Below, one piece after another: positions 1 through 64,000 of a stretch of DNA of 64,000 nt. How positions within the stretch are numbered: the stretch's first letter is position 1; each line of letters begins with the position of its first letter. The notes under the pieces are model-generated. The model was not told the DNA's origin. It saw only the letters and a program-made list of their open reading frames with translations, and did no database searches. The DNA lies in assembly GCA_966243015.1 (NCBI GenBank), contig CBIMES010000001.1:426076-490075 (forward strand), in the 5' to 3' direction. The DNA comes from an uncultured bacterium. Lineage in GTDB: Bacteria; Patescibacteriota; Minisyncoccia; Phycocordibacterales; UBA6065. The translations under genes and the position numbers were made by a program.

Positions 1-3000
1 TGTGGCGATTGAGAACCTAACCTCGGTCTCGCTGTTCGCCGTCACCGAGACATTTGATATGGCAGGGTTCTGCGTGTCGACGTCTTCCTGGTTTTCGAGA
101 AGCGCGGTGTCGATGAGTCGGACAATGTTCTGGACACGAACGCCCCTAAAGGTCTCCATCTGACCCGCGACAATGATTTTGTTCTCGGAGTCAATGTCAA
201 AAGAATAAACCGTATCCTCGAAACCGCCGCCATCGCCGCCTGTCGGGAAGCTCGGATCGACAGCTCCGTTCGGGAGGAGCTTCATGATTCTCCTTCCGTA
301 GACGAGGCTCTCACCCTCCTTGGCTATATGGCCAAACGATCCCGCGATGAGGATACTACCGTCCTCAAGTACGCGCATATCGTTAATCTGACCATCGAGA
401 GATCTCAGGCCGAAACCCCTGTCGAGGGTCATATCCGAATTCAATCGAGTCAGTGAATAGGGGGTCGAATTCGAGGTTCTCCTGAAGAATCCGCTAATGA
501 GGAGCTTGCCGTCAGGCTGCATGATCATCTTGTTGAGGCCAAATCTATGGAAGCCAAAATTGTCCGATATGATTTCGTCTATCGAGCCGTCCGCGTTGAG
601 GCGCACGAGCTCCTCATAGTCGTTGTTGGCGATGACTTCGGCGCTCACGATAATCTTTCCGTCACCGTCAACAAGAATCTCCGAGTCGCCCGAATCGACG
701 TCGAAGATCTCGCTATCAAGGGTGAACGTCTCGTCGAGCGAGCCGTCCGCGTTGAGGCGCACGAGGGAGAGCGTCTGATTCGTATCCGTGCCGACCATGA
801 TCTTGTCGCCTGGGTACGATACCACCTCCCATATGCCCAGGCCGTCGATGACCTCGTCCATCTGGAACGTCTCGTCGAGCGAGCCGTCCGCGTTGAGGCG
901 AGCAAGGCCGAAATCACCCCAAACCATAATCTTCTCGTCTGAATCGACGAAGAAGCCGCCGACCCCATCATTTACGATTGGCTCAGGGACCCATGACTCA
1001 TCGACGGTTCCGTCGTTGTTAACCATAAGGAGCGTTTGGGTATAGCTGCCGTTGAAGCCGCCAACCGCGAGATACTTGCCATTTGAAAGAGCCTTTATCT
1101 TAACCGCGTTAGGAAAACCGGAGCCATATCCGCCCCACACATTGAAAGACTCGTCCTGGATGCCGGTCTCGTCAAACCTCCTCAGGCTGCGGCCTCCCGT
1201 CATGTCACTTACGACAATCTTGCCGTCGGACTGAAGCGCGATCGAGGTCACCTCGTTATATTTAACTATCGGCTGAAGACTCTGATCGAGGCTTCCGTCG
1301 GCGTTGAGCATGAAGACGGCGCTCGCGATATCCTCGTCGGACTCGGTTGTGTAGATGCTGAAGTCTCCTCCCACGAGCATTTTCCCGCCGACGAGGAAGA
1401 CGATTGAGTCGATGGGGCCGTTTAGACCAAATCTTGACTCAGTCTCAGTCTGCTCGTCGTACGAATACGTTGGGATCAGGAAAGAGGTGTCTTTGGTTCC
1501 GTCTGAATTGAGGCGGACTGAGGTGTACGCCAGCTCGCCGTCAAACTCCGTGAAGTTTCCACTCACGATAATCTTGCCATCAGGCTGCACGGCCACGAAT
1601 CTTGTGGAGGAATTAAAACCGTCGCCGAGATTTGTCGAGAACGCGGTATCAAGAGAACCGTCCGCGTTCAGGCGAACCAGCCCCCGGGGAACGGACACCT
1701 CGTCGTACGACTCAAAGTCTCCCGCGACAAGAATCTTTCCGTTAGGCTGAACCTGGATATGACTCACGTCGCCATCAAAGCCCAATCCTGTCTGGAAAGA
1801 GGTGTCGAGCGAACCATCGGCGTCAAGAAGGACGATTGGGCCAACCTGCTGTCCGTCAAACTCAGAGAAATAACCCGACACAAAGAGCCCGCCGTCCGCC
1901 GCGAGAGATATATCGAGTGCCTGGTCGTTGAAGCCGTCGCCCACGTCAAAACCCTCGTCGAGCGACCCGTCTGAGTTGAGGCGCACGATGCGACCCACGT
2001 TCTCGCCGTCAAACTGAGTAAACTCACCTACGGCAATAATGTCGCCGCTTGAGAGACGCTTGATGTCATTTACCTGGGCGTTGAAGCCGTTGCCGACGTC
2101 GAAAGAAGAATCCTCGGTGCCGTCACCGTTAAGCCTTCGGATACCGCCCATGAAATCACCTCCGACAATTGATTTATCGTCAGGCTGAATAACCAAGGCT
2201 CGCACCACACCGTCGATTCCCGTGGGCCTAAAGGTCTGATCAAGGAGGAGAGCTGAATCATTGTCAGCGACCGCGACCACGACGTTATCCGCATCAATGT
2301 CGTCATAGTCATCGTCAGAGCTCGACACTGAGGCGATAATCTGGTCGATCTCGTTGCCCTCAATCACCGAGTCGTTGATCGCGGTGACCGTGGTGTAAAA
2401 CGTCGGCGCGGCTCCGTAAAGCTCCGGATCGTCCCAATCCGAAGGGTCGAAGGTAAATGTGGTGGTCGAGAACTGTATCTCGTCGTTAAGCGAAGAAAGG
2501 TTGACCGTTACAGGGGCAGACGGTTTTGTGTTGAGGCCGACGGTGATTGTGTGGTCAGTGTGCCAATCTTCAACCTCATCCCCCTCGCGCACGGAGAGGG
2601 TTCGAGGAGCGAGGACGACGCCCGGATCAAGGGAAAGGAGCACCACACCGCCCACGTCATAGGTGGCGTATCCCACTTGATACTCGTCGACGTAACCACC
2701 TCCCATAAACAGGCGACCGTCGGAAAGCAGGGCCAGAGTTCTTATCTCAGCGTTATACAATCCCCCCGCTATGCTCGTCGGCATCGTATCGTCGAGAGAC
2801 CCGTCCGCGTTGAATCGAATAAGCGTGAGATACTGTTTGTCGTCGTAACTGTCGAAACCCCCGGCAACGAGCAACTTCCCATCATCCTGAACGAGGAGCG
2901 CGTAGACAGGAGCGCCCCAAAACTCACCCTCAAGCGAAAAAGTGTTATCTATGGTGCCATCAGAGTTAAGTCGTGCGACATTCGAAGACGAGGCGTTTCC

Positions 3001-3924
3001 GTAGCTCGAGAACTGACCTCCAATGTACATCTTGCCGTCTGAAAGAAGGGCAATGTCGTTAACGCCGTAAGACGCGTACTGTCGATCGTCCACAGTCGCA
3101 AAGGATTCGTCAGTCGAACCATCTGCGTTAAGCCTCATGAGCCTGTACGACTCGTCATCGAGAGTCGAGTCCTCCTCGCACTCAGGCTCATCCTCATAGT
3201 CGCAGGTGTAGTCGTACTCGCCGTCGGCACCCTTATAGAAAAAGCTTCCCGCGACCACAATTTTGCCGTCTGGCTGCATGACCATCCTCTCCGCGGTGAC
3301 GTACAGATACTCAAACTTAGGGTCTATCGAGAAACTGTTGTCTATGCTTCCATCGCTATTAAGCCGAAGAATGCCCCTTACGTCCTCGCCCCGGTACGTT
3401 CCCCCGTTTGAGGCAAAAGCGGCGAGATAGTCACCATCCTCAAGCGCAATAACATCCCAGATTCCACCCGTGTTGGATCCCCCCGTCGACGGGTCGAAAG
3501 TCTCATCGAGCGTCCCGTCAGCATTGAGCCGAAGGATTCCCTCTGCGTCCTGGCCGTTGAACGACTCGAAGCTTCCGTATACGAGCATCTTGCCATCGTC
3601 AAGAATGTGAACGCCCCTCACGGACCCGCCGTCAAAACCTTCACCCCCGAGATCAAATGTCGAATCGAGGGTGAGATCGGCATTAAGCCTTACAAGCCCA
3701 CCCTGTACGGCGGATCCATTGTACTGATTGAAGCTTCCGCCCACGAGTACCTTTCCGTCCTCAAGCACCTTTACGAGATAAATCTCCGCATCATAGCCGC
3801 TGTAGGTAAACCCGCCGTCCGTCCCGAAGCTCGGATCAATAATCGCCGCGCGAACCGAGGTTGTAAAAGCGAGAGACAGCGCGAGCGCGAGGGCTACCTT
3901 ACAGAGGACGGAAAATCGTTTCAT
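1..3924 (-). CDS. Delta-60 repeat secreted protein (start codon at 3924; ORF runs off the window start, so 5' end in window, 3' end beyond)
   Basis: Own minus-strand translation from ATG 3924 gives signal peptide MKRFSVLCKVALALALSLAFTTSVRAAI. Repeated units follow (LNADGTLDETFDPSTGG...DGKMLVYGSF...), matching the Delta-60 repeat pattern. There is no in-window stop, so it is absent from the ORF track. Plus ORFs 547..942 and 3607..3933 are its antisense. Confidence 0.8.
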   Translation of the reverse strand, partial: MKRFSVLCKVALALALSLAFTTSVRAAIIDPSFGTDGGFTYSGYDAEIYLVKVLEDGKVLVGGSFNQYNGSAVQGGLVRLNADLTLDSTFDLGGEGFDGGSVRGVHILDDGKMLVYGSFESFNGQDAEGILRLNADGTLDETFDPSTGGSNTGGIWDVIALEDGDYLAAFASNGGTYRGEDVRGILRLNSDGSIDNSFSIDPKFEYLYVTAERMVMQPDGKIVVAGSFFYKGADGEYDYTCDYEDEPECEEDSTLDDESYRLMRLNADGSTDESFATVDDRQYASYGVNDIALLSDGKMYIGGQFSSYGNASSSNVARLNSDGTIDNTFSLEGEFWGAPVYALLVQDDGKLLVAGGFDSYDDKQYLTLIRFNADGSLDDTMPTSIAGGLYNAEIRTLALLSDGRLFMGGGYVDEYQVGYATYDVGGVVLLSLDPGVVLAPRTLSVREGDEVEDWHTDHTITVGLNTKPSAPVTVNLSSLNDEIQFSTTTFTFDPSDWDDPELYGAAPTFYTTVTAINDSVIEGNEIDQIIASVSSSDDDYDDIDADNVVVAVADNDSALLLDQTFRPTGIDGVVRALVIQPDDKSIVGGDFMGGIRRLNGDGTEDSSFDVGNGFNAQVNDIKRLSSGDIIAVGEFTQFDGENVGRIVRLNSDGSLDEGFDVGDGFNDQALDISLAADGGLFVSGYFSEFDGQQVGPIVLLDADGSLDTSFQTGLGFDGDVSHIQVQPNGKILVAGDFESYDEVSVPRGLVRLNADGSLDTAFSTNLGDGFNSSTRFVAVQPDGKIIVSGNFTEFDGELAYTSVRLNSDGTKDTSFLIPTYSYDEQTETESRFGLNGPIDSIVFLVGGKMLVGGDFSIYTTESDEDIASAVFMLNADGSLDQSLQPIVKYNEVTSIALQSDGKIVVSDMTGGRSLRRFDETGIQDESFNVWGGYGSGFPNAVKIKALSNGKYLAVGGFNGSYTQTLLMVNNDGTVDESWVPEPIVNDGVGGFFVDSDEKIMVWGDFGLARLNADGSLDETFQMDEVIDGLGIWEVVSYPGDKIMVGTDTNQTLSLVRLNADGSLDETFTLDSEIFDVDSGDSEILVDGDGKIIVSAEVIANNDYEELVRLNADGSIDEIISDNFGFHRFGLNKMIMQPDGKLLISGFFRRTSNSTPYSLTRLNSDMTLDRGFGLRSLDGQINDMRVLEDGSILIAGSFGHIAKEGESLVYGRRIMKLLPNGAVDPSFPTGGDGGGFEDTVYSFDIDSENKIIVAGQMETFRGVRVQNIVRLIDTALLENQEDVDTQNPAISNVSVTANSETEVRFSIAT

Positions 3925-4020
3925 GGAAAATGACAAATCTTTCTAAAGAAATAATGAAGATATTATACCCGACAAAGTCACGTAATAGCACAAGCGCCAT
4001 TGGCGCCAAACGGGGAAAAC

Positions 4021-4542
4021 CTAGAACATCTCCTTCTTGATACCCAGGCGGTACCCGATAATGCATGCAACTGGATGAAAAACATAGGTGAGGGCGAGTG
4101 CGAGAAAAGCGACGGGCACGCTCACGAGATCAAAGGCGAGGAACACGGCACACGTAGCGAGCATGTAATCCGCATGGTCTACCCCCACAAGGAACCCGCC
4201 TCGCGGAATGCCGATGCGCCTCTTGATAAAGCTACCCAGAACCCCTCCCACGAGAACAGTAAGGGCCTTGAGATACAAGATGCCCATCGAGTCAGGGACA
4301 AAAGGGTACAAAAGCAAAGGCAGCAAAAGCACGACAGGCAAGCTTAGGAGCCCCTGAGAATCCCCGAGAACCCTCCTCCCGTCACAAAGGACTGTTCCGA
4401 AATCCAAAGGGACGTTGAGGCGCTCAAACACGGGAAAGGACTTTCTCAGGGGACGGAGGAAGTTGAAGGACATGTTGACGACCCAACAGGGGACGGCAAA
4501 CGTCACGGCCGCAAGGAACACGCCTTGAAGCGAGAGACCCAT
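4021..4542 (-). CDS. Integral membrane protein, DUF46 / CDP-archaeol-synthase-like
   Basis: 173-aa ORF with multiple TM segments and the motif GGVLGSFIKRRIGIPRGG typical of DUF46 CTP-transferase-like proteins. The overlapping plus ORF 4000..4347 is Arg/Glu/His-rich antisense junk. Confidence 0.5.
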   Translation of the reverse strand: MGLSLQGVFLAAVTFAVPCWVVNMSFNFLRPLRKSFPVFERLNVPLDFGTVLCDGRRVLGDSQGLLSLPVVLLLPLLLYPFVPDSMGILYLKALTVLVGGVLGSFIKRRIGIPRGGFLVGVDHADYMLATCAVFLAFDLVSVPVAFLALALTYVFHPVACIIGYRLGIKKEMF

Positions 4543-4544
4543 GA

Positions 4545-5495
4545 CTACGCAAGCTTATTGAAGACACGGAGCTTCTCCTCGACGACGCGCTGCATGGCAG
4601 AAACCGTCGGCCTGAGAAGCTTATACGGAGCAACCTCGTCGGGGGTCGCGGTGACGGACGCCTTGAGCGCATCGCGGAACGCCACGCGAAGCTCGGTATT
4701 CACGTGAATGATGGCGACGCCCGCGTCGATAGCGGCGCGGAAATCGTCGGCAGAATTGCCGGACCCTCCGTGAAGGACGAGCGGAAGGCCAGTCGCCTCA
4801 GAAATCTCCCTGATGCGAGCGATATTAAGAGCCGGGTCAACGCCACCCTTGAGCATGCCATGGATGTTGCCGACCGCCGGCGCAAGCATGTCTACGCCCG
4901 TCGCCTCGGCAAAGCGCTTCGCCTCGTCAGGCTTGGTGAGGAACTCCTCGGAAATCTTCACGCCCTCGGGAATACCGTCAAGAACCTTTGACGACTTGCC
5001 GATGAAGCCGATTTCGGCCTCGACCATGATGTCACGGCCCTCGGCCCTGGCGCTGGAACGAACGTAGTCGACGCACTTTTTCGTGGCCGCCACGTTGTCG
5101 TCGAAATTCTGCTCGGTGCCGTCATAGATGCACGCGTCGTAGCCCGCGTCGACAACCTCCTTCACGCGATCAAATGAATAGGTGTGATCTGCGTTGATGA
5201 AAACAGGTTGGCCCGTCTCGGCGCGATAGCTTTCGACGAGCGCCTTCGCCTGAGCGACCCCAACGAAGTCTCGCTCGCCCTCTGACACGCCGATAATGAC
5301 CGGAATCTCTCGCCCTGACTCCTTGGACACGACCTCGGCAGCCTTCACCACCGCCCAGAAACCCTCGATGTTTGAGATATTGAAGTGGCCGATGGCGACC
5401 TTGCGAGCGAGGGCATCGTTTACGAGCGATCGCAGCGAAGGACCCTTTGAGGCTGACATCGCCGCGGACTTCCCTCCCTTGAAAAATTTGAACAT
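4545..5495 (-). CDS. fba: Fructose-bisphosphate aldolase, class II
   Basis: Class II FBA motifs (HFNISNIEG, DHTYSFD, LHGGSG). Start trimmed to MFKFFKGG (ATG at 5495), which sits after a terminator hairpin and an AT-rich promoter region. Confidence 0.9.
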   Translation of the reverse strand: MFKFFKGGKSAAMSASKGPSLRSLVNDALARKVAIGHFNISNIEGFWAVVKAAEVVSKESGREIPVIIGVSEGERDFVGVAQAKALVESYRAETGQPVFINADHTYSFDRVKEVVDAGYDACIYDGTEQNFDDNVAATKKCVDYVRSSARAEGRDIMVEAEIGFIGKSSKVLDGIPEGVKISEEFLTKPDEAKRFAEATGVDMLAPAVGNIHGMLKGGVDPALNIARIREISEATGLPLVLHGGSGNSADDFRAAIDAGVAIIHVNTELRVAFRDALKASVTATPDEVAPYKLLRPTVSAMQRVVEEKLRVFNKLA

Positions 5496-5562
5496 GCGTA
5501 AAGTGTAACACAATAAAAAAGGCCCCAAGGAATTGCTTCCAAGGGGCCAATTGGCCCAAACG

Positions 5563-5913
5563 TTAGCCACAAGGTGACGGCATGCTTCCGACAAGCCGCT
5601 CTTCCATGTCGTGGAGAGCGTTGCGGACCAGCTTTGACACCTGCTCGGGATTTCTGATGGGCTCGCAGAAATCTCGTTGAAACGAACAGACGTAACCATC
5701 GTATTCGAACGACCACTGGACATCGGGCTCGCAATCGCTGCCGAAGACATCGGCGAGCGCCTGAGCGATGGCGCCCGTGGTGTCTCGAATTTCTCGGAGA
5801 ATCGCGGCGAAATAAACCACGGTTCCCTCGATCTTTACGATACCCAGCTTTCCCGACTCGCCAACACCTTGAACGTGCTGGAGGTTTTCGAACTTAACGT
5901 CGCGGACTTTCAT
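5563..5913 (-). CDS. Hypothetical protein (116 aa)
   Basis: ORF-track ORF with plausible composition and a downstream hairpin terminator at about 5500-5540. No recognisable family. Confidence 0.45.
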   Translation of the reverse strand: MKVRDVKFENLQHVQGVGESGKLGIVKIEGTVVYFAAILREIRDTTGAIAQALADVFGSDCEPDVQWSFEYDGYVCSFQRDFCEPIRNPEQVSKLVRNALHDMEERLVGSMPSPCG

Positions 5914-6108
5914 ACATCAATGAACGAACCAGACACAGTGAATCGCATGTTTTGAGAGCCCAATTCGTTGGCTCAAGAGCGCGTGCCGTCATAGGGCGAC
6001 TCCGTACTCTACCTTTCATAATTATACACCCAAAAATAGGTATTTGTCAATATGCAAAAACCCCTGTTTTCAAAGGCTTTTCAGGGACAAACTTGGTACA
6101 ATATCCGC

Positions 6109-7104
6109 ATGTTTTCAAAACCAACAGACTTCCTGGCGATCGGTGACACGGTGACCGACGCATTCATTAGACTCAAGGAAGCCCACGTCACCTGTACCAT
6201 CGATAAGGACAACTGCGAGCTCTGCATGAAGTTCGGCGACAAGATCCCCTACGAGTCCGTCACCATCGTGAAGGCAGTCGGCAACAGCGCAAACGCCGCG
6301 GTGTCGGCGGCGCGACTCGGCCTCCGCTCTTCCCTCCTCACCAATCTCGGAGACGACCAGAACGGCAGGGACGCCCTCATCGAGCTCAAGAGAAATGGCG
6401 TCGACACGAAACACATCAGCCTCAGCAAAGGCATCGAGACCAACTACCACTACGTGCTCTGGTACGGCGACGAGCGAACCATTCTTGTGAAGCATCAGGA
6501 CTTCCCGTATCGCCTGCCGAAGATGAAGAACCCGAAGTGGGTGTACGTCAGCTCCCTCGGCGGCACCTCCTACGAGTATCATCTCGAGATTACAAGATGG
6601 CTCGAGGCGAATCCTGACATCAAGGTCGTCTTCCAGCCCGGAACGTTCCAGATGAACCTCGGTTACGAAAAGCTCGCCGCTCTCTACAGACGCTCGGACA
6701 TCTTCTTCTGCAACAAGGAAGAGGCCCAGCGTATCCTCGGCACGACCGAAGGCGACATCAAGACGCTCATGACGATGATGCGCGAGAAGGGCCCGAAACT
6801 CGTCGTCATCACCGACGGCCCGCGCGGCGCGTATACGTTCGACGGCACCGACGCCTTCTTCATGCCGCCCTACCCTGACCCAAAGGCGCCCTTCGAGCGC
6901 ACCGGCGCGGGCGACGCCTTCGCATCGACCTTCACAGCTGCCATCGCCCTCGGCAAAACCGTGGCGGAGGCCCTGACCTGGGCCCCAATCAACTCGGCCT
7001 ACGTCGTACAGGACATTGGCGCCCAGCGAGGACTCCTCACCCGCGAGCAACTCGAGAAATACCTTGCCACCGCCCCGGCAGACTACAAACCTCAGAAGAT
7101 CTAG
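6109..7104 (+). CDS. PfkB-family carbohydrate kinase (ribokinase-like)
   Basis: GD/DTVTD N-terminal motif and TGAGDAF anion-hole motif. Start chosen at MFSKPTDFLAIGD inside ORF 6052..7104. Confidence 0.85.
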   Translation: MFSKPTDFLAIGDTVTDAFIRLKEAHVTCTIDKDNCELCMKFGDKIPYESVTIVKAVGNSANAAVSAARLGLRSSLLTNLGDDQNGRDALIELKRNGVDTKHISLSKGIETNYHYVLWYGDERTILVKHQDFPYRLPKMKNPKWVYVSSLGGTSYEYHLEITRWLEANPDIKVVFQPGTFQMNLGYEKLAALYRRSDIFFCNKEEAQRILGTTEGDIKTLMTMMREKGPKLVVITDGPRGAYTFDGTDAFFMPPYPDPKAPFERTGAGDAFASTFTAAIALGKTVAEALTWAPINSAYVVQDIGAQRGLLTREQLEKYLATAPADYKPQKI

Positions 7105-7111
7105 AATGAAC

Positions 7112-7146
7112 GCAAAACTACGCCGGGAATTCCCGGCGGCGTTTTG
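7112..7146. terminator. Palindromic hairpin between the kinase gene and the PAP2 gene (gcaaaactacgccgggaattcccggcggcgttttgc)
   Basis: Inverted repeat read directly. Confidence 0.6.
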
Positions 7147-7154
7147 CTGTCTTG

Positions 7155-7712
7155 CTATCTGCCTCTCTTAATATAGTTGCTTCGAGGCCTGAAGAGAAAA
7201 CGGTCGAGCCACGAGAAGAACCAAAGCAAGAGACCGCCGAGAAGCCAGCCGGCAAACACCTGGGAGGGATAATGAACACCGAGATAGACGCGCGAGAGAC
7301 CGACAGCCAGGATTATGAGCAAGACGCCCGAGGTCAGAACCCAGCTGCGTGGATGGCGAAGCCAGATCCACCCAAGCACCGCGACCGAAACAAGCGCGTG
7401 GCCGGAAGGCATCGCGGACGACGCCTCGAGAGCGTATTGGAATATGCCCGCGTCAATCGTGTAGGGCCGAGGCGCGTTGATGAGGGCCTTGAGCCCGTAA
7501 ACCACGCCAAGCGAGCAGAGAAAGATGACGGCAGTCTCAAGAGCGACGCGCTTTTTCTGTATGAGAGCGAGGGCGAGAATGAGAACGACAACCGGAAGGT
7601 ACGGGCTGCCAAAAGAACCCGACACAAGAAGCGCGACGGACTGCCACGCAGGACCAATCGCCTGGATGGCGTAGAGAAGGACCGTGTCGAAATGAGTGAT
7701 CTGCTCAATCAT
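7155..7712 (-). CDS. PAP2-family phosphatase (membrane)
   Basis: PSGH and SRVYLGVHYPSQV acid-phosphatase motifs with TM helices. Confidence 0.8.
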   Translation of the reverse strand: MIEQITHFDTVLLYAIQAIGPAWQSVALLVSGSFGSPYLPVVVLILALALIQKKRVALETAVIFLCSLGVVYGLKALINAPRPYTIDAGIFQYALEASSAMPSGHALVSVAVLGWIWLRHPRSWVLTSGVLLIILAVGLSRVYLGVHYPSQVFAGWLLGGLLLWFFSWLDRFLFRPRSNYIKRGR

Positions 7713-7715
7713 GGC

Positions 7716-8501
7716 CTACATGATACTAAGAATCAGGATGCCGACAAGGATACGGTAATAACCGAACGGCACAAGATCCCTCGTCTGCACGTACTTCATG
7801 AAGACGCGAATGACCGCCCAGGCGACGAGGAAGGAGACGACGAAGCCCGTCGCAAGAACCAGCGCCTCGTGGAAGCCCATGCCTGACACGCCCTTGAGAA
7901 GCGCGTATCCCGATGCCGCCGCAATGGTCGGCACAGCAAGGAAGAACGAAAACTCAACCGCGGCCACGCGCGAGACGCCAAGGAAGAGCGCGCCGATGAT
8001 GGTCGCAGCCGATCGAGACGTGCCGGGAACGAGCGCGAGACACTGGGCGATGCCAACGAGGAAGGCCGTGCGGTAGCTCATGCCCTCAACGTTCGCGGCA
8101 CCCTCGCGCTTGGGCATTTTCTCGGAAACAATGAGGAGCACGCCGCCTACGATAAGGGCCACGGCAACCGTCTCGACGCTGAAGAGATGCCCCTGTATCC
8201 AGTCGCCGAAGAGCGCGCCGAGGGCGAGGGCGGGCACGACGGCGACGAGAGTCTTCTTCCAAGTGCCGAATGCGGCCGACGCGGCCTGGCAGCCGCCGAA
8301 CGGCCACAGCCTCCTCCGGAACAAAATGAGCACGGCACAAATGGCCCCCAGCTGTATGACGATGTCGAAGGTCTCGGCAAAACCCGGCGCAAGAGAGAAC
8401 CACTCACCCACGAGGATAAGGTGGCCCGTTGAAGACACCGGAAGGAACTCGGTCACCCCCTCAACTATTCCCAGGACAACGGCACTTAGAAAATCAAACA
8501 T
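7716..8501 (-). CDS. uppP: Undecaprenyl-diphosphate phosphatase
   Basis: EGVTEFLPVSSTGH and PGTSRSAATI signature motifs of UppP/BacA. Confidence 0.9.
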   Translation of the reverse strand: MFDFLSAVVLGIVEGVTEFLPVSSTGHLILVGEWFSLAPGFAETFDIVIQLGAICAVLILFRRRLWPFGGCQAASAAFGTWKKTLVAVVPALALGALFGDWIQGHLFSVETVAVALIVGGVLLIVSEKMPKREGAANVEGMSYRTAFLVGIAQCLALVPGTSRSAATIIGALFLGVSRVAAVEFSFFLAVPTIAAASGYALLKGVSGMGFHEALVLATGFVVSFLVAWAVIRVFMKYVQTRDLVPFGYYRILVGILILSIM

Positions 8502-8513
8502 GGCGCAGTGGAA

Positions 8514-9089
8514 TTACATGGTTACCTTCTGCACATTCGCCCTCTTGAGAAGCTCGGCCCGAAGTCGCTCGGCCACCTCCCTGTCTATGGACGGTATTAC
8601 CCCTTCGTCGTGCTGGACGCCCTTCTTGCTGTCGTCGCCCTCGGCACTCACCTCGTCGCGACTCGCCGTGTATATGACAAGGCGACTGAGGCCCGCGATC
8701 TGCTGAGTAATCGTCCTCTCTATGTCGATGTTCTGTATCTGTCGGTACGGAATCGCGGTCTCCTGCTTGGTGAAGACTCCGCGACGGATGCGAAGGGCGT
8801 CCTCGGCAAGGAGGAATCCGGAATTCCTATACACAAGCCAGCTCGACAGGAAGCCAGCGGCCAAGGCAACGGCGGCAAAAGCGAGAAGGGCCCACGACGC
8901 GACGCGAACGAGAGGGGCGACGTCAGGCGAGACAAACGACTGCGCGCGGACAAGGGAAAGACCGAATGCCGCAAGAAGAAAGAAAACGCCCGCGCCGATC
9001 CTCTTTGACACGAGGAACCAGAAGGTCTTCTGGCCAAGCGGCTGGTAGGTTGAGCCGGAAAACGCCTCGACAGATAAGTCTGTGTACAT
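8514..9089 (-). CDS. Membrane-flanked bacterial PH-domain (bPH_2, YdbT-like) protein
   Basis: Two N-terminal TM helices followed by a bPH_2-like domain (RIRRGVFTKQETAIPYRQIQNIDIERT). Confidence 0.75.
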   Translation of the reverse strand: MYTDLSVEAFSGSTYQPLGQKTFWFLVSKRIGAGVFFLLAAFGLSLVRAQSFVSPDVAPLVRVASWALLAFAAVALAAGFLSSWLVYRNSGFLLAEDALRIRRGVFTKQETAIPYRQIQNIDIERTITQQIAGLSRLVIYTASRDEVSAEGDDSKKGVQHDEGVIPSIDREVAERLRAELLKRANVQKVTM

Positions 9090-9130
9090 AGATGGAATTA
9101 TACTATACGAGTCAGGCTAAGCGGAACAAA

Positions 9131-9160
9131 GGCCGGTGCCCTAGGGCGCCGGCCTTTGGT
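9131..9160. terminator. Hairpin aaaggccggtgccctagggcgccggccttt downstream of the giant minus-strand gene
   Basis: Inverted repeat read directly. Confidence 0.6.
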
Positions 9161-9189
9161 GCCTTGTCAGGTCCGCCCGCCCTCACTGC

Positions 9190-12100
9190 CTAGTTGCCAA
9201 TCGCGACCCTCGTCCTTGCGCCGAAGTACCCCTCTGCCGGCGAGATACCCTTGGCAGACTGGAATCGCGAGAGAGCCGACCTCGTGGCGGGACCGAAGGT
9301 TGTCGTCTCAAGGCCCGGTGAACCAGCGCCCGAAACGGACACCACAAAACCATTCTCGTTGAGATATCGCTGAAGGAGTCTAATGCACGAGCCAGTTGAT
9401 CCGACCTGCATATCTGGACAAGTTCCAAGCGACTCGGGCTCAGGTGAAGGAGCTGCGGAAGCAGAAGGGATCAAATTGAGTGGGATAACGAGACCATTTA
9501 CCGTCACGCTCGCAGGCGCGGAAGGCCCAAGAAGCACGCTGAGGAGGCGAGCCAACACCGACCGGTCGATAGAGACAGAGACAGTCGGAACCACGGATGG
9601 CGCGACGACGGTCGCGGTCGTGAACGATGCGACATTCGAGGCCCTGCGAGCAGAGCTACCCGAAGAAGCTCGTGGCGGTGCCGAAGACTGATTGTCCGAA
9701 CCTTCAGATGACGGGCTCGAGAACGAGAATGAAACAGTCCTGGTTGAAGAACCTGTCGAACTTGCCCCTCGAACAGTGAGGGTCACATTGCCAGCGGATG
9801 GAGCAGCAATATCCGAACCACCGTTTGAACAGACCAAGTCCGAGAACGAAACACCGTCAAAGGAATAGGCGCAAGATTCAGAGTTTCCCCAAGAAATCGA
9901 AGGCGACCAGGAGTTCAGTGTAGAGGAAGCGACAGGAGATCCGATTGAAAGGGTCGGGGCGACCTCCGGCACGAATGAGCCGCCGTTTCGCGCGATAAAG
10001 AGAGTTGTTTCATTGTAATCGCTGTCCTGGAGATCTACCTGAGCACCGTCTGCAATCACCGTCCATGGGCCCTGTTCGTCAAATATAAATTCATGATCCG
10101 TATCCGAGATGATCAGACGTATCCTGGCGCCATCGATATCTCCACCCGAAAAAGAAGCACCGTCCCCCACGAACGTTGCGTCTCCCGTTATCGTGCCGTA
10201 GCTAGATGAATTATCATAGAATTCAGCAGACCCCTCTATGATTCCATCGTTTGAAGAATTATCCCTAAAGACGGCATCCCCGAAAATCGTCCCTTGATTC
10301 TGGGCGTACTCTCTGAATACGGCACCGTCAGCAACCGTCAAATCAATCGAGTTGTAACCATTGATGAATTCAGCCGACTTAACCGATGCGGGATCACCCG
10401 AATTTCCATACACAGTGCTCTGTACGATGAGGACATGATCATTTATACCAGGAATTGATGTCTCGTTAACACTCAGAGTTAAATCAGTCCACCAATTGTC
10501 CTGATTATTCCAATCACCGTCACCGGTGTCGTAGTCGTTGAAATAGAAGCCGTCATCAGGGTACCCGTGATACGTGATGGTACCGTATACGCTACCATCC
10601 AAAGGAAGTTCAACGGGGTAATATACATCCACATTACCCTCAACGACACCTTCGTGATAGGCCTCGACGCCTCTAAACTCGGCATTTCCCACAACCGTGC
10701 CGTCATTGCCGGAATCATTGAATATGGCATTACCCCCTATGATTCCATGGGCTTGACTTTCTGAAAGAAACTCGGCATCGCCCGTAATAGTGCCAAGCAT
10801 ATACGAATCCTCTTCAAACAAGGCGTCTCCCGTTATAGTCGCCCCATCTAGATAAGCCCCGTTCTGGAATGTTGCGAGACCAGTCACCGTAACATCGACA
10901 TAAAGAGTGCTGTCGATTACAAAGAGATTGGCAACGGCGGTCGTTGATCCCCCCGAATCACTATCAACCGAGTCCAAGAGAACGACATCGTCAGATGAAT
11001 TCGGGATTCTTCCCGCGTTTTCCGAAAGGTCGGGGCCCGTCCACCACAAGTCGGGCTCGTTCCAGTCATAATCATCTTCCCACGATTCAGGCACGTAGTA
11101 ATAAAGACCGTCTGGGTAGCCATGGAAAGTTGAAGTGCCCCCTACCGTGGCGCGAAACGGAAGCTCAACCGGAGTATACACGTCAAGATTACCCTCAATA
11201 ACAACCCCATCCGGCGAATCATCAACCCAGCTGTCGCCCCTTGCGGAAACGTTGCCTCGAATAAGGGTCCCGTACCCGAGAGCCGAGTCGATAAATTCCG
11301 CGTCACCCTTCACTTCACCGTAATTGTAAGCATCATTGATGAAACGCGCGTCCGTCGGAACCACAGCACCCTCATCATTTGCGTGACCATCGAATATAAA
11401 GAGCGTGATCTCTTGATCATCAGGACCGTACAAGGTTCCGCCGATGGATGGCTGGTAGGTGTTGTTATTGATGGTGAGCGTCGAGGTGCTGAAGGGGCCG
11501 TAATAAAGCGTCTCGACATAGGCATTGCCCGTAACCTCTATGTCACCCATGCTGATTCCCGTTCCAAAAGAGGCGTTTCCAATGACGCGATCTACCTGCA
11601 AGCCCGCATACTCCGAGTCTTCCTGCTGAGTGTTAACGAAAGACACACCCCTTTCAAGGGCCTCGCCGGTAAGACCCGTCGAGTCGATAGAATCGACGGG
11701 ATAGTACACCGAAAAATCAATAAGGGACGCGTCTAATACTGGCGCGACAGGGCCCAGAAGACGCGCGTCCATCTCGTTATGCGTTCCCGGTACCTCACCA
11801 GCGGGAACCGTGTGCGATTCGTCTGAATACCAATTATCGACATTGAACCAATCGGTGTCGCCCGCAGAGTACCAGTAGTAGTAACCATCGGTGACAGTGA
11901 AAAGCTCGGAGGCAACCGTGGCCTCATTGCCGTTCTCATCCGTGCCCCGAACCGTGAGAGTGTGCTGGCCGATAGAGGGAGCCGGAATATCATACCCCGC
12001 CGCCTCACAGTCAACGGCCTGGTAGCTTTCCTCATCAAACGCATACTCGCAAACCGCCGAGTCTCCCCACGACACACCAATGTCCCATGCGCTTGATTTG

Positions 12101-13389
12101 ATCGAGGAGCCCGGGCTCATAAAATCACCTAACTGCAGATCCGGAGGAGTGACATCGTTGTAGGTAAAGGAGACCGAGGTCGAGGTTGCCTCTCCGTTCT
12201 CATCGAGAAATATCGACAGGGTGTAATCACCGTTTGTCAGGACCTCATCCGAAAGCTCGTCGCCAGTGCTGCCGCAACTCACCACCTGTCGAGGCAACTC
12301 ATTTAACTGATACTCACAGACGGAACCGTCATCGGGACCGCCGAAGGAAATCAAAGGGTTCCACTCTCCCTCGCCGATAACGGACAAATTTGTCGGGCTC
12401 GAAATAGAAATGGTCGGTACGCCCCAATTAAACCCTATAATAGCGCCTGAACGTATGGCATAGAAGGTTTTGCCGTCCGAAGAAAAGGGAGAAACACCTC
12501 CCCATTGCTGAAACGGACTCTTTTGGCCCCAGGTCTGACCGCCGTCGAATGAGGCATACGGCGAACCTAACCCGCCGAACGAAACCATTCTCTCGCCATC
12601 GGCTGAGACTGACACATATAAACTCGAGGCGCCGGTATCCGAGGTTGACGACCAGCTTGAGCCGGAGTCACGGGAGTACCGCAGGTAGTCGTTGCTTGAT
12701 CCGACGACGACTGTCGAACCATCAGCGGAAACGGAGGCCCCACGCCAAAGACCGAGGCCAACCTCTGAGACGGCGTCCCAGGAGGCTCCCGAGTCAGTCG
12801 AGAGATACGCTGACCCAGAATCCTTCGTGGCAGCAATCACACTGCCGTCATCGGACACGGCGACATCGAACCAGTTGCCTGAGCCCGAAGCGCTCGAGGT
12901 CGCCCAGGTCGAACCGGAATCAGAGGATATAAATATATATTCGTCACTTGCGAGAGCCACGGAAGACCCGTCGCCCGATACCGCCACGGACCTCCACGGG
13001 ACGCCCGTGGGAAGACCCGTGGAAATTGTGTTCCAGGAGTTTCCGAGGTCCTCGGAAGAGTATGGCCCTCCGTTCAGACCAACCGCGACCACAAGAGATT
13101 CGTCGCGAGACATGGCGATATCACTCCATTGGGTTGAGGGAGCATCTTTTCTCTGAATAAACGCGCTCCCCCCAATCTTTTCATAGAACCAGACGTAGTC
13201 ATTGCTTGACTGATTGACGGCGACGACATTGTTTCCATCTCCGGAAGACGAGAGGGCCGTCCACGAACCGTTGAGGCCCGTGATGAAATTTTGGAAGGCG
13301 GCGAAAGCGTGGCCTGCCGATGACAGAAAAGCCATCCCCATCAAGATGACAGCGACGACGCGAAAAAATCTTTTTTTCAAGGTGAACAT
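9190..13389 (-). CDS. Giant secreted surface protein (1400 aa): signal peptide, BNR/Asp-box propeller repeats, Ig-like modules, beta-helix-like 16-aa repeats, Ser/Ala/Pro linker, C-terminal peptidoglycan-binding domain
   Basis: Start trimmed to MFTLKKRFFRVVAVILMGMAFLSSAGHAFAAF, a signal peptide with ATG at 13389. Repeated SxDxGxTW boxes (SEDLGNSW, SSDSGSTW, STDSGASW, SRDSGSSW, SFDGGQTW). Repeats of type GTITGDAEFLSESQAHGIIGGNAIFNDSGNDG. C-terminal LLQRYLNENGF...FGPATRSALSRFQSAKGI matches PG_binding_1. Confidence 0.85.
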   Translation of the reverse strand: MFTLKKRFFRVVAVILMGMAFLSSAGHAFAAFQNFITGLNGSWTALSSSGDGNNVVAVNQSSNDYVWFYEKIGGSAFIQRKDAPSTQWSDIAMSRDESLVVAVGLNGGPYSSEDLGNSWNTISTGLPTGVPWRSVAVSGDGSSVALASDEYIFISSDSGSTWATSSASGSGNWFDVAVSDDGSVIAATKDSGSAYLSTDSGASWDAVSEVGLGLWRGASVSADGSTVVVGSSNDYLRYSRDSGSSWSSTSDTGASSLYVSVSADGERMVSFGGLGSPYASFDGGQTWGQKSPFQQWGGVSPFSSDGKTFYAIRSGAIIGFNWGVPTISISSPTNLSVIGEGEWNPLISFGGPDDGSVCEYQLNELPRQVVSCGSTGDELSDEVLTNGDYTLSIFLDENGEATSTSVSFTYNDVTPPDLQLGDFMSPGSSIKSSAWDIGVSWGDSAVCEYAFDEESYQAVDCEAAGYDIPAPSIGQHTLTVRGTDENGNEATVASELFTVTDGYYYWYSAGDTDWFNVDNWYSDESHTVPAGEVPGTHNEMDARLLGPVAPVLDASLIDFSVYYPVDSIDSTGLTGEALERGVSFVNTQQEDSEYAGLQVDRVIGNASFGTGISMGDIEVTGNAYVETLYYGPFSTSTLTINNNTYQPSIGGTLYGPDDQEITLFIFDGHANDEGAVVPTDARFINDAYNYGEVKGDAEFIDSALGYGTLIRGNVSARGDSWVDDSPDGVVIEGNLDVYTPVELPFRATVGGTSTFHGYPDGLYYYVPESWEDDYDWNEPDLWWTGPDLSENAGRIPNSSDDVVLLDSVDSDSGGSTTAVANLFVIDSTLYVDVTVTGLATFQNGAYLDGATITGDALFEEDSYMLGTITGDAEFLSESQAHGIIGGNAIFNDSGNDGTVVGNAEFRGVEAYHEGVVEGNVDVYYPVELPLDGSVYGTITYHGYPDDGFYFNDYDTGDGDWNNQDNWWTDLTLSVNETSIPGINDHVLIVQSTVYGNSGDPASVKSAEFINGYNSIDLTVADGAVFREYAQNQGTIFGDAVFRDNSSNDGIIEGSAEFYDNSSSYGTITGDATFVGDGASFSGGDIDGARIRLIISDTDHEFIFDEQGPWTVIADGAQVDLQDSDYNETTLFIARNGGSFVPEVAPTLSIGSPVASSTLNSWSPSISWGNSESCAYSFDGVSFSDLVCSNGGSDIAAPSAGNVTLTVRGASSTGSSTRTVSFSFSSPSSEGSDNQSSAPPRASSGSSARRASNVASFTTATVVAPSVVPTVSVSIDRSVLARLLSVLLGPSAPASVTVNGLVIPLNLIPSASAAPSPEPESLGTCPDMQVGSTGSCIRLLQRYLNENGFVVSVSGAGSPGLETTTFGPATRSALSRFQSAKGISPAEGYFGARTRVAIGN

Positions 13390-13471
13390 AATGCAGAAAT
13401 TATAACACCACCCTTCACAAAAAAACACCGAGGGCCATTTACCCATAAAACCTGGCGCGCCCTTAAACCAC

Positions 13472-13815
13472 GGAGGATGAGAGATTCTGTCACGGGTAAT
13501 TTTCTGCCGAAAATTCCCGCGGCCCCGCCTCGTGCCGTCGCGTTCCTGCCTTCCCATAACTCATCCCCACGCAAAAGAAAAAACCGGTCAGACGGCCATG
13601 GGACGTCCTCTCGGTCTTTTGCGGAGGATGAGAGATTCGGTCCTTACAGGACCAGTACCCACGGTTGGATTTTACCTTCGCCGGGTACGGCTCGATAAAA
13701 TCTCAACCGAGCTTCGAATCTCTCACGCAGACGCAACGCGTCTGCTATCCTCCGCTTAATAAAATCGCCGCCATACGGCGGGATTTTAAAGGCGGAGGAT
13801 GAGAGATTCGAACTC
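13472..13815. repeat. Array of tRNA-Ser 3'-end-derived repeats (GGAGGATGAGAGATTC): direct copies at 13472-13487 and 13621-13640, the authentic tRNA 3' end at 13793-13815, and an inverted copy with a 22-nt hairpin insertion at 13711-13757
   Basis: Read directly. 13621-13757 forms a 137-bp unit with 19-bp terminal inverted repeats. Confidence 0.7.
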
Positions 13816-13879
13816 TCGGTGCCATTTCTGACACACAGTCTTTCCAGGACTGCGCACTAGACCACTATGCGAATCCTCC
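13793..13879 (-). tRNA. tRNA-Ser (anticodon GGA), class II with long variable arm; CCA not encoded
   Basis: Manual fold: acceptor GGAGGAT/ATCCTCC, D-stem GCA/TGC, anticodon stem CAGTC/GACTG with loop CTGGAAA, 5-bp variable stem, T-arm GAGAG-TTCGAAT-CTCTC. Confidence 0.8.
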
Positions 13880-13950
13880 GTGTCCTATGAGAATAGCCGA
13901 AAATCAGAGATAAGCAAAGGGCGGTACGTGGCACGCCAGGCACAGGCGCA

Positions 13951-14715
13951 TTACCATCGGCCGCTTGATCCGCCGCCTCCCGAGCTCCCGCCCCCGAATC
14001 CGCCAAAGCCCCCGCCCCTGCCCGATCCGCCACGACCGCCCATACCGCCCAAGAGAAGGCCCGCGAGGAAATCACCGCCCGTCCCCTTGCCCGTTCCGCC
14101 GCGTCCGCCGCCAAGCCTCGCGGCAACAAGAAAGATGAGAATCATGACAATCCAGAAGAGCATGAACTCGCGTTTGTTTTTGCCCGCCTCGATCTCGTCG
14201 GCAGCCTGCTGATCGGTGACGTACTGTGCAAAGTCAGGATCTCCCTCGACGAGGGCAATAAGGGCGTCAACGCCCGCGTTTATGCCGTCATAGTACTTTC
14301 CCTCCGCGAATCGCGGCACGACAAGGGTCCGCATGACGACCGAGGAGGCCGCGTCGGTCACGACAGGCTCCATGCCGTAGCCAACCTCGATGCGAGCCTC
14401 GCGATCATTAGGCGCCACGAGGAAGAGGAGGCCGTTGTCCTTGAGCTCCTTGCCGATTCCCCACTCCTCAAAGAGCTTGACCGCATAGTTTTCGATCGTG
14501 TCGCCGCCAAGGGACGGCACGGTTACTACCGCGAGCTCGACCCCTGCCGGCCTCTCGAAATTGCCAATCTTGTTCTCGAGGTATGCCCTTTCCTCGGACG
14601 AGAGGATGCTGGCGAAGTCGTTCACGAATCCCGAGGGCCTACCTGGGCTCTCATACGCCAAAAGGGGCTGCGCGAGGCACAGACCCGTGATGATGGCGAG
14701 GAGAATCCTCTTCAT
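13951..14715 (-). CDS. TPM-domain (YgcG-like) protein with Gly-rich C-terminal tail
   Basis: Signal peptide, TPM domain, TM helix and GGRGG-rich tail. Forms the classic pair with the upstream LemA gene. Confidence 0.85.
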   Translation of the reverse strand: MKRILLAIITGLCLAQPLLAYESPGRPSGFVNDFASILSSEERAYLENKIGNFERPAGVELAVVTVPSLGGDTIENYAVKLFEEWGIGKELKDNGLLFLVAPNDREARIEVGYGMEPVVTDAASSVVMRTLVVPRFAEGKYYDGINAGVDALIALVEGDPDFAQYVTDQQAADEIEAGKNKREFMLFWIVMILIFLVAARLGGGRGGTGKGTGGDFLAGLLLGGMGGRGGSGRGGGFGGFGGGSSGGGGSSGRW

Positions 14716-14723
14716 GCGGCCTT

Positions 14724-15278
14724 CTAGAAATTAACCGTCGGGGCAGTCTCGGATCCCGCAGCAGCCTGGAAGTAGGCCTTGGTGTCATATCCGAAGGCTC
14801 CGGCTATAACCGAGCTTGGGAAACGCTTTGCGACGAGATTGTACGCGCGGACGGAGTCATTGTATCGGCCGCGCTCGACCGAGATGCGATTCTCGGTTCC
14901 CTCGATCTGGGCCATGAGGGTCTGAACGCTGTTAATCGACTTGAGCTCTGGATAGTTCTCCATGACGACGAGGAGTCGCGCGAACGCGGACTCTACCTCG
15001 GTCGCGGCCTGAGCCTTCTCGTCGACGCTCGACGCGCCGGCGTATCGGGTGCGGGCGTCAGCGAGAGCGCCGAAGACCGCCTCCTCCTGCTTCATGGCCC
15101 CTTTTACCGAGTTCACAAGGTTCGGGATAAGGTCAACTCGCCTCTGGTACTGGGTCTCCACCTGGGCCCACTGAGTATCAACGGACTCAGAGACCGACAC
15201 GAGCTTGTTATAGGTGACAAAACCGTAGCCAAGCACGAGAACCGCGACAACAACAAGGGCAATGATGATTTTCTTCAT
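14724..15278 (-). CDS. LemA-family protein
   Basis: N-terminal TM helix plus LemA motifs (YNKLV...QWAQVETQYQRRVDLIPNLV...RYNDSVRAYN). Confidence 0.9.
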   Translation of the reverse strand: MKKIIIALVVVAVLVLGYGFVTYNKLVSVSESVDTQWAQVETQYQRRVDLIPNLVNSVKGAMKQEEAVFGALADARTRYAGASSVDEKAQAATEVESAFARLLVVMENYPELKSINSVQTLMAQIEGTENRISVERGRYNDSVRAYNLVAKRFPSSVIAGAFGYDTKAYFQAAAGSETAPTVNF

Positions 15279-15293
15279 ATATATAAGTATGTA

Positions 15294-15932
15294 CTAAATC
15301 GATCGAAACACAAAGAGAGACAAGAGGGCGAAGACCACGGCCGCATAGAGCACGTAGGTGGCGGCAGTGAGAAGGGCTGGAACGCCGAAAAGCATCGAGA
15401 ACAGAAGAAGGATAATACCAACGCACTGAAGAATCATCTTGCTCTTGCCCATGGTCTTGGCCGGTACAATCCTGCCCTTGTAGCGGAAATACGCCGATGA
15501 GACGAGGAAGATCTCGATAATGACGATGGCGAGGGCGAGATAAACGCTGATATGCTTCGATATGACAATGGTCGCCACGCTGCCGATAAGAAGCTTGTCC
15601 GCGATAGGGTCATACAAAGTTCCCCAGGTGGTTACCTTCCTTTTGGTGCGTGCCAGCGCGCCGTCCAAGGCGTCGGAGAAGGCCGAGAACAGGAACAGGA
15701 TGGTCCCCGCGAGATAGAAGTTGAGGGCGAACAGGAGGGCGACGAAAGGTATCGAGATCAGCCTGAATTTGGTGATCTGGTTCGGGGTTGTGCCGGCAGG
15801 GAGAATCGGGAGGAAGGTCTTTGCCAGGAAACGGTCGATGGGTGTGACCCTCGTGAGGTACGTCACCTTGGTTTCCGGCACGTCCAGATAGCGGTCGAGG
15901 AAGGTAAGTATGGGGTTCTGGTGCTGTTCCAT
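15294..15932 (-). CDS. CDP-alcohol phosphatidyltransferase family protein
   Basis: DALDGALAR...G...DPIADK signature with multiple TM helices. Confidence 0.85.
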   Translation of the reverse strand: MEQHQNPILTFLDRYLDVPETKVTYLTRVTPIDRFLAKTFLPILPAGTTPNQITKFRLISIPFVALLFALNFYLAGTILFLFSAFSDALDGALARTKRKVTTWGTLYDPIADKLLIGSVATIVISKHISVYLALAIVIIEIFLVSSAYFRYKGRIVPAKTMGKSKMILQCVGIILLLFSMLFGVPALLTAATYVLYAAVVFALLSLFVFRSI

Positions 15933-15994
15933 CAGAGCCTCACTATACCATGAAGGATTTGCGGCCGCATGCCTTTTGTGCTAGGATGTAGCGC

Positions 15995-16228
15995 ATGAGT
16001 ACGATTTCTAGCATACTGCCGTACGTACAGATCGCCATCTCGGCCCTCCTTATCGTCGTCATCCTGCTCCAGCAGTCTGGCGCGATGAACGGAGGCGCCC
16101 TCGGAGGCGCTGACAACGCTGGCTCGGTATTCCACACCCGACGAGGCTTCGAGAAGCTTCTCTTCATCTCCACCATTGTTCTCGGAGTGCTTTTCGCCCT
16201 CTCGGCCTTTGCTGCGCTCGTACTCTAG
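15995..16228 (+). CDS. secG: Preprotein translocase subunit SecG
   Basis: 77 aa with two TM helices and the ILLQQSGAMNGGALGG Gly-rich loop typical of SecG. Confidence 0.8.
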   Translation: MSTISSILPYVQIAISALLIVVILLQQSGAMNGGALGGADNAGSVFHTRRGFEKLLFISTIVLGVLFALSAFAALVL

Positions 16229-16270
16229 TCTCCCCTTACCCCTTTAACCCAACCTGCTCGGCAGGATCTC

Positions 16271-18052
16271 ATGGAACAAGGTTCTCCCTCTCAGAGCGCG
16301 CTTACGCGCGAGCGCTCTATTAAGGCGCTTGACGGTATAGAGTCTCTCTACAGATCATTCACCATAACCGAGAAAGTCATCTTCCTCGTAGCCGGAGGCA
16401 TTTTCGCCCTCGGCACCCTTTCGCTTCTTTATAAGATAAACGAGCAGTTCGTCGTCGAGATTCCGACCCGCGGAGGTTCCCTCACCGAGGGCATCATCGG
16501 CACGCCCCGCTTCATCAATCCGCTCCTCGCGACCTCTGACGCCGACAAGGACCTTTCGACGCTTGTCTACTCGGGACTTCTCAAGCGAGAGGCCTCGGGC
16601 GAGCTCGTGCCAGACCTCGCCGAGAGGTACGAGGTGTCCGAGGACGGCCTCGTCTACTCGTTCGTCATCAGAAACGACGCAAAGTTCCACGACGGAACGC
16701 CCGTGACCGCCGACGACGTCGAGTTCACCGTGCTCAAGGCTCAGGACGACACGCTCAAGAGCCCGCGTCAGATCAACTGGGACGGCGTCACCGTAAACAA
16801 GACCGGGACGCACGAGGTCTCGTTCACCCTCAAGAAGCCGTATGCCCCATTCTCCGCAAACCTTACCCTCGGCATCCTGCCAAAGCACGTCTGGCAGAAC
16901 TTTCAGAGTGACCAGTTCCCGTTCAGCTCCTACAACATCGAGCCTGTCGGTTCGGGTCCCTATAAAATCGCCTCGGTGCGACGCTCGAGCCAGGGTATCC
17001 CCGTCTCAATCAAGCTTAAGGCAAACAAGTCGTACGCGCTCGGAGAGCCGCACATAAGCGAGCTCACCTTCGCGTTCTACGGAAACGACAAGGCCCTCCA
17101 GGAGGCAATCGCCGGCGGAGAGGTCGAGAGCGGCTCGAACCTGAGCCCGTCGTCCGCACAGGCCCTCGCGGACGAGAGCCACATCATCGAGGCCCCTCTC
17201 ACCCGAGTCTTCGGCGTCTTCTTCAACCAGAACAACAAGGAGATCCTCGCGCACAAGGCGCTTCGACAGGCCCTCGACCTCTCGGTCGACAAGCAGGACA
17301 TCATCGACAACGTACTCATGGGATACGGAAGCATCGCCACCGAGCCCCTCCCCCCTTCATTTGACGCGGCGCCGGCCGCCGAGGCCCCGTCAGAGGACGC
17401 GACCTCGACCCGACTGGCCAAGATCGAAAAGGCCCAGGGACTCCTCGGCAAGGACGGTTGGGTGAAAAACGACGAGGGACTCCTCGAGTCAAAGCCAAAG
17501 TCAGGAGCTTCAACCACCCTCTCGTTCTCGCTCTCGACGGCAAACATCCCCGAGCTCGTCGACGCGGCGCGGCACATCGAGGGAAACTGGAAGGAGCTGG
17601 GTATCTCGACCGACATCAAGGTCTTCGAGCCGAGCGACCTCAATCAGACCGTCATCCGACCCCGCAAGTACGAGGCCCTGCTCTTCGGCATGGTTACCGG
17701 CGCGAATCCAGACCTGTACGCCTTCTGGCACTCATCGCAGCGCAACGACCCGGGCCTGAACATCGCCCTTTACACGAACGCCCGCGCGGACAAGATCCTC
17801 GAGACCATGCGCCAGGCAAACCCCGCAGACGTCCCCGCCCAGTACCAGGAGTTTGCCGCGGAGATAGCCGCCGACAGTCCCGCAGTCTTCCTCTGGAGCC
17901 CGAACTTCATCTACGCGATCCCCGAGAAAGTCCACGGAGTAGAGCTTCAGCAGATCACCAGCCCAAGCGACCGCTTCGTAAACATAGAAGACTGGTACAT
18001 CAACACGGACCGGGTATGGCGCATTTTCACCACCAATACAAACAAGGAATAA
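16271..18052 (+). CDS. ABC transporter substrate-binding protein, family 5 (oligopeptide/nickel type), membrane-anchored
   Basis: N-terminal TM anchor followed by an SBP_bac_5-like body (YSGLLKREASGELVPDLAE..., FHDGTPVTADDVEFT). Confidence 0.85.
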   Translation: MEQGSPSQSALTRERSIKALDGIESLYRSFTITEKVIFLVAGGIFALGTLSLLYKINEQFVVEIPTRGGSLTEGIIGTPRFINPLLATSDADKDLSTLVYSGLLKREASGELVPDLAERYEVSEDGLVYSFVIRNDAKFHDGTPVTADDVEFTVLKAQDDTLKSPRQINWDGVTVNKTGTHEVSFTLKKPYAPFSANLTLGILPKHVWQNFQSDQFPFSSYNIEPVGSGPYKIASVRRSSQGIPVSIKLKANKSYALGEPHISELTFAFYGNDKALQEAIAGGEVESGSNLSPSSAQALADESHIIEAPLTRVFGVFFNQNNKEILAHKALRQALDLSVDKQDIIDNVLMGYGSIATEPLPPSFDAAPAAEAPSEDATSTRLAKIEKAQGLLGKDGWVKNDEGLLESKPKSGASTTLSFSLSTANIPELVDAARHIEGNWKELGISTDIKVFEPSDLNQTVIRPRKYEALLFGMVTGANPDLYAFWHSSQRNDPGLNIALYTNARADKILETMRQANPADVPAQYQEFAAEIAADSPAVFLWSPNFIYAIPEKVHGVELQQITSPSDRFVNIEDWYINTDRVWRIFTTNTNKE

Positions 18053-18085
18053 TCAATTAATCATCACTTTATTACCACCACTTAC

Positions 18086-20032
18086 ATGAACCCACAGGAC
18101 AATCAGCTCGACGCAAGCCTCGAAAGAATCCTCCCGAAGGACACCGCACCGGCCGCCGACAGGCGACAGGACGGAGGACGCGAGGGTGACGGCAAGAACC
18201 GACGAGGCCGCGGAAGCCGAGGCGGAAAGAACAGGCGCGGCAACAGACGCGGTCGCGGAGGACGCGGCTTCGGCGGCGCCCCACGAGCAGGATCAGCCTT
18301 CGGAGGCGTCGAGCCGATTGCCAAGCGCGAGCCCCAGGCCCCTATCCCGCCCCTCGGCGACAGCATCCGCGTCATCCCTCTCGGAGGAGTAGAGGAGATC
18401 GGCCGAAACATGACCGCGGTCGAGATCGGCAACGACATCATCGTCATCGACGCGGGCTTCGCCTTCAAGGACGAGAACACCCCGGGCATCGACTATATCC
18501 TCCCGAACACTAAGTACCTCGAGGAGCGCAAGGACAAGATCCGCGGCATCATCATCACCCACGGACACCTCGACCATATCGGAGGAATCCCATACGTCAT
18601 GGACCGCATCGGCAACCCGACCATGTACACCCGTAACCTCACGGCGATCATGGTCAAGAAGCGCCAGAGCGAGTTCCCTCACCTCCCGCCGCTCGACATC
18701 AAGACCGTCGAGAAGAACGACCGCATCAAGATGGGCAACACCTACGTGCGATTCTTCGCCGTCACCCACACGATTCCAGACTCGATGGGAATCATCATCG
18801 AGACCCCGTACGGCGCCATCGTCACCCCGGGTGACTACAAGCTCTCTCATGTGGGCGGCGTTCCCGTAGAGTCCGAGGAGGAAAGCTACTCTGTCTTCGA
18901 CAAGGAGAAGGTTCTCCTCATGTTCGCCGACTCGACGAACATCGAGAACCCTGGCTTCTCCACCCCTGAGAAGCTCGTTCACGAGAATCTCGACGAGATC
19001 ATCAGGAGCATTAAGGGCCGACTCATCATCGGAACCTTCGCCTCACAGCTCGAGCGCGTCTGCGCCATCATCAAGAGCGCCGAGAAGTACGGCAAGAAGG
19101 TCATCCTCGAGGGCCGCTCGATGAAGAACAACGTGGAAATCGCACAGATGGCGGGAATCCTCGAGGTCAAGAAAGGCACCCTTGCGAGCTCGACCGAGAT
19201 CGACTCACTCCCGCCGGACCGCATCGTCATTCTCGCCACCGGAGCCCAGGGAGAGGACTTCGCCGCCCTCATGCGCATGGCGACCAAGGCCCACAAGAAT
19301 ATCCATATCAACAAGCGAGACACCGTCCTCCTCTCGTCGTCGGTTATCCCGGGCAACGAGCGAACGGTCCAGAAGCTCAAGGACAACATCGCCCGACACG
19401 GAGCGAAGATCATCCACTACCGAACCTCGGACGTGTACATCCACTCGACTGGACACGGCAACCGAGGCGAGCTCGAGTGGCTCCACAAGAAGATCAAGCC
19501 GAAGTTCTTCATCCCTGTCCACGGCACGCACTACATGCTCCGCCTGCACTCTGACCTTGCGATCTCGCTCGGCATGCCCGAGGATCATGTCATCGTTCCC
19601 GACAACTGCGACATCATCGAGATCCAGGACAAGGGCGAGAAACTCGTGAAGCTCAAGGAGAAGGCCCCTAACGGCCTCATGATGGTGGACGGATTCTCCG
19701 TCGGCGACATCCAGGAAGTGGTCATCCGAGACCGCCAGATGCTTGCCCAGGATGGCATGTTCATCGTCTTCGGCATCCTCGACGCCCAGACCGGACGCCT
19801 CAGGAAGTCTCCCGATATCATCTCCCGAGGATTCGTGTACCTTCGAGAGTCGCAGGACCTCCTCCGAGACACCCGACACATCATCAAGAAGACCATCGAG
19901 GACTCGACTGACGGCATGAACCCAATCAATATCGACTTCGTGAAGGGCAACCTCACCGACGCGGTGTCCCGACACCTCTTCCAGGAGACGGCGAAGCGAC
20001 CCGTGGTCATCCCGGTGCTTCTCACCATCTAA
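18086..20032 (+). CDS. rnj: Ribonuclease J with RGG-rich N-terminal extension
   Basis: Metallo-beta-lactamase motif IITHGHLDHIGG and a beta-CASP region. The N-terminal 90 aa are Arg/Gly-rich (RRGRGSRGGKNRRGNRRGRGGRGFGG). Confidence 0.9.
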   Translation: MNPQDNQLDASLERILPKDTAPAADRRQDGGREGDGKNRRGRGSRGGKNRRGNRRGRGGRGFGGAPRAGSAFGGVEPIAKREPQAPIPPLGDSIRVIPLGGVEEIGRNMTAVEIGNDIIVIDAGFAFKDENTPGIDYILPNTKYLEERKDKIRGIIITHGHLDHIGGIPYVMDRIGNPTMYTRNLTAIMVKKRQSEFPHLPPLDIKTVEKNDRIKMGNTYVRFFAVTHTIPDSMGIIIETPYGAIVTPGDYKLSHVGGVPVESEEESYSVFDKEKVLLMFADSTNIENPGFSTPEKLVHENLDEIIRSIKGRLIIGTFASQLERVCAIIKSAEKYGKKVILEGRSMKNNVEIAQMAGILEVKKGTLASSTEIDSLPPDRIVILATGAQGEDFAALMRMATKAHKNIHINKRDTVLLSSSVIPGNERTVQKLKDNIARHGAKIIHYRTSDVYIHSTGHGNRGELEWLHKKIKPKFFIPVHGTHYMLRLHSDLAISLGMPEDHVIVPDNCDIIEIQDKGEKLVKLKEKAPNGLMMVDGFSVGDIQEVVIRDRQMLAQDGMFIVFGILDAQTGRLRKSPDIISRGFVYLRESQDLLRDTRHIIKKTIEDSTDGMNPINIDFVKGNLTDAVSRHLFQETAKRPVVIPVLLTI

Positions 20033-20056
20033 GCCACACCGCCCTGTGTGGCCCCG

Positions 20057-20087
20057 AAAAAAGGCTCAGTGCACTGAGCCTTTTTTC
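20057..20087 (+). terminator. Intrinsic terminator aaaaaaGGCTCAGTGCACTGAGCCtttttt after rnj (copy 1 of the repeated hairpin family)
   Basis: Perfect 9-bp stem with a T-run. The same hairpin recurs at 35929, 42421, 43220 and 49899. Confidence 0.8.
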
Positions 20088-20109
20088 TTTGTGCTAAAAT
20101 ATACCCACT

Positions 20110-21297
20110 ATGCCAGAAGAAAAAATCCTGTCCTCGAAGCGCGCGATGATGTACTTCATCGGCTTCATCTTCAACCTCAGCTACGCAATCCCGACCTACA
20201 TCAACTCGACCTTCCTCAGCAAAATCCTCACGGACGGCGGCGTACCGGGCGGCGAGGCCCTTGTGGGTATCATCTATGCGGCGGGATCAATAGGCGCCAT
20301 CGCCAGCTTCATCGAGATGCCGCGCATCCTCAAGCGCTTCGGCAACCTCAAGACCACCCTTGGCCTCCTCGCCATCAACCTCGTGTCGCTCATAGGTATG
20401 ATTATGGGCGGCGGGCCGCTCGCCGTGGTCTTCTCGTTCATCCTCAACTTTGTGGCCATAGCGTTGACCAACTACACCATCGACATGTTCCTGGAGAGCT
20501 TCTCCTCGAACGCGTCGACGGGCAAGATCCGCGGCACCTTCCTCACCTCAGTGAACGCGGCCTGGCTCATCTCCCCGGTCATCGCGCCGCTCATCCTCGG
20601 CCAGGACCAGTACGTGAATGTCTACATCGTAAGCGCCCTGCTCCTCGTACCAACCCTCGGCGTCGTCTACGCAACCCTCAAGAAGTTCCAGGACCCCACC
20701 TATAACCGCATCCCATTCTGGCAAAGCATCGGAGAGATCTGGACCAACAGGAACATGCGAGGGGTGCTCATCTCCCAGCTCTTCCTCCAGTTCTTCTACG
20801 CCTGGATGGTCATCTACATGCCGATATACCTTCACGAGACCGTCGGCTTCGAGTGGACCACCATCGGCATCATCTTCAGCATCATGCTCCTGCCGTTCGT
20901 CCTCATCGAGGCCCCGCTCGGGCGCCTCGCGGACTCAAAGTACGGCGAGAAGGAGATGCTCTCGATTGGCTTCGTCATCATGGCCGTCTGCGTATTCCTC
21001 ATCCCATTCGTAACCGACCATAATGCCGTCGTCTGGGCAACCATCCTCTTCACGAGCCGCATCGGCGCGGCCATGGTAGAAATCATGGCGGACACCTACT
21101 TCTTCAAGCAGGTGAACGCAGCCAACGCCCACCTCATCAGCTTCGCCCGCATCATGCGACCGCTGGCCTACATCATCAGCCCCATCGCGGCAACCGTCCT
21201 CTTCATCGCCTTCGACATCAAGGCACTCTTCATATTCCTCGGCTTCCTGCTCGTATACGCCCTGAGATTCAGCATGTCGCTCGTCGACACGAAGTAG
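20110..21297 (+). CDS. MFS transporter
   Basis: 395 aa with 12 predicted TM helices and MFS-like composition. Confidence 0.8.
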   Translation: MPEEKILSSKRAMMYFIGFIFNLSYAIPTYINSTFLSKILTDGGVPGGEALVGIIYAAGSIGAIASFIEMPRILKRFGNLKTTLGLLAINLVSLIGMIMGGGPLAVVFSFILNFVAIALTNYTIDMFLESFSSNASTGKIRGTFLTSVNAAWLISPVIAPLILGQDQYVNVYIVSALLLVPTLGVVYATLKKFQDPTYNRIPFWQSIGEIWTNRNMRGVLISQLFLQFFYAWMVIYMPIYLHETVGFEWTTIGIIFSIMLLPFVLIEAPLGRLADSKYGEKEMLSIGFVIMAVCVFLIPFVTDHNAVVWATILFTSRIGAAMVEIMADTYFFKQVNAANAHLISFARIMRPLAYIISPIAATVLFIAFDIKALFIFLGFLLVYALRFSMSLVDTK

Positions 21298-21298
21298 C

Positions 21299-21328
21299 GA
21301 AAAGCCGGCTGCGAGCCGGCTTTTCGCT
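21299..21328. terminator. Bidirectional terminator hairpin cgaaaagccggctgcgagccggcttttcgc
   Basis: Inverted repeat between convergent genes. Confidence 0.7.
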
Positions 21329-21330
21329 AC

Positions 21331-21573
21331 CTAAAGAGACACGCTTCCCGATATGGCGTCCTTTGCCTCGATCATCTTCTCGAGGTAACGACGGAGATTT
21401 GCCTTGTCCGCGTCGGTAAGCGTCTCGGATGCGTAGAACTTCGAGAAGGTCTTGAGGAACAAGCTCACGACGTCGTTGAAGTACCTCACCTGTATGGGCC
21501 TCTCCTGCTGGATGAGATTGATGTCTCGGAGCACGCGCACGTGCCGGGTTATGACGTAGGTTTGAATACTCAT
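21331..21573 (-). CDS. Hypothetical small protein (80 aa) upstream of radC
   Basis: ORF-track ORF with no family signal. Confidence 0.35.
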   Translation of the reverse strand: MSIQTYVITRHVRVLRDINLIQQERPIQVRYFNDVVSLFLKTFSKFYASETLTDADKANLRRYLEKMIEAKDAISGSVSL

Positions 21574-21585
21574 GGCGATGTGTGA

Positions 21586-22323
21586 TTATTCGTAAATGAC
21601 GGGCACGCTCGTGTACTTGCCCTTGCCGACGATGACGTGGTCGATGAGGGCGACACCCATGATTTTTCCCGCACTCACGAGCTGCTTGGTGATCTCGATG
21701 TCGGCCGCACTCGCCATGACCATTCCCGAAGGATGGTTATGGACCAGAATGACCGCGGCGGCGCCGTATTCGAGGGCAGGCTTGAAGACCTCGCGCGGAT
21801 GGATGATGTTCGCATCGAGGGTACCCATGGACAATACCTCGTCGTGCACCACGCGATGATGGCCGTTCACGTATATGCCCCGCAGGTACTCCTTGGGTAG
21901 GTCATGCATGTCGCGCACATAGGCCGACACGTCCTTGGCGTTCCTGATGCTTATGTTCCTTCCTCCCGACTTCTTGAAGAACCTGCGGCCAAGCTCGCTT
22001 GAGGCAACGACCTGGCAAGCCTTGCCGATCGGTATGCCGATCTCCTCGGACAGCTTCTTGGCGTCGTCAAAGGAAGCAAAGCTTTTCTCCCCGTACTCCC
22101 TGATGATGCGGGAGGCCATGGTCATGACGTCCTCCTTGACGGTGCCCGTGTTGAGGATGACGGCGACGAGTTCGATGATCGAGAGGACGGAGGGACCGTG
22201 CTGTATGAGCTTCTCGCGCGGCTTCTCGGCCTCGGGAAGGTCGCGAAGCTTATACACGTACTGACGCTCGCCGTCGAGCGTCATAAGCCGATCTGAATTC
22301 TGTATGGAATAGATGCCGCTCAT
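21586..22323 (-). CDS. radC: RadC-family JAB/MPN domain protein
   Basis: HNHPSG JAMM-like motif and RadC N-terminal HhH region. Confidence 0.9.
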   Translation of the reverse strand: MSGIYSIQNSDRLMTLDGERQYVYKLRDLPEAEKPREKLIQHGPSVLSIIELVAVILNTGTVKEDVMTMASRIIREYGEKSFASFDDAKKLSEEIGIPIGKACQVVASSELGRRFFKKSGGRNISIRNAKDVSAYVRDMHDLPKEYLRGIYVNGHHRVVHDEVLSMGTLDANIIHPREVFKPALEYGAAAVILVHNHPSGMVMASAADIEITKQLVSAGKIMGVALIDHVIVGKGKYTSVPVIYE

Positions 22324-22414
22324 AGATATGATTCTATGAGTCTAGCAAAGGGTCAATCGAACCAATATAAAATAAAAATAAAGAAACCCATCAGACCACG
22401 GATGAACGCCTCGC

Positions 22415-23173
22415 CTACGCGAGCTTCACGCACTCGAGGCACATGAACATAGGTATCTCCTTGCGGGACTTGTCCTCGGCCTGCTTGCGCGGGCCCTTCT
22501 CGCTCTCCTTGTGCGACATCCACTCCTCGATGCGGAGGATGGCGAAGCCCGCGTTGGCGAGCATCTTGGAATAGTTCTGAAGCGGCCTATGGAAGGACAC
22601 CGTAAGCTCCTTGAGCCCCGCGTCCTTGGTGCCGGGATTCATGTCGACGGTCTTGCGGGACTCTGACATGTACTCATCAACCCTGCGGTACTGCGTGCCG
22701 GTGGCACCGTCCCAGCCCCACGAGGTCTTGTCGGGAATGCGGAAGGCGGGATGGTTGAGGACGATGACGTAGCGACCCTTCGACCCCAGGACGCGCGACG
22801 CCTCCTTGAAGGTCTTCGCCGCGTGCTCGATATTCTGGATAGCAAGCACAGTCATGGCGCCATCGAACATGCCGTCCCGAAGCACGGAAAGGCTGTCGGC
22901 CGAGGAGACGTAATATTCCTCGTTGTGGCCAGCGTGCTTCTTGGCTATCTCAATGAGCTCCGGCGCAATGTCCACGCCGATTATCGACGCGCCCTTGGCG
23001 GCAAGCGCGCGGGAAAAGACGCCCTGCCCGCAGGCGAGATCAAGGATGAGCTTCCCCTTCTGGGGATTCATGATGCGGATGATGTTCGGCAGAATAACCT
23101 TGTTCTGGTACGAGTCGTCGTCGTTCACGACGCCGTCATACCAGTCGGCAACCCCACCCCAGGACGTCTTCAT
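22415..23173 (-). CDS. Class I SAM-dependent methyltransferase
   Basis: LDLACGQGVFSRALAAKGASIIGVDIAPELIE motif I. Start trimmed to MKTSWGG (ATG 23173). Not a DNA m5C methyltransferase. Confidence 0.8.
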   Translation of the reverse strand: MKTSWGGVADWYDGVVNDDDSYQNKVILPNIIRIMNPQKGKLILDLACGQGVFSRALAAKGASIIGVDIAPELIEIAKKHAGHNEEYYVSSADSLSVLRDGMFDGAMTVLAIQNIEHAAKTFKEASRVLGSKGRYVIVLNHPAFRIPDKTSWGWDGATGTQYRRVDEYMSESRKTVDMNPGTKDAGLKELTVSFHRPLQNYSKMLANAGFAILRIEEWMSHKESEKGPRKQAEDKSRKEIPMFMCLECVKLA

Positions 23174-23181
23174 GGCGTTGT

Positions 23182-23556
23182 CTATGCGCTCTTCTTCTTT
23201 GCAGAAGGCTTCTTGGCGGTCTTCTTCTTTCCGGCAGTCCTCTTGATGCCATCCCAATGCCTCTTCATGTCGGCAATGAAGGCCGCGAGCTCGACGGCGT
23301 CGATGGTCTTAATGGCGTTGTACTTCTTGGCGACGGCGTCGACGGCGGTCGAATAGGCAGACTCAGTGATGTCCTGAACTCCCTCGAGCTTCTCGAGGAC
23401 CTCGCCCTTCGCCTTGAGCATCCAGCCCTTTACCTGGGCGCGGTTCTTGGGGGCATTCTTGCTGCCGTAGAGGTAATACGCTCCGACCGCGGCCGCGGTG
23501 AGACCGGCGATGCCCGCTGCGATAGTCCCGGCGTGTGATGATGATTTCTTTGGCAT
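23182..23556 (-). CDS. Hypothetical membrane-anchored protein with Lys-rich C-terminal tail
   Basis: TM helix and a KKKTAKKPSAKKKSA tail. Confidence 0.5.
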   Translation of the reverse strand: MPKKSSSHAGTIAAGIAGLTAAAVGAYYLYGSKNAPKNRAQVKGWMLKAKGEVLEKLEGVQDITESAYSTAVDAVAKKYNAIKTIDAVELAAFIADMKRHWDGIKRTAGKKKTAKKPSAKKKSA

Positions 23557-23570
23557 GGTGATTGTGGTGT

Positions 23571-23888
23571 TTAGTTGGTAACCTCGGTCTTCTCCGCCTT
23601 CGGCTTCCTCGTCGCCTTCTTTTCAGTATCCCTCACGAAGAAGGTCCTGACCAGATGGGTGACGTGCCTCCACTTCACGCCCTCGTCGCGAAGCGCCGCG
23701 CGAAGCCTCTTCGAATCGGCGACGATCTCGCCGCTCTCCGCCTTGATAGTGTCAGATATGTCGCGGGCGTTTCTCAGTATCTTGATGACGTAGAAGAGGG
23801 CGATTCCAGCGGCAATCGTCAGCACGACGAGCGATACCGTCGAGATAAAGAAGAAGATGTCTGCGTGGATGAGGGATTCGTTTGGCAT
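23571..23888 (-). CDS. Hypothetical membrane-anchored protein
   Basis: N-terminal TM helix followed by a coiled-coil-like region. Confidence 0.5.
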   Translation of the reverse strand: MPNESLIHADIFFFISTVSLVVLTIAAGIALFYVIKILRNARDISDTIKAESGEIVADSKRLRAALRDEGVKWRHVTHLVRTFFVRDTEKKATRKPKAEKTEVTN

Positions 23889-23898
23889 GATTGTGCGT

Positions 23899-24441
23899 TT
23901 AATCCTCTAATGAAAACTTGACGGGGACCTCAATGTTAGCGTCGTTCTCGGGAAGGCCGCTCGGATTGTCCTTGCTAAAACGCACGACGCCCTCGGTGTT
24001 TCCCTTCGGGTCAAACTTCACGGTGGCGACGAACGGAACGAACTCCGTCGTCATCCAGTCACCCTCGGCCTGGGCAACGCCCTGTCCGAGTAAGGTACCG
24101 TCAGGGGCAAGGATCGAGACCGGGAATGACGCCTCGAAGTACCAGCCGCCGCGGGCCTCCCCCGTAAGGGTCACTGTCGTCGAGGCAATCGCGGTCGTGC
24201 TGTCGATGTCGACCCTGATCATGTCGCTCGTAATCGGCGTCTCAATGTGCTCGACGTAGGTGATGCCCGTTTTCTGATCGGCACACTGGCGAGGATACGA
24301 CTCCATGACTGGGTTGTTCGCCGCGACGCACGTGACGAAGTCCTCGACCTTTGGCCTGCGGCCTATGTCGAGAACGAGGAATCCGTAGAGGACGACCGCG
24401 ACGGCAACTACAACGGCGATGATTTTGAAATAGTTCTTCAT
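23899..24441 (-). CDS. Secreted/anchored protein, Gmad2-like Ig-fold domain (putative)
   Basis: Signal anchor followed by a beta-rich domain. The family assignment is tentative. Confidence 0.55.
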   Translation of the reverse strand: MKNYFKIIAVVVAVAVVLYGFLVLDIGRRPKVEDFVTCVAANNPVMESYPRQCADQKTGITYVEHIETPITSDMIRVDIDSTTAIASTTVTLTGEARGGWYFEASFPVSILAPDGTLLGQGVAQAEGDWMTTEFVPFVATVKFDPKGNTEGVVRFSKDNPSGLPENDANIEVPVKFSLED

Positions 24442-24450
24442 GTGATGTGA

Positions 24451-25203
24451 TTATCGAATCGTGAAGGCAGCTCTGACCGTCACCATGACCTGCTTGTCGA
24501 TGCGGGACGTGTCATAGGCCCCGTAGTCAGAGACTTCGACTGAATTCGCCGGCAGAACCTGAACGACGCCCTGGGCGGCTGACTTGAGCGTGCCTATTGA
24601 CCGACCGCTTGACTCGGCTATGATCGCGGCGCGAGCCTTCGCGTCCTTCACGGCGTCAGCGAGGAGTGAGACGCGAAGCTCGGGAAGCTTCGAGTAATAG
24701 TACTCGAGCGACTGGGTCTGGAAGATGACGCCTTGCGATGCAAGGACCGAGGCGTCCTTGGCGAGAGTCGTGACCGCGCCGACGTCGGCCGAGGAGAGCT
24801 CGACGGTCTGGCCGAGAGTGTACTGCTTCTCCCTGTTCTCCGATCCCTGGCTGTAGTCGTAGACCTCGTACATGCTGACCGGCGAGATAATAAGGGAATC
24901 AGCGGAAACACCTCGAGACGTGTAGAATTCCTGGACCTTCTTGAGGTCAGCAGCCATCTGATCGTAACCCTGCTTGAGGCTGGACACCTTCACCTGCCTG
25001 CTGAAGTTCGTGATCCACTTGACCTGGTCCGACGTCACGTTCATACGCGCCGAGCCTGTGACCGAGAGAGAGTCGTCGAACGACCTCACCTTATAGAAGG
25101 AGAAGGCGCCGACGAGCGTCGAGAGGAGAAGGCTCGCGCCGATAACGATGCCGAGCGTGACGAGCGAAGAAGGGAGCGACGAGGAATTGTTTGATGAAGG
25201 CAT
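24451..25203 (-). CDS. SIMPL (DUF541) domain protein
   Basis: SIMPL-like pattern (TVTGSARMNV...QTVELSSADVGAVT...QVMVTVRAAFTIR). Start trimmed to MPSSNNSS. Confidence 0.75.
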   Translation of the reverse strand: MPSSNNSSSLPSSLVTLGIVIGASLLLSTLVGAFSFYKVRSFDDSLSVTGSARMNVTSDQVKWITNFSRQVKVSSLKQGYDQMAADLKKVQEFYTSRGVSADSLIISPVSMYEVYDYSQGSENREKQYTLGQTVELSSADVGAVTTLAKDASVLASQGVIFQTQSLEYYYSKLPELRVSLLADAVKDAKARAAIIAESSGRSIGTLKSAAQGVVQVLPANSVEVSDYGAYDTSRIDKQVMVTVRAAFTIR

Positions 25204-25222
25204 ACCCTCATGATACCACCCT

Positions 25223-25705
25223 TTACGAGAGCGCAACAAGAATAAACGTCACGAGGAACGCGACGCCCAGAAGCACGTTAATCGCGATGCCCGCGACCGC
25301 GCCGACGAGCGCGCCCGAGGCCGCGCGGACGGCGCGGCCACCGTCTCTCCTATATCTCATCTCCGCGACAAGGACAGCGACAAAAAGGCCACCGAGTGAG
25401 CCCAGAGGCGGAAACAAAAGCGTGCCAAGAAAAGCGCCGACGACTCCCCACAGCAGGGACTTGGCGTGGGCGCCGCCGTACTTCGCGCCCACCAGCCCCG
25501 CGAGGTTATCCACAACAAACGACACGACCACAAAGCCACCGAGGGCGAGGACGTTGCCAAGGGTGAGCGTCGTGAATCCATCATAGAATCCAAAGAGGAT
25601 CGCGACGACAAGCATGTACGCGAGCGTCGGGAACATAGGCACGAAGGCGAGAGGTATGCCCGCAGCGACAAAGACCGACGCGGCGATAAGTGCGACGGTG
25701 TGCAT
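25223..25705 (-). CDS. DUF456 family membrane protein
   Basis: Four TM helices with Gly-rich loops characteristic of DUF456. Confidence 0.7.
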   Translation of the reverse strand: MHTVALIAASVFVAAGIPLAFVPMFPTLAYMLVVAILFGFYDGFTTLTLGNVLALGGFVVVSFVVDNLAGLVGAKYGGAHAKSLLWGVVGAFLGTLLFPPLGSLGGLFVAVLVAEMRYRRDGGRAVRAASGALVGAVAGIAINVLLGVAFLVTFILVALS

Positions 25706-25716
25706 GAAGTGTATAT

Positions 25717-26265
25717 TTAAGCCTTAACCTCCCCACCCTTTCGCATAGAAAGAGTCAGGACAAGAGCGATGAGAAGAAACGCCGAGAAGGCCATGAGGGG
25801 AATCGTAATATAGCCGAACTGAAAAACCGATCGCTGGGTGCATGAGACCGAGACGCCGACGGCGCTGCACGGAAGGTCGGTGACACCAAGCTGGCCGAGA
25901 TAATGGAACAGAGCGATGGCGGCGCCGATTATCGAAAGGGCCGCGCCATAGAGCTTCACGGCAGAATCCCTGACGATAAGGGCAAGCGTCATGAGCAGCA
26001 CCTGAGGGTACATGAAGATGCGCTGGAACCAGCAGAACGTGCACGGGGCGTAGCCAATAATATCCGAGTAGGTGAGGCTTCCAACCGTCGCGATCGTGGA
26101 CACGACGAGCGCGATGAGTATCCCCCTCTTCTTTATGAGCGAGATGACGGGAAGAGACTCAATCTTCTTCGAATAGAGAGATGCGACGAGAAACACCGAG
26201 ACGATCTGAGCGGCGACCGTGAGCGAGCTCAGGACCGTGTTGAATATCGAGGTAAACTGCTGCAT
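25717..26265 (-). CDS. Disulfide bond formation protein B (DsbB/BdbC-like)
   Basis: Four TM helices with a CTFC pair and a second Cys pair (CSAVGVSVSC), as in BdbC-type DsbB. Confidence 0.75.
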   Translation of the reverse strand: MQQFTSIFNTVLSSLTVAAQIVSVFLVASLYSKKIESLPVISLIKKRGILIALVVSTIATVGSLTYSDIIGYAPCTFCWFQRIFMYPQVLLMTLALIVRDSAVKLYGAALSIIGAAIALFHYLGQLGVTDLPCSAVGVSVSCTQRSVFQFGYITIPLMAFSAFLLIALVLTLSMRKGGEVKA

Positions 26266-26276
26266 GTGAGTCGGGG

Positions 26277-26657
26277 TTATTTTGCGTCAACAACGAGCGG
26301 GCACTGAGTAAGGGTCGAGAGCTCGGCGAGCGTCGCCTCCCCTGTCTTGCGCGATCCGTCCGCGAACTCCCAGGTCGGATAGCTCTTTACGCCAGCATCA
26401 GTACAGGCCTGGGTCTGACCCTGACCGTTCGGAGTGGAGCACTCGACGTACGGGAGATGCTTTGCGGACTTTCCGAAGAGGGCCTTCTGCGCCTGGCAGT
26501 GAGGGCACCAGAACGCGCCATAGAACTTCGTGCCGCTGTCGGCGATGCACGAGGCGAACGTGTCGTACTTGCCTGGTCGGCCAGAGTACCAGACGATGGC
26601 GCCGATGATGAGGATGACCGCCGCGACGGTCACAATCCATGATGTGTATGTTTTCAT
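26277..26657 (-). CDS. Thioredoxin-fold thiol-disulfide oxidoreductase (DsbA/BdbD-like), membrane-anchored
   Basis: WCPHCQ active-site motif. Start trimmed to MKTYTSW (ATG 26657) preceding a TM anchor. Confidence 0.8.
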   Translation of the reverse strand: MKTYTSWIVTVAAVILIIGAIVWYSGRPGKYDTFASCIADSGTKFYGAFWCPHCQAQKALFGKSAKHLPYVECSTPNGQGQTQACTDAGVKSYPTWEFADGSRKTGEATLAELSTLTQCPLVVDAK

Positions 26658-26683
26658 ACGCACCATTCTACCGACAGAGAGGG

Positions 26684-29600
26684 CTATTTGGAAGCCTGAA
26701 GGTCCTCCACGTAGGCCTTTACGAGGTACGAGAGCGACACCACGAGAACCGCGAGGAGATTGATGAGGCCGAGGGCAAGGACCCACGACATTCCAAGACC
26801 CGTGCTCTGGGTGAACCAGTCAGGGTCCTTCATAAAGGACATGGTGTTAAGGACATTAAGGACAGTTCCCGCCGCAAGACCCGTCGCTCCCTTGATAAAG
26901 GACATGCGAGTTGCGGCCCCGGTAAGACCTCGGGCGAAGATACCCCTGAGAATATAGGCCGTTCCGATGGTGATAAGCAGGACTATGAGAAGCGGATACC
27001 ACGGAATGCTCTTGAAGAAGTTGATTACCCCCTCAGAGAACGCTCCGAATACACCCGCGAGGTTCTCGAAGATTGATCCCGATGTGCTGGTTGCCGAGGT
27101 GGTAGCCATGCCGATGGCACCCTCGAAGTCGCCCGAGTTGTCGATGACAGGCTCCTCGGTTGGCTGAATGCCGATATCGAAGTCGAGATCACCTGGCTGA
27201 TAGATAGGATTCTCGTCACAGAAGAATCGGTTGATGTATGACGAGGTCGTGATATAGACGATACCAGTAGGCTCCGCGATGTTCCACGGGGCGAGGATCT
27301 CGTCAGCGTGTCGGGTCTGGAGGAGCATGACGGCCTGCTCGGTGGCGTCGTCAAAGAATCCGCTGATCTCGAGGTTAGTGCCCTCGTAGGTATTGAGGAA
27401 CCACTGGAGCTTTCGCACCTCGTTAGGATCGTTCTGAGATCCCTTTCGGAGATACGACACGAGGAAATCAGACGCTGGGCAGAAGTTTACAGTTGGAATG
27501 ACCGTCGTGATGGTCGTCGCGGTAGAGCATCCGAATCCTATGCACGGACCGCCGCTTCGTCCGCCGCCGCCTCCGCCACCCGTAGTGCCGGGAGGGGTCA
27601 CCGTGTCATCGTTATCGAAGTTAATGATAGAAACGCTCTGGGCAGGGAGGCCGTTGTAGTTTGCGTCCGTGCTGCTCGAAGGGCCCACGTTTACCGCGTA
27701 GGTAACGTCGCCGTCATCAACGGTATCGTCGACGCCCGTCACAATGACCGTCTGGTAGACGTTCCAGTTCGCGGGGGTGAAGGTGAGAGCCGCGACCGTG
27801 GTGCTTCCCTCCGTAGTGTCAGAGACGACAATCGGGAGAGTCACGTTACCCGTAGGTGCCGACGAGAGGACAACGGTGAAGGCCGCGGTCGCGCCCGCCT
27901 CGCTCGTAGTGAGGCCAGAGGTGTTTCCGAGAACGAGTCCAACGCCCGTGACGCCTCCCGTGATGGTTACGGTGAAGGTTCGAGCGGTAGAAGTTGCCCC
28001 GTGCACGTCTCGAGCAAACACGCCGAAGGTGTGAGGGCCTGATACCGTCCACGACATAGATCGGCTTACGGCTACGCCCGAAATGGTTACCGGAGTCCAC
28101 TCCTCGCCTGCCGAGGTCTCGATGGTCCCGTTGTTGTTCCAGTCAAAGCCGTACTGAATGTCATCGCCGTCTGCGTCAGTCGCAGTCGCGGTAAAGGTAT
28201 GAGAGACGTTTGCGGCCGCCGTAGTAGTGCCTGTAATCGAGTTAACTACCGGGGCGTTATTGCCTCCTGGATAGCAGCCTCCTCGAGGACCACAGTTGTC
28301 AGAAATAACGATAGTGTGAGACACACCAGCCGATCGGTTGCCGCTCGCATCCTCGGCGAACACCTTGAAAGTGTAGGTGCCGTCAGCAGACCAAGACTTC
28401 GAGCTGGTAGCGGCGGTTCCCGACGTCACGAACATGGTGTACGCGTCGATGGTTCCGTTGTTATCCCAGTCGAAGCCGTAGCGGACCGAGTCGCCGTCGG
28501 GGTCGGTGGCGGTAGCGCTGAAGGTATACGAGGTCGAAACATCTCCCGTCGTCGGACCACTTACAGCAAGACCGGTCGGCGCGCTGTTGCCGCCCGTACC
28601 ACCTCCCGAGGTGATGGTAATGGTGTGCGAGAGAGCCGAAGATCGCTCGCCCGCATTGTCCTCGGCGATGACCCTGAAGGTATAAGTTCCCGCCGCGCCC
28701 CATGAGTGAGAGGTCGTGGTTGAAACGCCCGATGCGCCAAAGGCCGTGTACTCCTCGTACGAGCCGTTGTTATCCCAGTCGAAGCCGTAGCGAACGGTAT
28801 CGCCCTCGGCGTCAGTCGCGCGAGTGGCGAAGTCATATGAAACGTTAACGGTTCCCGTCGTAGGACCGTTTACGGTGAAGTTGTCAGGGGCGGTATTTCC
28901 CGGGTAGCAGCCTCCTCGAGGGCCGCAGTTCTGGAGGGTGATGGTATGAGAGGTCGCGGCGGATCGGTTGCCGCTCGCGTCCTCCGCGAAAACCTTGAAA
29001 GTCTTTGCGCCCTCGTCGCTGAAGGTGTGCGAGAGGCTCATCGCCACGCCCGAAGTAGCGAGCGCGGTCCACTGGTCGATCGAGCCGTCGTTGTCCCAGT
29101 CGAAGCCGTAGCGGATCGAGTCGCCGTCGGGGTCAGTTGACTGAGCCGAGAACGAGTACGACACACCCGCATCTCCGCCCGTAGGTCCGACAACTACCGG
29201 TGCGGTAGGCGCGTCGTTGGTGGCAGGGCCGCCGCGGACGACAGCCTCGATGACGATCTGTCCGTGCGCGCCGTTTCCTCCGAGAGCCACGTCAGATCCG
29301 CCCGCGCCCGCCGCGGGGGCCACGCCGTCAGCTCCAGCGCCTGTGGTCGAAAGGGATCCGCCAGCGCCTCCGCGAGCTCCGTCGCCTCCGTCAGTCGACG
29401 AGACATTGCTCGCCGAATCAAAGGAAATCGCGGTAGCGGACTCTCCTGACTCGAGAGTGCGCCCAACAAGGCCCGCACCGCCCGCGCCTGTGAAGGCGGC
29501 GCCGTCAGCGGCAAGCGGGTTCACGGTGACGACCGTGTCGGCAGCAGTGCTGTCCGAGGTTACGCTCTCGTCTGGACCGGTGTAGCAGCCGCCTCGAGGA

Positions 29601-30334
29601 CCGCAGTTGTCCACGGTGACCGAAAGAGACGCAGATGCGGTGCCGCCAAGACCCGTACAGGTAAAAGTGACGGAACCCGAGGAGGTTCGAGTTACCGACT
29701 GAGAGCCCGAGGTCGGCTTCGCGCCAGAGATCATGCCTGATGCGGTGCACGAATCAGTGTGATTCGAAGACCATACGATGGTCGTTGACTGACCCGAGTT
29801 GAATCGCTTCGGGGTAGCACTGAGCGAGATGGTCGGCGCAGGAGCCTGGAGCTCAGTCCCCCTCTTGCCGCCGATTCCGCCGGCAGCGCTCGTAAGAGTG
29901 CTAGTTGACGAGCTAAACGAGGAAGCCTGGCCAGATCGGCCAGCGCCCTCCTCAGACGAAACACCCCCACGACCGACTACGGCCGTGAAGGTATCACCAG
30001 GGGTAACAAAGGCGTCATTCTCCGCGTATCCGCCGCCTCCGCCGCCGCCTCCGCCGAGGACATGAGAAGTGGTCGTCGCGCCCTTTCCGCCAGATCCGCC
30101 AGCACCCCACGTCTTGACGCGAATCTCAGTAACGCCGTCAGGAACGGTCCACGTAGTCGTTCCAGGAGTAGTAATCGTCTCGATAACCACAGTCTCGACA
30201 TGGCCGGGAGCGACCACGGGAAGCGTGAAGGCCGATGCAGCGATTGGCTGGAACAGCGACACCACGACCGCAAAAGAAAGGGCCGCGGAAAGCGCTTTCT
30301 GGGAGAATCTCTGGTTTTTCATGAATATATTCAT
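26684..30334 (-). CDS. Giant surface protein (1216 aa): signal peptide, Gly-rich region, 4 tandem PKD-like repeats separated by NCGPRGGCY linkers, Calx-beta-like domain, PG-binding-like domain, 2 C-terminal TM helices
   Basis: Repeated RYGFDWDNNG...GTYTF[KR]V[FI]AEDxxG[NE]RS units at aa 375-795. VDDTVDDGDVTYAVNV matches Calx-beta. VRKLQWFLNTYEGTNLEISGFFDDATEQAVMLLQ matches PG_binding. C-terminal hydrophobic helices at aa 1110-1130 and 1180-1205. Confidence 0.9.
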   Translation of the reverse strand: MNIFMKNQRFSQKALSAALSFAVVVSLFQPIAASAFTLPVVAPGHVETVVIETITTPGTTTWTVPDGVTEIRVKTWGAGGSGGKGATTTSHVLGGGGGGGGGYAENDAFVTPGDTFTAVVGRGGVSSEEGAGRSGQASSFSSSTSTLTSAAGGIGGKRGTELQAPAPTISLSATPKRFNSGQSTTIVWSSNHTDSCTASGMISGAKPTSGSQSVTRTSSGSVTFTCTGLGGTASASLSVTVDNCGPRGGCYTGPDESVTSDSTAADTVVTVNPLAADGAAFTGAGGAGLVGRTLESGESATAISFDSASNVSSTDGGDGARGGAGGSLSTTGAGADGVAPAAGAGGSDVALGGNGAHGQIVIEAVVRGGPATNDAPTAPVVVGPTGGDAGVSYSFSAQSTDPDGDSIRYGFDWDNDGSIDQWTALATSGVAMSLSHTFSDEGAKTFKVFAEDASGNRSAATSHTITLQNCGPRGGCYPGNTAPDNFTVNGPTTGTVNVSYDFATRATDAEGDTVRYGFDWDNNGSYEEYTAFGASGVSTTTSHSWGAAGTYTFRVIAEDNAGERSSALSHTITITSGGGTGGNSAPTGLAVSGPTTGDVSTSYTFSATATDPDGDSVRYGFDWDNNGTIDAYTMFVTSGTAATSSKSWSADGTYTFKVFAEDASGNRSAGVSHTIVISDNCGPRGGCYPGGNNAPVVNSITGTTTAAANVSHTFTATATDADGDDIQYGFDWNNNGTIETSAGEEWTPVTISGVAVSRSMSWTVSGPHTFGVFARDVHGATSTARTFTVTITGGVTGVGLVLGNTSGLTTSEAGATAAFTVVLSSAPTGNVTLPIVVSDTTEGSTTVAALTFTPANWNVYQTVIVTGVDDTVDDGDVTYAVNVGPSSSTDANYNGLPAQSVSIINFDNDDTVTPPGTTGGGGGGGRSGGPCIGFGCSTATTITTVIPTVNFCPASDFLVSYLRKGSQNDPNEVRKLQWFLNTYEGTNLEISGFFDDATEQAVMLLQTRHADEILAPWNIAEPTGIVYITTSSYINRFFCDENPIYQPGDLDFDIGIQPTEEPVIDNSGDFEGAIGMATTSATSTSGSIFENLAGVFGAFSEGVINFFKSIPWYPLLIVLLITIGTAYILRGIFARGLTGAATRMSFIKGATGLAAGTVLNVLNTMSFMKDPDWFTQSTGLGMSWVLALGLINLLAVLVVSLSYLVKAYVEDLQASK

Positions 30335-30418
30335 TTCAGCTAATACTTGACGACTTGAGTTTGATACTATTTATTTTCGTTCCCCTGTCAATACTCAAAA
30401 CGCCGAAAAATGGCTTAA

Positions 30419-30504
30419 ATAAAGGACATAATCAATGTCTTTTACTGTCCTTTATAAAATCTCTTATTTCCCAAAGGTTTCATGAATTTGTTACATAAAG
30501 GACA
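30419..30504. promoter_or_regulatory. Three copies of ATAAAGGACA (two direct at 30419 and 30495, one inverted at 30447) in the divergent promoter region between the giant gene and the 30647 gene
   Basis: Read directly. Copies 1 and 2 form an inverted repeat around the internal palindrome GACATAATCAATGTC. Confidence 0.5.
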
Positions 30505-30646
30505 TATTCCCAGAAAACACCGTGAAACGGCAATTTCGCACTGTCACCCCTCACATTGACAAAAGTTCGATTTTATTTAATATCAAAAACAGACGAACCT
30601 CGTCACACACCGTTCGAAACCTTCAACCAAGAAAGTCCTGTAACTC

Positions 30647-31489
30647 ATGAAATTCAGAAATCTGCGGGCTTCGCTCGCGCTTATCACCGGTGCGCTCCTC
30701 GCGAGCGTGGCCGTCGCCAGCGATCAGTGGAACACTCGCCTCGAAGGCTACAAGACCGGCAAGGAAAATCCCGTAACCTTCAGCGTGCAGAGCAACTACC
30801 AGAGTAACTCCGTGACCGACAACGGCGTCTCCTACGACGATCCCTCGTGGCGAACCGATCTCGCGATCGACGTCCCCTGGGGAGTCCGTCTCGGCGGCAC
30901 CATCATCAGCGGCATCGGAAACGACGATCCCTTCACCGACGAGAAGAGGCTCTTCGCGGAGAAAACCTTCTTCTTCTGCGACGAGCTCGACTTCACCGTT
31001 GGCTACCGCCACGAGTTCCTCTACGAGGGCTACGGCGACTGGGACATCGACGCGCCCTATGTCGAGCTGGGCAAGAACTTCTCGTTCGCGGATGACGACA
31101 TTCGCATCCGAGCCTACGTGCGTGCGGAATACTGGCACACGTCGGCCACGGACGATAACGGGATCATCCCCGAAATCGGCCTCCGTGCCCTGCTCAAGCT
31201 CAGCAACCGCTTCTCGCTCGACCTGCGCTTCTCGGCCTTAAACGACCCGGGTATCCAGGGCGGCAACGGCGGCATGATCACGAGAGGCGAAGGGTATGTG
31301 AACTACGACGTCACGGAGGACGGGCTCGCCCGTATCTTCGCCGGCGGCGAGGTCTATAACCCCTGGAGCACCGACGGTCCCGTCGACGTTCGAGAGAAGC
31401 AGGGCCTCTTCAAGGCAGGCTTCAAGGTTGACGACATCGGCGCGGTGGGTAGCAAAATCTACAACCGCATCAAGGGCGAGGCCCAGTAA
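30647..31489 (+). CDS. Secreted beta-rich protein of unknown function (possible beta-barrel)
   Basis: Signal peptide with ASD cleavage-like site and alternating hydrophobic beta-strand pattern. Asp/Gly-rich. Confidence 0.65.
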   Translation: MKFRNLRASLALITGALLASVAVASDQWNTRLEGYKTGKENPVTFSVQSNYQSNSVTDNGVSYDDPSWRTDLAIDVPWGVRLGGTIISGIGNDDPFTDEKRLFAEKTFFFCDELDFTVGYRHEFLYEGYGDWDIDAPYVELGKNFSFADDDIRIRAYVRAEYWHTSATDDNGIIPEIGLRALLKLSNRFSLDLRFSALNDPGIQGGNGGMITRGEGYVNYDVTEDGLARIFAGGEVYNPWSTDGPVDVREKQGLFKAGFKVDDIGAVGSKIYNRIKGEAQ

Positions 31490-31512
31490 GTTCCTTCAAC
31501 ATTAGTCAGTTC

Positions 31513-31552
31513 AGTCCGCCAGCGCGCAAGCGTGTGGCGGACTTTTATTTCG
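31513..31552 (+). terminator. Hairpin gtccgccagcgcgcaagcgtgtggcggac followed by ttttattt
   Basis: Read directly. Confidence 0.65.
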
Positions 31553-31634
31553 CCCGCGAGACGTGGTAGAATGACAGTCCGTCAGAATCGTTCTTTGGCA
31601 CCGTTCAACAAACCCTGAAAACACTGGAGGAATC

Positions 31635-31988
31635 ATGCACCGTCACGAAGAGGCAGGCTATGTTCGTCCGAAAGGTCAGTGGACTCCCTACATCAAGGCG
31701 ATCGAGCGCAACGATGGCAACACCATCAAGCTCTCCTGCAAGAAGGCGAAACCTCACACGTTCAACCGCGGAGACGTCGAACCCTACCCTGACTACGTCA
31801 TGGCAGGGGAGGATTTCTTTGGCGGCCAACGCTTCGAGATATTCCGCATCGTCGATCCCTGGGAGGCACTCCTCGAGGACGGCACCCTCCGCGTCCTCAG
31901 CCAACAAGGGATATACGTCTTGCTTCCCTCCCACCTCGCCGAACCTTCGGCCGGGTGGATCGAAGCCCAGACAGCGGTCGCTGTCTAG
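31635..31988 (+). CDS. Hypothetical protein (117 aa)
   Basis: ORF-track ORF followed by a terminator hairpin at 31996-32035. Confidence 0.45.
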   Translation: MHRHEEAGYVRPKGQWTPYIKAIERNDGNTIKLSCKKAKPHTFNRGDVEPYPDYVMAGEDFFGGQRFEIFRIVDPWEALLEDGTLRVLSQQGIYVLLPSHLAEPSAGWIEAQTAVAV

Positions 31989-32065
31989 CAGCCGTAGCAA
32001 AGCCCCGAGCGACACACATCGCCCGGGGCTTTTTCATTTCATGATTACCGTGCCGCCACCAACCC

Positions 32066-33439
32066 TTACCCCCTCGGATCGAAGATGCTCGGCGGAAGCC
32101 TCTCGCCCCTGATGATGCGGGAGATACGCTCTGCGCCGTACACGGACGGGAGAATGCCGACGCCGTTACAGCCGAGATTATAGAGAAGCGATCGGTTCTT
32201 CGGTTCCTCGCCCACCACCCTCACGCCGCTCGGCGTGTATCCCATGAGCCCGTGCCAGGTAAACTGATAGTCGATCTTCCTGTTGGGGTCAGTGTCATAG
32301 GTGGTCTTAACAAATTTGTCGATCTTGGCCTTCTCCTGGTCTGGGTAGTCGAGGTCAGTCGTGTACTGAGAGCGCTCCTCGAGCGAGAACTCGGGACCGC
32401 CCACGCTGATGAGGTTAAAGGCCGACGCGCCCTCCCCCTCGAAATGCCTGCGGGTCAGGTAGAAATACGGGTCTGCGGCGTACGGATCGTCAGAGTCCGT
32501 TGCCGACGGCTCGAAATAGCTGATGGCGACCGGCGGCTTGTTCATCGGCTCGAGATACGCCGACATGTATCCCACCATACCCTTCACGAGATGATGGAAC
32601 TTGGTCTCGATAGACAGCCCTCCCTCGTTGATGATGGTGAGGCTCTCGAAGCCATTGGTGCAGAGGATCACGCGCTCGGCGACGACCGTGTGCTTCACCA
32701 CGTCGAGGAAGGCCTTGCCGTCGTGCAGCGCGACCTTCTGGACCGGCGCATGCTCGTAGAGCGCGAAACGCAACGGGTAAGTCTTCTCGAGATAGCCGAT
32801 GATCTCCTGGCAGAACAGCGCCGAGTTAAGGCAGCCCTTCTGGAACGAGATGACGGCGTGATAGGTCGAGTTCTTGGTCTGGAGCAGCTCCGAGATTTCC
32901 TCCTGTGGGACAAGCTCGTAGAGATCCGCGTACTCTGCGGGCAGACTACCAGCGAACGGCGCGTCCTTGGAAACCTTGAACACCTCCGTCCGTATGCCCG
33001 CCCTGCGGCGGTACTGGTTGTCCTTCAGGTGCCTGACGACCTGGTCGTACGTCGAGAGACCCGCGTGGCCCATGAAGCGGGACATCGGTAGGGTGAGCCC
33101 GGCCTCGGTATACATCTGGTCGAGCAGACCCCACGCAGACTCGACGGAGGCCTGTGCCTCGGCGGCCTGTTCGAGGCCAAACTCGTCGGCGATCTCGGAG
33201 AAAGGCCTCTCGAAATAGCTCGCGATCTGACCGGCATTGTGACCCGTCGCGCCACGGGCGAACCTCCCCTTCTCGAGGACAATGACGTTCTTGTCGGTAT
33301 TACGCAGGAGAAAGAAGGCGGTCGATATGCCCGCGATGCCCGCGCCGACGATAGCGACGTCAGTCGAGAGATCAGAGAAAAGAGTGTTAACCTGCCTGTC
33401 CTGCCTGAGCTGGTGAATCCAAGGTGATCTGTTAGCCAT
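32066..33439 (-). CDS. FAD-dependent oxidoreductase (DAO family)
   Basis: N-terminal DVAIVGAGIAGISTAFFL Rossmann motif over a length of 457 aa. Confidence 0.85.
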   Translation of the reverse strand: MANRSPWIHQLRQDRQVNTLFSDLSTDVAIVGAGIAGISTAFFLLRNTDKNVIVLEKGRFARGATGHNAGQIASYFERPFSEIADEFGLEQAAEAQASVESAWGLLDQMYTEAGLTLPMSRFMGHAGLSTYDQVVRHLKDNQYRRRAGIRTEVFKVSKDAPFAGSLPAEYADLYELVPQEEISELLQTKNSTYHAVISFQKGCLNSALFCQEIIGYLEKTYPLRFALYEHAPVQKVALHDGKAFLDVVKHTVVAERVILCTNGFESLTIINEGGLSIETKFHHLVKGMVGYMSAYLEPMNKPPVAISYFEPSATDSDDPYAADPYFYLTRRHFEGEGASAFNLISVGGPEFSLEERSQYTTDLDYPDQEKAKIDKFVKTTYDTDPNRKIDYQFTWHGLMGYTPSGVRVVGEEPKNRSLLYNLGCNGVGILPSVYGAERISRIIRGERLPPSIFDPRG

Positions 33440-33485
33440 TATGCGATGTTCGTGAAAATTTTATAAAGAGATTGAGGGACAGCAG

Positions 33486-34556
33486 CTAGATGAAGCGAAT
33501 CGTCTCCATGATCTTCTTGAAGGTCGAGACGAGGGCCGCACGGTCAAACTCCTTTCTGGTGCCCTCGGGATAATTCGCCAGGACGGTCGAGTGAATGTAG
33601 AACCTGACGCCGTAGCAGAGCTCACGCTGCTTGGTCACGTACACTGACTCCTCGTACCTGTTCCCCGCTCCCGCGCCCGTGGACTGGGCGTAGGTGTATC
33701 TGTTCTGACCGACGGTGACCGGCGTTCCCTTTGACGTCGTCTGTATGAAGTCTGAAGGCGTGCAGGCCGCACGGGACAGGACCTCGACGCTCATGCGCGT
33801 GTCGGTCGAGAGATTCGTCCCCGTCGCCATCTCAGCGGGAATCGTGAAGGATATGCCGGGAATCTCCTTGCCCGGACCAAGGGTGTAGTTGAAATAGGAC
33901 TCGTTGACGGAGAAGGTCTCGGGAACCTCTGCCTCGAAGCCGAACGAGGCGTTCGAATACGGAAGCCAGGCGCCCTCGTCCGAGGAAACGAACGAGACGC
34001 TGCGCAGGAGGTCGTCGAAGAGGCCGAGAATCTCGTCCTCGGGAGTAAGCCAGGTCACCGAGAACATATAGACATAGTCAGGCCGCGCGATGACGACGGA
34101 CTTGCCCTCATACAAGCCAGACCAGGTGTACGACACGCCCTCCTTGCCATCAACGGTCGCCGGGATGAGCCTTCCGTCGCCCAGCTTCCAGTTCGAGTCT
34201 GACGTCGTCGTGGCAAAGCGCTCGGCCGTGAATTCGTCGAGGTCATTCTGGAATATGTCGACGGTGATTGCCGTCGGCCCCTCGCCGTTCTGGACCTCGG
34301 GAACCAGGTCAGGGGTCATCACGATCGAGTGCCTGACGCGGGAGCCCGACGAGATGTCTCGATCAGAGAGCTTGTACCAGACGGGATAACTGAAGCTCAG
34401 GTTAAACCTGTCCGAAAAATACCATTCGGTCGTCGGCTCCTCGATGACTTGGCCTTGCCCGGTGGCACCCTCCTGGACGCGCAGGACAAAGCCGATCGAC
34501 ACCCAAACCAGGGCGATGGCGGCGACAAGCGATCCGAACACAAAAGCCTTCTTCAT
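33486..34556 (-). CDS. Hypothetical membrane-anchored extracytoplasmic protein
   Basis: N-terminal TM helix and a long beta-rich ectodomain. Confidence 0.65.
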   Translation of the reverse strand: MKKAFVFGSLVAAIALVWVSIGFVLRVQEGATGQGQVIEEPTTEWYFSDRFNLSFSYPVWYKLSDRDISSGSRVRHSIVMTPDLVPEVQNGEGPTAITVDIFQNDLDEFTAERFATTTSDSNWKLGDGRLIPATVDGKEGVSYTWSGLYEGKSVVIARPDYVYMFSVTWLTPEDEILGLFDDLLRSVSFVSSDEGAWLPYSNASFGFEAEVPETFSVNESYFNYTLGPGKEIPGISFTIPAEMATGTNLSTDTRMSVEVLSRAACTPSDFIQTTSKGTPVTVGQNRYTYAQSTGAGAGNRYEESVYVTKQRELCYGVRFYIHSTVLANYPEGTRKEFDRAALVSTFKKIMETIRFI

Positions 34557-34594
34557 ATGCTTCTATTCTACTATATATGTGGTAACCTTGGCGC

Positions 34595-35920
34595 ATGGCA
34601 AAACTCAAAAAGGACGAATACGACATCGTGGTCATCGGCGGCGGCGCCGCGGGCATGATGGCGGCGGGGCGCGCGGCCGAGCTGGGCGCAGACGTCCTTC
34701 TCGTCGAGAAGAACGACAGTCTCGGCAAGAAACTCCTCATCACGGGTGGGGGCCGCTGCAATGTCACGAACGACGAGCCCGACACCCGATCATTTCTCGA
34801 CAAGCTTCGCGGCAAGGGCAAGTTCCTCTTCTCGGCCTTCGCCCAGCACGGCGTGAGCGACACGCTCGACTTCTTCCATAACCTCGGCATGAAGACCAAG
34901 GTCGAGAACGAGGGCCGCGTCTTCCCCGTCTCGGACTCGGCACGTTCGGTCTACGACGCGCTCGTGAAGAACATGAAGAATCACGGCGTCGAGGTCCTCA
35001 CAGGCCTCCCCGTCAAGAACTTCCACGCCTACGACGACAAGGTTGTCGGGGTGAATACCGAGCGCGGTACCATCAAGGCCAAGGCGTACATTCTCGCCAC
35101 AGGCGGCGTCTCGCATCCCGAGACTGGATCGACCGGCGAGGGTTTCGAGTGGATGAGGAACATGGGCCACGAGGTAAAGAAGATCGAGGCTGCTCTCGTC
35201 CCCATCAAGATCCGCGAGCAGTGGGTCAAGGACATCGCCGGCGTCTCGCATCAGCACGTGAAGTTCACTCTATACGTGAACGACAAGGCGACCGTCTCTC
35301 GCATCGGCCGCATGGTCTTCGCGCATTTCGGCGTGAGCGGACCCCTCGCCCTCAACTTCTCCCAGAGCGTGCGCGAGGCGCAGGATCGGGCAAAACCCGG
35401 CGACAAGATAGAGATTTCCCTCGACCTCTTCCCTGACTTCGACGCGGCAAGCCTCGACCTTCAGGTTCAGGACATGTTCAGGGCGAACAACAACAAGGTA
35501 CTCAAGAACGGCATCCGCGAGATGGTAACCCCTGCCCTCACCCCGACCGTACTCTCCCTCGCCAAGCTCGACGCCGACAAGGAGATCAACGTCGTCACTC
35601 GCGAGGAGCGACAGGCATTCGTAAGGACCCTCAAGGACATGCGCATGACACCCAGCGGGTTCGTCGAAACGAGCGAGGCCATCGTCGCCTCGGGAGGCGT
35701 GCAGCTCGAGAGCATCGACTTCCGCACCATGCAGTCGAAGATCATCTCAAACCTCTTCGTCATCGGCGACCTCCTCGACATCGAGCGACCGTCTGGCGGA
35801 TACAGCCTCCAGCTCTGCTGGACCACCGGCTGGGTCGCGGGCACCAACGCCGCCAAGTTCGTCGGCGCAAAGCCAAAGCCCAAGGCCAAGGCCGAGTCCC
35901 CGGCAAAGAAAAAGGAATAA
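34595..35920 (+). CDS. NAD(P)/FAD-dependent oxidoreductase, HI0933/BaiN-like flavoprotein
   Basis: DIVVIGGGAAGMMAAGRAA...GGGRCNVTN motif typical of the HI0933 family, with a Lys-rich C-terminus. Confidence 0.85.
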   Translation: MAKLKKDEYDIVVIGGGAAGMMAAGRAAELGADVLLVEKNDSLGKKLLITGGGRCNVTNDEPDTRSFLDKLRGKGKFLFSAFAQHGVSDTLDFFHNLGMKTKVENEGRVFPVSDSARSVYDALVKNMKNHGVEVLTGLPVKNFHAYDDKVVGVNTERGTIKAKAYILATGGVSHPETGSTGEGFEWMRNMGHEVKKIEAALVPIKIREQWVKDIAGVSHQHVKFTLYVNDKATVSRIGRMVFAHFGVSGPLALNFSQSVREAQDRAKPGDKIEISLDLFPDFDAASLDLQVQDMFRANNNKVLKNGIREMVTPALTPTVLSLAKLDADKEINVVTREERQAFVRTLKDMRMTPSGFVETSEAIVASGGVQLESIDFRTMQSKIISNLFVIGDLLDIERPSGGYSLQLCWTTGWVAGTNAAKFVGAKPKPKAKAESPAKKKE

Positions 35921-35951
35921 AAAAAACGGCTCAGTGCACTGAGCCGTTTCG
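35919..35951. terminator. Bidirectional terminator aaaaaaaaCGGCTCAGTGCACTGAGCCGtttcg (copy 2 of the hairpin family)
   Basis: Read directly. It sits between convergent genes. Confidence 0.8.
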
Positions 35952-35971
35952 CATGGCTCCACAGAGCCGTA

Positions 35972-36379
35972 TTAACGAACAACGGGCCAACGGGAACGGT
36001 ATGCCGCGCGCTCGGGAAAGCACTCCTGGTCGCTCGGCAGCATGACAATCGTCCTCGACCTGTCGCCTTCGGTGACTATCCATATCCTGACGAGGGTGAG
36101 CCCACACTCACAGGCATAGCACGAGAAGAGATACCCTCCCGAGCACAAGGCTCGGGGATTGTGCACCTCCCTCTCGATCTCGCTCACGTCGCCCCACATG
36201 CCTTTCTCGTGCTTGCCAAGCGCGACATCCATACAGCCCCAGTCGACAACGCCGATAAGCGAGGACGTGACGAAGATGTCGCCGAGCTTAAACAGCGGCA
36301 TCACCGCGACGCACCGACGCACCAGTCCCACTCTGACAAGGCCCGCGTTCTCTTTGATTTCTACGCGAGTGTTATTCAT
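35972..36379 (-). CDS. Hypothetical protein (135 aa), Cys-rich
   Basis: ORF-track ORF. Confidence 0.4.
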   Translation of the reverse strand: MNNTRVEIKENAGLVRVGLVRRCVAVMPLFKLGDIFVTSSLIGVVDWGCMDVALGKHEKGMWGDVSEIEREVHNPRALCSGGYLFSCYACECGLTLVRIWIVTEGDRSRTIVMLPSDQECFPERAAYRSRWPVVR

Positions 36380-36489
36380 AAGGATCAGACAAGAGTTTCG
36401 TTTCTGTATCTACCCTGAAGGATACCCTCAGACCGAAAGAAAGCAAGCGCGGCGACCTTGGTCGCCGCGCACTACAAACCTCGCCATTT

Positions 36490-37008
36490 TTAGAGCTTCC
36501 GACTATCGTACGCCCAGTGAAGAAGGGCCTGCCTTTGCTTTCGGTGACAGAAGAAGTCGCCGGGACGGCACGAGTGCGCCACCTGGGCGACGTGGCGACG
36601 CATGGCCTTCCAGCGCTTGATCTGCCGGGCATCCTCCTCTGGCAGACGGCGGCCACGATAGTAACGGCAATACCATTGAAACCAGCCGCGCGGGTCGTCA
36701 GGGTAGATCCACCCCTTCCTCACCCACTCGGCCAAAGACTGCGATGCATTCACGCCAAAGAAGTTGAGTTTTGGATCGTGTTTGCCCGGCGAGAGCTTGG
36801 CGTTCTCGAACCAGCTCGCGGGAAACTCAGCGCGGCAGTCAGTCATGTACTTGCCGCCGAAGACGCCGAGGGCCAGGCATTCGGCGGGCGTGAGGTCGGG
36901 CTTGAACTCGGGATCAAAGTCCCTGCCCTCGGGAGCGGTGAGCTCATACGAGTACCCATCCTGCATGAGGTCATGGACGGTCACGGTCTCTATTCTGCGC
37001 GAGGACAT
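36490..37008 (-). CDS. Conserved hypothetical protein (Trp/Arg-rich, 172 aa)
   Basis: ORF with a realistic conserved-looking core (GWIYPDDPRGWFQWYCRYYRGRR). The family was not recognised. Confidence 0.55.
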   Translation of the reverse strand: MSSRRIETVTVHDLMQDGYSYELTAPEGRDFDPEFKPDLTPAECLALGVFGGKYMTDCRAEFPASWFENAKLSPGKHDPKLNFFGVNASQSLAEWVRKGWIYPDDPRGWFQWYCRYYRGRRLPEEDARQIKRWKAMRRHVAQVAHSCRPGDFFCHRKQRQALLHWAYDSRKL

Positions 37009-37009
37009 G

Positions 37010-37342
37010 CTAGATGAAGATGATGAGGCCGATGGTGACGGCCGCGACGGACGAGAGGAGGACGTACCCCGCCATCATATCCTTGATCCTCCCTATCGCC
37101 GGGTCCTGATTCGGCTCGATTTTATTGCAAATGTCCTCGACGGCGGTGTTCACGATCTCGGCCATGAGGACAAGGGCGACCGCGAAGACGATCGCGACCC
37201 ACTCAAGCGAGGAAAGCCCGCGGACGAATCCGAGGGCAATGACGAGAACCGCGACGACGGCCTGCACGCGGAAGTTAAACTCCTCGCGAAGCACTGTCCT
37301 GAAACCGTTCGCGGCCCAACCAAAGCTCTTGATGAATCTCAT
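37010..37342 (-). CDS. dgkA: Diacylglycerol/undecaprenol kinase
   Basis: 110 aa with 3 TM helices and a DgkA signature (MAEIVNTAVEDICN). Confidence 0.85.
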   Translation of the reverse strand: MRFIKSFGWAANGFRTVLREEFNFRVQAVVAVLVIALGFVRGLSSLEWVAIVFAVALVLMAEIVNTAVEDICNKIEPNQDPAIGRIKDMMAGYVLLSSVAAVTIGLIIFI

Positions 37343-37356
37343 ATGAAAATGCGCGA

Positions 37357-37923
37357 CTAGTATTTGCGGATAACGCCCTTCACGACGGCGACGATGTGAA
37401 GGTCGTACTCGGGATAGATGGGCTTGTAGTTCCTGTTGGCTGGCTCGAGGTAGATCTGATTGCCCTTCTTGCGGTAGAACTTCATGGTCCAGCCGCCGTC
37501 CACCTCGGCGATGACGATGTCGCCAACCTTGGCATTGTCGGTTTTCTCGGCAACGACGAGGTCGCCCTCCCTGATGCCCTCCTCGATCATGGAGTCGCCC
37601 TTCACCTCGAGAAGGTATGTCTTCTCGCGATCCTCGACGAGATAGGTATTGAGGTTAAGGGTGTCGAGAGTGTGCTCTTCGGCGACCATTGGGATACCCG
37701 CCTCGACGAGACCGAGAAGTGGAACCTCGTCCATCATGCGCGTCGGCGAGAGCTTGCCCTGGGCGTCCTTGGTCACGACGCCAGCCTCAATCAGCTTGTT
37801 GATGAGTTTGTAGACGGCGTTCTTTGACTTGAAGCCGGTGAGATCCATGATCTCCTTGTAGCCGGGCATGCGCTTGTGCGTCGCGTAGAAGCCGGTGATC
37901 TGTGTCTTGTACTTCTCGAACAT
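37357..37923 (-). CDS. lexA: LexA repressor
   Basis: N-terminal wHTH region and C-terminal S24 peptidase motifs (GDSM and a KxGD Ser-Lys dyad region). Start trimmed to MFEKYKTQITGF (ATG 37923). Confidence 0.9.
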   Translation of the reverse strand: MFEKYKTQITGFYATHKRMPGYKEIMDLTGFKSKNAVYKLINKLIEAGVVTKDAQGKLSPTRMMDEVPLLGLVEAGIPMVAEEHTLDTLNLNTYLVEDREKTYLLEVKGDSMIEEGIREGDLVVAEKTDNAKVGDIVIAEVDGGWTMKFYRKKGNQIYLEPANRNYKPIYPEYDLHIVAVVKGVIRKY

Positions 37924-37958
37924 TAAGTAAGGGGTGTAAGGGTCTCGCCTATTATATC

Positions 37959-38168
37959 CTAGAGGGTAAACGACGCGACCATCTGACCTGCCCTCTCGAT
38001 CCACGATGGCTGATGAGTCTTCGTGAGGTACTGGAGCTGGGCGATGAGGAACTTGTGTCGGCGGGCGTCCCTCTTGTAGGACTGGCCCTTGATGATCTTC
38101 ATGTCGATGGCCCAGTTGAGTGCCACGATCTCCTTCTTGATGGTCTTTGCGAGGGTTGTCTTGCTCAT
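37959..38168 (-). CDS. Small SOS-regulated hypothetical protein (69 aa) co-transcribed with lexA
   Basis: Start MSKTTLAKT at 38168 lies 45 nt downstream of a promoter carrying the LexA box. The longer ORF-track start at 38255 would lie upstream of that promoter. Confidence 0.5.
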   Translation of the reverse strand: MSKTTLAKTIKKEIVALNWAIDMKIIKGQSYKRDARRHKFLIAQLQYLTKTHQPSWIERAGQMVASFTL

Positions 38169-38219
38169 AGATGTTTCTCGTTTATTTCGTTTAAATTCGG
38201 TCGCTGTCTGTATGAAATA

Positions 38220-38248
38220 AGTATAGGTGAACTCTCGTTCACCTGCAA
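38220..38248 (-). promoter_or_regulatory. SOS promoter: -35 TTGCAG (38243-38248), LexA/Cheo box GTGAACGAGAGTTCAC (38227-38242) in the 17-nt spacer, -10 TATACT (38220-38225)
   Basis: Minus-strand reading shows a GAAC-N4-GTTC perfect palindrome exactly between consensus-like -35 and -10 hexamers. Confidence 0.75.
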
Positions 38249-38282
38249 GAGACATCCCAGAGAATCCTGTGGATAAGTCGGC

Positions 38283-38714
38283 CTAGGCCGTGTCCGACTC
38301 GGTGACAATGCCCTCGAATTCGTCAGAAGAGTCAGCCTCCCCCATCGCCTTGGTGTCGTGAGCCACGCCGTCTCGGTGATGCGGAGGGCAATAGAGCGTA
38401 TAGAGCTTGAGCGGCTCGGCGTCAGAGACGTTGATGACGTTGTGCCAGGTGCCGGCGGGCACGATGGCGACCGATCCGTCCGAGACCTCGTGCCTCTCGC
38501 CCGGGGCGCCGTCGACCGCGTTCAGGACGACCGCGCCGCGACCTGCCTCGAAGCGGAAGAACTGGTCCACGTCGTGCACCTCGTTGCCGATCTCCTCGCC
38601 CGGCCGAAGGCTCATGGCGACGAGCTGCACGTTCTTCGCCGTATACAGCACCTCGCGGAACTTTTCGTTCCCGACCGTCAGCCTCTCGATGTTCGCTATG
38701 TATCCTTTTTTCAT
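38283..38714 (-). CDS. Cupin-domain protein
   Basis: Cupin motifs (G...H.VDQFF...G......PAGTWHNV). Confidence 0.75.
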   Translation of the reverse strand: MKKGYIANIERLTVGNEKFREVLYTAKNVQLVAMSLRPGEEIGNEVHDVDQFFRFEAGRGAVVLNAVDGAPGERHEVSDGSVAIVPAGTWHNVINVSDAEPLKLYTLYCPPHHRDGVAHDTKAMGEADSSDEFEGIVTESDTA

Positions 38715-38757
38715 ATGCCCCTATTGTACACCTGGGCACGGCGAGCGCACGACCGTA

Positions 38758-39171
38758 TTACACAATACGAATGCCCCTGAGCTCGGCGCGCAATTCCCGG
38801 TAGTTCGGCATCGCCCTGGCCACGAGATCCCAGAACCCCTGCGAGTGATTGAACTCTCCCCTGTGACAGAGCTCGTGAACGATGACATAGTCGGAGAGAT
38901 GCGCCGGCAGAAGGGCGATGCGGTAGTTGAAGTTGAGATTGCCGGACGAAGAGCAGCTCCCCCACCTGCTGCGCTGGTCGCGAATGGCGACCTTGCCGTA
39001 CGTGAATCCGTAGAACTGATTGAAGTGAGCGAGGCGGGCGTGGACGAGGGCGCGGGCGGATTCCCTGTGCACAAGATAGCTGGCGCGAGATGCGGCGGAC
39101 GGGCGACGGGCACGTCGCGGTCTCCGACGGACCTTCGTCGCGAACCTAACGCGCCAGAGCAAGTTTCTCAT
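38758..39171 (-). CDS. DUF45/YgjP-like Zn-dependent hydrolase (short form, HELCH motif)
   Basis: SRWGSCSSSGNLNFNYRIALLP...VIVHELCHRGEFNHS matches DUF45 (M48-like). It is only 137 aa and overlaps the GIY-YIG gene 3' end by 26 nt. Confidence 0.65.
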   Translation of the reverse strand: MRNLLWRVRFATKVRRRPRRARRPSAASRASYLVHRESARALVHARLAHFNQFYGFTYGKVAIRDQRSRWGSCSSSGNLNFNYRIALLPAHLSDYVIVHELCHRGEFNHSQGFWDLVARAMPNYRELRAELRGIRIV

Positions 39172-39394
39172 CGCGGGAGAGCTTCTTAATGCGAGCCTCC
39201 TCGACCGAGGCTGACGACCTGTCGGGAAAGGCCCTCGAGTACACGAGCCTCACCGGGCGACGGCTGCGGGTGTATTTTGCGCCCCTTGATCCAGGGGCGG
39301 CAGAGTTGTGCTCCTCCACCCTGCGGGCGAGGTCGGTCGTGATGCCCGTGTAGAGGGTGTTGTCGGAACAGAGGAGGATGTAGAGGTGGTACAT
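39146..39394 (-). CDS. GIY-YIG nuclease family protein (82 aa)
   Basis: YHLYILLCSDNTLYTGITTDLARRVEEH matches the GIY-YIG catalytic module. The ATG overlaps the DUF2075 stop codon (TAATG). Confidence 0.85.
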   Translation of the reverse strand: MYHLYILLCSDNTLYTGITTDLARRVEEHNSAAPGSRGAKYTRSRRPVRLVYSRAFPDRSSASVEEARIKKLSRDEKLALAR

Positions 39395-41364
39395 TAAATT
39401 TCCTTAAACCCAATACTTTTTAAGTAACCGTAGGTTTCGTCGTAAAATTCTGGGCTACGTGTCGAATCATTCGCATCTCCGTTGGGCACAACAATAACCA
39501 TGCCCTGTCGTGCACGAGTTAGCAAAACACGATAGGCGTTTTTCTGATATGTCTGCCTCTCTTCTTTTTTAATATTCTGCCATCTACTGCCAACAAAGGA
39601 ATAATGACCCCATGCATCTCCCGTATACCTAAAGTCCCCATCCCAAACCACACAAGACCAGTCGAGCTCAAGACCCTGAATGTCAAACTCAGTAGCAACA
39701 TCCTCCATGTAGTACGACGAACGAACATCGTCCTTTCCATCCAAAAACCAGTGAACCGGATCAACCGTTGACTTAACGAATATGGCATGCGGCCGTAGAC
39801 GCTCCGCCTGAGATGAGACGATCATCCCGTAACGCTCGCTTCCACGCGCATGTGTTTTAATCCAATCCTTTGCCATCTTAATGTCACGAGTGATTACTAT
39901 TGGATACTTTTCGTGTAACCCCTCCAAAGTTTTGCTTGCTTGCAACGGCCTTATATCAAGAACCTCTTTTACCAATTTAGAGACATTTTCAGCACGAAAA
40001 GAACGCATCGAAACCGCAAGGTGCAATTCGTCAATGAAATGAACATTTTTTTGGTTTTTAATTTTCTCAATAATTTCACCGCTACCGTATTCCGAGTCAG
40101 TGAGGCGTGGCGAAACATATATTTCCCATTCAGGGAAGGATCCATTGAGGCAATTTATCCATTCTTTTATACCTCCCTCACCCGTATGAATCTCCTGTCC
40201 GCCGCCGACAAGGCACACAACGGTCGCCCAATCATTGTGCCTATCCATACACGAAATAAGAAATTCTGGCTCTGAAAGATTAAAATCTTGCTGCCCTTTT
40301 TTCCTTCGCATGAAATCGACCGTCTGCTTTTTATCCCAAGCACGTTGCGCCTCATCAAAAAGTGCCACGTGCTCAATTGGCGCTTTCTGCCCCCGAAGAC
40401 AATCGTCTCTAAAGTGGTGAACGTTTTGGATAAACAAACTAACTTCACGAATTGCGTCTTTTTTTGTAAATCTATTTCCTTTTTCCTTTTCCCTTGCGAC
40501 ACGATCTCGCGCCAAAGCCTCTCGTAGAATCGAAACAAGAGGACCGTTCCCCGAAAGATACACGCTATATAAATCACTGTCCTTATCAAGGTGTTTTTGA
40601 GCCACATCAAGTCCGACAAGCGTCTTGCCCGCACCGGGAACACCGGTCACAAAACAAATCGATTTACGCCCATTTTTCTTAGAATCAGCTATAACGCCTG
40701 AAACACGAGCAACGGTGTTTTTGAGATTTATGGCACCCGCATCTGAACGAGAGATACTTTCAACTGCATGTCCGCGATAAAGCGACATTGCAGCTTCTAC
40801 AATCGTAGGTGTTGGGCTATATATGCCGTCTTCCCACTTACGTTGGTTTATTTTCCCTGAGTCAACAAATTTTTCGAGCAGAGAAAAAATATCTTTCACA
40901 CCCTCGGCATTGACAGCAATGGGCTGAAAAACCTTATCTTCTTGCTTCGAAAATTGAGGGGTTACGATAGTTTGTTTTGCCTCTGTTGCAACAAGAACAG
41001 GGGCAATGTATATATCATGGCTAGTGCTGTGAAAATTTTTGAGATCCAGGGCATAATCCCAGACTTGATCAAGTGCATATGAGGCATATGCCGATTCGCC
41101 CACCTTAAACTCAATAACGTATAAAGTGTTCCCGGTAATAACCACGGCGTCTATACGCCTTCCCATTCGGGGAATTGAGTATTCGAAATAAATAGCACCG
41201 TCCTTATTTTTTAACGCTTCCTTCAATAACCTGATCTGTGCAATCCACGTGTCTCGTTGGGCTTTGATCACATCAAAATCACTGCTTGCGGTGATCTTGC
41301 CAAGGACAGTATCGACGTCTTCACCTAGAAACGATTGTATCGTATTTGAGTAAAAGTGATTCAC
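39394..41364 (-). CDS. DUF2075 (Schlafen-like) nuclease-helicase: N-terminal PD-(D/E)xK-like module and P-loop SF1-like ATPase
   Basis: N-terminal RIDAVVITGNTLYVIEFKV (D...ExK), Walker A GVPGAGKT, C-terminal YRVLLTRARQGMVIVVP typical of the DUF2075 end. GC about 42% against a 60% background. Confidence 0.85.
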   Translation of the reverse strand: MNHFYSNTIQSFLGEDVDTVLGKITASSDFDVIKAQRDTWIAQIRLLKEALKNKDGAIYFEYSIPRMGRRIDAVVITGNTLYVIEFKVGESAYASYALDQVWDYALDLKNFHSTSHDIYIAPVLVATEAKQTIVTPQFSKQEDKVFQPIAVNAEGVKDIFSLLEKFVDSGKINQRKWEDGIYSPTPTIVEAAMSLYRGHAVESISRSDAGAINLKNTVARVSGVIADSKKNGRKSICFVTGVPGAGKTLVGLDVAQKHLDKDSDLYSVYLSGNGPLVSILREALARDRVAREKEKGNRFTKKDAIREVSLFIQNVHHFRDDCLRGQKAPIEHVALFDEAQRAWDKKQTVDFMRRKKGQQDFNLSEPEFLISCMDRHNDWATVVCLVGGGQEIHTGEGGIKEWINCLNGSFPEWEIYVSPRLTDSEYGSGEIIEKIKNQKNVHFIDELHLAVSMRSFRAENVSKLVKEVLDIRPLQASKTLEGLHEKYPIVITRDIKMAKDWIKTHARGSERYGMIVSSQAERLRPHAIFVKSTVDPVHWFLDGKDDVRSSYYMEDVATEFDIQGLELDWSCVVWDGDFRYTGDAWGHYSFVGSRWQNIKKEERQTYQKNAYRVLLTRARQGMVIVVPNGDANDSTRSPEFYDETYGYLKSIGFKEI

Positions 41365-41447
41365 GGCTTTTTTGTGGTTGTTGTTTAGGTATTATATTTA
41401 TACTAACACCCAACATACCTGAAAATCTCTTAGATTTCACACAAAAT

Positions 41448-41912
41448 TCACTTCGCGAGCCTGAATCTTCCGGTAATATTCCATGGTAGTCTTTTAAGAT
41501 TTTTCCTCTTAATATCATGCTCCCAAATCACCACCGTCTTCCACCCCTCCCTCTTAAGCGCCCTGAGATTTTTTCGATCCCTCGCCCTATTGCCCAATAT
41601 CTTATGTGACCAAAACTCGGTGTTAGTCTTGGGCATTCCCTTGGTACACTTCCTGCACCCGTGCCAGAAACAGCCGTTGATAATGATGGCAATCTTTCGC
41701 CCAGGAAAGGCGATGTCGGGCTTACCGGGGGCCTTCTTCCAGTGAAGTCGGTAGCCGCGAATGCCGAGCGAAGACAAATGCTTGCGCACGATAAGCTCAG
41801 GCTTCGTATTCTTGGACTTGTTAGCGAGCATCACGTTCCTCACCGCGATGCTTGTCGAAACGGGAGTCGGCGGACGTTTCGCAGGCTTCTTTTTTGATAA
41901 TTTCCTTATCAT
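41448..41912 (-). CDS. vsr: Very-short-patch-repair endonuclease (Vsr-like)
   Basis: KPDIAFPGRKIAIIINGCFWHGC and later WEHD match the Vsr family. No DNA m5C methyltransferase gene is adjacent. Confidence 0.85.
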   Translation of the reverse strand: MIRKLSKKKPAKRPPTPVSTSIAVRNVMLANKSKNTKPELIVRKHLSSLGIRGYRLHWKKAPGKPDIAFPGRKIAIIINGCFWHGCRKCTKGMPKTNTEFWSHKILGNRARDRKNLRALKREGWKTVVIWEHDIKRKNLKRLPWNITGRFRLAK

Positions 41913-41933
41913 TTGTTGATAAAGAATTTATCA
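41895..41933. promoter_or_regulatory. Operator-like array: two TGATAA-N5-TTATCA palindromes (41895-41911 and 41917-41933). The four hexamers are phased 11 bp apart and overlap the vsr RBS and start codon.
   Basis: Read directly. Hexamers at 41895, 41906, 41917 and 41928. Confidence 0.6.
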
Positions 41934-41966
41934 CGTTTTAAGAACTAAATGTAACCGCCCCAGAGG

Positions 41967-42317
41967 CTATTTAACCCTAAAAACCTCCCCTCTCCCCGTC
42001 CTCCCCACCGACACGACAAAGCCCTCCGCGGCGAGGGTGGCGAGATACCGTTCCGCCTGGGCGCGGTCGAAGCCAAGCATGTCCTGCACGTCAGACACCG
42101 AGACCTCGAGGCGATGCCTGACGAGCACTCTCACCCGCTCGAGGTTCTCGCGCCTCGCGAAAGCGTCCTCCTCGGGCGCAGATGGTGTGACGCCGGCAAC
42201 CACGCCCGCCTCGCTCATCTCCGTCGACCGTCTGCGCACGACGTAGACAATGATCGTGACGGCGGCAGCGAGGACGAGGAGGGCAGCGATGATGAGGACG
42301 ACAGGGACGATATTCAT
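41967..42317 (-). CDS. Membrane-anchored winged-HTH protein (paralog A)
   Basis: N-terminal TM helix and C-terminal wHTH-like DVQDMLGFDRAQAERYLATLAAEGFVVSVGRTGRGEVFRV. Paralogous to 43267..43647. Confidence 0.6.
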   Translation of the reverse strand: MNIVPVVLIIAALLVLAAAVTIIVYVVRRRSTEMSEAGVVAGVTPSAPEEDAFARRENLERVRVLVRHRLEVSVSDVQDMLGFDRAQAERYLATLAAEGFVVSVGRTGRGEVFRVK

Positions 42318-42412
42318 GGTTGGTTTGCGTTACATCTAATCTGTCCTAAAAGGATAATAAAAAGAAGGTAAAGTTTTGGTAAAGAAACCGATGCCCTCCC
42401 TATCACACAACA

Positions 42413-42443
42413 AAAAGAAAGGCTCAGTCCACTGAGCCTTTCT
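42413..42443 (-). terminator. Terminator aaaaagaaaGGCTCAGTCCACTGAGCCtttctc (copy 3 of the hairpin family, CC-loop variant) downstream of the NYN gene
   Basis: Read directly. It is 30 nt identical to the copy at 43211-43243. Confidence 0.75.
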
Positions 42444-42611
42444 CAAAATCAACCCCTCGGCAAGGGGTAAAACGGATGTTTACTTTTGACCAAAATTATA
42501 TATACTCATGATATCTTCTGGTTTATTCATTTTGACCAGAAGGGCACTACATCCAAGGGCGGCCCTCCGAAAGGAGGGCCGCTTTGTATGTGTGCTCACT
42601 TGTTTCCCTTA

Positions 42612-43184
42612 CTAAACCGAGGCCCTCCGCTCAAGATCCCTTCCCCATATATCACCCTCTATAAGAAGAACGTCATAATACCCATCAGACCCTGTACGGA
42701 GCTCTTGGGATACATTGTTTCTCGAGGAGAATACACAGGCCTTCTTTCCCCTGCTTCTCACATAGGTGATAAGGGCGAGGAAATCTGAGTCTCCGGTAAA
42801 GAACACGGCCGTATCGTATACCGAGACGTTGTGCACGACATCGATGGTAATTTCGACATCCATATTGCCCTTCTCCTTGATCAAATCTCCTTGGGCGCCC
42901 TGCACGGGTATTCGCTTGAGCTCTTTCTTGACGACCGTAAAGCCAAGCCCTTTCTTGAGGTACGTGTAAAAACGATGCTTGCCGTCGAGATCATAATCCC
43001 GGGTCCCTTTCGCGGGATAGGCCGTATAGTAAAACACCTTGAGCTCAGTTGCCGAAAATTCACGGACGAGAAAGGCCCTGAGCTTCTCATAGTCAAACAT
43101 CTTGCCGCGTGCCTTCTGGGCCTGCCAGAGATTGCTCGCGTCGATGAAAACATAAACACGGTTGTTTTGCGGTAAGTCGACCAT
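42612..43184 (-). CDS. NYN-domain (LabA-like, PIN-fold) nuclease family protein
   Basis: VYVFIDASNLW and TGDSDF motifs of the NYN/LabA family. Confidence 0.85.
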   Translation of the reverse strand: MVDLPQNNRVYVFIDASNLWQAQKARGKMFDYEKLRAFLVREFSATELKVFYYTAYPAKGTRDYDLDGKHRFYTYLKKGLGFTVVKKELKRIPVQGAQGDLIKEKGNMDVEITIDVVHNVSVYDTAVFFTGDSDFLALITYVRSRGKKACVFSSRNNVSQELRTGSDGYYDVLLIEGDIWGRDLERRASV

Positions 43185-43210
43185 GACGCCGTGATTCTAT
43201 CATACGAGGG

Positions 43211-43243
43211 ATAAAGAAAGGCTCAGTCCACTGAGCCTTTCTT
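43211..43243 (-). terminator. Terminator ataaagaaaGGCTCAGTCCACTGAGCCtttcttc (copy 4 of the hairpin family, CC-loop variant) downstream of wHTH paralog B
   Basis: Read directly. Confidence 0.75.
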
Positions 43244-43266
43244 CGTCGCCCTATTGAGCCCTATTT

Positions 43267-43647
43267 CTAGCGCACCGCCCTGTACGTCACGCCCCTTCCC
43301 TTGTCGCCGTGGCGGACGAGCAGACCCTCGGCCTCAAGCTCGTGCAGGTACCGCGTGGCCGTCGCGTCAGAGACGCCGAGAGCCCGCTCTACGTCGTTGT
43401 TCGCGATCTCCTCGCTCTCGTACGCGAGGTCGAGCACGTCCTGGAGATGCTTCTGCCTGCGGGCCTGGATCGGCGTGAAGTGGTCGAGATTGCCCCGCTC
43501 CTCGTGCCTGTGCCAGAAGAGGAGGAAGAAGACGGTGAGGACCGCGAAGAAGAGCGCGAGCATCGGGTCGATGAAGGCGACAACGAGGACGAATCCCGCC
43601 ATGAGGGTGCCAATCGTCTTTTTTGAGATCTCTATGTCCATGCCCAC
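43267..43647 (-). CDS. Membrane-anchored winged-HTH protein (paralog B)
   Basis: Two TM helices and C-terminal DVERALGVSDATATRYLHELEAEGLLVRHGDKGRGVTYRAV, which aligns with paralog A. Confidence 0.6.
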   Translation of the reverse strand: MGMDIEISKKTIGTLMAGFVLVVAFIDPMLALFFAVLTVFFLLFWHRHEERGNLDHFTPIQARRQKHLQDVLDLAYESEEIANNDVERALGVSDATATRYLHELEAEGLLVRHGDKGRGVTYRAVR

Positions 43648-43725
43648 ATTCTATCACCCGTCTCGCCGTCGGCAACCGCCCATAAAAAAGCCGGCACCCA
43701 TGTGCCGGCTTGAATGACCGTCTGC

Positions 43726-44559
43726 CTATCCGCCAGACCCGAGCATCTTCTCGAGCGTCGCGAGACCCATCGAGTTCCTGGCGTCGAGGAACATGTTCCT
43801 GATACCGGCGACGTCCTGGCGCCCGACCAGCTCGCGGAGCTGGTGCAGGTGCGCAATAAGCGCGGTTATGGCCGCGACGGACGAATGCCCGTGGGCGACC
43901 TGAATCTGCGCGGCCACGTCGGGCGAGTTCGTGAGCAGGCGGGCAAGTCCCGCGTGATGCCCCCGAGACAGCCGCGTGCGCAGCCTGACCAGGTCGTCTC
44001 CCGACACCCTCACGTCGCGAAGCGCGAGCGCCTCGGCGAGGAGGACGGCGTGAATGAGGGCCTGGCAGCCGAGCATGTCGTGATCGTGCTTCGAGCACCC
44101 GACCCTCTCTATCGTGGCGCCGGTCTCTTCGAGAAAAGACTGGAACCACCCCTTCCACGACAAGCCCATGTGCTCGTCTGACACGGCGACGATCTCGCCC
44201 TTCCATGTCGGCGACTCGCCCTCCCTCACGCGCGGCGGCGCGAAGAGCGGGTGAATGCCGACGACGGACGCCCCGGTCTCGAGCAACGCCTCCATGGCGT
44301 TGGCCTTGAAGGACGATATGTCGATCCAGAGCTGGCCGTCACGCGAGGACGGCGCGGCGTCGTTTATGGCGCGCACCGTATACATGAGTGGGACGCAGAA
44401 CACCACGACGTCGGCCGCCGAGACGAGCTCGGCGATCCGCGTGTGATGGGTCCCGTCGTCGTAGCCCGTGACGTCGCAGCCGAGACCGGCGAAGAAGGCC
44501 TTGAACCAGCGGCCAAAGGCGCCGTCGATGCCGACGACGCATATCCGTTTCGGGTTCAC
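43726..44559 (-). CDS. tyrA: Prephenate dehydrogenase
   Basis: N-terminal Rossmann motif ICVVGIDGAFGRWF and a PDH-like C-domain. The ATGA start overlaps pheA. Confidence 0.75.
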   Translation of the reverse strand: MNPKRICVVGIDGAFGRWFKAFFAGLGCDVTGYDDGTHHTRIAELVSAADVVVFCVPLMYTVRAINDAAPSSRDGQLWIDISSFKANAMEALLETGASVVGIHPLFAPPRVREGESPTWKGEIVAVSDEHMGLSWKGWFQSFLEETGATIERVGCSKHDHDMLGCQALIHAVLLAEALALRDVRVSGDDLVRLRTRLSRGHHAGLARLLTNSPDVAAQIQVAHGHSSVAAITALIAHLHQLRELVGRQDVAGIRNMFLDARNSMGLATLEKMLGSGG

Positions 44560-45419
44560 GACTCACCTCCCCTCGCGGCAGGCGCGAATTGGGGATACGA
44601 GCCGAGAACGTGAAGCCCCGTCGTCGAGCACTTGAAGTGCGTGAGCGCCGCGGCGACGTGCGCCATTGTCTGATGGCCGTCGAACTCGACGTAGAACGCA
44701 TACTGGCCGAGCTCTCCGAGAGGCATGGAATGGATGGACGTCAGGTTGATACCCTCGAATGACCCGAGCGCCCGAAGGAGCGCGTTGGGCCAGTTGTTGA
44801 GGGTGAAGATAACCGCCGTCCTGTCCTTGCCCGTAGGCTCAGTGCGATCAAAGCCCAGCACGTGGAAGCGCGTGGCGTTGTTGCTCGAGTCCTGCATGTT
44901 CTTGCGCATGACGCGCAGGCCGTGAACCTCGGCGGCGAAGGCCGATGCGAGCGCCGCCGTGTTCCGATACTTCGGATCAGACGACACCATCTCTGCCGCG
45001 CCCGCCGTGCTCACGCTGGGAATGCGCTTCATGAGCCGGAGCGCGTCCAGGTTCCCCGAGCACTGCCCGAGGGCCTGGGGATGCGACATGACCGAGGAGA
45101 TCTCGTCGTCGGCAGCCTCTGGGTGAACCAGGAGGCAATGCTCGACGGGAACAACGACCTCGCCGATGACCTGAATCTGCGGCGTGACGGTGTCGAGCCA
45201 GCAGCGCACGACCTCGAGCACGAGGCCCTGCTGTCCGTTCTCGACGGGGACGACGCCGTAGCAGCGGTTTGCGACCGCCGCCGCCAGCACGTCCTGATTC
45301 CTGTCCCTGAACTGAATGTTGACCGGCCTCTTCCCGAAGACGTCGAGCGTCCTCAGGGCAATCTGCGCGGCCTCATGGCCGTAGGTCCCGCGGGGACCCA
45401 GAGCGATAATCGAATCCAT
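44556..45419 (-). CDS. pheA: Prephenate dehydratase with ACT domain
   Basis: PDT motifs (GPRGTYGHEAA, ESRP-like region) and a C-terminal ACT domain. Start trimmed to MDSIIALGPRG (ATG 45419). Confidence 0.8.
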   Translation of the reverse strand: MDSIIALGPRGTYGHEAAQIALRTLDVFGKRPVNIQFRDRNQDVLAAAVANRCYGVVPVENGQQGLVLEVVRCWLDTVTPQIQVIGEVVVPVEHCLLVHPEAADDEISSVMSHPQALGQCSGNLDALRLMKRIPSVSTAGAAEMVSSDPKYRNTAALASAFAAEVHGLRVMRKNMQDSSNNATRFHVLGFDRTEPTGKDRTAVIFTLNNWPNALLRALGSFEGINLTSIHSMPLGELGQYAFYVEFDGHQTMAHVAAALTHFKCSTTGLHVLGSYPQFAPAARGGES

Positions 45420-45569
45420 GACGAATCTCCTTGTGTTTTGTAGGGTTTTCTGTGCGTGTGATGAACAAATCGTTTCAGGGATGATATTAGGCGAAACGGC
45501 GAAAAACACAACCGCGTCACCGCACAGAAAAAGCCGGCCCCTTGGGGGCCGGCTTGAGGACGGGATCCG

Positions 45570-46025
45570 CTAGCGCTCGAGTTTGCCGATCATACTGAAC
45601 ACCTCGGCGTCGGACATGACGGTGGGAGCGGCGACGATCTTCCAGTCCCGACGGAGGGCCAGGCGGTATTGGAGGATGACCGAGTGATCAGCGTCCCCTT
45701 CCGCCGCGATTTCCGCCATCATCGCCTGGGCGATGACATACAAGGCGTCGAGCCGGGTGGCCCTGACGCGCCGCGCGGCCGCCACCTTGGAATCGACGCT
45801 GATGCTGGCAGCATTCAAGACGTCGCGGTCCTGACGAAGCCGGTGGATGAGGGACGCGAGGGCCTTGAGCTCGTCAGACGCCTCGCCGACCTCGGTCTCG
45901 CCGGTGACGACGGGCGGGAACTCCCTGCCAGTGAGGCAGATGGGCTCGCCCCTGCGAATGCGAACGAAGAACTCCAACAGGGCGCTTCTCTGGCAGGCAG
46001 ACTTACTGGGTGCTGAACTAGTCAT
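45570..46025 (-). CDS. Hypothetical protein (151 aa) adjacent to pheA
   Basis: ORF with the start trimmed to MTSSAPS. The family was not recognised. Confidence 0.4.
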   Translation of the reverse strand: MTSSAPSKSACQRSALLEFFVRIRRGEPICLTGREFPPVVTGETEVGEASDELKALASLIHRLRQDRDVLNAASISVDSKVAAARRVRATRLDALYVIAQAMMAEIAAEGDADHSVILQYRLALRRDWKIVAAPTVMSDAEVFSMIGKLER

Positions 46026-46114
46026 GGTGACAAGGAACGATGGTTTAAGACAGGGTCGGAATAACCCGTCACTGCCAAAAACCATACTTCAAAAACGAGA
46101 AAAGTCAACAAACC

Positions 46115-46372
46115 CTATCGCCGCAAACCATCCATCCTATTGACCGTCGCCTTGAGGTCACGAACCTCGCCCGCGAGATTTACGAGCTGAACCCCGAAAG
46201 AACGCAGGGAGTCGGAAAGATCCCGCACGCTTTCCTTGAGCCAGCGAACGTCGCTCTCGAGGGCGCTGAACCTGTTTCCCGAAAACCAGGCAATGCCCAT
46301 GAGAAAACCAGATATTGCGGTAATGATCCCGATGAACTGCGGCCAGCCTATTTGTATGATGATGTCTTGCAT
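46115..46372 (-). CDS. Small membrane/coiled-coil protein (85 aa)
   Basis: N-terminal TM helix followed by a heptad-like region. Confidence 0.4.
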   Translation of the reverse strand: MQDIIIQIGWPQFIGIITAISGFLMGIAWFSGNRFSALESDVRWLKESVRDLSDSLRSFGVQLVNLAGEVRDLKATVNRMDGLRR

Positions 46373-46428
46373 GGGTGTATGTGACTCAAATTATGAACCC
46401 GTGCTCGCAAAACACCTATAAAGAGAAA

Positions 46429-48162
46429 TTAAAGACTCGGCCCCGCCGCGTACCCGAGTATCGCCCGCGCGAGCCGGAGGTGAAGAAACGAAACGTTCGC
46501 CCCCGCCCTGCTCTTGAGCGGCGAGAGAAGAATCTGCGACAAGGGCTGTCCGTCCGCGTCCACCTGACCCTGCTTCTCCATGTGGGCAAGCTCGTCCTCG
46601 AAGGCCTTCTCGATCTTCTTCCAGTGCGCGGGACTGATTTCTTTTTTGAGATACGAGATATTCGCGGGCGAGATGTACCCGTCGGCCATGAGCTTCTCGA
46701 TATGCGAGACGACCGTCTCGGCCGTGACGCCGCGATGCATCGCCATGTCGGCGAGGCCCTGTTGCTCCTCGATGAGGACAAGCGTCTCCTCGAAGGTCGA
46801 CGGCTTCTTCTCCTTGGGCTGCGAGCGGGCGCCCTTGAGGAAAAGCTCCTGGGCCTCGCGGAGAGCCTTCTCCCCCATCTCCTCCAGGTCAGAGAGCGCC
46901 TCATCCGAGAGCTGCTGTAGCTCCGCGTCGAATTCGAGCACCTCGTTGTGCACCTGAAGCGCCGCCTCGTTCATGCCAAGGATCGTCAGACCCTCGAGCG
47001 AACGGACGCGCGACAGCGCCACATACCCCATGCCCGGCGTGAACGACTTGGACAGGTCAACCTCGACCGCGTCGAGGGACATGCCCTGGCTCTTGTGCAC
47101 CGTGATGGCCCAGGCGAGGCGCAGCGGGTACTGGGAGAGCTCGGCCTTCACCTTGCCGTCCTCCTCGATCTTCCAGCTCGCCCGCTCAATCTTGATGATC
47201 TGGCCCGCCGCAGTGCGGATGACGGGATCCTGATTCTCCTTGCACGAGATGACGATGCCGAGCGTGCCGTTCACATACCCCTCCTCGAAGTTGTTCTTGA
47301 CGCACATGACGCGCGCGCCGACTTTGAGACGCAAGAGCTCTGGCGCGAGGCACGACTTCTTGAGCGTCTCGACGAGGGCGTCCCTGCCCTTGGTCTCCAT
47401 GTAGTACTCGACCTCGCCCTCGCTCTTGAGGCGGTCGAGTTCCTGCTCGTTGAGCAGATCGACGTCGGCGTTGTGCGTGAAGAGGCGTGTCGGCTCGATC
47501 GAGAGCGACAGCTTTGCCTTAAAACGCTCCTGCAAATACTCGCGAGACGAGTCAGTGACGTCGCCACGGCGGATCTCGTTCAGTATCGAGAGCATGTAGT
47601 TGTCGTCCTTCTGGCGGAACTGCTCGGTGAGATAGCAGATGGTGAACTTGGCCTCCTGCCAGGCGTCTGACCTATATATGAAGAGAGACTCCGGCTCGCC
47701 CTGTCGCGTGACGGGAGGCAGCTGGAAGAAGTCGCCGCAAAGCACGACCTGCACGCCGCCGAAAGGCTTCATGTTGCCCTTCATGTTCTGGAGGACTTTG
47801 TTCACGAGATCAAAGCGGAAGTGATGAAGCATCGAAACCTCGTCGATGATGAGTACCTTCACCTTCTCGAAGCGCTTGGACAGGTACGACTTCTCGAACA
47901 TGCCCTCGAGGTCCGCCTGCGTGAGGGACGCGGCGATGCCGATGCCCGCCCACGAGTGAATGGTCATGCCTCCCATGTGGGTGGCGGCGATTCCCGTGGA
48001 CGCCGTGATGCCCGCGTCGATGAGGTTGTCGCGCAGGTACTTTATATAGGAATTGATGAGATGCGTCTTTCCCGACCCGGCCGGGCCGGTGACAAAGACG
48101 TTCCTTCCTGTCTTGAGTATTTCGAGAGCCTGGGCCTGGGTCATGCAGGGAGATTGTATCAC
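46429..48162 (-). CDS. Pif1/RecD-family SF1B ATP-dependent DNA helicase with C-terminal HTH-like extension
   Basis: Walker A GPAGSGKT, motif LIIDEVSM, and helicase motifs through VHKSQG. The C-terminal 120 aa form an extra helical domain. Confidence 0.9.
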   Translation of the reverse strand: MIQSPCMTQAQALEILKTGRNVFVTGPAGSGKTHLINSYIKYLRDNLIDAGITASTGIAATHMGGMTIHSWAGIGIAASLTQADLEGMFEKSYLSKRFEKVKVLIIDEVSMLHHFRFDLVNKVLQNMKGNMKPFGGVQVVLCGDFFQLPPVTRQGEPESLFIYRSDAWQEAKFTICYLTEQFRQKDDNYMLSILNEIRRGDVTDSSREYLQERFKAKLSLSIEPTRLFTHNADVDLLNEQELDRLKSEGEVEYYMETKGRDALVETLKKSCLAPELLRLKVGARVMCVKNNFEEGYVNGTLGIVISCKENQDPVIRTAAGQIIKIERASWKIEEDGKVKAELSQYPLRLAWAITVHKSQGMSLDAVEVDLSKSFTPGMGYVALSRVRSLEGLTILGMNEAALQVHNEVLEFDAELQQLSDEALSDLEEMGEKALREAQELFLKGARSQPKEKKPSTFEETLVLIEEQQGLADMAMHRGVTAETVVSHIEKLMADGYISPANISYLKKEISPAHWKKIEKAFEDELAHMEKQGQVDADGQPLSQILLSPLKSRAGANVSFLHLRLARAILGYAAGPSL

Positions 48163-48243
48163 CCCGCTCGGCGCGGCGCGCCTTGACGAGAGACCCTATT
48201 CCGCGTGGTCCGCGAAAGGAGCCTTACAGGCTCGCCCAGGGAC

Positions 48244-48762
48244 TCACTTTTTATAAGTCGGGGGTATAAATTCCTTAAGGAATTCAAGGTACGTTTCCTG
48301 CAACTCTGGACGTATCCAATCGTGCCTCAACTGCGAAATATATCTTTTCTCAATCACGTTGAGACAGGTGTCGAAATAAAAGCCACCGGGAGTCGCGACG
48401 AAAATGCACGCATGCGCCCACATATCTTGTATGGCACTCGCATGCCTCACGATATCATCCATGTCGATATGAGACCTGTACTTAACCTCCACGAGATAAA
48501 CCTCCCGAAGCCTTCGATCAATAAGAGCAAAATCGGGCGCACAACGAATCGTATCCAAAACCGCAGCACGCGCACCCTGACTGCTAAACTCAGCGACCGT
48601 TGGCAAGACAGACTCGTATCCAAAAGGTATGACCGTGAATTCGTGAGCCGCCCTGAACATCAGCTCAAAAACCTGCTCAGCAATCTTCCCTTTTATGAGT
48701 TTGTAGTGAAATTCCTGCTCCAAGTTGAGGCTCGTATTCATATGCGATATTGATTGACGCAA
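48244..48762 (-). CDS. Stand-alone PD-(D/E)xK nuclease (Hjc/Mrr-like fold), low GC
   Basis: GKIAEQVFELMF...CAPDFALID...YLVEVKYRS matches the PD-ExK active-site spacing of Hjc-like nucleases. GC about 45%. Confidence 0.6.
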   Translation of the reverse strand: MRQSISHMNTSLNLEQEFHYKLIKGKIAEQVFELMFRAAHEFTVIPFGYESVLPTVAEFSSQGARAAVLDTIRCAPDFALIDRRLREVYLVEVKYRSHIDMDDIVRHASAIQDMWAHACIFVATPGGFYFDTCLNVIEKRYISQLRHDWIRPELQETYLEFLKEFIPPTYKK

Positions 48763-48810
48763 TCATACTGCCCGCAGAGTCAAGAAAACATAAAGAGAAA
48801 GTAAAATTTA

Positions 48811-49230
48811 TTATCTGCCACCAAACCGCTCCTCCTCCCTCTCCTGCACCGCGTCCTCGTCGAGGCCAAAGTGATGCGCGATCTCGTGCCAGAGCGTCTC
48901 GAAGACAACCTCACGCACGGGCTTGCCGCTCTCTGCCGCCTCCTCCTCGATCGGCAGCCGGTACAGCGAGATGACGTCAGGAAACATCACGCCCGCGTCG
49001 TGATACCGCTCGGTCAGGGGCACGCCGCGATAGAGGCCGAGCAGGTCCATGTTCGTCTCGAGCCCCATGTCGCGCATCGTCTCCTCGTCCACCGCCTCCT
49101 CGGCGATGAGGGCGACGTTCCGCACCTTCTCCTTCACCCATTCAGGCAGGCGATCGTACGCCTCGGATATGAGGCCCTCGAATTCCGTCGGCTGAGTGAA
49201 GCCTTCGCTCATTCCCGCAGTATACACCAC
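48811..49230 (-). CDS. Minimal Zn-metallopeptidase family protein (DUF1025-like, HExxH)
   Basis: WHEIAHHFG zincin motif over 139 aa. Confidence 0.7.
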   Translation of the reverse strand: MVYTAGMSEGFTQPTEFEGLISEAYDRLPEWVKEKVRNVALIAEEAVDEETMRDMGLETNMDLLGLYRGVPLTERYHDAGVMFPDVISLYRLPIEEEAAESGKPVREVVFETLWHEIAHHFGLDEDAVQEREEERFGGR

Positions 49231-49232
49231 GA

Positions 49233-49868
49233 CTAGCGCAGAAGGCCCTTGAGCACCGGGTACACCTTCTCGGCGATTCTCAGGTAGCCCTGGTCGTTCG
49301 GGTGTATGGCGTCAGACATAAGGGTGTTGTTGCCGATGAGTCCGTCGAGCACGTCGGGCACGTAGGCCGATCCCGTCTCGTTCGCAAGGCTCTCGAAGCG
49401 ACCCTCAAACGGGTCGGTGAGGAGACCGCCGCGAACGCCGAGCACGAGCGTTATGGCTCCCGTCGCCTGGGCGCGGGCGACGATCTTGTGAAGGTTGAGG
49501 AAGGTCTCGTCAATCGGCACCTTGCGGAGATAGTCGTTGCCGCCGAGGAGGATGATGAGCACCGAGGGCTGGGACTCGAGGGCCTTGTCGAGGCGCTTCA
49601 GGCCGTCGGCCGTGGTGTCGCCCGACACGCCGAGGTTCACGATCTCGCGACTCACCATGCGCGAGAGCAGGACGGAGAGGCTGTTGCCGGGAGTCGCGCC
49701 GACGCCCTGGGCGAGGCTGTCGCCAAGGAGGACGACCGGGCCCTCCTTCGGGGGATAGTTCGTGACGTCGCTTCCCCGGTGGAAGAACCAGAGGATGCCG
49801 AGGAGCGCGACGACGCCGACGGCGACCTCGATCAGGATTCTTTTGTGTACATTCATACGTTCGTACAA
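49233..49868 (-). CDS. SGNH/GDSL hydrolase family protein
   Basis: LGDSLAQG block I, GGNDY block III and DAIHPN block V. Confidence 0.85.
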   Translation of the reverse strand: MYERMNVHKRILIEVAVGVVALLGILWFFHRGSDVTNYPPKEGPVVLLGDSLAQGVGATPGNSLSVLLSRMVSREIVNLGVSGDTTADGLKRLDKALESQPSVLIILLGGNDYLRKVPIDETFLNLHKIVARAQATGAITLVLGVRGGLLTDPFEGRFESLANETGSAYVPDVLDGLIGNNTLMSDAIHPNDQGYLRIAEKVYPVLKGLLR

Positions 49869-49890
49869 TTGTACATCAATTATTCATAAA

Positions 49891-49921
49891 AAATAAAAGG
49901 CTCAGTGCACTGAGCCTTTTC
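49891..49921 (-). terminator. Terminator aaaaaataaaaGGCTCAGTGCACTGAGCCttttcc (copy 5 of the hairpin family)
   Basis: Read directly. On the minus strand a T-run follows it. Confidence 0.8.
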
Positions 49922-49927
49922 CCGCTC

Positions 49928-51199
49928 TTACACCAGAACGATATATTGGACGCACCAGACGCCGATGGCCGTGACGAGGCCGAGCATCGCCGGCACGAAG
50001 GCGATCTTGAAGTACTCGCCGAAGGTAAGCTCCTTGACCATTCCCGTCGCCACCACTCCCGCCGCCGAGCCAATGGCGAGCATCGACCCTCCCGTCGCCA
50101 CGGCGACCGCGAGAAGGGACCAGAGATACGGATCGGTCGACGGCACCATCTTGATGGCGATGGCCGTGAGGGCGATATTGTCGAGCACCGAGGACGCGAA
50201 GCCGAGAAGGCTGTGGCCGACGACCATGCGCGCGAACGACGCCGCCTCCCCATAGAGGAACGCCGAGACGTGCTCGAGCACGCCGAGGGCGGCGAGGGCC
50301 GAGACCGAGAGCAGGATGCCTATGAAGAACTTGATCGAGGAGAGGTCCGCCTTCTGGAGGAGATGCTCGATGGTGGCGGTGAGGTGCGTGTCGCACGGCT
50401 TCCAGCGCTTGAAGAGGTCGATCGCCATCCAGGTCAGGCCCAGGCCGAAGAGCGCTCCGATGACCGGCGAGAGGCCGATCGACTTCATGGCCACCGGCAT
50501 GAGGAACGAGGCGGCGACGAGCGAGAGCACGATCTTCTCCGAGCGCGTGAGGACGATGCCCGCAGGCCTCTCCCCCGTCACGACGCGCGGGCAGTTCACG
50601 ATCTTGCGCCTGAGGAGGAAGAGGGCGACCACGAGAAGGGCCAGCGCCGGCACGAAGGCGAACGAGACGATCTGGAGGGCCGTGAACTTGTTGGCGAGCC
50701 AGAGCATGATGGTCGTGACCGCGCCGATCGGCGACCACGATCCGCCCGCGTTCGCCGCGATGACCACTCCCACCGCCGTGACCGCGAGGTTCCTGCCCGA
50801 AAAGAACTTGCGCGCGATCTGCACCATGACGATCGTCGTCGTCAGGTCGTTGAGCACCGCCGCCAGGAAGAACGTCATGCCGCAGAGCACCGTGAACTGC
50901 GCCCGGTCCGAGAGGCTGTACGAGTCCAGCTTCGCCTTGATGAGGTCAAAGGCGCGATAGTGTCCCGCGATCTCCACGAGCGACATCGCCGCGAGGAGGA
51001 AAACGATGAGGCCAAAGATGTCGGCCGACACGACCGTCAGCTCGTGACCCGCGAGCTGCGGGTCATACGCGCCAAGCAGAATCCACGACACCGCGCCCAC
51101 CGCAAGCGCCACCGCGGACTTGTGAATCTTGAGCTTCGTCTCAAGCGTGATAAGCGCGTAACCGATGACGAAGAGAGCCGAGGCCGCGAACGCAATCAT
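49928..51199 (-). CDS. NhaD/ArsB-superfamily ion transporter (Na+/H+ antiporter-like)
   Basis: 423 aa with 11-12 TM helices and NhaD-like composition. The plus-strand 426-aa ORF 49946..51226 is its antisense. Confidence 0.8.
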   Translation of the reverse strand: MIAFAASALFVIGYALITLETKLKIHKSAVALAVGAVSWILLGAYDPQLAGHELTVVSADIFGLIVFLLAAMSLVEIAGHYRAFDLIKAKLDSYSLSDRAQFTVLCGMTFFLAAVLNDLTTTIVMVQIARKFFSGRNLAVTAVGVVIAANAGGSWSPIGAVTTIMLWLANKFTALQIVSFAFVPALALLVVALFLLRRKIVNCPRVVTGERPAGIVLTRSEKIVLSLVAASFLMPVAMKSIGLSPVIGALFGLGLTWMAIDLFKRWKPCDTHLTATIEHLLQKADLSSIKFFIGILLSVSALAALGVLEHVSAFLYGEAASFARMVVGHSLLGFASSVLDNIALTAIAIKMVPSTDPYLWSLLAVAVATGGSMLAIGSAAGVVATGMVKELTFGEYFKIAFVPAMLGLVTAIGVWCVQYIVLV

Positions 51200-51366
51200 G
51201 GGATTTTGAAAACTTTAAAAAAATAGAGTGGAAGATTCCACGATATTCCTCTCGGGAACAGAATTCAAGCGCGTTGTCCACAGGCCCTCGCGGACGCGTT
51301 GCCTTCCCCACCCACCCTTTATTTTTTGCCCGCAGTATGTTATTTTCTCTGGGCACAGTTTCACAT

Positions 51367-51437
51367 TGCCGGATCGTCTAAAGGTAGGACGTCGCTCTCT
51401 GAAAGCGAAAATTTTGGTTCGATTCCAAGTCCGGCAA
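51367..51437 (+). tRNA. tRNA-Gln (anticodon CTG)
   Basis: Manual fold: acceptor TGCCGGA/TCCGGCA (U1-A72 as in bacterial tRNA-Gln), D-stem GTCT/GGAC, anticodon stem TCGCT/AGCGA with loop CTCTGAA, T-arm TTTGG-TTCGATT-CCAAG, discriminator A. Followed by terminator hairpin aaagccccgtcatatgacggggcttttc (51441-51480). Confidence 0.8.
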
Positions 51438-51526
51438 CACGAAAGAAAAGCCCCGTCATATGACGGGGCTTTTCTTTCGTGCCTGAGAACGAATGCCTGC
51501 CAACCTGCCTATGATACAATTCCAGA

Positions 51527-51958
51527 ATGAAAAAAATTATATGGGCTCTCATTATCATCCTATTGGGCGCAGGCCTCTGGTTTGTCATGTCCAAAGAGGA
51601 CAAGGTCACCGAGAGCGCATGGCAGACGTACGAAAATAAGGATTTCAAATTTACGATTTCGCATCCGGCAGGCTGGACGATTAAGGACACGAGTGCTGAT
51701 TTCGGTTTCATAAACCTGTCAATTAACGGCCCAATCCGATCAGATTTGAAAAGCAACCCAGGATTGCCGGTCTCATATTATTTTAGCCTAGCCATGCCAA
51801 AAGATAGATCAGAGGTGCGATTCAACTTCGGCTGTTTCTCTACCCCCGACAAACCTGGCAACTCACCATGCAACGCGCCAAGCACGATCGAGGAAAACGA
51901 GTCTGCGCCCGAGAATGCAGTCGCACGAGAGATCTTCTCATCATTTAAAGTCAACTAA
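51527..51958 (+). CDS. Hypothetical secreted/anchored protein, low GC
   Basis: Signal anchor and GC about 45%. It lies immediately downstream of tRNA-Gln and ends with a 16-bp-arm perfect hairpin at 52017-52048. Confidence 0.55.
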   Translation: MKKIIWALIIILLGAGLWFVMSKEDKVTESAWQTYENKDFKFTISHPAGWTIKDTSADFGFINLSINGPIRSDLKSNPGLPVSYYFSLAMPKDRSEVRFNFGCFSTPDKPGNSPCNAPSTIEENESAPENAVAREIFSSFKVN

Positions 51959-52195
51959 TCTAGTCCGAGGGATTAATTAGAGTTCCAACATCGTCCCAGA
52001 CGGCCAACACCCAAAAGCAAACACCCGCCACATGTGGCGGGTGTTTGCTTTTGGGTGTTTAATGGAAGCATCGCCTGAGGCGATGCGCCTTGGAATCGAA
52101 AGGGTTCTCCCCTATTTCTGAGGAATTCCAATTTGGCACATACTAAGGCGCACCGAGAAAATGTAAAGGGAGAATAAGTTGCTATACTTCCCCAC

Positions 52196-52615
52196 ATGGA
52201 ACAAAAATCCCTCCGCCCCAAAGTCGGCGTCGCCGTACTCATCATCAAGTACAAGCAGGTCCTCATCGGCAAGAGAAAGGGCGAGCACGGCGACGGCATG
52301 TGGGCCCCTCCCGGCGGACACCTCGAGTTCAGGGAGGACGTCTTCGACTGCGCCCGCCGCGAGGTCCTCGAGGAGACCTCGATGAGAATCAAGAGCCTCC
52401 GCATGGGCCCCATCACGAACGACACCAACCTTCCCGGAGACAAGCACTACGTGACGCTCTTCGTCATCGCCGACCACGACTCGGGAAACCCCGTCGTCAC
52501 CGAGCCTGACAAGTGTTACGAATGGCGCTGGTGCGCCTGGGACAAACTTCCCAAGCCACTCTTCTACGCGCTTCAGAACTTCGTCGACGCCGGACACTCG
52601 CCCTTCGACTACTAG
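52196..52615 (+). CDS. NUDIX hydrolase
   Basis: Nudix box GGHLEFREDVFDCARREVLEETS. Confidence 0.85.
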   Translation: MEQKSLRPKVGVAVLIIKYKQVLIGKRKGEHGDGMWAPPGGHLEFREDVFDCARREVLEETSMRIKSLRMGPITNDTNLPGDKHYVTLFVIADHDSGNPVVTEPDKCYEWRWCAWDKLPKPLFYALQNFVDAGHSPFDY

Positions 52616-53082
52616 ACAGACTGGATCCCCTCGCGACACTTCCTCTCGAGCAGGCCCGCGGCGATGGCGGACGCGACGGACACAGAGATGACGAGAAGCC
52701 CCAGGGCAAGGCCTCCCGCCCTGTCTTCCTCGGCCGGCACCGTCACCAAGAGCGAGGCCAGGCCGCCCGCGGCAAGCGCGGCGACGAGCGTCGAGCAGCG
52801 TCGTATGATCCGAAGCCCGTGCGAGACGCGATGCGAGAGCGCCTCGCCCCGCCCAACCAGCCCCAACACTCGAAACGCCTGAAAGAGCGCCACGAAGAAC
52901 GGGATCGACGAGAGATAGGCATAGGCCAGGAACGGGTCCTTGAAGTAGATCTCGAACGCCGTGGCACCCACGTTCCTGCCCTCGAGATGTGGCTCGCCGA
53001 GGAGGAAGACCAGCGCTCCGACGCCGACGAGGATGACCGCGGCCTGAAGGCATAGTATTGAGATTCTTTTCATGTATTTCAT
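52612..53082 (-). CDS. DUF2975-like membrane protein
   Basis: Four TM helices with AFEIYFKDPFLAYAYLSSIPFFVALFQAF. The overlapping 338-aa minus ORF 52112..53128 and plus ORF 52513..53055 are artefacts. Confidence 0.65.
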   Translation of the reverse strand: MKYMKRISILCLQAAVILVGVGALVFLLGEPHLEGRNVGATAFEIYFKDPFLAYAYLSSIPFFVALFQAFRVLGLVGRGEALSHRVSHGLRIIRRCSTLVAALAAGGLASLLVTVPAEEDRAGGLALGLLVISVSVASAIAAGLLERKCREGIQSV

Positions 53083-53155
53083 GTGAGGTGATTAAGGGAG
53101 TAAGAAGGGGTATCATTACCGCAGTCACTTATTCATTATAGTAAACCTGCCACAT

Positions 53156-53827
53156 ATGGGCCTCAAAGATTTCCTCAACTCTCTTCCCCGAAACTTCGTC
53201 CGCTCGTTCTCGGGCGCACACGCGCTGTGGCACCTGCTCGCCGTCGCGCTCACGACACTCATCGTCCTCTCGGGACTCGACTGGGCATATTTCCTGTACG
53301 TGCGCGGCGAGCTGCTCAACGCGGTCTTCTTCCCCGCCATCGTCATCGGCATGTTCCTGCCGATAGTCCTGCCGCTTTGGCTGGTCGTGTCCGGACGCAG
53401 GCGACGCGACGTCTCACGGACCGTGTACGGCTGGGCGATCATGCAGGCGGCCGCCTTGGGCTGGGTTATCTCCTCTCTCTACAAGTCCGTCACGGGCCGC
53501 GTCCAGCCTGATCTCCTCAACATCGCCGCGTCGACCGACCAGAGTCTTAACTGGAACTTCGGCTTCTGGGAGCACGGCATCTTCTGGGGCTGGCCCTCGT
53601 CGCACACGACAGTCGCCTTTGCCACCGCCATCGCCTTTGTCATACTCCTCGGCCGCAAGAGGCCCGTCGCGAAATGGACGGCCGTCGCCTACGCATTCTA
53701 TGTGGGCATCGCCACCTCCCTCGGCATCCACTGGCTCTCCGAGTTCGTTGCGGGCGCGATTATCGGAACGGTCATCGGCGTGACCGTGGGGAGATGGTGG
53801 AGGCCGAAACTCGGCGAGGGAAAGTGA
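53156..53827 (+). CDS. PAP2-superfamily membrane phosphatase
   Basis: KSVTGRVQPD, PSSHT and LGIHWLSEFVAG motif blocks with 6 TM helices. Confidence 0.7.
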   Translation: MGLKDFLNSLPRNFVRSFSGAHALWHLLAVALTTLIVLSGLDWAYFLYVRGELLNAVFFPAIVIGMFLPIVLPLWLVVSGRRRRDVSRTVYGWAIMQAAALGWVISSLYKSVTGRVQPDLLNIAASTDQSLNWNFGFWEHGIFWGWPSSHTTVAFATAIAFVILLGRKRPVAKWTAVAYAFYVGIATSLGIHWLSEFVAGAIIGTVIGVTVGRWWRPKLGEGK

Positions 53828-53861
53828 CATCGGCCCGGCCAGAAATGCTAGACTGACTCAT

Positions 53862-54413
53862 ATGAAAACCTACCTCGCTCTTCTCCGCGGCGTGAACGTC
53901 GGGGGAAAGAACAAAGTATCAATGGCGACGCTGCGAAGGTGTCTCGAGGACCTCGGCTTCTCCGGCGTCTCGACCTTCATCGCAAGCGGCAACGTCATCC
54001 TGAAATCAGACAAGGGCCCCGAGAAGGTGCGGGGCGCGATCGAGGCAGCGCTCACCAAGAACTTCAGGCTCGACAGCGAGCTCATCAAAGTCCTCGTTCT
54101 CACCCACAAACAGCTCAAGGCGGTGGTCGAGGGCAAGCCGAGGGGATTCGGAGAGAAGCCCGACACCTATCACAGCGACGCCATCTTCCTCATGGACGCC
54201 AAAGTGTCCCAGGCAATCAAGGCCTTCAGCCCCAAGGAAGGCGTCGACAGAATCTGGCCAGGCAAAGGCGTCATCTACTCGGAACGGCTGAGCGCCGAGC
54301 GCACCAAGAGCCGCCTGAACAGAATCATGCTCTCCCCTCTCTACAAGTCCATGACCATCCGTAACTGGAACACGACGACGAAACTGCTCGCGATACTCGA
54401 AAGGGATAAATGA
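53862..54413 (+). CDS. DUF1697 domain protein
   Basis: N-terminal YLALLRGVNVGGKNKVSMATLR hallmark of DUF1697. Confidence 0.85.
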   Translation: MKTYLALLRGVNVGGKNKVSMATLRRCLEDLGFSGVSTFIASGNVILKSDKGPEKVRGAIEAALTKNFRLDSELIKVLVLTHKQLKAVVEGKPRGFGEKPDTYHSDAIFLMDAKVSQAIKAFSPKEGVDRIWPGKGVIYSERLSAERTKSRLNRIMLSPLYKSMTIRNWNTTTKLLAILERDK

Positions 54414-54436
54414 CCGCAAGAGGTTATAATCAACTT

Positions 54437-54988
54437 ATGAAGAAAACAATTCCAATAATCATCACACTCGCCGCCCTCCTCGTCATCGGCTTCTACGCCC
54501 TCAACGCGTACATATACGAGGAGAAGCAGGCGGACACCGCGAGCGACTACAGAAAGGCAAGCTATCTCATCGACGGCGCGAGCGTGCCCCTCGGCGAGGC
54601 AGGCACAAAGTATTTTGGAAGCGAGCTTCGCACCGACCTCAACGCCGACGGCCGAGCGGACGTCGCCTTTATCATCACCCAGGACGGTGGCGGCAGCGGG
54701 ACCTTCTTCTACGTCGTCGCGGCGCTCGAAACCGAGCGAGGGTATGTGGGCTCCGAGGCATACCTCCTCGGCGACCGCATCGCCCCTCAGAATATAAACG
54801 TCAGCCCGAACCCAAGACACAGGAACGTCATCGTCGCGAACTACGCGGACCGGGCGCCAGACGAACCGATGTCCGCACGGCCATCCGTCGGGAAAAGCGC
54901 GTACCTCAAGCTCGATCCCGAGAGCATGCGCTGGGCAATCGTGCAGGCAGACTTCGAGGGAGAGTCGGCCGACGGATCGGCAAGGTAG
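54437..54988 (+). CDS. Hypothetical membrane-anchored extracytoplasmic protein
   Basis: Start trimmed to MKKTIPIIITLAALLVIGF (signal anchor). Confidence 0.5.
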   Translation: MKKTIPIIITLAALLVIGFYALNAYIYEEKQADTASDYRKASYLIDGASVPLGEAGTKYFGSELRTDLNADGRADVAFIITQDGGGSGTFFYVVAALETERGYVGSEAYLLGDRIAPQNINVSPNPRHRNVIVANYADRAPDEPMSARPSVGKSAYLKLDPESMRWAIVQADFEGESADGSAR

Positions 54989-55062
54989 GCGTCCAAGCGA
55001 AAACGAAACAGGAAACAAAAGGCCCGCGCAGTACTGCGCGGGCCGAACTGTCTTGCCTGCAT

Positions 55063-55626
55063 TCAACCCCCTTGGACAAATTCGAAATAGTCCTCGAGGC
55101 GGAACGAGCCCTCCCTGCTGTCGGTCGCGTGGGCGATGAACCTGACGCCGTCGTGACGGGTGGCGACAAGCCGACAATACGGCGGACCGGACGGTATCGG
55201 CAGCCTCTCGAGCGCGACGGACACGATGTCCTGCGCCACGAGGCTGAGTATCCCGTTCGACACGCTCGCCGGAATGAATATCTCCAGGAACCATTCCGAG
55301 CCAAACGGCAGGTCGCCCTCGAGGGTGACGCCGCAGCCGTTGGACCAGGTGTAGAGAGGCTTCTCGTGGTGGTGAGGCCGGTAGAAGCAAGCGCCGAATG
55401 ACCCGAAGAAGAAGTTCTTGGAGAACTCATTCTTGTCCTTCGGCCAAGCGACGCCTTTTGCCTTGAACTGCGCCCGTATGCACTCCGCGAGCTCCCCGAT
55501 CTCGACCCATCCCCAGCTTTCGCAGCGGCGGTCTTCGGCGGAGACTCTGTCCGAGTTGATGGCAAGGTTGCGAACGCTCGGGCGCGCAACCGTGAACGAC
55601 ACTATCCCTTCCAATCTTCTTTTCAT
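55063..55626 (-). CDS. Hypothetical protein (187 aa)
   Basis: ORF with protein-like composition. Overlapping ORFs in other frames look like artefacts. Confidence 0.45.
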   Translation of the reverse strand: MKRRLEGIVSFTVARPSVRNLAINSDRVSAEDRRCESWGWVEIGELAECIRAQFKAKGVAWPKDKNEFSKNFFFGSFGACFYRPHHHEKPLYTWSNGCGVTLEGDLPFGSEWFLEIFIPASVSNGILSLVAQDIVSVALERLPIPSGPPYCRLVATRHDGVRFIAHATDSREGSFRLEDYFEFVQGG

Positions 55627-55782
55627 AGGTATCCTTGCCGCCTGCTGGCGGCTGTCTAGGATTCTGGAGAACCGACCCCGAGAGGGGTCTAGAGGGCTTC
55701 CGTCGCCATATTCCCCGAGAACGAGCGACGTGTCAATGAAAAGGCCCCGCTTTTCAGCGGGGCCTCGATGCCGGCGGACAGG

Positions 55783-56493
55783 CTAGGTCCTGGAATGCCG
55801 GTTGATGATGCGAACGCTCGCCTCGCCGCCACCCGTCGGAATAAACTTGACCGCGAGGGCGACACGATGCTCGGGATTGAGGGCTCTCCAGTATTCCCGG
55901 GCAATCTCCTCGATATCGCCCACGAGAGGAACGACGAGAGGCTCGCCCGTGAAGGACGGAAGCGGATCGCCGTCACCCGTGTAGGTGGTGACGAGCCTGC
56001 CGACGCCTTCGATGCCGAGCGGCCCGTCGCACCCGTGAGAGAACGAGAGAAACTCGGGAAAGATAGACCCTCGCATCCTCCTGATGACGACGAACTCGAC
56101 CAGATGGCTCCGGTCGGGGAATCTCCGATACAGGCCCGTGATCCGCGGCGTGAAGTTCGGATTGTCGGGCTCATAGGAGAACCGGTCCAGTCCGAGAAGC
56201 TCCGCGAGCGGGAGACACTGTTCGACGGTCTTCTCGACGCGCTCGTATACTGCGCTCGTCTGCCTGCCGTTGCTCACGACATGCGCCCAGCCGTCGTCCC
56301 GCATCGCGTCATAGATGACGAGCTCGGGATTTCCAGCCTTGGACTGGTCCGCGAACGCGGTTCGGACGCCGCCGTCGGCGTTCTCGAGAATCCGATTCCT
56401 GCTGTTGGGGCTCCTGCCGGTAATGAAATACACCTGCACGAAATGCGAGCCGGTGTCGTTGAATCCCATGGCGATCCCTCGCCCGGGATACAT
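55783..56493 (-). CDS. purO: IMP cyclohydrolase, archaeal PurO-like
   Basis: Start MYPGRGIAMG...ITGRSPNSRNR...VVSNGRQTS...TPRI blocks align by eye with the M. jannaschii PurO N-terminal blocks (MYLGRILAVG, SSRSFPNR, VVSNGSHT, NTPRI). Confidence 0.6.
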   Translation of the reverse strand: MYPGRGIAMGFNDTGSHFVQVYFITGRSPNSRNRILENADGGVRTAFADQSKAGNPELVIYDAMRDDGWAHVVSNGRQTSAVYERVEKTVEQCLPLAELLGLDRFSYEPDNPNFTPRITGLYRRFPDRSHLVEFVVIRRMRGSIFPEFLSFSHGCDGPLGIEGVGRLVTTYTGDGDPLPSFTGEPLVVPLVGDIEEIAREYWRALNPEHRVALAVKFIPTGGGEASVRIINRHSRT

Positions 56494-56696
56494 GTTGGCG
56501 GAGAGACCACGAAGGTTCAGCGCCAAGCGATCTGACAGTAAAGATGACATCTGACAACGATCCTTTCTTGGTTGTGCCCAAAGGGCGGTTTGCGTGACTG
56601 ACCCAAGACAAGCCTATCGCACGCCGGAGTGTTGTCAACGGAGAGTCCCGCGGCCCTTCCCTTTCCTGATACAATACAAGGCAACCAACACGCACC

Positions 56697-57116
56697 ATGC
56701 CAAACAACGAAATCACCGTCAGCACAGACATCAAGGCGCCGCTCGACGCGGCCTGGAAGGCCTTCACCGAACCCGAGGGCATTACGCAGTGGAACCACGC
56801 CTCGGACGACTGGAGGTGCCCGAGAGCCGAGAACGACCTGCGCGTCGGCGGCAGGTTCAACTACCGCATGGAGGCGCGCGACGGCAGCGAGGGCTTTGAT
56901 TTCGAGGGCACCTACACCGAGCTCATTCCCCGCTCGCGCATCTCGTACGCGCTCGACGACGGCCGCGCGGTTCGCGTCTCCTTCATGTCCGTGGACGACG
57001 GCGTGGTGCGAGTGACCGAGACCTTCGACCCCGAGAACCTCAACCCTCTCGAGATGCAGCGCGACGGCTGGCAGGCCATCCTCGACAACCTCAAAAAGCA
57101 CGTCGAGGGACAGTAA
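56697..57116 (+). CDS. SRPBCC family protein (AHSA1/polyketide-cyclase-like)
   Basis: TVSTDIKAPLDAAWKAFTEPEGITQW...FNYRM pattern typical of SRPBCC. Confidence 0.75.
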   Translation: MPNNEITVSTDIKAPLDAAWKAFTEPEGITQWNHASDDWRCPRAENDLRVGGRFNYRMEARDGSEGFDFEGTYTELIPRSRISYALDDGRAVRVSFMSVDDGVVRVTETFDPENLNPLEMQRDGWQAILDNLKKHVEGQ

Positions 57117-57164
57117 GGCGCTTCGCCGTACGGCGGCCCCGTGGGGCCGCCTTTTACGTTGCAT

Positions 57165-57193
57165 TGACTTACTTATTAAAAATGTGCTATAAT
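57165..57193 (+). promoter_or_regulatory. Near-consensus sigma70 promoter: TTGACT-N17-TATAAT with extended -10 TGc, upstream of the zinc-ribbon gene
   Basis: TTGACT 57165-57170, TGCTATAAT 57185-57193. Confidence 0.7.
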
Positions 57194-57224
57194 TATATAC
57201 ATTAGGCTGTTAACTACTTCATCA

Positions 57225-57620
57225 ATGAACGATTTCAAGAGGAGGGGCGGTTTCGGGGGCAAGCGCGACGGTGACCGACGAGGCGGCTTTGGCCGGCCAA
57301 AGTTCGAGGGCGGCGGGCGACGATTCGGACGAACCCCTGCGGGCGCGGGCAGCTTCGGTCGCGAGACCGAGCTCTTCTCGGCAACCTGCGCGGAGTGCGG
57401 CAGGCAGTGCGAGGTTCCCTTCAAGCCAAACGGCAAGAAGCCTGTCCTTTGCAAGGACTGCTTCAGCCGAGGCGAGGGATCGGCGACGGCGCGACCGTCC
57501 TTCAAGTCAGCGCCCCGCGCGAGTGCGTCGGGCACGAGCGTCGACGAGCTCAAGGAGCGCATCGACGGCATGAACCGAAAGCTCGACGCGATCTACGACC
57601 TTCTCTCCCGAAATAGCTAA
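57225..57620 (+). CDS. CxxC-x17-CxxC zinc-ribbon protein with RGG-rich N-terminal region
   Basis: CAEC-x17-CKDC spacing counted exactly. The N-terminus is RRGGFGGKRDGDRRGGFGRPKFEGGGRRFGR. Confidence 0.8.
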   Translation: MNDFKRRGGFGGKRDGDRRGGFGRPKFEGGGRRFGRTPAGAGSFGRETELFSATCAECGRQCEVPFKPNGKKPVLCKDCFSRGEGSATARPSFKSAPRASASGTSVDELKERIDGMNRKLDAIYDLLSRNS

Positions 57621-57681
57621 GGCACCGAAAGAAAAAGCCCGCACCTTACGGTGCGGGCTTTGCTTTTGACGAAACGGCGAA

Positions 57682-58266
57682 TCACCATTCGACCCTGCCC
57701 CCGAGAACATACTGACCACGAGCGCCCGTGGGTAACAACACGTATCGAGCGCCGTCGATGTGATGGGCAACCAGATTATAGGCAAACACCGGCTCACCCC
57801 CGACGCACGCGCCCGTCGGATGACCCTTTGACGTTACGCGAACGATACCGATTTCGGCCAGAGATATGACAGCTTCGCAGAAGCCCGAGGGCAAGAACAC
57901 CGAACCGCCCACGGCCTCAGGGGGACGCTTGCTGCTGTGCGCCGCGTAGGAACCGTAGGTCACCCACGTGAGCACCTCCTTGCCGCCGGTGTGTCCGCAC
58001 AGGAGGCCGAACCGATCGAGAAACTCGGACAGCATGCTCACGGAAGGACCCGTGCGACGCTGCTCGCGCTCCTCTTTAATGACCAGGCCACACAGAAGCG
58101 AGGCGAGATCAGAGAATAGGGCCCACTTCCACGTCCGCAGATATGCGTGGTCGGAATCGAAGACGTTCGGGTCAGCTTCGTAGAGGGTCGGACGAATCCT
58201 TCTCAGACCCACCGGGGCCTCCACGACGCATGACAACTCGGGTGACACTGACATTGCTCCTGACAT
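57682..58266 (-). CDS. Hypothetical protein (194 aa)
   Basis: ORF-track ORF. Confidence 0.4.
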   Translation of the reverse strand: MSGAMSVSPELSCVVEAPVGLRRIRPTLYEADPNVFDSDHAYLRTWKWALFSDLASLLCGLVIKEEREQRRTGPSVSMLSEFLDRFGLLCGHTGGKEVLTWVTYGSYAAHSSKRPPEAVGGSVFLPSGFCEAVISLAEIGIVRVTSKGHPTGACVGGEPVFAYNLVAHHIDGARYVLLPTGARGQYVLGGRVEW

Positions 58267-58415
58267 AATGTTCCTTCCGCCGTCTGAGACGGCTTTCGAA
58301 GTTACGGAGAACCGGCCCCACGCGGGACCAAGAGAGTTTCCATGTCAGACAATGCATTTATTATAATAAAATGTCAATAACTACCCGGCAAAGGCGCCGT
58401 GATACGCTGTTTCCC

Positions 58416-58868
58416 ATGAACTACTGGCTGGTGAAAAGCGAGGGCGGCTGCTACTCGATCGACGATCTCAGGAAGGACCGAAAGACGCCGTGGACCGGCG
58501 TCAGGAACTTCCAGGCGCGCAACTTCATGCGAGACGGCATGAGAATCGGCGACGGCGTCCTCTTCTATCACTCGAACGCGAACCCGTCGGGAGTGTACGG
58601 AATCGCCCGCGTCGCCTCGGCACCGCATTCCGACCTCACCGCCCTCGACAGAAATGACGAACACTATGACCCGAAATCAACGCCGGACAAACCCATCTGG
58701 GAATGCGTCGACATCGCCTTCGAGGCAAAGCTCCACCGCCCTGTCTCGCTCGAGGACATGAAAAGAAACGCCAGGCTCACCAAGATGATCATCCTCCAGA
58801 AAGGCAGCAGGCTCTCTGTGACACCCGTGACTAAGGAGGAGTTCGAGGAGATCGCAAAGACGAGGTAA
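58416..58868 (+). CDS. EVE (PUA-like) domain protein
   Basis: Start MNYWLVKSEGG...VLFYHSNANPSGVYGIARV is the classic EVE N-terminus. Confidence 0.8.
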   Translation: MNYWLVKSEGGCYSIDDLRKDRKTPWTGVRNFQARNFMRDGMRIGDGVLFYHSNANPSGVYGIARVASAPHSDLTALDRNDEHYDPKSTPDKPIWECVDIAFEAKLHRPVSLEDMKRNARLTKMIILQKGSRLSVTPVTKEEFEEIAKTR

Positions 58869-58917
58869 AAGAAAAAGGCCCGCGCACTTCGTGCGCGGGC
58901 CCGATCGGTCACCCTTA

Positions 58918-59238
58918 TCAGGGCAACGCCCCTGCGGCGAGAGACCGCCTGAGCATATGGATGTAGGCTGAGTCGCGGGGAATCTTCCTTTTGACGATGA
59001 GCTCGAGCGTGTGATGAAGATGCGCCCGCTCGTCAACCAAGCGTCTCGTCTCCGAGCGCACGTTCCAGTGAGGGTCCCACTTCATAGTGTGGTCAATCTG
59101 CTCGTCGAGCCTAATTATCTGCTCGAAGACGACGAGGCGTTCCTCGACGCGAATTCTCCGGGCCTTCTCGAGACGCCAGAGAAAGAGGAACAGGACGGCC
59201 GGGGCGATGCTGACGATGAGGTATGTTGAGGAGATCAT
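58918..59238 (-). CDS. Hypothetical small membrane protein
   Basis: TM helix. The start codon is uncertain. Confidence 0.35.
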   Translation of the reverse strand: MISSTYLIVSIAPAVLFLFLWRLEKARRIRVEERLVVFEQIIRLDEQIDHTMKWDPHWNVRSETRRLVDERAHLHHTLELIVKRKIPRDSAYIHMLRRSLAAGALP

Positions 59239-59327
59239 GCTGATGAAAAATCTATACTCGCGCGGGCCCTTTGTCAAAATTGACGCCTGCGGGAGGAGGA
59301 GTATCATTCTCCCAAACCACCACACAC

Positions 59328-59642
59328 ATGACACTTGTCATCCGTGACCAGCTCATCAACCCACCCACGTGGTTCGCGTCGTTCCGGGACCTCACGCTCT
59401 ACTGCAACGTCTTCCTCAGAAGCGACATCGTCATAGAGAGCGACGACCCCGATCCCTACGTCAGATATATACGACCCCGCGGCGGCATGGACTTCGTGAG
59501 AGACTTCGTCCGCCCCGACAGCGAGGACGGGATTCGCCTCGACATCGCGAACACCAGACCGCGAACCATCGTGACAGACCGCATCTCGCCCGAGAACGTC
59601 CATCGGCTCATCGCCGGCATCAGGACGTGTCAGGGGCGCTAG
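59328..59642 (+). CDS. Hypothetical protein
   Basis: ORF with the start trimmed to MTLVIRDQL. Confidence 0.35.
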   Translation: MTLVIRDQLINPPTWFASFRDLTLYCNVFLRSDIVIESDDPDPYVRYIRPRGGMDFVRDFVRPDSEDGIRLDIANTRPRTIVTDRISPENVHRLIAGIRTCQGR

Positions 59643-59738
59643 ACGGCCAAACAGGGCGCGGCTCCTTACGGAGCCGCGCCCTTTCGCCTCTGTGGACAAC
59701 TCACTCCCCGCACCGTGCTCAGAGGGTACAATGAAAAT

Positions 59739-60269
59739 ATGAAGAACATCAGCACACAGCGCGGACTCAGCACCGTGGTCATCGCCCTTATTGTCGCCCT
59801 TCTCGCGGCGGCGGCAGTCTACGGCTACAAGAGCATGTACTCGTACAGGGACACGGCGTCGACAGAGACGAGCGTCACGTCAGGCACGACGACACAGGGA
59901 ACGGCGACCTCGACCGTCGACAGCCCCCTCCTCGGCACGCAGTGGTCATGGAAGTACTCGGACACTCCGGAAGGGAGCGTCACAGCCCCTGCCGGAGACA
60001 GGTTCGTCATCACCTTCAACGAGGACCGCAGCGTCACAAGCAGCACCGACTGCAACAGGATGACAGGCCGGTTCACGGTGAACGGTGAGATCCTCAGCTT
60101 CGGGCCGTTCGCCACGACCAAGATGTACTGCGCAGGCTCGCTCGAGGCTGAGTATGCCCGGCAGCTCGGCCTCACCGCGTCCCACATCATCCAGGGTCCG
60201 GAGCTCCGGCTCATCCTCCTGAAGGACGCGGGCACCATGGTATTCACCCGGAACTTCAAGGCTGAGTAG
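59739..60269 (+). CDS. META-domain (HslJ-like, DUF306) membrane-anchored protein
   Basis: TM anchor followed by a META domain (FTVNGEILSFGPFATTKMYC). Confidence 0.7.
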   Translation: MKNISTQRGLSTVVIALIVALLAAAAVYGYKSMYSYRDTASTETSVTSGTTTQGTATSTVDSPLLGTQWSWKYSDTPEGSVTAPAGDRFVITFNEDRSVTSSTDCNRMTGRFTVNGEILSFGPFATTKMYCAGSLEAEYARQLGLTASHIIQGPELRLILLKDAGTMVFTRNFKAE

Positions 60270-60297
60270 GTTTAGAAGCACTAATCCAAACACGCCC

Positions 60298-60450
60298 ATG
60301 CTTTCAACAATCGCAATCATTCTTCTCGTCCTCTGGCTCCTCGGCATCGTCAGCTCCTACACCGTCGGAGGCTTCATCCACATCCTTCTCGTCATCGCCA
60401 TCGTCATGTTCCTCATCAGGATTATCCGCGGCGAGAATCCCGTCAAATAG
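60298..60450 (+). CDS. lmo0937-family small membrane protein (50 aa)
   Basis: Own translation MLSTIAIILLVLWLLGIVSSYTVGGFIHILLVIAIVMFLIRIIRGENPVK. It is below the ORF-track size cutoff. Confidence 0.65.
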   Translation: MLSTIAIILLVLWLLGIVSSYTVGGFIHILLVIAIVMFLIRIIRGENPVK

Positions 60451-60453
60451 GCA

Positions 60454-63117
60454 ATGAAGTGGCACTCCCTCTCGGCTACCGAGGCGTTCGATAGGCTCGA
60501 ATCCGCCGAACACGGGCTGACGGCAGCGGAGGCAGCGAACAGAGTCGCGTCACACGGCCGCAACGAGCTTGCGGAAGCGAAGACGGACTCTGTTTTCGCT
60601 CTCTTCCTGCGCCAGTTCCAGAGCCCCATTATCTACATCCTCCTCGCGGCGGCCGCGGTCATGTTCGTCATGAGCCACGCGAGCGACGCGCTCATCATCT
60701 TCGCCGTCCTCTTCGTCAACGCCGTCATCGGCGCCGTGCAGGAGGGTCGCGCCCAGAACACCCTCGTCGCCCTCAAGAACATGGTGAGGACGAACGCAAC
60801 GGTCATGCGCGAGCGACGCGAGACCATCGTGCCGTCCGAGGAGATTGTACCCGGAGACGTCATCGTCCTCCGCGAGGGAGACAAGGTCCCCGCGGACGCC
60901 CGCGTCTTCGCCGCGCAGTCACTCCAGATCGACGAGGCCGCCCTCACCGGGGAGTCTGACCCCGTCGCCAAGTCAATCGACGCCATCGCGCGAGAAGACG
61001 TCTCCCCTGCCGACCAGAGGAACATGGTCTTCAAGGGAACCTACGTCATCGGCGGCGAGGCGCGCGCCGTCGTCACGGACACGGGCGCCAGGACGCTCAT
61101 CGGAGGCATCTCCGAGAAGCTCAGCTCACTCGACACCGACATGCCGCTCAAGGCCGAGATCCAGTCGCTCTCGAGACTGGTCATCTTTCTCGTGCTCGGC
61201 GTCTGCGCCGCCCTCTTCGTCATCGGCGTACTTCGCGGCATCAGCTTCGCAGAGATGTTCCTCACGGCCGTGGCGGTCGCCGTATCCGCGATTCCCGAGG
61301 GCCTTCCCGTCGTCGTCACCATCGTCCTCGCCGCGGGCATGTACCGCATGAGCAGGCGCAACGCCCTCGTGCGCAAGCTGCAGGCAGTCGAGGCGCTCGG
61401 CCAGGCCAGCGTCATAGCCGTCGACAAGACAGGCACCATCACCATGAACCAGATGATGGTCGAGAGACTCTATGTGGACGGAAAGTCGTACGAGGTGCTC
61501 GGCAAGGGCTACGAGCCGACCGGCGAGATCACCGAGTCCGGCAACATCGTCGAGCCCCTCAATCATGAGACGCTCCTCCTCGCTGGACGCATCGCCTCCC
61601 TCACCGCCTCTGCGACCATCGCCTACGCGGACGATCTGAAGCAGTGGCAGAGAACGTCAGGCGACCCAACCGAGGCTGCCCTCATCTCCCTCTCGCAGAA
61701 GATTGGCTACGAGAAGGACGCCCTTCTGCGCGAGATGCCGAAGGTCCACGAGATCCCCTTCAGCTCGGCCATCAAGTTCCACGCCACCTCGCACGAGTCA
61801 GAGGGCAAGGTTGTCTTCTACATCGCCGGCGCCCCCGAGGTTATCCTCGAGAAGGCGACGCATGTGCACAGGAACGGAAAATCAGTGCCCTTTGGCGACG
61901 CAGAGCGTGAGGCGACGGCAAAGGCCCTCGCGGGCATGTCTCGCCTCGGCCTCCGCATCGTGGCGCTCGCGGCGCACCTCAACGCGCCTCGCGCCGTCGA
62001 CGCGACGGACCTCCCTGACCTGTGCTTCGTAGGACTCGCCGGCATCAGCGACACCGTGCGCACGGGCGTGCGCGAAGCGCTCGAGGCCGCGCATAAGGCG
62101 GGCGTGAAGGTTGTCATGATCACCGGCGACTATCCCGAAACCGCCCGCGCCATCGGCGAGAAGATTGGCATCTACGAGTCGGGCGACGACATCATCACCG
62201 GCAAGGAGCTCAGCAGCCTGTCAGAGGGCGAGCTCGCCGCGCGACTGCCGAAGACCAGCATCTTCGCCCGCGTGACGCCCGAGGACAAGCTCAAGATCAT
62301 AGAGGCGTACCGACGCCAGAAGATCATCATCGCCATGACCGGAGACGGCGTGAACGACGCCCTGTCGCTCGCCGCCGCGGACCTTGGCGTGTCCATGGGC
62401 AAGATTGGTACTGAGGTGGCCAAGGAAGCATCCGACATGGTGCTCCTCGACGACAACTTCGGCAGCATTGTCTCGGCCATCGAGGAGGGCCGTAACATCT
62501 ACCACACCATCAAGAAGGTCATCCTCTATCTCCTCTCGACATCCCTCGGAGAGGTCCTCACCATCACCGCCGCCATCGTTCTCGGCTATCCGCTTCCCCT
62601 GCTCGCCGGACAGATCATCTGGCTCAACTTCATCACCGACGGATTCCTGGTAGTGGCACTCGCGCTGGAGCCCAAGGAGGGCAACGTGCTCGGCCGTATC
62701 AAGCGACATACCACGGCCATGGTCAACCGTGCGATGGTAAACAGGATCGGCCTTATGAGCGTGTCCATGACGGCCGTCTCGCTCGCCCTCTTCGTCGCCT
62801 ACCTCGACCAGGGATTCGTCATCGCCTCGACCGTCGCCCTCACCACCCTTGCGGTCTGTCAGTGGTACAACGCATTCAACGTCAGGTCAGAGGTCAGGTC
62901 GGTCTTCAACAGGCACTTCTTTGGCAACCCCTTCCTCTTCGTCGCCCTCGCCGTCGTCGCGGGCCTTCAGGTGCTTGCCGTCTACTGGACTCCCCTTCAG
63001 GACCTCCTCCGCACGGCGCCGCTCGCCCTCAAGGATTGGTATGTGATATTAGGCTGGAGCCTTGTGGTCATCGCCACCGAGGAGATCAGGAAGCTTGTCG
63101 CCCGCCTAAGGAGATAA
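60454..63117 (+). CDS. Cation-transporting P-type ATPase (P2-type, Ca2+-ATPase-like)
   Basis: DKTGTIT phosphorylation motif, TGES, TGDGVNDA and 10 TM helices over 887 aa. Confidence 0.9.
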   Translation: MKWHSLSATEAFDRLESAEHGLTAAEAANRVASHGRNELAEAKTDSVFALFLRQFQSPIIYILLAAAAVMFVMSHASDALIIFAVLFVNAVIGAVQEGRAQNTLVALKNMVRTNATVMRERRETIVPSEEIVPGDVIVLREGDKVPADARVFAAQSLQIDEAALTGESDPVAKSIDAIAREDVSPADQRNMVFKGTYVIGGEARAVVTDTGARTLIGGISEKLSSLDTDMPLKAEIQSLSRLVIFLVLGVCAALFVIGVLRGISFAEMFLTAVAVAVSAIPEGLPVVVTIVLAAGMYRMSRRNALVRKLQAVEALGQASVIAVDKTGTITMNQMMVERLYVDGKSYEVLGKGYEPTGEITESGNIVEPLNHETLLLAGRIASLTASATIAYADDLKQWQRTSGDPTEAALISLSQKIGYEKDALLREMPKVHEIPFSSAIKFHATSHESEGKVVFYIAGAPEVILEKATHVHRNGKSVPFGDAEREATAKALAGMSRLGLRIVALAAHLNAPRAVDATDLPDLCFVGLAGISDTVRTGVREALEAAHKAGVKVVMITGDYPETARAIGEKIGIYESGDDIITGKELSSLSEGELAARLPKTSIFARVTPEDKLKIIEAYRRQKIIIAMTGDGVNDALSLAAADLGVSMGKIGTEVAKEASDMVLLDDNFGSIVSAIEEGRNIYHTIKKVILYLLSTSLGEVLTITAAIVLGYPLPLLAGQIIWLNFITDGFLVVALALEPKEGNVLGRIKRHTTAMVNRAMVNRIGLMSVSMTAVSLALFVAYLDQGFVIASTVALTTLAVCQWYNAFNVRSEVRSVFNRHFFGNPFLFVALAVVAGLQVLAVYWTPLQDLLRTAPLALKDWYVILGWSLVVIATEEIRKLVARLRR

Positions 63118-63527
63118 GGCCCCGCGCGCGCAAAAAGACCCCTGGAGGCTGAAAGCCCCAGGGGTCGAATGCGTCCGTTATGCTGCCTCCGGCCAACCTT
63201 GCGGTCGGCTACCCGTCATAGCCTTGGTGGGCTTTTACCCCGCCAACAAGCTGATAGGACACGAACGCCTGTGAAGTGCTCTTTGCGCGTGAAGCGTAAA
63301 GACTACGATGAACTCTGCGCGAGTTAGGAAACGCAGCCCCTCGTGATCCGGGAAGGTCCGGGACACCTTCCCTTATGCCCGAAGACATACTCCACTGTCG
63401 CTGATTCGCGTATTACTCGCACAAGCCCGAGGGCCTGGGCAGCGCTGGCATCTACTGACAGTCTACGCACCTTTGACTTCGCGTCAAATCTTTGCCGTAA
63501 TCACTTTATTAGGGTAATCTGGGACAC

Positions 63528-64000
63528 ATGTCTAAAAACGACACCATTCTCAGTTTCGACGAAGTCTCGTTCGAGTACGGCCACAACAAGCCCATACTGA
63601 ACGAGGCTTCTTTCTCCGTGCGCAGGGGCATGAAGGTCACGCTCATGGGCCAGAACGGCGCGGGCAAGTCCACCCTCTTCGGCCTCATCGCCGGCGCCTC
63701 AAAGCCCGAGTCGGGCAAGATCAATCGCGCCCAGGGAATGACCATGGCCACCGCCAAGCAGGTCATCCCCCGCGAGGACCTCGACCTCACCATCCGCGCC
63801 TTCTTCGAGAAGTGCTTCGCCCAGAAGGTCTACGATATCGACCCGCGCATTGACGAGGTGTTCGAGGCGGTTAACTTCAGCGCACCGCACGACCGCATCA
63901 TCCGCTCGTTCTCGGGCGGCCAGCAGGCGCGCATCCTCCTCGCCTCGGCCCTCATCCAGAAGCCTGACCTGCTCCTCCTCGACGAGCCGACCAACAACCT
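63528..64000 (+). CDS. ABC-F family ATPase (N-terminal part; continues beyond the window)
   Basis: Own translation [18 protein letters not shown]...[10 protein letters not shown]...[31 protein letters not shown]. There is no stop in the window. Confidence 0.85.
   Translation, partial: [157 protein letters not shown]

Follow-up and report, generated by a model that had tools for sequence, protein, structure and literature searches.

A nuclease gene that lies between two exact copies of a palindromic repeat, and between two paralogous genes for membrane-anchored winged helix-turn-helix (wHTH) proteins, raises the question of whether nuclease, repeats, and regulators form a single unit or whether a smaller module has been inserted among resident genes. 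We examined this locus in a 64-kb window (the whole stretch of DNA analyzed) from an uncultured Patescibacteria genome, together with its relatives and with homologous loci from other genomes. The nuclease is of the LabA type, and the function of its family, NYN.COG1432 (PF01936), is listed as unknown in a survey of the PIN-like superfamily (PMC5499597).

A NYN nuclease gene between exact repeats

The NYN gene (42612–43184, minus strand) encodes a LabA-like protein of 190 amino acids with intact active-site residues. Its assignment in the initial annotation is borne out by a match to Pfam PF01936 (E = 1.9e-19, 71.1 bits against a cutoff of 24.2, residues 9–171), and the protein matches PDB entry 2QIP by sequence at 7e-7. 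An AlphaFold model (pLDDT 78.8) has 2QIP as its best PDB fold match (E = 2.8e-9, TM 0.65–0.74), followed by T5 flap endonuclease; with an uncharacterized NYN protein and a DNA flap nuclease among the fold neighbors, nuclease activity is a prediction. Residues D15, N18, D109, E111, D132, S133, and D134 are invariant across 25 homologs. The protein is thereby placed in the NYN domain family PF01936, within the LabA-like/NYN.COG1432 group, with a predicted PIN-like fold. Homologs in Patescibacteria are about 59–74% identical to it. Sequence identity of 60–74% across phyla is unusually high for a toxin, an observation that speaks against a toxin-antitoxin-like role. The GC content at third codon positions (GC3) is 0.62 in NYN and 0.80–0.89 in the flanking genes, and over 49 loci the GC content of NYN averages 6.4 points below that of its flanks. 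An extended −10 promoter element, TGATAGAAT (43194–43202, minus strand), can be read from the sequence. It ends 9 nt upstream of the NYN ATG, which suggests a leaderless or nearly leaderless mRNA. The pattern TGnTAnnnT recurs 6–9 nt before the NYN start codon in 16 of 79 loci, the window included; the start is mostly ATG, with GTG in two.

The repeat, AAAGAAAGGCTCAGTCCACTGAGCCTTTCT, occurs exactly twice on the plus strand, at 42414–42443 and 43213–43242, as previously described apart from a shift of 1–2 nt at its ends. No such repeat is expected by chance (100 shuffles). Only one direct repeat in the window is longer, and no other intergenic one has a spacing of 300–2500 nt. The copies, called left and right in the direction of NYN transcription, enclose a block of 769 bp that holds the NYN gene and a small RNA (sRNA) gene. 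The left copy (43213–43242, minus strand) is a terminator hairpin 24 nt past the stop codon of the upstream gene, wHTH-A; we propose that it is either the insertion target itself or the duplicate made from it. At the other edge of the putatively inserted block, the right copy (42414–42443, minus strand) is a strong terminator with a 13-bp stem followed by TTTGTTGT; the stem-loop at 42444–42415 is GC-rich, stands at the 3′ end of a gene, and leads into a U run, as an intrinsic terminator does. The left copy, read from 43242 to 43213, has the same stem and a weaker tail, TTTATCCC.

Three further hairpins in the window, at 20063, 35928, and 49899, carry the stem GGCTCAG-TGCA-CTGAGCC, all of them intergenic with A and T runs on either side. 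The family GGCTCAG-NNNN-CTGAGCC occurs five times in the 64 kb, always at gene 3′ ends, and makes up about 5 of about 17 strong terminators found by a terminator scan. The loop variant reported for the bracketing copies holds up: TCCA is restricted to these two among the five hairpins, the others having TGCA, and the bracketing copies agree at 30 of 30 nt, including the loop and flanks in which the other three differ. The two copies may be of independent origin within this terminator family. At least seven independent metagenome assemblies of this population show every feature of the locus at 100% identity. We rejected the hairpin as a DNA uptake sequence: the 7-mer GGCTCAG is not enriched outside hairpins, 10 of its 18 occurrences on both strands falling within the five hairpins.

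The flanking genes are old paralogs

The gene wHTH-A (43267–43647, minus strand) encodes a hydrophobic N-terminal segment and a C-terminal winged HTH. Gene callers start it at the ATG at 43641 (124 aa), and the product matches the Pfam families Fe_dep_repress, DUF977, HTH_IclR, and MarR at the 1e-5 level. On the other side, wHTH-B (41967–42317, minus strand) encodes one N-terminal transmembrane helix followed by a wHTH. Both belong to the host flanks outside the module. Promoter-like sites precede both genes, TTGCCG-16-TAGAAT with an upstream TG (43675–43648, promoter scan) for wHTH-A and a site at 42383–42354 for wHTH-B. The annotated paralogy of the two is confirmed by 33% identity over 112 residues (E = 3e-12), strongly hydrophobic N-termini (KD19 maxima of 3.29 for wHTH-B and 2.63 for wHTH-A), and weak wHTH-type Pfam matches of both reading frames to HTH_IclR, MarR, Fe_dep_repress, and DUF977 at 1e-4 to 1e-5, some just below cutoffs. 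The products of 41967–42317 and 43267–43647 are thus, by these sequence features, membrane-anchored wHTH proteins with predicted DNA-binding activity. The earlier suggestion of a duplicated regulator-terminator unit finds no support: the paralogs are old (33% identity to each other, with orthologs of 67% and 60% identity in one relative), whereas the repeats are 100% identical.

A conserved small RNA gene faces the NYN gene

The region downstream of NYN had been described as a structured 3′ tail of that gene, with a possible small RNA somewhere within 42440–42612. The second expectation proved correct: a conserved sRNA gene of about 75 nt occupies 42513–42588 on the plus strand, convergent and tail-to-tail with NYN, and is present at 80 of 80 loci. 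The 3′-tail description has to be given up, since the element lies on the opposite strand, has its own promoter, and folds and covaries in that orientation. A promoter scan places this promoter at 42479–42506, with a −35 element TTTACT (42479–42484), a 16-nt spacer, and a −10 element TATACT (42501–42506); across the 80-sequence alignment, conservation reaches at least 90% for the TTG of the −35 and the TA...T of the −10, and their distance from the RNA start is constant. The RNA consists of a P1 hairpin (42515–42523/42534–42542), a near-invariant single-stranded linker, GGCACUACAUCCAA (42543–42556; family consensus GGGUAUUACAUCCAAG), and a P2 terminator hairpin (42557–42568/42573–42584) with a GAAA loop and a following U run. 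The top of P2 is invariant across the family. Both strong hairpins noted earlier in this region are real, at 42452–42468 and 42556–42585. The motif TTTGACCA, reported as duplicated, does have just two copies in the window, at 42485 and 42531; they do not form a functional pair, for one belongs to the spacer of the promoter, the other to the P1 loop and 3′ arm.

Covariation supports this structure. RNAalifold yields 24 pairs, 11 of them with compensatory changes, and 10 pairs in the alignment show double changes. Pairing is kept in 98.2% of cells, compared with 41–66% in slid controls, and 152 cells carry double changes versus 47 in shuffles. On the NYN strand the paired fraction falls to 83.6%; there, the 245 G-U cells become A-C mismatches, and for this reason we assign the RNA to the plus strand. 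The predicted minimum free energy is −39.8 kcal/mol (z = −5.9), and the alignment has a mean column identity of 79% with 19 invariant columns. A covariance model finds a sole full-length match in the window (82 bits, E = 2.5e-18); besides this, a 24-nt fragment on the minus strand matches at the palindromic P2 (18.5 bits). These data identify a structured small RNA gene with strand-specific structure, its own sigma-70 promoter and terminator, and predicted transcription. No Rfam 15 covariance model matches the element, either over the whole window at the gathering threshold or over 42300–43300 at E ≤ 10, or at the sRNA of 16 other loci at the gathering threshold; ARAGORN finds no tRNA or tmRNA there. 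Our literature search returned no paper joining NYN proteins to Patescibacteria or CPR, nor any NYN-associated RNA, and the sRNA is apparently undescribed. Just upstream of the −35 element, at −61 to −45, 18 of 79 loci have an exact DnaA box, TTATCCACA; the 576 kb contain 28 boxes, these 18 included. This feature points to cell-cycle control and away from addiction.

The first intrinsic terminator in the NYN sense, ACCCCTTGCCGAGGGGT followed by TGATTTTG (42452–42468, minus strand), was found both by the terminator scan and by folding the 3′ region of the minus strand. Since NYN transcription would pass the sRNA promoter before reaching it, the NYN 3′ UTR would cover the entire sRNA gene in antisense. 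The two minus-strand terminators beyond the promoter are at 42468–42452 and 42444–42415, and none is found between NYN and the sRNA gene. A NYN-sense terminator beyond the sRNA gene shows up at just 11 of 79 loci, and transcript overlap between the two convergent genes is a prediction. Pairing of the sRNA linker with the NYN translation start was considered and rejected: the duplex energy is −10.6 kcal/mol, shuffled linkers reach −11.1, and no site is preferred.

NYN and sRNA recur as a pair

Among divergent Patescibacteria loci fetched from different species, all 80 contain NYN and sRNA together, with no flanking gene in common and with NYN proteins only 59–73% identical to that of the window; within this NYN subfamily, the sRNA lies 0–80 nt from the NYN stop codon in 80 of 80 genes. 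Starting from the sRNA, a 16-mer scan recovered 75 true copies, 64 of which have a convergent NYN gene within 250 nt. The other 11 have no adjacent NYN, and the RNA may therefore have a role of its own. One metagenome-assembled genome holds two copies of the module; their DNA is 91.5% identical along a stretch limited to 745 bp, and their flanks are unrelated. A conserved third gene was sought and rejected, the largest cluster of flanking reading frames covering 7 of 79 loci. Restriction-modification families are the commonest among the immediate neighbors of the module, most neighbors still belonging elsewhere, and the module in the window adjoins Vsr and a PDC-S41 defense candidate. A viral origin was likewise rejected: all 25 16-mer matches in IMG/VR are chance matches, none with the hairpin context. 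A tblastn search over phage genomes returned no NYN match, and sequenced plasmids contain no close homolog, with distant NYN proteins only (30–34% identity).

The module occupies a variable slot

The locus had been interpreted as an inserted nuclease cassette or small mobile module, and comparison with relatives agrees: in L237–L241 the flanks are kept as wHTH-A, with or without wHTH-B, and Vsr, NYN is absent, and the slot has other content. In L237 and L238, wHTH-A (88% identity) is followed by a 456-nt gap and Vsr. L239 has wHTH-A (67%), two unrelated genes, wHTH-B (60%), and Vsr, and L240 and L241 have wHTH-A (62%), a DEAD helicase, and Vsr. None of the wHTH-A orthologs has NYN beside it. 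An ortholog of wHTH-B, a gene absent from L237 and L240, is found in L239, with other cargo on one side and Vsr on the other. Homology to the window ends at about 43283 and in L239 picks up again at 42386, 28 nt past the right repeat. The window-specific DNA (about 42387–43282) is the repeat-bracketed block. No direct repeats surround the different cargo of L239. We found no empty-site allele with a single hairpin; all 14 population contigs that carry wHTH-B carry the module too wherever they are long enough to show it.

Direct repeats of 17–103 nt tightly bracket the module at 11 of 79 loci, and at 5 more they enclose one extra gene too. The repeats elsewhere are perfect, 17–104 nt long, and of a different sequence at each locus (a 44-mer in L083, a 69-mer in L125, and a 103-mer in L034, for instance), against a background in which the longest shared substring is about 8 nt. 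The finding was replicated in metagenomes, where 7 of 44 loci have such duplications. The distance from the NYN ATG to the left junction varies among loci, from 5 to 166 nt. Because the window-specific DNA coincides with the bracketed block and about 20% of other genomes have their own repeats, the 30-nt repeat is best read as a terminator duplicated on insertion. Among called genes within ±10 kb there is no recombinase, transposase, or integrase, and terminal inverted repeats are absent; of the hallmarks of an insertion sequence, transposon, or integron cassette, the locus has a flanking duplication of the presumed target and is without the enzyme and the defined ends.

A model for the NYN–sRNA module

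From the observed anatomy, conservation, covariation, promoter, variable slot, and recurrent flanking duplications, we infer transcript overlap, regulation, toxicity, and a mechanism of insertion, and favor with moderate confidence a model in which a self-contained NYN–sRNA module was inserted behind the wHTH-A terminator, duplicating its hairpin, and encodes a toxin-antitoxin-like nuclease under sRNA control. The module would have landed directly behind that terminator and ahead of the old paralog wHTH-B, in a variable, defense-island-like region of the genome, and its insertion would have duplicated a 30-nt hairpin that is one of the genome's family of look-alike terminators. NYN would be expressed from the extended −10 promoter abutting its ATG, and its transcripts would read antisense through the sRNA gene to the terminators at 42468–42452 and 42444–42415, making the sRNA perfectly complementary to the NYN 3′ UTR. 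The sRNA promoter would fire head-on into NYN transcription, and complementarity and head-on promoter together would keep the nuclease level low. The near-invariance of the 14–17-nt single-stranded linker and the constancy of the top of P2 suggest that the sRNA has a further, sequence-specific partner, for which the NYN protein itself is the most plausible candidate. In that case the two genes would act as a toxin-antitoxin or addiction module whose antidote is an RNA, and their traveling as a unit would be explained. Judged from sequence, the sRNA most likely controls a selfish, toxin-antitoxin-like nuclease.

The proposal that NYN acts together with the two membrane wHTH proteins as one three-gene module, the structured region being the 3′ tail of the NYN transcript, draws on their shared strand and close spacing and on two other loci with a wHTH-like gene beside the module: in L056 a TM-wHTH-like gene has the module inserted at its 5′ end, and in L026 a wHTH-like gene lies about 550 nt downstream. 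We consider it highly improbable. A wHTH-like gene is found within 4 kb of NYN at 3 of 80 loci and is absent at 77; relatives retain wHTH-A, and L239 also wHTH-B, without NYN; every gene has its own terminator and promoter-like site; and the structured region covaries on the opposite strand. By these comparisons the wHTH genes are bystanders outside the NYN–sRNA unit. The repeats could instead be plain terminators that end wHTH-A and NYN, identical by gene conversion or chance, with NYN a resident gene and no insertion at all. Both copies do look like intrinsic terminators and sit where minus-strand genes end, three other genes in the window end in the same stem, and the hairpin family supplies about 5 of its about 17 strong terminators. 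We nonetheless hold this to be unlikely, given that the identity extends over 30 of 30 nt with loop variant and flanks, that the copies sit at the exact edges of genome-specific DNA, that unrelated duplications surround the module in about 20% of other genomes, and that the GC3 of NYN (0.62) departs from that of its neighbors (0.80–0.89).

Two further alternatives concern the RNA. It could be a trans-acting sRNA with a role of its own, DnaA-controlled or protein-sequestering, that lies next to NYN through co-inheritance or a shared terminator. This is a possible reading, if one to which we give the smaller share of belief: the conservation of the sRNA (79% mean column identity, 19 invariant columns) is far above what a cis-antisense RNA needs, promoter and terminator are independent, 11 of 75 copies have no NYN alongside, and the DnaA boxes (18 of 79 loci, 18 of 28 boxes in 576 kb) would fit it. 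Against it stand the 80 of 80 subfamily NYN genes with the sRNA 0–80 nt from the stop codon while no other synteny is kept, and the movement of the pair as a single 745-bp unit; complementarity to the NYN start region, for its part, is not above control. Alternatively, the element could act on the NYN-sense strand, as a 3′ UTR structure or as a Shine-Dalgarno sequence with a start-stop mini-ORF. Read in that sense, the sequence directly after the NYN stop has GGAGG and, about 11 nt downstream of it, ATG-TAA/TAG/TGA; in 76 of 80 sequences the linker shows GGATG with a stop codon behind it, all three stops being used, and GGAGGG in the P2 3′ arm is invariant. Yet four sequences have ATG-TTA, the missing non-stop CC combination is not significant (about one expected), the conserved −35 and −10 elements fit the other strand only, and the 245 G-U cells would turn into A-C mismatches (83.6% versus 98.2% pairing), which leaves a NYN-sense element very improbable.

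Comparison with known systems

In type I toxin-antitoxin systems with a convergent, 3′-overlapping antisense RNA, such as par Fst/RNA II of pAD1 and TxpA/RatA and BsrG/SR4 of Bacillus subtilis, a short structured sRNA with its own promoter is directed towards the toxin gene. The NYN–sRNA pair shares this layout towards a putative toxin gene and the compact two-gene locus in variable genome regions, and its 3′ ends may likewise overlap or share a terminator hairpin. It departs from type I in that the putative toxin is a 190-aa soluble NYN nuclease rather than a small hydrophobic peptide, and in an sRNA sequence far more conserved than antisense pairing needs. Like the type III systems ToxIN, CptIN, and TenpIN, the pair combines a ribonuclease-type protein with a dedicated structured small RNA of conserved sequence; in type III such conservation is as expected for direct protein-RNA recognition, and these systems are often tied to phage defense. 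Type III antitoxins, however, are tandem repeats located upstream on the same strand and processed by toxins of the ToxN/AbiQ fold, whereas the RNA described here is single-copy, downstream, and on the opposite strand, and its partner has a PIN/NYN fold. If the pair is an RNA-antidote addiction or defense module, it would represent a new toxin-antitoxin architecture of a PIN-fold protein with a convergent single-copy RNA.

Within NYN.COG1432, the Pfam match, fold, and conserved acidic residues ally the protein with 2QIP. It differs from other members in forming a tightly conserved Patescibacteria subfamily (60–74% identity) that always comes with an sRNA gene, none being described for the family. 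LabA-type NYN proteins are a large family without an established function, and the invariantly linked sRNA offers a first concrete handle on one subfamily. The sRNA itself constitutes a new RNA family, with textbook covariation and outside Rfam 15. To our knowledge, almost no regulatory RNAs are known from Patescibacteria/CPR.

Small RNAs also accompany mobile elements, as antisense regulators of transposases (RNA-OUT of IS10, art200 of IS200) or as cargo beside a nuclease (TnpB/IscB with omega-RNA). The module resembles these in being a putative small mobile unit with one nuclease-type protein, a small structured RNA at the element end, and a flanking target duplication. It differs from them in that a DDE, HUH, or RuvC transposase and terminal inverted repeats are absent and the RNA lacks a variable guide segment; its duplications are also much longer (17–104 nt) and variable in length. 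The recurrent genome-specific duplications suggest gene movement in reduced genomes without a recognizable recombinase, and NYN–sRNA may represent a novel type of small module, selfish or mobile. A stronger version, which we put forward tentatively and regard as rather doubtful, is that the pair is an unrecognized class of autonomous mobile element in Patescibacteria, about 0.75 kb long, with one PIN-fold nuclease and one small RNA, intergenic or gene-end insertion, and duplications of 17–104 nt, the nuclease (whose fold is related to that of flap endonucleases) and/or the RNA acting in insertion or post-segregational maintenance. The 30-nt repeat itself resembles terminator and REP-like palindromes in being a GC-rich palindrome between A and T runs; unlike REP-like palindromes, its bracketing copies have the same loop and flanks and stand at the edges of lineage-specific DNA.

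Architecture of the locus

The nuclease locus comprises three called genes on the minus strand: an NYN gene encoding a LabA-like PIN-fold nuclease (42612-43184), which has a solid match to PF01936, and the genes wHTH-A (43267-43647) and wHTH-B (41967-42317) on either side. The two wHTH proteins share 33% identity (E 3e-12), and both display very hydrophobic N-termini and weak matches to winged-HTH profiles. Between NYN and each wHTH gene lies one copy of the 30-mer AAAGAAAGGCTCAGTCCACTGAGCCTTTCT (42414-42443 and 43213-43242). Exactly two copies occur in the window, with zero expected by chance; the 30-mer ranks second in length among the direct repeats of the window and is the sole intergenic one with a spacing of 300-2500 nt. 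These results confirm the arrangement described in the initial annotation, a repeat pair enclosing NYN and bordered by two wHTH paralogs. The region is 100% identical in at least seven independent assemblies from the same population.

Three further genes (20063, 35928, and 49899) end in the stem of the 30-mer, in these copies with a TGCA loop, and the family supplies ~5 of the ~17 strong hairpins in the window that resemble terminators. An uptake-signal reading of the hairpin was rejected: the 7-mer of the stem shows no enrichment in the window outside the hairpins, which therefore represent a recurrent terminator. The palindromes of the form GGCTCAG-TSCA-CTGAGCC (20063, 35928, 49899, 42421, and 43220) are near-identical and end about one-quarter of the window genes that have strong terminators, at gene ends that are unrelated.

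A conserved structured RNA accompanies NYN

Our comparison set consists of 80 NYN loci from different GTDB species. Across widely divergent Patescibacteria, NYN homologs show 59-74% identity, and none of the 80 loci has flanking genes in common with the window. The intergenic region 3′ of NYN matches nearly all of these loci by blastn, in each case immediately behind the NYN stop codon. When aligned antisense to NYN, the element reveals a promoter with sigma-70 spacing (-35 TTGAC, -10 TATACT; TTG and TA...T at least 90% conserved) and a start ~7 nt past the -10. A 9-10-bp hairpin (P1) leads into the near-invariant single-stranded linker GGGUAUUACAUCCAAG, followed by P2, a hairpin of 12 bp whose loop is mostly GNRA; together with its U run, P2 constitutes an intrinsic terminator. 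The promoter in the window reads TTTACT(42479)-16-TATACT(42506) on the plus strand.

The structure of this small RNA (sRNA) is well supported. RNAalifold yields 24 pairs, 11 of which show compensatory changes in up to 35 sequences. In a trimmed alignment, 98.2% of 1638 cells are paired, compared to 41-66% in a control with the partners slid, and 152 cells carry double changes versus 47 ± 5 in shuffles. Pairing is also strand-asymmetric, as 245 G-U cells would become A-C on the NYN strand, where pairing is 83.6%. This asymmetry argues that the RNA is made from the plus strand of the window, at ~42513-42588, where its fold reaches -39.8 kcal/mol (z -5.9). The small RNA anticipated in the initial annotation is thus borne out; its placement there as a tail of NYN, on the NYN strand, gives way to a separate plus-strand gene with its own predicted promoter and terminator.

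In the window, a covariance model of the sRNA detects a single full-length copy at 82 bits, along with a secondary 24-nt, 18.5-bit fragment match at the palindromic P2 on the minus strand. Each of the 80 loci contains one copy, the exception being a weak 28-bit second match in L053, and the NYN-less relatives of the window genome contain none. Rfam 15 holds no match, and a literature search turned up no account of NYN in Patescibacteria or of an RNA associated with NYN; the sRNA belongs to no described RNA family. A 16-mer scan of metagenomes recovered 75 genuine copies, 64 with a convergent NYN within 250 nt and 11 with other neighbors. All 25 viral-contig matches to the 16-mer are chance.

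Read in the NYN sense, the invariant linker contains GGATG directly followed by TAA, TAG, or TGA in 76 of the 80 sequences (window 42543-42556; columns 36-42 of the trimmed alignment), ~11 nt after an invariant GGAGGG. This start-stop may be coincidental or may point to a second role for the other strand. Separately, a 404-kb contig of Niastella vici DJ57 (L015), a cultured member of the Bacteroidota, carries NYN at 66% identity and the sRNA at 90 bits. The module of NYN and convergent sRNA is thus not confined to Patescibacteria, with the caveat that this record may be contaminated.

Flanking duplications suggest a movable unit

The module appears to behave as a movable unit with flanking duplications. 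Two copies in one MAG (L038, JAUYAT010000033; L063, JAUYAT010000054) share 91.5% DNA identity across just 745 bp, a stretch that begins at the NYN start and ends shortly after the sRNA promoter; their flanks are unrelated, and their NYN proteins are 95.6% identical. The GC content of NYN averages 6.4 points below that of its flanks (n = 49), and the window NYN has a GC3 of 0.62 versus 0.80-0.89 for its neighbors. Immediate neighbors elsewhere mix housekeeping and restriction-modification genes. The commonest families are of the latter kind (N6_Mtase, HSDR_N, Eco57I, N6_N4_Mtase, MmeI, ResIII, Type ISP, and DpnI), yet the majority of module neighbors are not.

The flanking repeats are the most striking feature of the module. 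Tight perfect direct repeats surround it at 11 of 79 loci (103, 44, 43, 37, 37, 34, 30, 27, 25, 17, and 17 nt), and repeats enclose the module plus one extra gene at five more (104, 40, 38, 31, and 29 nt); control regions share ~8 nt. The repeated sequence differs from genome to genome. An independent metagenome set shows flanking repeats at 7 of 44 loci, including 69 and 43 nt. The duplicated segment is a terminator in the window and L055, a promoter or 5′UTR in L078 and L065, a gene 3′ end in L051, and the 5′ end of a TM-wHTH-like gene in L056, and several duplications extend 60-150 nt further as imperfect repeats. In 5 of 12 cases, window included, the right junction falls 32-36 nt past the sRNA -35, while the distance from the left junction to the NYN ATG varies from 5 to 166 nt.

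Since genome-specific duplications flank the module elsewhere, the 30-nt repeat of the window is most simply a terminator duplicated on insertion. Insertion could have proceeded by fill-in of a long staggered break, by integration of a circular intermediate through a single crossover, or by illegitimate recombination during transformation. Transposons generate target duplications like those seen here, but the module has neither a transposase nor defined ends, and no integrase or inverted repeat was found. That it represents a categorically new mobile element is unlikely.

The wHTH genes flank a variable slot

A wHTH-like gene occurs within 4 kb of NYN at only 3 of the 80 loci, and the role of NYN partners once proposed for the wHTH genes does not hold. 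Homologs of wHTH-A are few, and three come from relatives of the window genome. L237 and L238 display Pif1, PDT, PDH, wHTH-A (88%), a 456-nt spacer that includes a small ORF, and Vsr. L239 keeps both paralogs without NYN, in the order wHTH-A (67%), a 287-aa gene on the opposite strand, a 159-aa gene, wHTH-B (60%), and Vsr. L240 and L241 contain wHTH-A (62%), a DEAD-box helicase, Vsr, and a PDC-S02-like gene. Neither NYN nor the sRNA is present on any of these contigs. The wHTH genes are bystanders that border a slot of varying content; this variability and the duplications around the module elsewhere uphold the earlier idea of an inserted cassette.

DNA homology between the window and its relatives ends at ~43283, ~16 nt before the wHTH-A stop codon, and begins again at 42386, in the wHTH-B promoter region. 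By these limits, the lineage-specific DNA comprises the repeat-bracketed block and a further 25-40 nt to either side. The paralogs are older than the split from L239 and the 30-nt repeats are identical; thus, contrary to an earlier suggestion, the repeats are not relics of a wHTH duplication. In L056 (6-100, 907-1202) the module has its insertion point at the 5′ end of the TM-wHTH-like gene, and a second copy of the first 60-80 nt of that gene lies upstream of NYN. The arrangement recalls the wHTH flanks of the window, an association without statistical support (3/80 loci).

The wider region is defence-island-like, with Vsr and a 656-aa PDC-S41 candidate (E 6.6e-285, 44% GC) adjoining the locus. 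A low-GC block (39394-41912; 44%, GC3 0.41) encodes this protein, a NERD/Schlafen-type helicase whose full length matches PDC-S41 (a PADLOC candidate defence protein), and then the Vsr endonuclease; a GIY-YIG gene (39146-39394) abuts it. Genes past Vsr differ among the relatives, and the block therefore looks like a defence island.

Proposed mode of action

The NYN active site is intact, with D15, N18, D109, E111, D132, S133, and D134 invariant. In fold, the protein corresponds to 2QIP and, at a greater distance, to T5 flap endonuclease. It belongs to the LabA-like NYN group, which is listed as being of unknown function (PMC5499597).

An extended -10, TGATAGAAT, can be read from the sequence at 43202-43194, 9 nt before the NYN ATG, and suggests a leaderless mRNA; the pattern recurs at 16 of 79 loci, window counted. 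Five loci (L013, L054, L065, L066, and L078) share the motif AAAATGAAGATTTTGTGGGATGATTT ahead of NYN, an extended -10-like element positioned 6-8 nt upstream of the ATG. It recurs before the non-orthologous downstream gene in L065 and L078, as though the module copied or brought along a promoter that faces outward.

On the NYN strand, P2 has no U run after the hairpin, and the first NYN-sense terminators in the window (42468-42452 and 42444-42415) both lie past the sRNA promoter. Only 11 of 79 loci have an NYN-sense terminator after the sRNA gene, so NYN transcription may run into the next co-directional gene in most genomes. Full complementarity is expected between the sRNA and the 3′UTR of the NYN mRNA; the two promoters would collide, and the sRNA would limit NYN expression. 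Cis-antisense pairing does not account for the extreme conservation of the linker and the P2 top, and the linker has no match to the NYN start region. The sRNA therefore likely has a second sequence-specific partner, most plausibly NYN itself.

We hold the structural and evolutionary description of the module with high confidence. In kind, it would be a nuclease plus an RNA antidote or antisense module. The second-partner argument and the mobile, defence-adjacent distribution favor a selfish pair resembling a toxin-antitoxin system with an RNA antidote, a reading we offer tentatively. The architecture is similar to convergent type I toxin-antitoxin loci and to insertion-sequence antisense control, but the module lacks the small peptide toxin that defines type I, as well as the upstream tandem-repeat RNA and ToxN fold that define type III. 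Against a toxin-antitoxin-like pair stand the conservation of NYN, which is unusually high for a toxin, the 15% of sRNA copies that lack an adjacent NYN, and the scarcity of NYN-sense terminators past the sRNA gene (11/79).

A further point against it is a DnaA box, an exact TTATCCACA in one orientation or the other, that directly precedes the sRNA -35 at 18 of 79 loci (L012, L027, L034, L041, L046, L055, L056, L058, L059, L081, L082, L084, L087, and others), between -61 and -45 relative to the sRNA start. Of the 28 exact DnaA boxes in 576 kb, 18 occur at this position, which hints at cell-cycle control; the window has no box there.

Other features of the window

The 17-19-nt 3′ end of a tRNA-Ser(GGA) gene (13791-13879, minus strand) occurs three times (13471, 13622, and 13792), with 151- and 171-nt spacing, beside the end of a 1455-aa ORF; the repeats look like remains of att sites left by integrations at the tRNA. 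Two ORFs contain internal direct repeats, with periods of ~309-633 nt in one of 1216 aa (26684-30334) and of 141-156 nt in a small one (547-942); these encode repetitive proteins unrelated to the module. Insertion-interrupted rRNA genes are common in Patescibacteria, and the only bacterial SSU rRNA fragment detected, 230 nt near the window end (63190-63419, minus strand; model positions 107-310), may be such a gene.

Follow-up and report, generated by a model that had tools for sequence, protein, structure and literature searches.

Three tightly spaced genes, encoding a DNA helicase, a small nuclease and a minimal HExxH protein, share one strand of the window, by which is meant the whole stretch of 64,000 nt analysed here, from a Patescibacteria (CPR) genome. 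The question they pose is whether they work together, as a triad or as the split helicase-nuclease defence pair suggested by a first-pass annotation of the sequence, or simply stand side by side. Our answer, to which we give a probability of roughly 0.8, is that helicase, nuclease and zincin are three functionally independent genes that became neighbours through an accident of insertion. The three open reading frames lie where they were first annotated (helicase 46429-48162, nuclease 48244-48762, peptidase 48811-49230), all on the minus strand; because of this shared strand, transcription runs from the zincin through the nuclease to Pif1, the opposite of the gene order originally given. No second copy of the helicase, the nuclease or the zincin is found within the window. 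The features of the locus are as follows:

46429 to 48144, minus strand: Pif1-family SF1B DNA helicase with a Pif1 2B domain and a C-terminal HTH_40 domain, 571 aa from ATG (Pfam and solved-structure matches)
48153 to 48161, minus strand: extended -10-like box TGaTACAAT, a putative Pif1 promoter, 8 nt upstream of the Pif1 ATG (alignment of relatives)
48162 to 48828, no strand assigned: variable slot containing the nuclease gene, 667 bp without DNA homology to the closest relative, L082 (blastn)
48244 to 48741, minus strand: stand-alone PD-ExK nuclease-like protein, 165 aa from ATG (419 homologues, invariant motif, AF2 model)
48678-48676 (E29), 48534-48532 (D77), 48489-48487 (E92) and 48483-48481 (K94), minus strand: catalytic codons of the nuclease in 172-aa numbering (invariant positions)
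48811 to 49212, minus strand: mini-zincin (Pfam Zincin_1 PF06262, formerly DUF1025), 133 aa, with HEIAHHFGLDED (Pfam 3e-26)
49233 to 49868, minus strand: GDSL/SGNH hydrolase (Pfam Lipase_GDSL_2, 2.3e-22), directly upstream of the zincin with a 2-bp gap

The helicase is a genuine member of the Pif1 family. Its true start is likely the ATG at 48144, as in its orthologues, the mechanically called frame reaching the GTG at 48162. The profile PIF1 (PF05970) matches at 3.6e-39 (135 bits, cut-off 25.9), Pif1_2B (PF21530) at 1.6e-10 and HTH_40 at 5.5e-09; the Pif1-specific profile, the 2B domain and the full SF1B core are all present, and solved Pif1 proteins match residues 3-413 with E-values of 1e-75 to 5e-38, those from human, yeast and Bacteroides at 1e-75 to 2e-63. 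Along the sequence lie a Walker A motif (GPAGSGKT), motif II (DEVSM), a Pif1 signature-motif region ending PFGGVQVVLCGDFFQLPPV and the 2B domain; the intact Walker A and DExx motifs are consistent with a predicted ATP-dependent 5'-3' unwinding of DNA. Homologues 60-83% identical occur across Paceibacteria-type CPR lineages, the GC3 of 0.85 is native, and in a survey of 80 loci with orthologues (42-89% identical) the gene adjoins housekeeping genes elsewhere, among them those for TrmD, an ABC ATPase, FtsX, RNase R, a P-type ATPase and an M48 peptidase. Pif1-HTH_40 would be a resident, vertically inherited 5'-3' SF1B helicase transcribed from its own promoter and, judging by its family, may act in replication or repair, for example by clearing G4 structures, R-loops or protein barriers. 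What prokaryotic Pif1 does in the cell is still an open question (PMC3113762), to which the conservation of Pif1-HTH_40 across Paceibacteria adds a modest pointer; literature searches on Patescibacterial Pif1, and on a defence pair of Pif1 and a PD-ExK protein, returned nothing.

The putative promoter is visible only through the alignment of relatives, the consensus promoter scan being at background. The box TG(A/T)TA(C/G)AAT and its spacing to the Pif1 ATG are common to the window and three relatives (L082, L116 and L093), and farther upstream everything diverges; DNA homology to L082 begins at 48161, the very edge of the box, and in two relatives terminator-like hairpins lie upstream of it. 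In the window, the consensus scan found no strong terminator between the nuclease and Pif1 genes, its signal staying at background level. Because the two genes lie on the same strand, with about 100 bp between the nuclease stop and the Pif1 start and no strong terminator in this gap, co-transcription by read-through is possible.

At the other end of the trio, the call of a minimal HExxH zincin was borne out. Zincin_1 (PF06262) matches at 3e-26 (91.7 bits, cut-off 22.4) over 94 of its 97 profile positions, the site H115-E116-x-x-H119 is in place, and the true start is likely at 49212. The family consists of a single small intracellular HExxH domain and is a putative peptidase (PMC3890501). The gene is native in composition (GC3 0.85), and in L082 a zincin 75% identical is likewise positioned after a GDSL gene; a GDSL gene is also found near Pif1 in nine relatives. 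The mini-zincin would be a resident small HExxH protein travelling with the GDSL hydrolase gene, which is itself a context gene outside any DNA-processing module.

The nuclease stands apart from both neighbours. Its frame reaches a TTG at 48762 and its true start is likely the ATG at 48741. E29, P76-D77 and E92-V93-K94, which constitute the PD-ExK motif, are invariant in 30 diverse members of its family, and the AF2 model (pLDDT 86.2, pTM 0.80) has a core in the order alpha-beta-beta-beta-alpha-beta, with the catalytic residues falling on the elements H14-38, E78-82 and E87-95. With this catalytic signature and this core fold the protein belongs to the PD-(D/E)xK superfamily, and the structure prediction that had been proposed as a check on the annotated nuclease confirms its fold and active site. 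Foldseek searches of PDB and BFVD gave weak matches (E about 4e-3, TM 0.3-0.47), the named top ones all being PD-(D/E)xK proteins, namely Hjc, PA-N, RecU, cap-snatching endonucleases and phage resolvases. By contrast with the fold, the sequence matches no Pfam (E<=0.01), NCBIfam, PADLOC or PHROGs model, and the family alignment, used as a profile against PDB sequences, returned noise only. The original label of "Hjc/Mrr-like" holds only at the level of superfamily and fails at that of family, neither Pfam Hjc nor Mrr_cat matching the window nuclease (E<=0.01) or appearing among the weak matches of the 30 members.

The nuclease is a member of an unnamed, single-domain family, a branch of the very large, known PD-(D/E)xK superfamily and the sole novelty of this locus. 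The 419 homologues are almost confined to Patescibacteria and sporadically distributed. An HMM search of 1.84 billion representatives gave 768 cluster representatives, and the 150 of them that were listed are all single-domain proteins or fragments, with no informative domain fusion. In 2.9 million viral contigs no relative was found, and a phage origin was rejected for that reason. New stand-alone branches of this superfamily are common, and nothing in the family indicates a new mechanism.

Composition and comparison with relatives bear on how the nuclease came to lie here. As the first-pass annotation had noted, its base composition is foreign, with a GC of 47% and a GC3 of 0.54 against 0.85 in Pif1 and zincin and 0.85-0.91 among the neighbours. 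DNA homology to L082 extends on the Pif1 side to 48161 and is picked up again at 48829, within the 3' end of the zincin. Between these boundaries L082 carries 1.6 kb of other DNA, with genes for a YafQ-like toxin, a RelB-like antitoxin and a 247-aa hypothetical protein, and a third relative has yet other genes. Around the 667-bp insertion, the search for direct or inverted repeats gave only 10-12-mers at chance level. The nuclease is best read as a laterally acquired, single-gene accessory cassette upstream of a resident Pif1. The slot between Pif1 and zincin would be a tolerant intergenic site that takes up different accessory cargo in each close relative and that, in this species, acquired one foreign gene, that of the 165-aa PD-ExK protein.

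Conservation of the Pif1-nuclease adjacency in other genomes had been named as the first check on a functional link, and the adjacency turns out to be found only in this species. Seen from the nuclease, Pif1 is adjacent in none of 77 genome loci with a homologue, and the zincin is near in one of the 77; seen from Pif1, the nuclease is present in none of the 80 loci with orthologues. Five loci do have a Pif1-like gene within 8 kb of the nuclease, never closer than 4.5 kb and in variable orientation. Set against 75 loci, this count is somewhat above the one or two expected by our own estimate for genomes of about 1 Mb. The neighbourhoods of the nuclease are otherwise heterogeneous: no gene family is shared by more than 11 of 75 loci, and in a Pfam census of 135 immediate neighbours no family exceeds five.

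These counts bear directly on the reading of Pif1 and the nuclease, with or without the zincin, as a module of two or three genes against phages or plasmids, in which the helicase would translocate on foreign DNA and hand it to the nuclease. The tight, same-strand spacing of the genes and the foreign composition of the nuclease speak for such a module, as do generic PADLOC matches of the Pif1 ATPase core, at 1e-19 to 1e-21, to helicases of RecD-like type or from candidate systems, whose far longer profiles are covered only in part. Against it stand the lack of adjacency in all 77 and all 80 loci, the native composition of Pif1 and zincin, which were not co-acquired with the nuclease, the unrelated cargo of the slot in the closest relatives, the conserved promoter-like box of Pif1's own and the high conservation of Pif1 among housekeeping genes. 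Moreover, among the PADLOC models of known and candidate defence systems none matches the nuclease or the zincin, Pif1 having the generic matches of its ATPase core only. The comparative data largely refute this reading, which we regard as scarcely credible. Of the two grounds on which the proposal was to fall, one did not materialise, the nuclease being conserved and catalytically intact, and the other did, Pif1 occurring without the nuclease in every relative examined.

The trio had also been described as mirroring a lexA-proximal islet. The islet exists and comprises S24/LexA-like, YgjP-like, GIY-YIG, DUF2075/SLFN-g3 and Vsr genes, and its likeness to the trio is one of broad domain categories, the two being neither homologous nor co-inherited sets. 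A different link to the same islet would make the nuclease part of island systems built around a DUF2075/SLFN-like helicase with MazG, GIY-YIG and S24/LexA-like genes, its partner here being the 38.7-41.9 kb islet. Of 75 loci, 6 have a DUF2075 helicase gene no more than 8 kb from the nuclease, and 6 a GIY-YIG gene at such a distance; four loci show, one to three genes upstream and in the same orientation, both a MazG-like gene and one for a DUF2075 helicase, which in L022 is confirmed to be fused to an S24 peptidase, and in the window itself DUF2075, GIY-YIG and S24 genes lie 7-10 kb from the nuclease. However, the association concerns less than 10% of loci, the intervening genes vary case by case (HNH, RadC, unknowns), it does not appear in any number among the immediate neighbours, and it may merely reflect common residence in variable islands. 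Such a partnership is very improbable.

Improbable too is a role of the nuclease as cargo of a small integrative mobile element, or as its accessory in replication and recombination (a resolvase), with the window copy stranded as a remnant of such an element. Among 75 loci there are 7 in which the nuclease lies zero to two genes from a divergent pair of genes, one for a large serine recombinase and one for a rolling-circle Rep (PF23343), and phage Holliday-junction resolvases and RecU are among its best viral fold matches. Yet there is neither recombinase nor Rep near the nuclease in the window, and the viral contigs hold no homologue. In four loci, moreover, the nuclease follows what looks by eye like dnaX, whether or not the recombinase-Rep pair intervenes, which suggests that the element inserted beside the nuclease and did not carry it; the idea of element cargo is weakened to that extent.

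More generally, the family may be a solitary, CPR-centred one that moves as a one-gene cassette into tolerant slots, recurs beside serine recombinase/Rep elements and MazG/DUF2075 islands, and acts alone as an anti-mobile-element nuclease or an element-borne junction resolvase. We consider this combined picture unlikely; if true, it would add a new minimal player to the genome conflicts of ultra-small episymbiotic bacteria.

Returning to the reading of three independent genes, the nuclease is predicted to be an active DNA endonuclease, dependent on Mg2+ and without a fixed partner. Its target is most likely either a DNA structure (junctions or branches, as for Hjc and RecU, its neighbours in fold) or foreign DNA; a structure-specific substrate is a guess guided by weak fold matches. 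Because it has no paired methylase, it probably does not cut just any unmodified sequence. With 768 cluster representatives and no model in Pfam, NCBIfam, PADLOC or PHROG, the family is a possible Pfam entry. For small CPR genomes the lesson is negative but useful: co-directional, tightly packed genes call for comparative evidence before they are taken for an operon or a defence module.

In comparison with known systems, the likeness of the pair to Hachiman HamA/HamB and Gabija GajA/GajB is superficial and limited to an SF1/SF2 ATPase gene adjoining a nuclease gene. The HamB and GajB models match Pif1 at only 1e-4 to 1e-2, over the P-loop, no PADLOC model exists for the nuclease, and the pair, unlike those systems, is conserved in no other genome examined. 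The only profile with a consistent signal in the nuclease family is PF08722 (TnsA-like endonuclease N-terminal), weak at E<=1 in 29 of 30 members and covering the segment that contains PD...ExK; it gave 30.4 bits against a gathering threshold of 26.5 for one of five members scanned individually (P0099, outside the 30) and no match for the window protein. The C-terminal domain of TnsA is absent from the nuclease, and no TnsB/C or other Tn7-like genes lie nearby. The archaeal Hjc and the bacterial and phage RecU resolvases are likewise small and stand-alone and share with the nuclease its core topology and E...D...ExK signature; they are the top Foldseek matches in PDB and BFVD, but at TM-scores of only 0.3-0.4 and with no match at the level of sequence. 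The family differs in its own strongly conserved motifs absent from Hjc, IPFGYE after strand 1 and ATPxGFY after strand 4, in a C-terminal helix, and, from a core resolvase, in its sporadic distribution. The zincin matches, over the full length of the Pfam profile, the mini-zincin family of Acel_2062 (Zincin_1/DUF1025; PDB 3e11; provisional MEROPS M94); compared with the pattern HEXXHXXGXXD (PMC3890501), its third-ligand position is Glu125, between Asp124 and Asp126, instead of Asp. Finally, the helicase core can be aligned throughout with the bacterial Pif1 proteins of Bacteroides (PDB 5fhd) and Thermus oshimai (PDB 6s3e, E 5e-38) and with the eukaryotic ones of human (6hpt, E 1e-75) and yeast (5o6b), to all of which it adds a C-terminal HTH_40 domain of about 110 aa.

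The genes in question belong to a minus-strand run in which all genes are co-directional and which reads, in order of transcription:

49928-51199, minus strand, CitMHS transporter
49233-49868, minus strand, GDSL hydrolase
48811-49230, minus strand, Zincin_1 protein (zincin)
48244-48762, minus strand, small ORF (nuclease)
46429-48162, minus strand, Pif1 helicase
45570-46372, minus strand, two small ORFs of 85 aa and 171 aa, between Pif1 and the prephenate dehydratase gene
last in the run, minus strand, prephenate dehydratase

The first-pass annotation had described a triad of helicase, nuclease and zincin; all three are present as mechanical ORFs, but they are transcribed in the order zincin, nuclease, helicase. 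Gene callers and orthologues place the starts differently from these mechanical ORFs, at 48144 for Pif1 (571 aa), 48741 for the small ORF (165 aa) and 49212 for the zincin (133 aa). Neither ORF located 3' of Pif1 has a match in Pfam; the longer one (171 aa) has a weakly conserved counterpart (31% identity) in the same place in L082, the locus of the closest relative.

The small ORF has no match in Pfam, NCBIfam, PADLOC or PHROGs; despite this absence from profile databases, it is clearly a genuine gene, with 419 homologues at E<=0.01, the nearest outside its own species being merely 50-53% identical. Of the few named homologues, most come from Patescibacteria and one each from Simkania and Bacteroidota, and loci of Omnitrophota and of MAGs labelled Gammaproteobacteria also hold one. 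When 30 diverse members are aligned, the residues E29, P76-D77 and E92-V93-K94 (172-aa numbering) prove invariant, as do the family-specific motifs IPFGYE after strand 1 and ATPxGFY after strand 4. The confident AlphaFold model (pLDDT 86.2, pTM 0.80) has the canonical alpha-beta-beta-beta-alpha-beta core of PD-(D/E)xK enzymes, with E29 in the first long helix, D77 where strand 2 begins and the ExK motif on strand 3; the fold and active site proposed from the sequence are thereby confirmed. The top named Foldseek matches are all PD-(D/E)xK enzymes (Hjc ST1444, influenza PA-N, RecU, bunyaviral cap-snatching endonucleases), the phage matches being "Holliday junction resolvase" and RecU proteins; all of these are weak matches (TM 0.3-0.47; the best E values are 4e-3 for PDB and 8e-5 for BFVD), and the label "Hjc/Mrr-like" holds at superfamily level but not beyond. 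The sole profile signal is to the TnsA-like N-terminal endonuclease domain, which 29 of the 30 members match weakly (E<=1) and one homologue scanned separately (P0099) matches above the gathering threshold; the window nuclease itself does not match it. Searching 1.84 billion cluster representatives with an HMM gave 768 matches, 246 of them at 1e-10; those listed are essentially all single-domain proteins of 150-170 aa or fragments, and none carries a domain fusion hinting at function.

Judged from gene neighbourhoods, the proposed helicase-nuclease(-zincin) module is not supported. From the nuclease side, 77 genomic loci that hold a homologue, with flanks of at most 8 kb on either side, were searched by tblastn with the window proteins: Pif1 directly adjoins the nuclease in none (0/77) and lies within 8 kb in five, always 4.5-7 kb away and in either orientation, two of these five being only 31-33% identical to the window Pif1; the zincin and the GDSL hydrolase were each found at one locus. 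Clustering of all flanking ORFs (75 loci) revealed no conserved neighbour, the commonest family being a large serine recombinase (11/75), and among the 135 ORFs directly flanking the nuclease no Pfam family occurs more than five times; the families range from Fic, AbiEii-like ATPases, ResIII and D12 methylase to FtsW, Mur ligase and RNase R-type proteins. From the Pif1 side, the nuclease is absent from all 80 metagenome loci with Pif1 orthologues (42-89% identity), where the recurrent neighbours are housekeeping genes (TrmD, ABC ATPase, FtsX, RNase R, P-type ATPase, glycosyltransferase, M48 peptidase). The adjacency is therefore not conserved: the nuclease persists elsewhere with intact catalytic residues, and Pif1 persists without it. 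At six Pif1 loci of more distant relatives (L130, 6541-7446, and five others), the opposite strand carries an M48 (HtpX-like) HExxH peptidase gene some 150 bp 3' of Pif1, another zincin beside Pif1, convergent and evidently unrelated.

Base composition sets the nuclease gene apart, as the first-pass annotation had noticed: it has 47% GC and a GC3 of 0.54, versus 0.85 in Pif1 and the zincin; GDSL and CitMHS are at 0.88-0.91. In L082 (Pif1 83% identical), DNA homology extends through Pif1 to 48161 and returns at 48829 within the 3' end of the zincin gene; the intervening 667 bp have no counterpart there, where the same slot spans 1.6 kb and holds a YafQ-like toxin and a RelB-like antitoxin on the opposite strand, plus a 247-aa hypothetical protein. 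Other genes again, including one for a DUF2779 protein, lie upstream of Pif1 in L093 (Pif1 82%), and CitMHS directly abuts Pif1 in L084 (74%). The space upstream of Pif1 is thus a variable slot, which the nuclease occupies in the window species only; the identical protein is found on twelve contigs, with the same gene order in the four places examined.

Pif1 itself has at least 8000 scored homologues, the best 120 of which are 60-83% identical across 99% of its length and include, by name, Taylorbacteria, Yonathbacteria, Nomurabacteria, Parcubacteria and Paceibacterota. This conservation across Patescibacteria candidate phyla, together with the native GC3, marks it as a resident, vertically inherited gene. 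In four relatives, a TG(A/T)TA(C/G)AAT box is conserved 8-9 nt 5' of the Pif1 ATG, while the sequences further upstream are unrelated, with terminator-like hairpins in two, from which we infer that Pif1 is transcribed from its own promoter as a near-leaderless mRNA.

The Pif1 set had also been thought to mirror the lexA-proximal islet. That islet is real (S24/LexA-like, YgjP-like, GIY-YIG, DUF2075/SLFN-g3 and Vsr), but what the two sets have in common are broad categories (P-loop ATPase, small nuclease, HExxH protein), not homologous families. Each is compositionally mixed, and the Pif1 set is not co-inherited; in the islet (39394-41912), DUF2075 (GC3 0.41) and Vsr (0.64) look foreign, GIY-YIG (0.80) and YgjP-like (0.78) native. 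The presence of two such sets is best seen as a coincidence within a compact genome that has many genes for DNA metabolism. Both GIY-YIG and YgjP-like overlap the stop codon of DUF2075. The window DUF2075 (39394-41364) is unfused, with a separate S24/LexA-like gene (37357-38004) 1.4 kb away; at L022, a locus with a nuclease homologue, a MazG-like gene precedes a DUF2075/SLFN-g3 helicase with an S24 (LexA/UmuD-like) peptidase domain fused to its C terminus (4611-7285), a hint that SLFN-like helicases may be functionally linked to RecA-triggered self-cleavage. Three further loci (L007, L038, L061) have this MazG-DUF2075 arrangement by cluster membership only.

Because all four catalytic residues are intact and strong purifying selection acts on the family (across distant hosts, mean column identity is 49%), we take the nuclease to be an active endonuclease that depends on metal. 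No methylase regularly accompanies it (methylases account for 3 of the 135 immediate neighbours), it has no extra DNA-binding domain, and its closest folds are junction resolvases, so that the most economical reading is an enzyme that would be specific for DNA structure or foreign DNA and spare the host chromosome. We argue for an accessory role rather than one in core repair because of its sporadic distribution, foreign composition here, residence in variable regions and recurrence beside two gene sets, namely a divergent large serine recombinase with a rolling-circle Rep (seven loci) and MazG-like plus DUF2075 genes, downstream of which it lies in four loci (S24-fused where checked, L022). 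The recombinase-Rep pair (recombinase with Resolvase + Recombinase + Zn_ribbon_recom; Rep with PF23343 REP_ORF2-G2P) looks like a small integrative element. In the CPR loci L013, L018, L034, L036, L051, L053 and L059, it lies some 0.7-3.5 kb upstream of the nuclease homologue, whose position is about 8000 in each. In four loci, the nuclease lies downstream of an apparent dnaX, read by eye, with the pair in between (L051, L053) or without it (L055, L045), and is therefore not clearly recombinase-Rep cargo; no viral homologue was found in 2.9 million viral contigs. That the nuclease represents a CPR-centred, self-sufficient mobile family with a role in genome conflict is a tentative idea, to which we give about one chance in five.

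Elsewhere in the window, bacterial SSU rRNA is detected only as a 230-nt piece at 63190-63419 (minus strand; model positions 107-310, 54 bits). Even a permissive threshold brought out no further 16S parts from 57 to 64 kb; the piece may be a fragment, or the CPR 16S gene here may be highly divergent or interrupted. A low-GC stretch (51228-52250, 47-49%) adjoins tRNA-Gln (51367-51438, plus strand) and is possibly another small acquired islet beside a tRNA gene; it includes an ORF of 143 aa (51527-51958, plus strand) whose N terminus has a hydrophobic segment.

In comparison with known systems, the assignments of the helicase and the zincin both stand. Pif1 carries PIF1 (3.6e-39), Pif1 2B (1.6e-10) and C-terminal HTH_40 (5.5e-09) Pfam domains; its Walker A GPAGSGKT, motif II DEVSM and signature-motif region up to PFGGVQVVLCGDFFQLPPV are all intact, and its whole core aligns with solved human, yeast, Bacteroides and Thermus Pif1 structures (E 1e-75 to 5e-38). 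The zincin matches PF06262 (3e-26), the mini-zincin family of Acel_2062, whose members are putative peptidases (PMC3890501), with the site H115-E-x-x-H119-x-x-G122; exactly where an Asp-zincin would have its third ligand stands Glu125, between Asp124 and Asp126. Pif1 and the mini-zincin are members of already known families, and the nuclease forms an unnamed branch within the very large PD-(D/E)xK superfamily.
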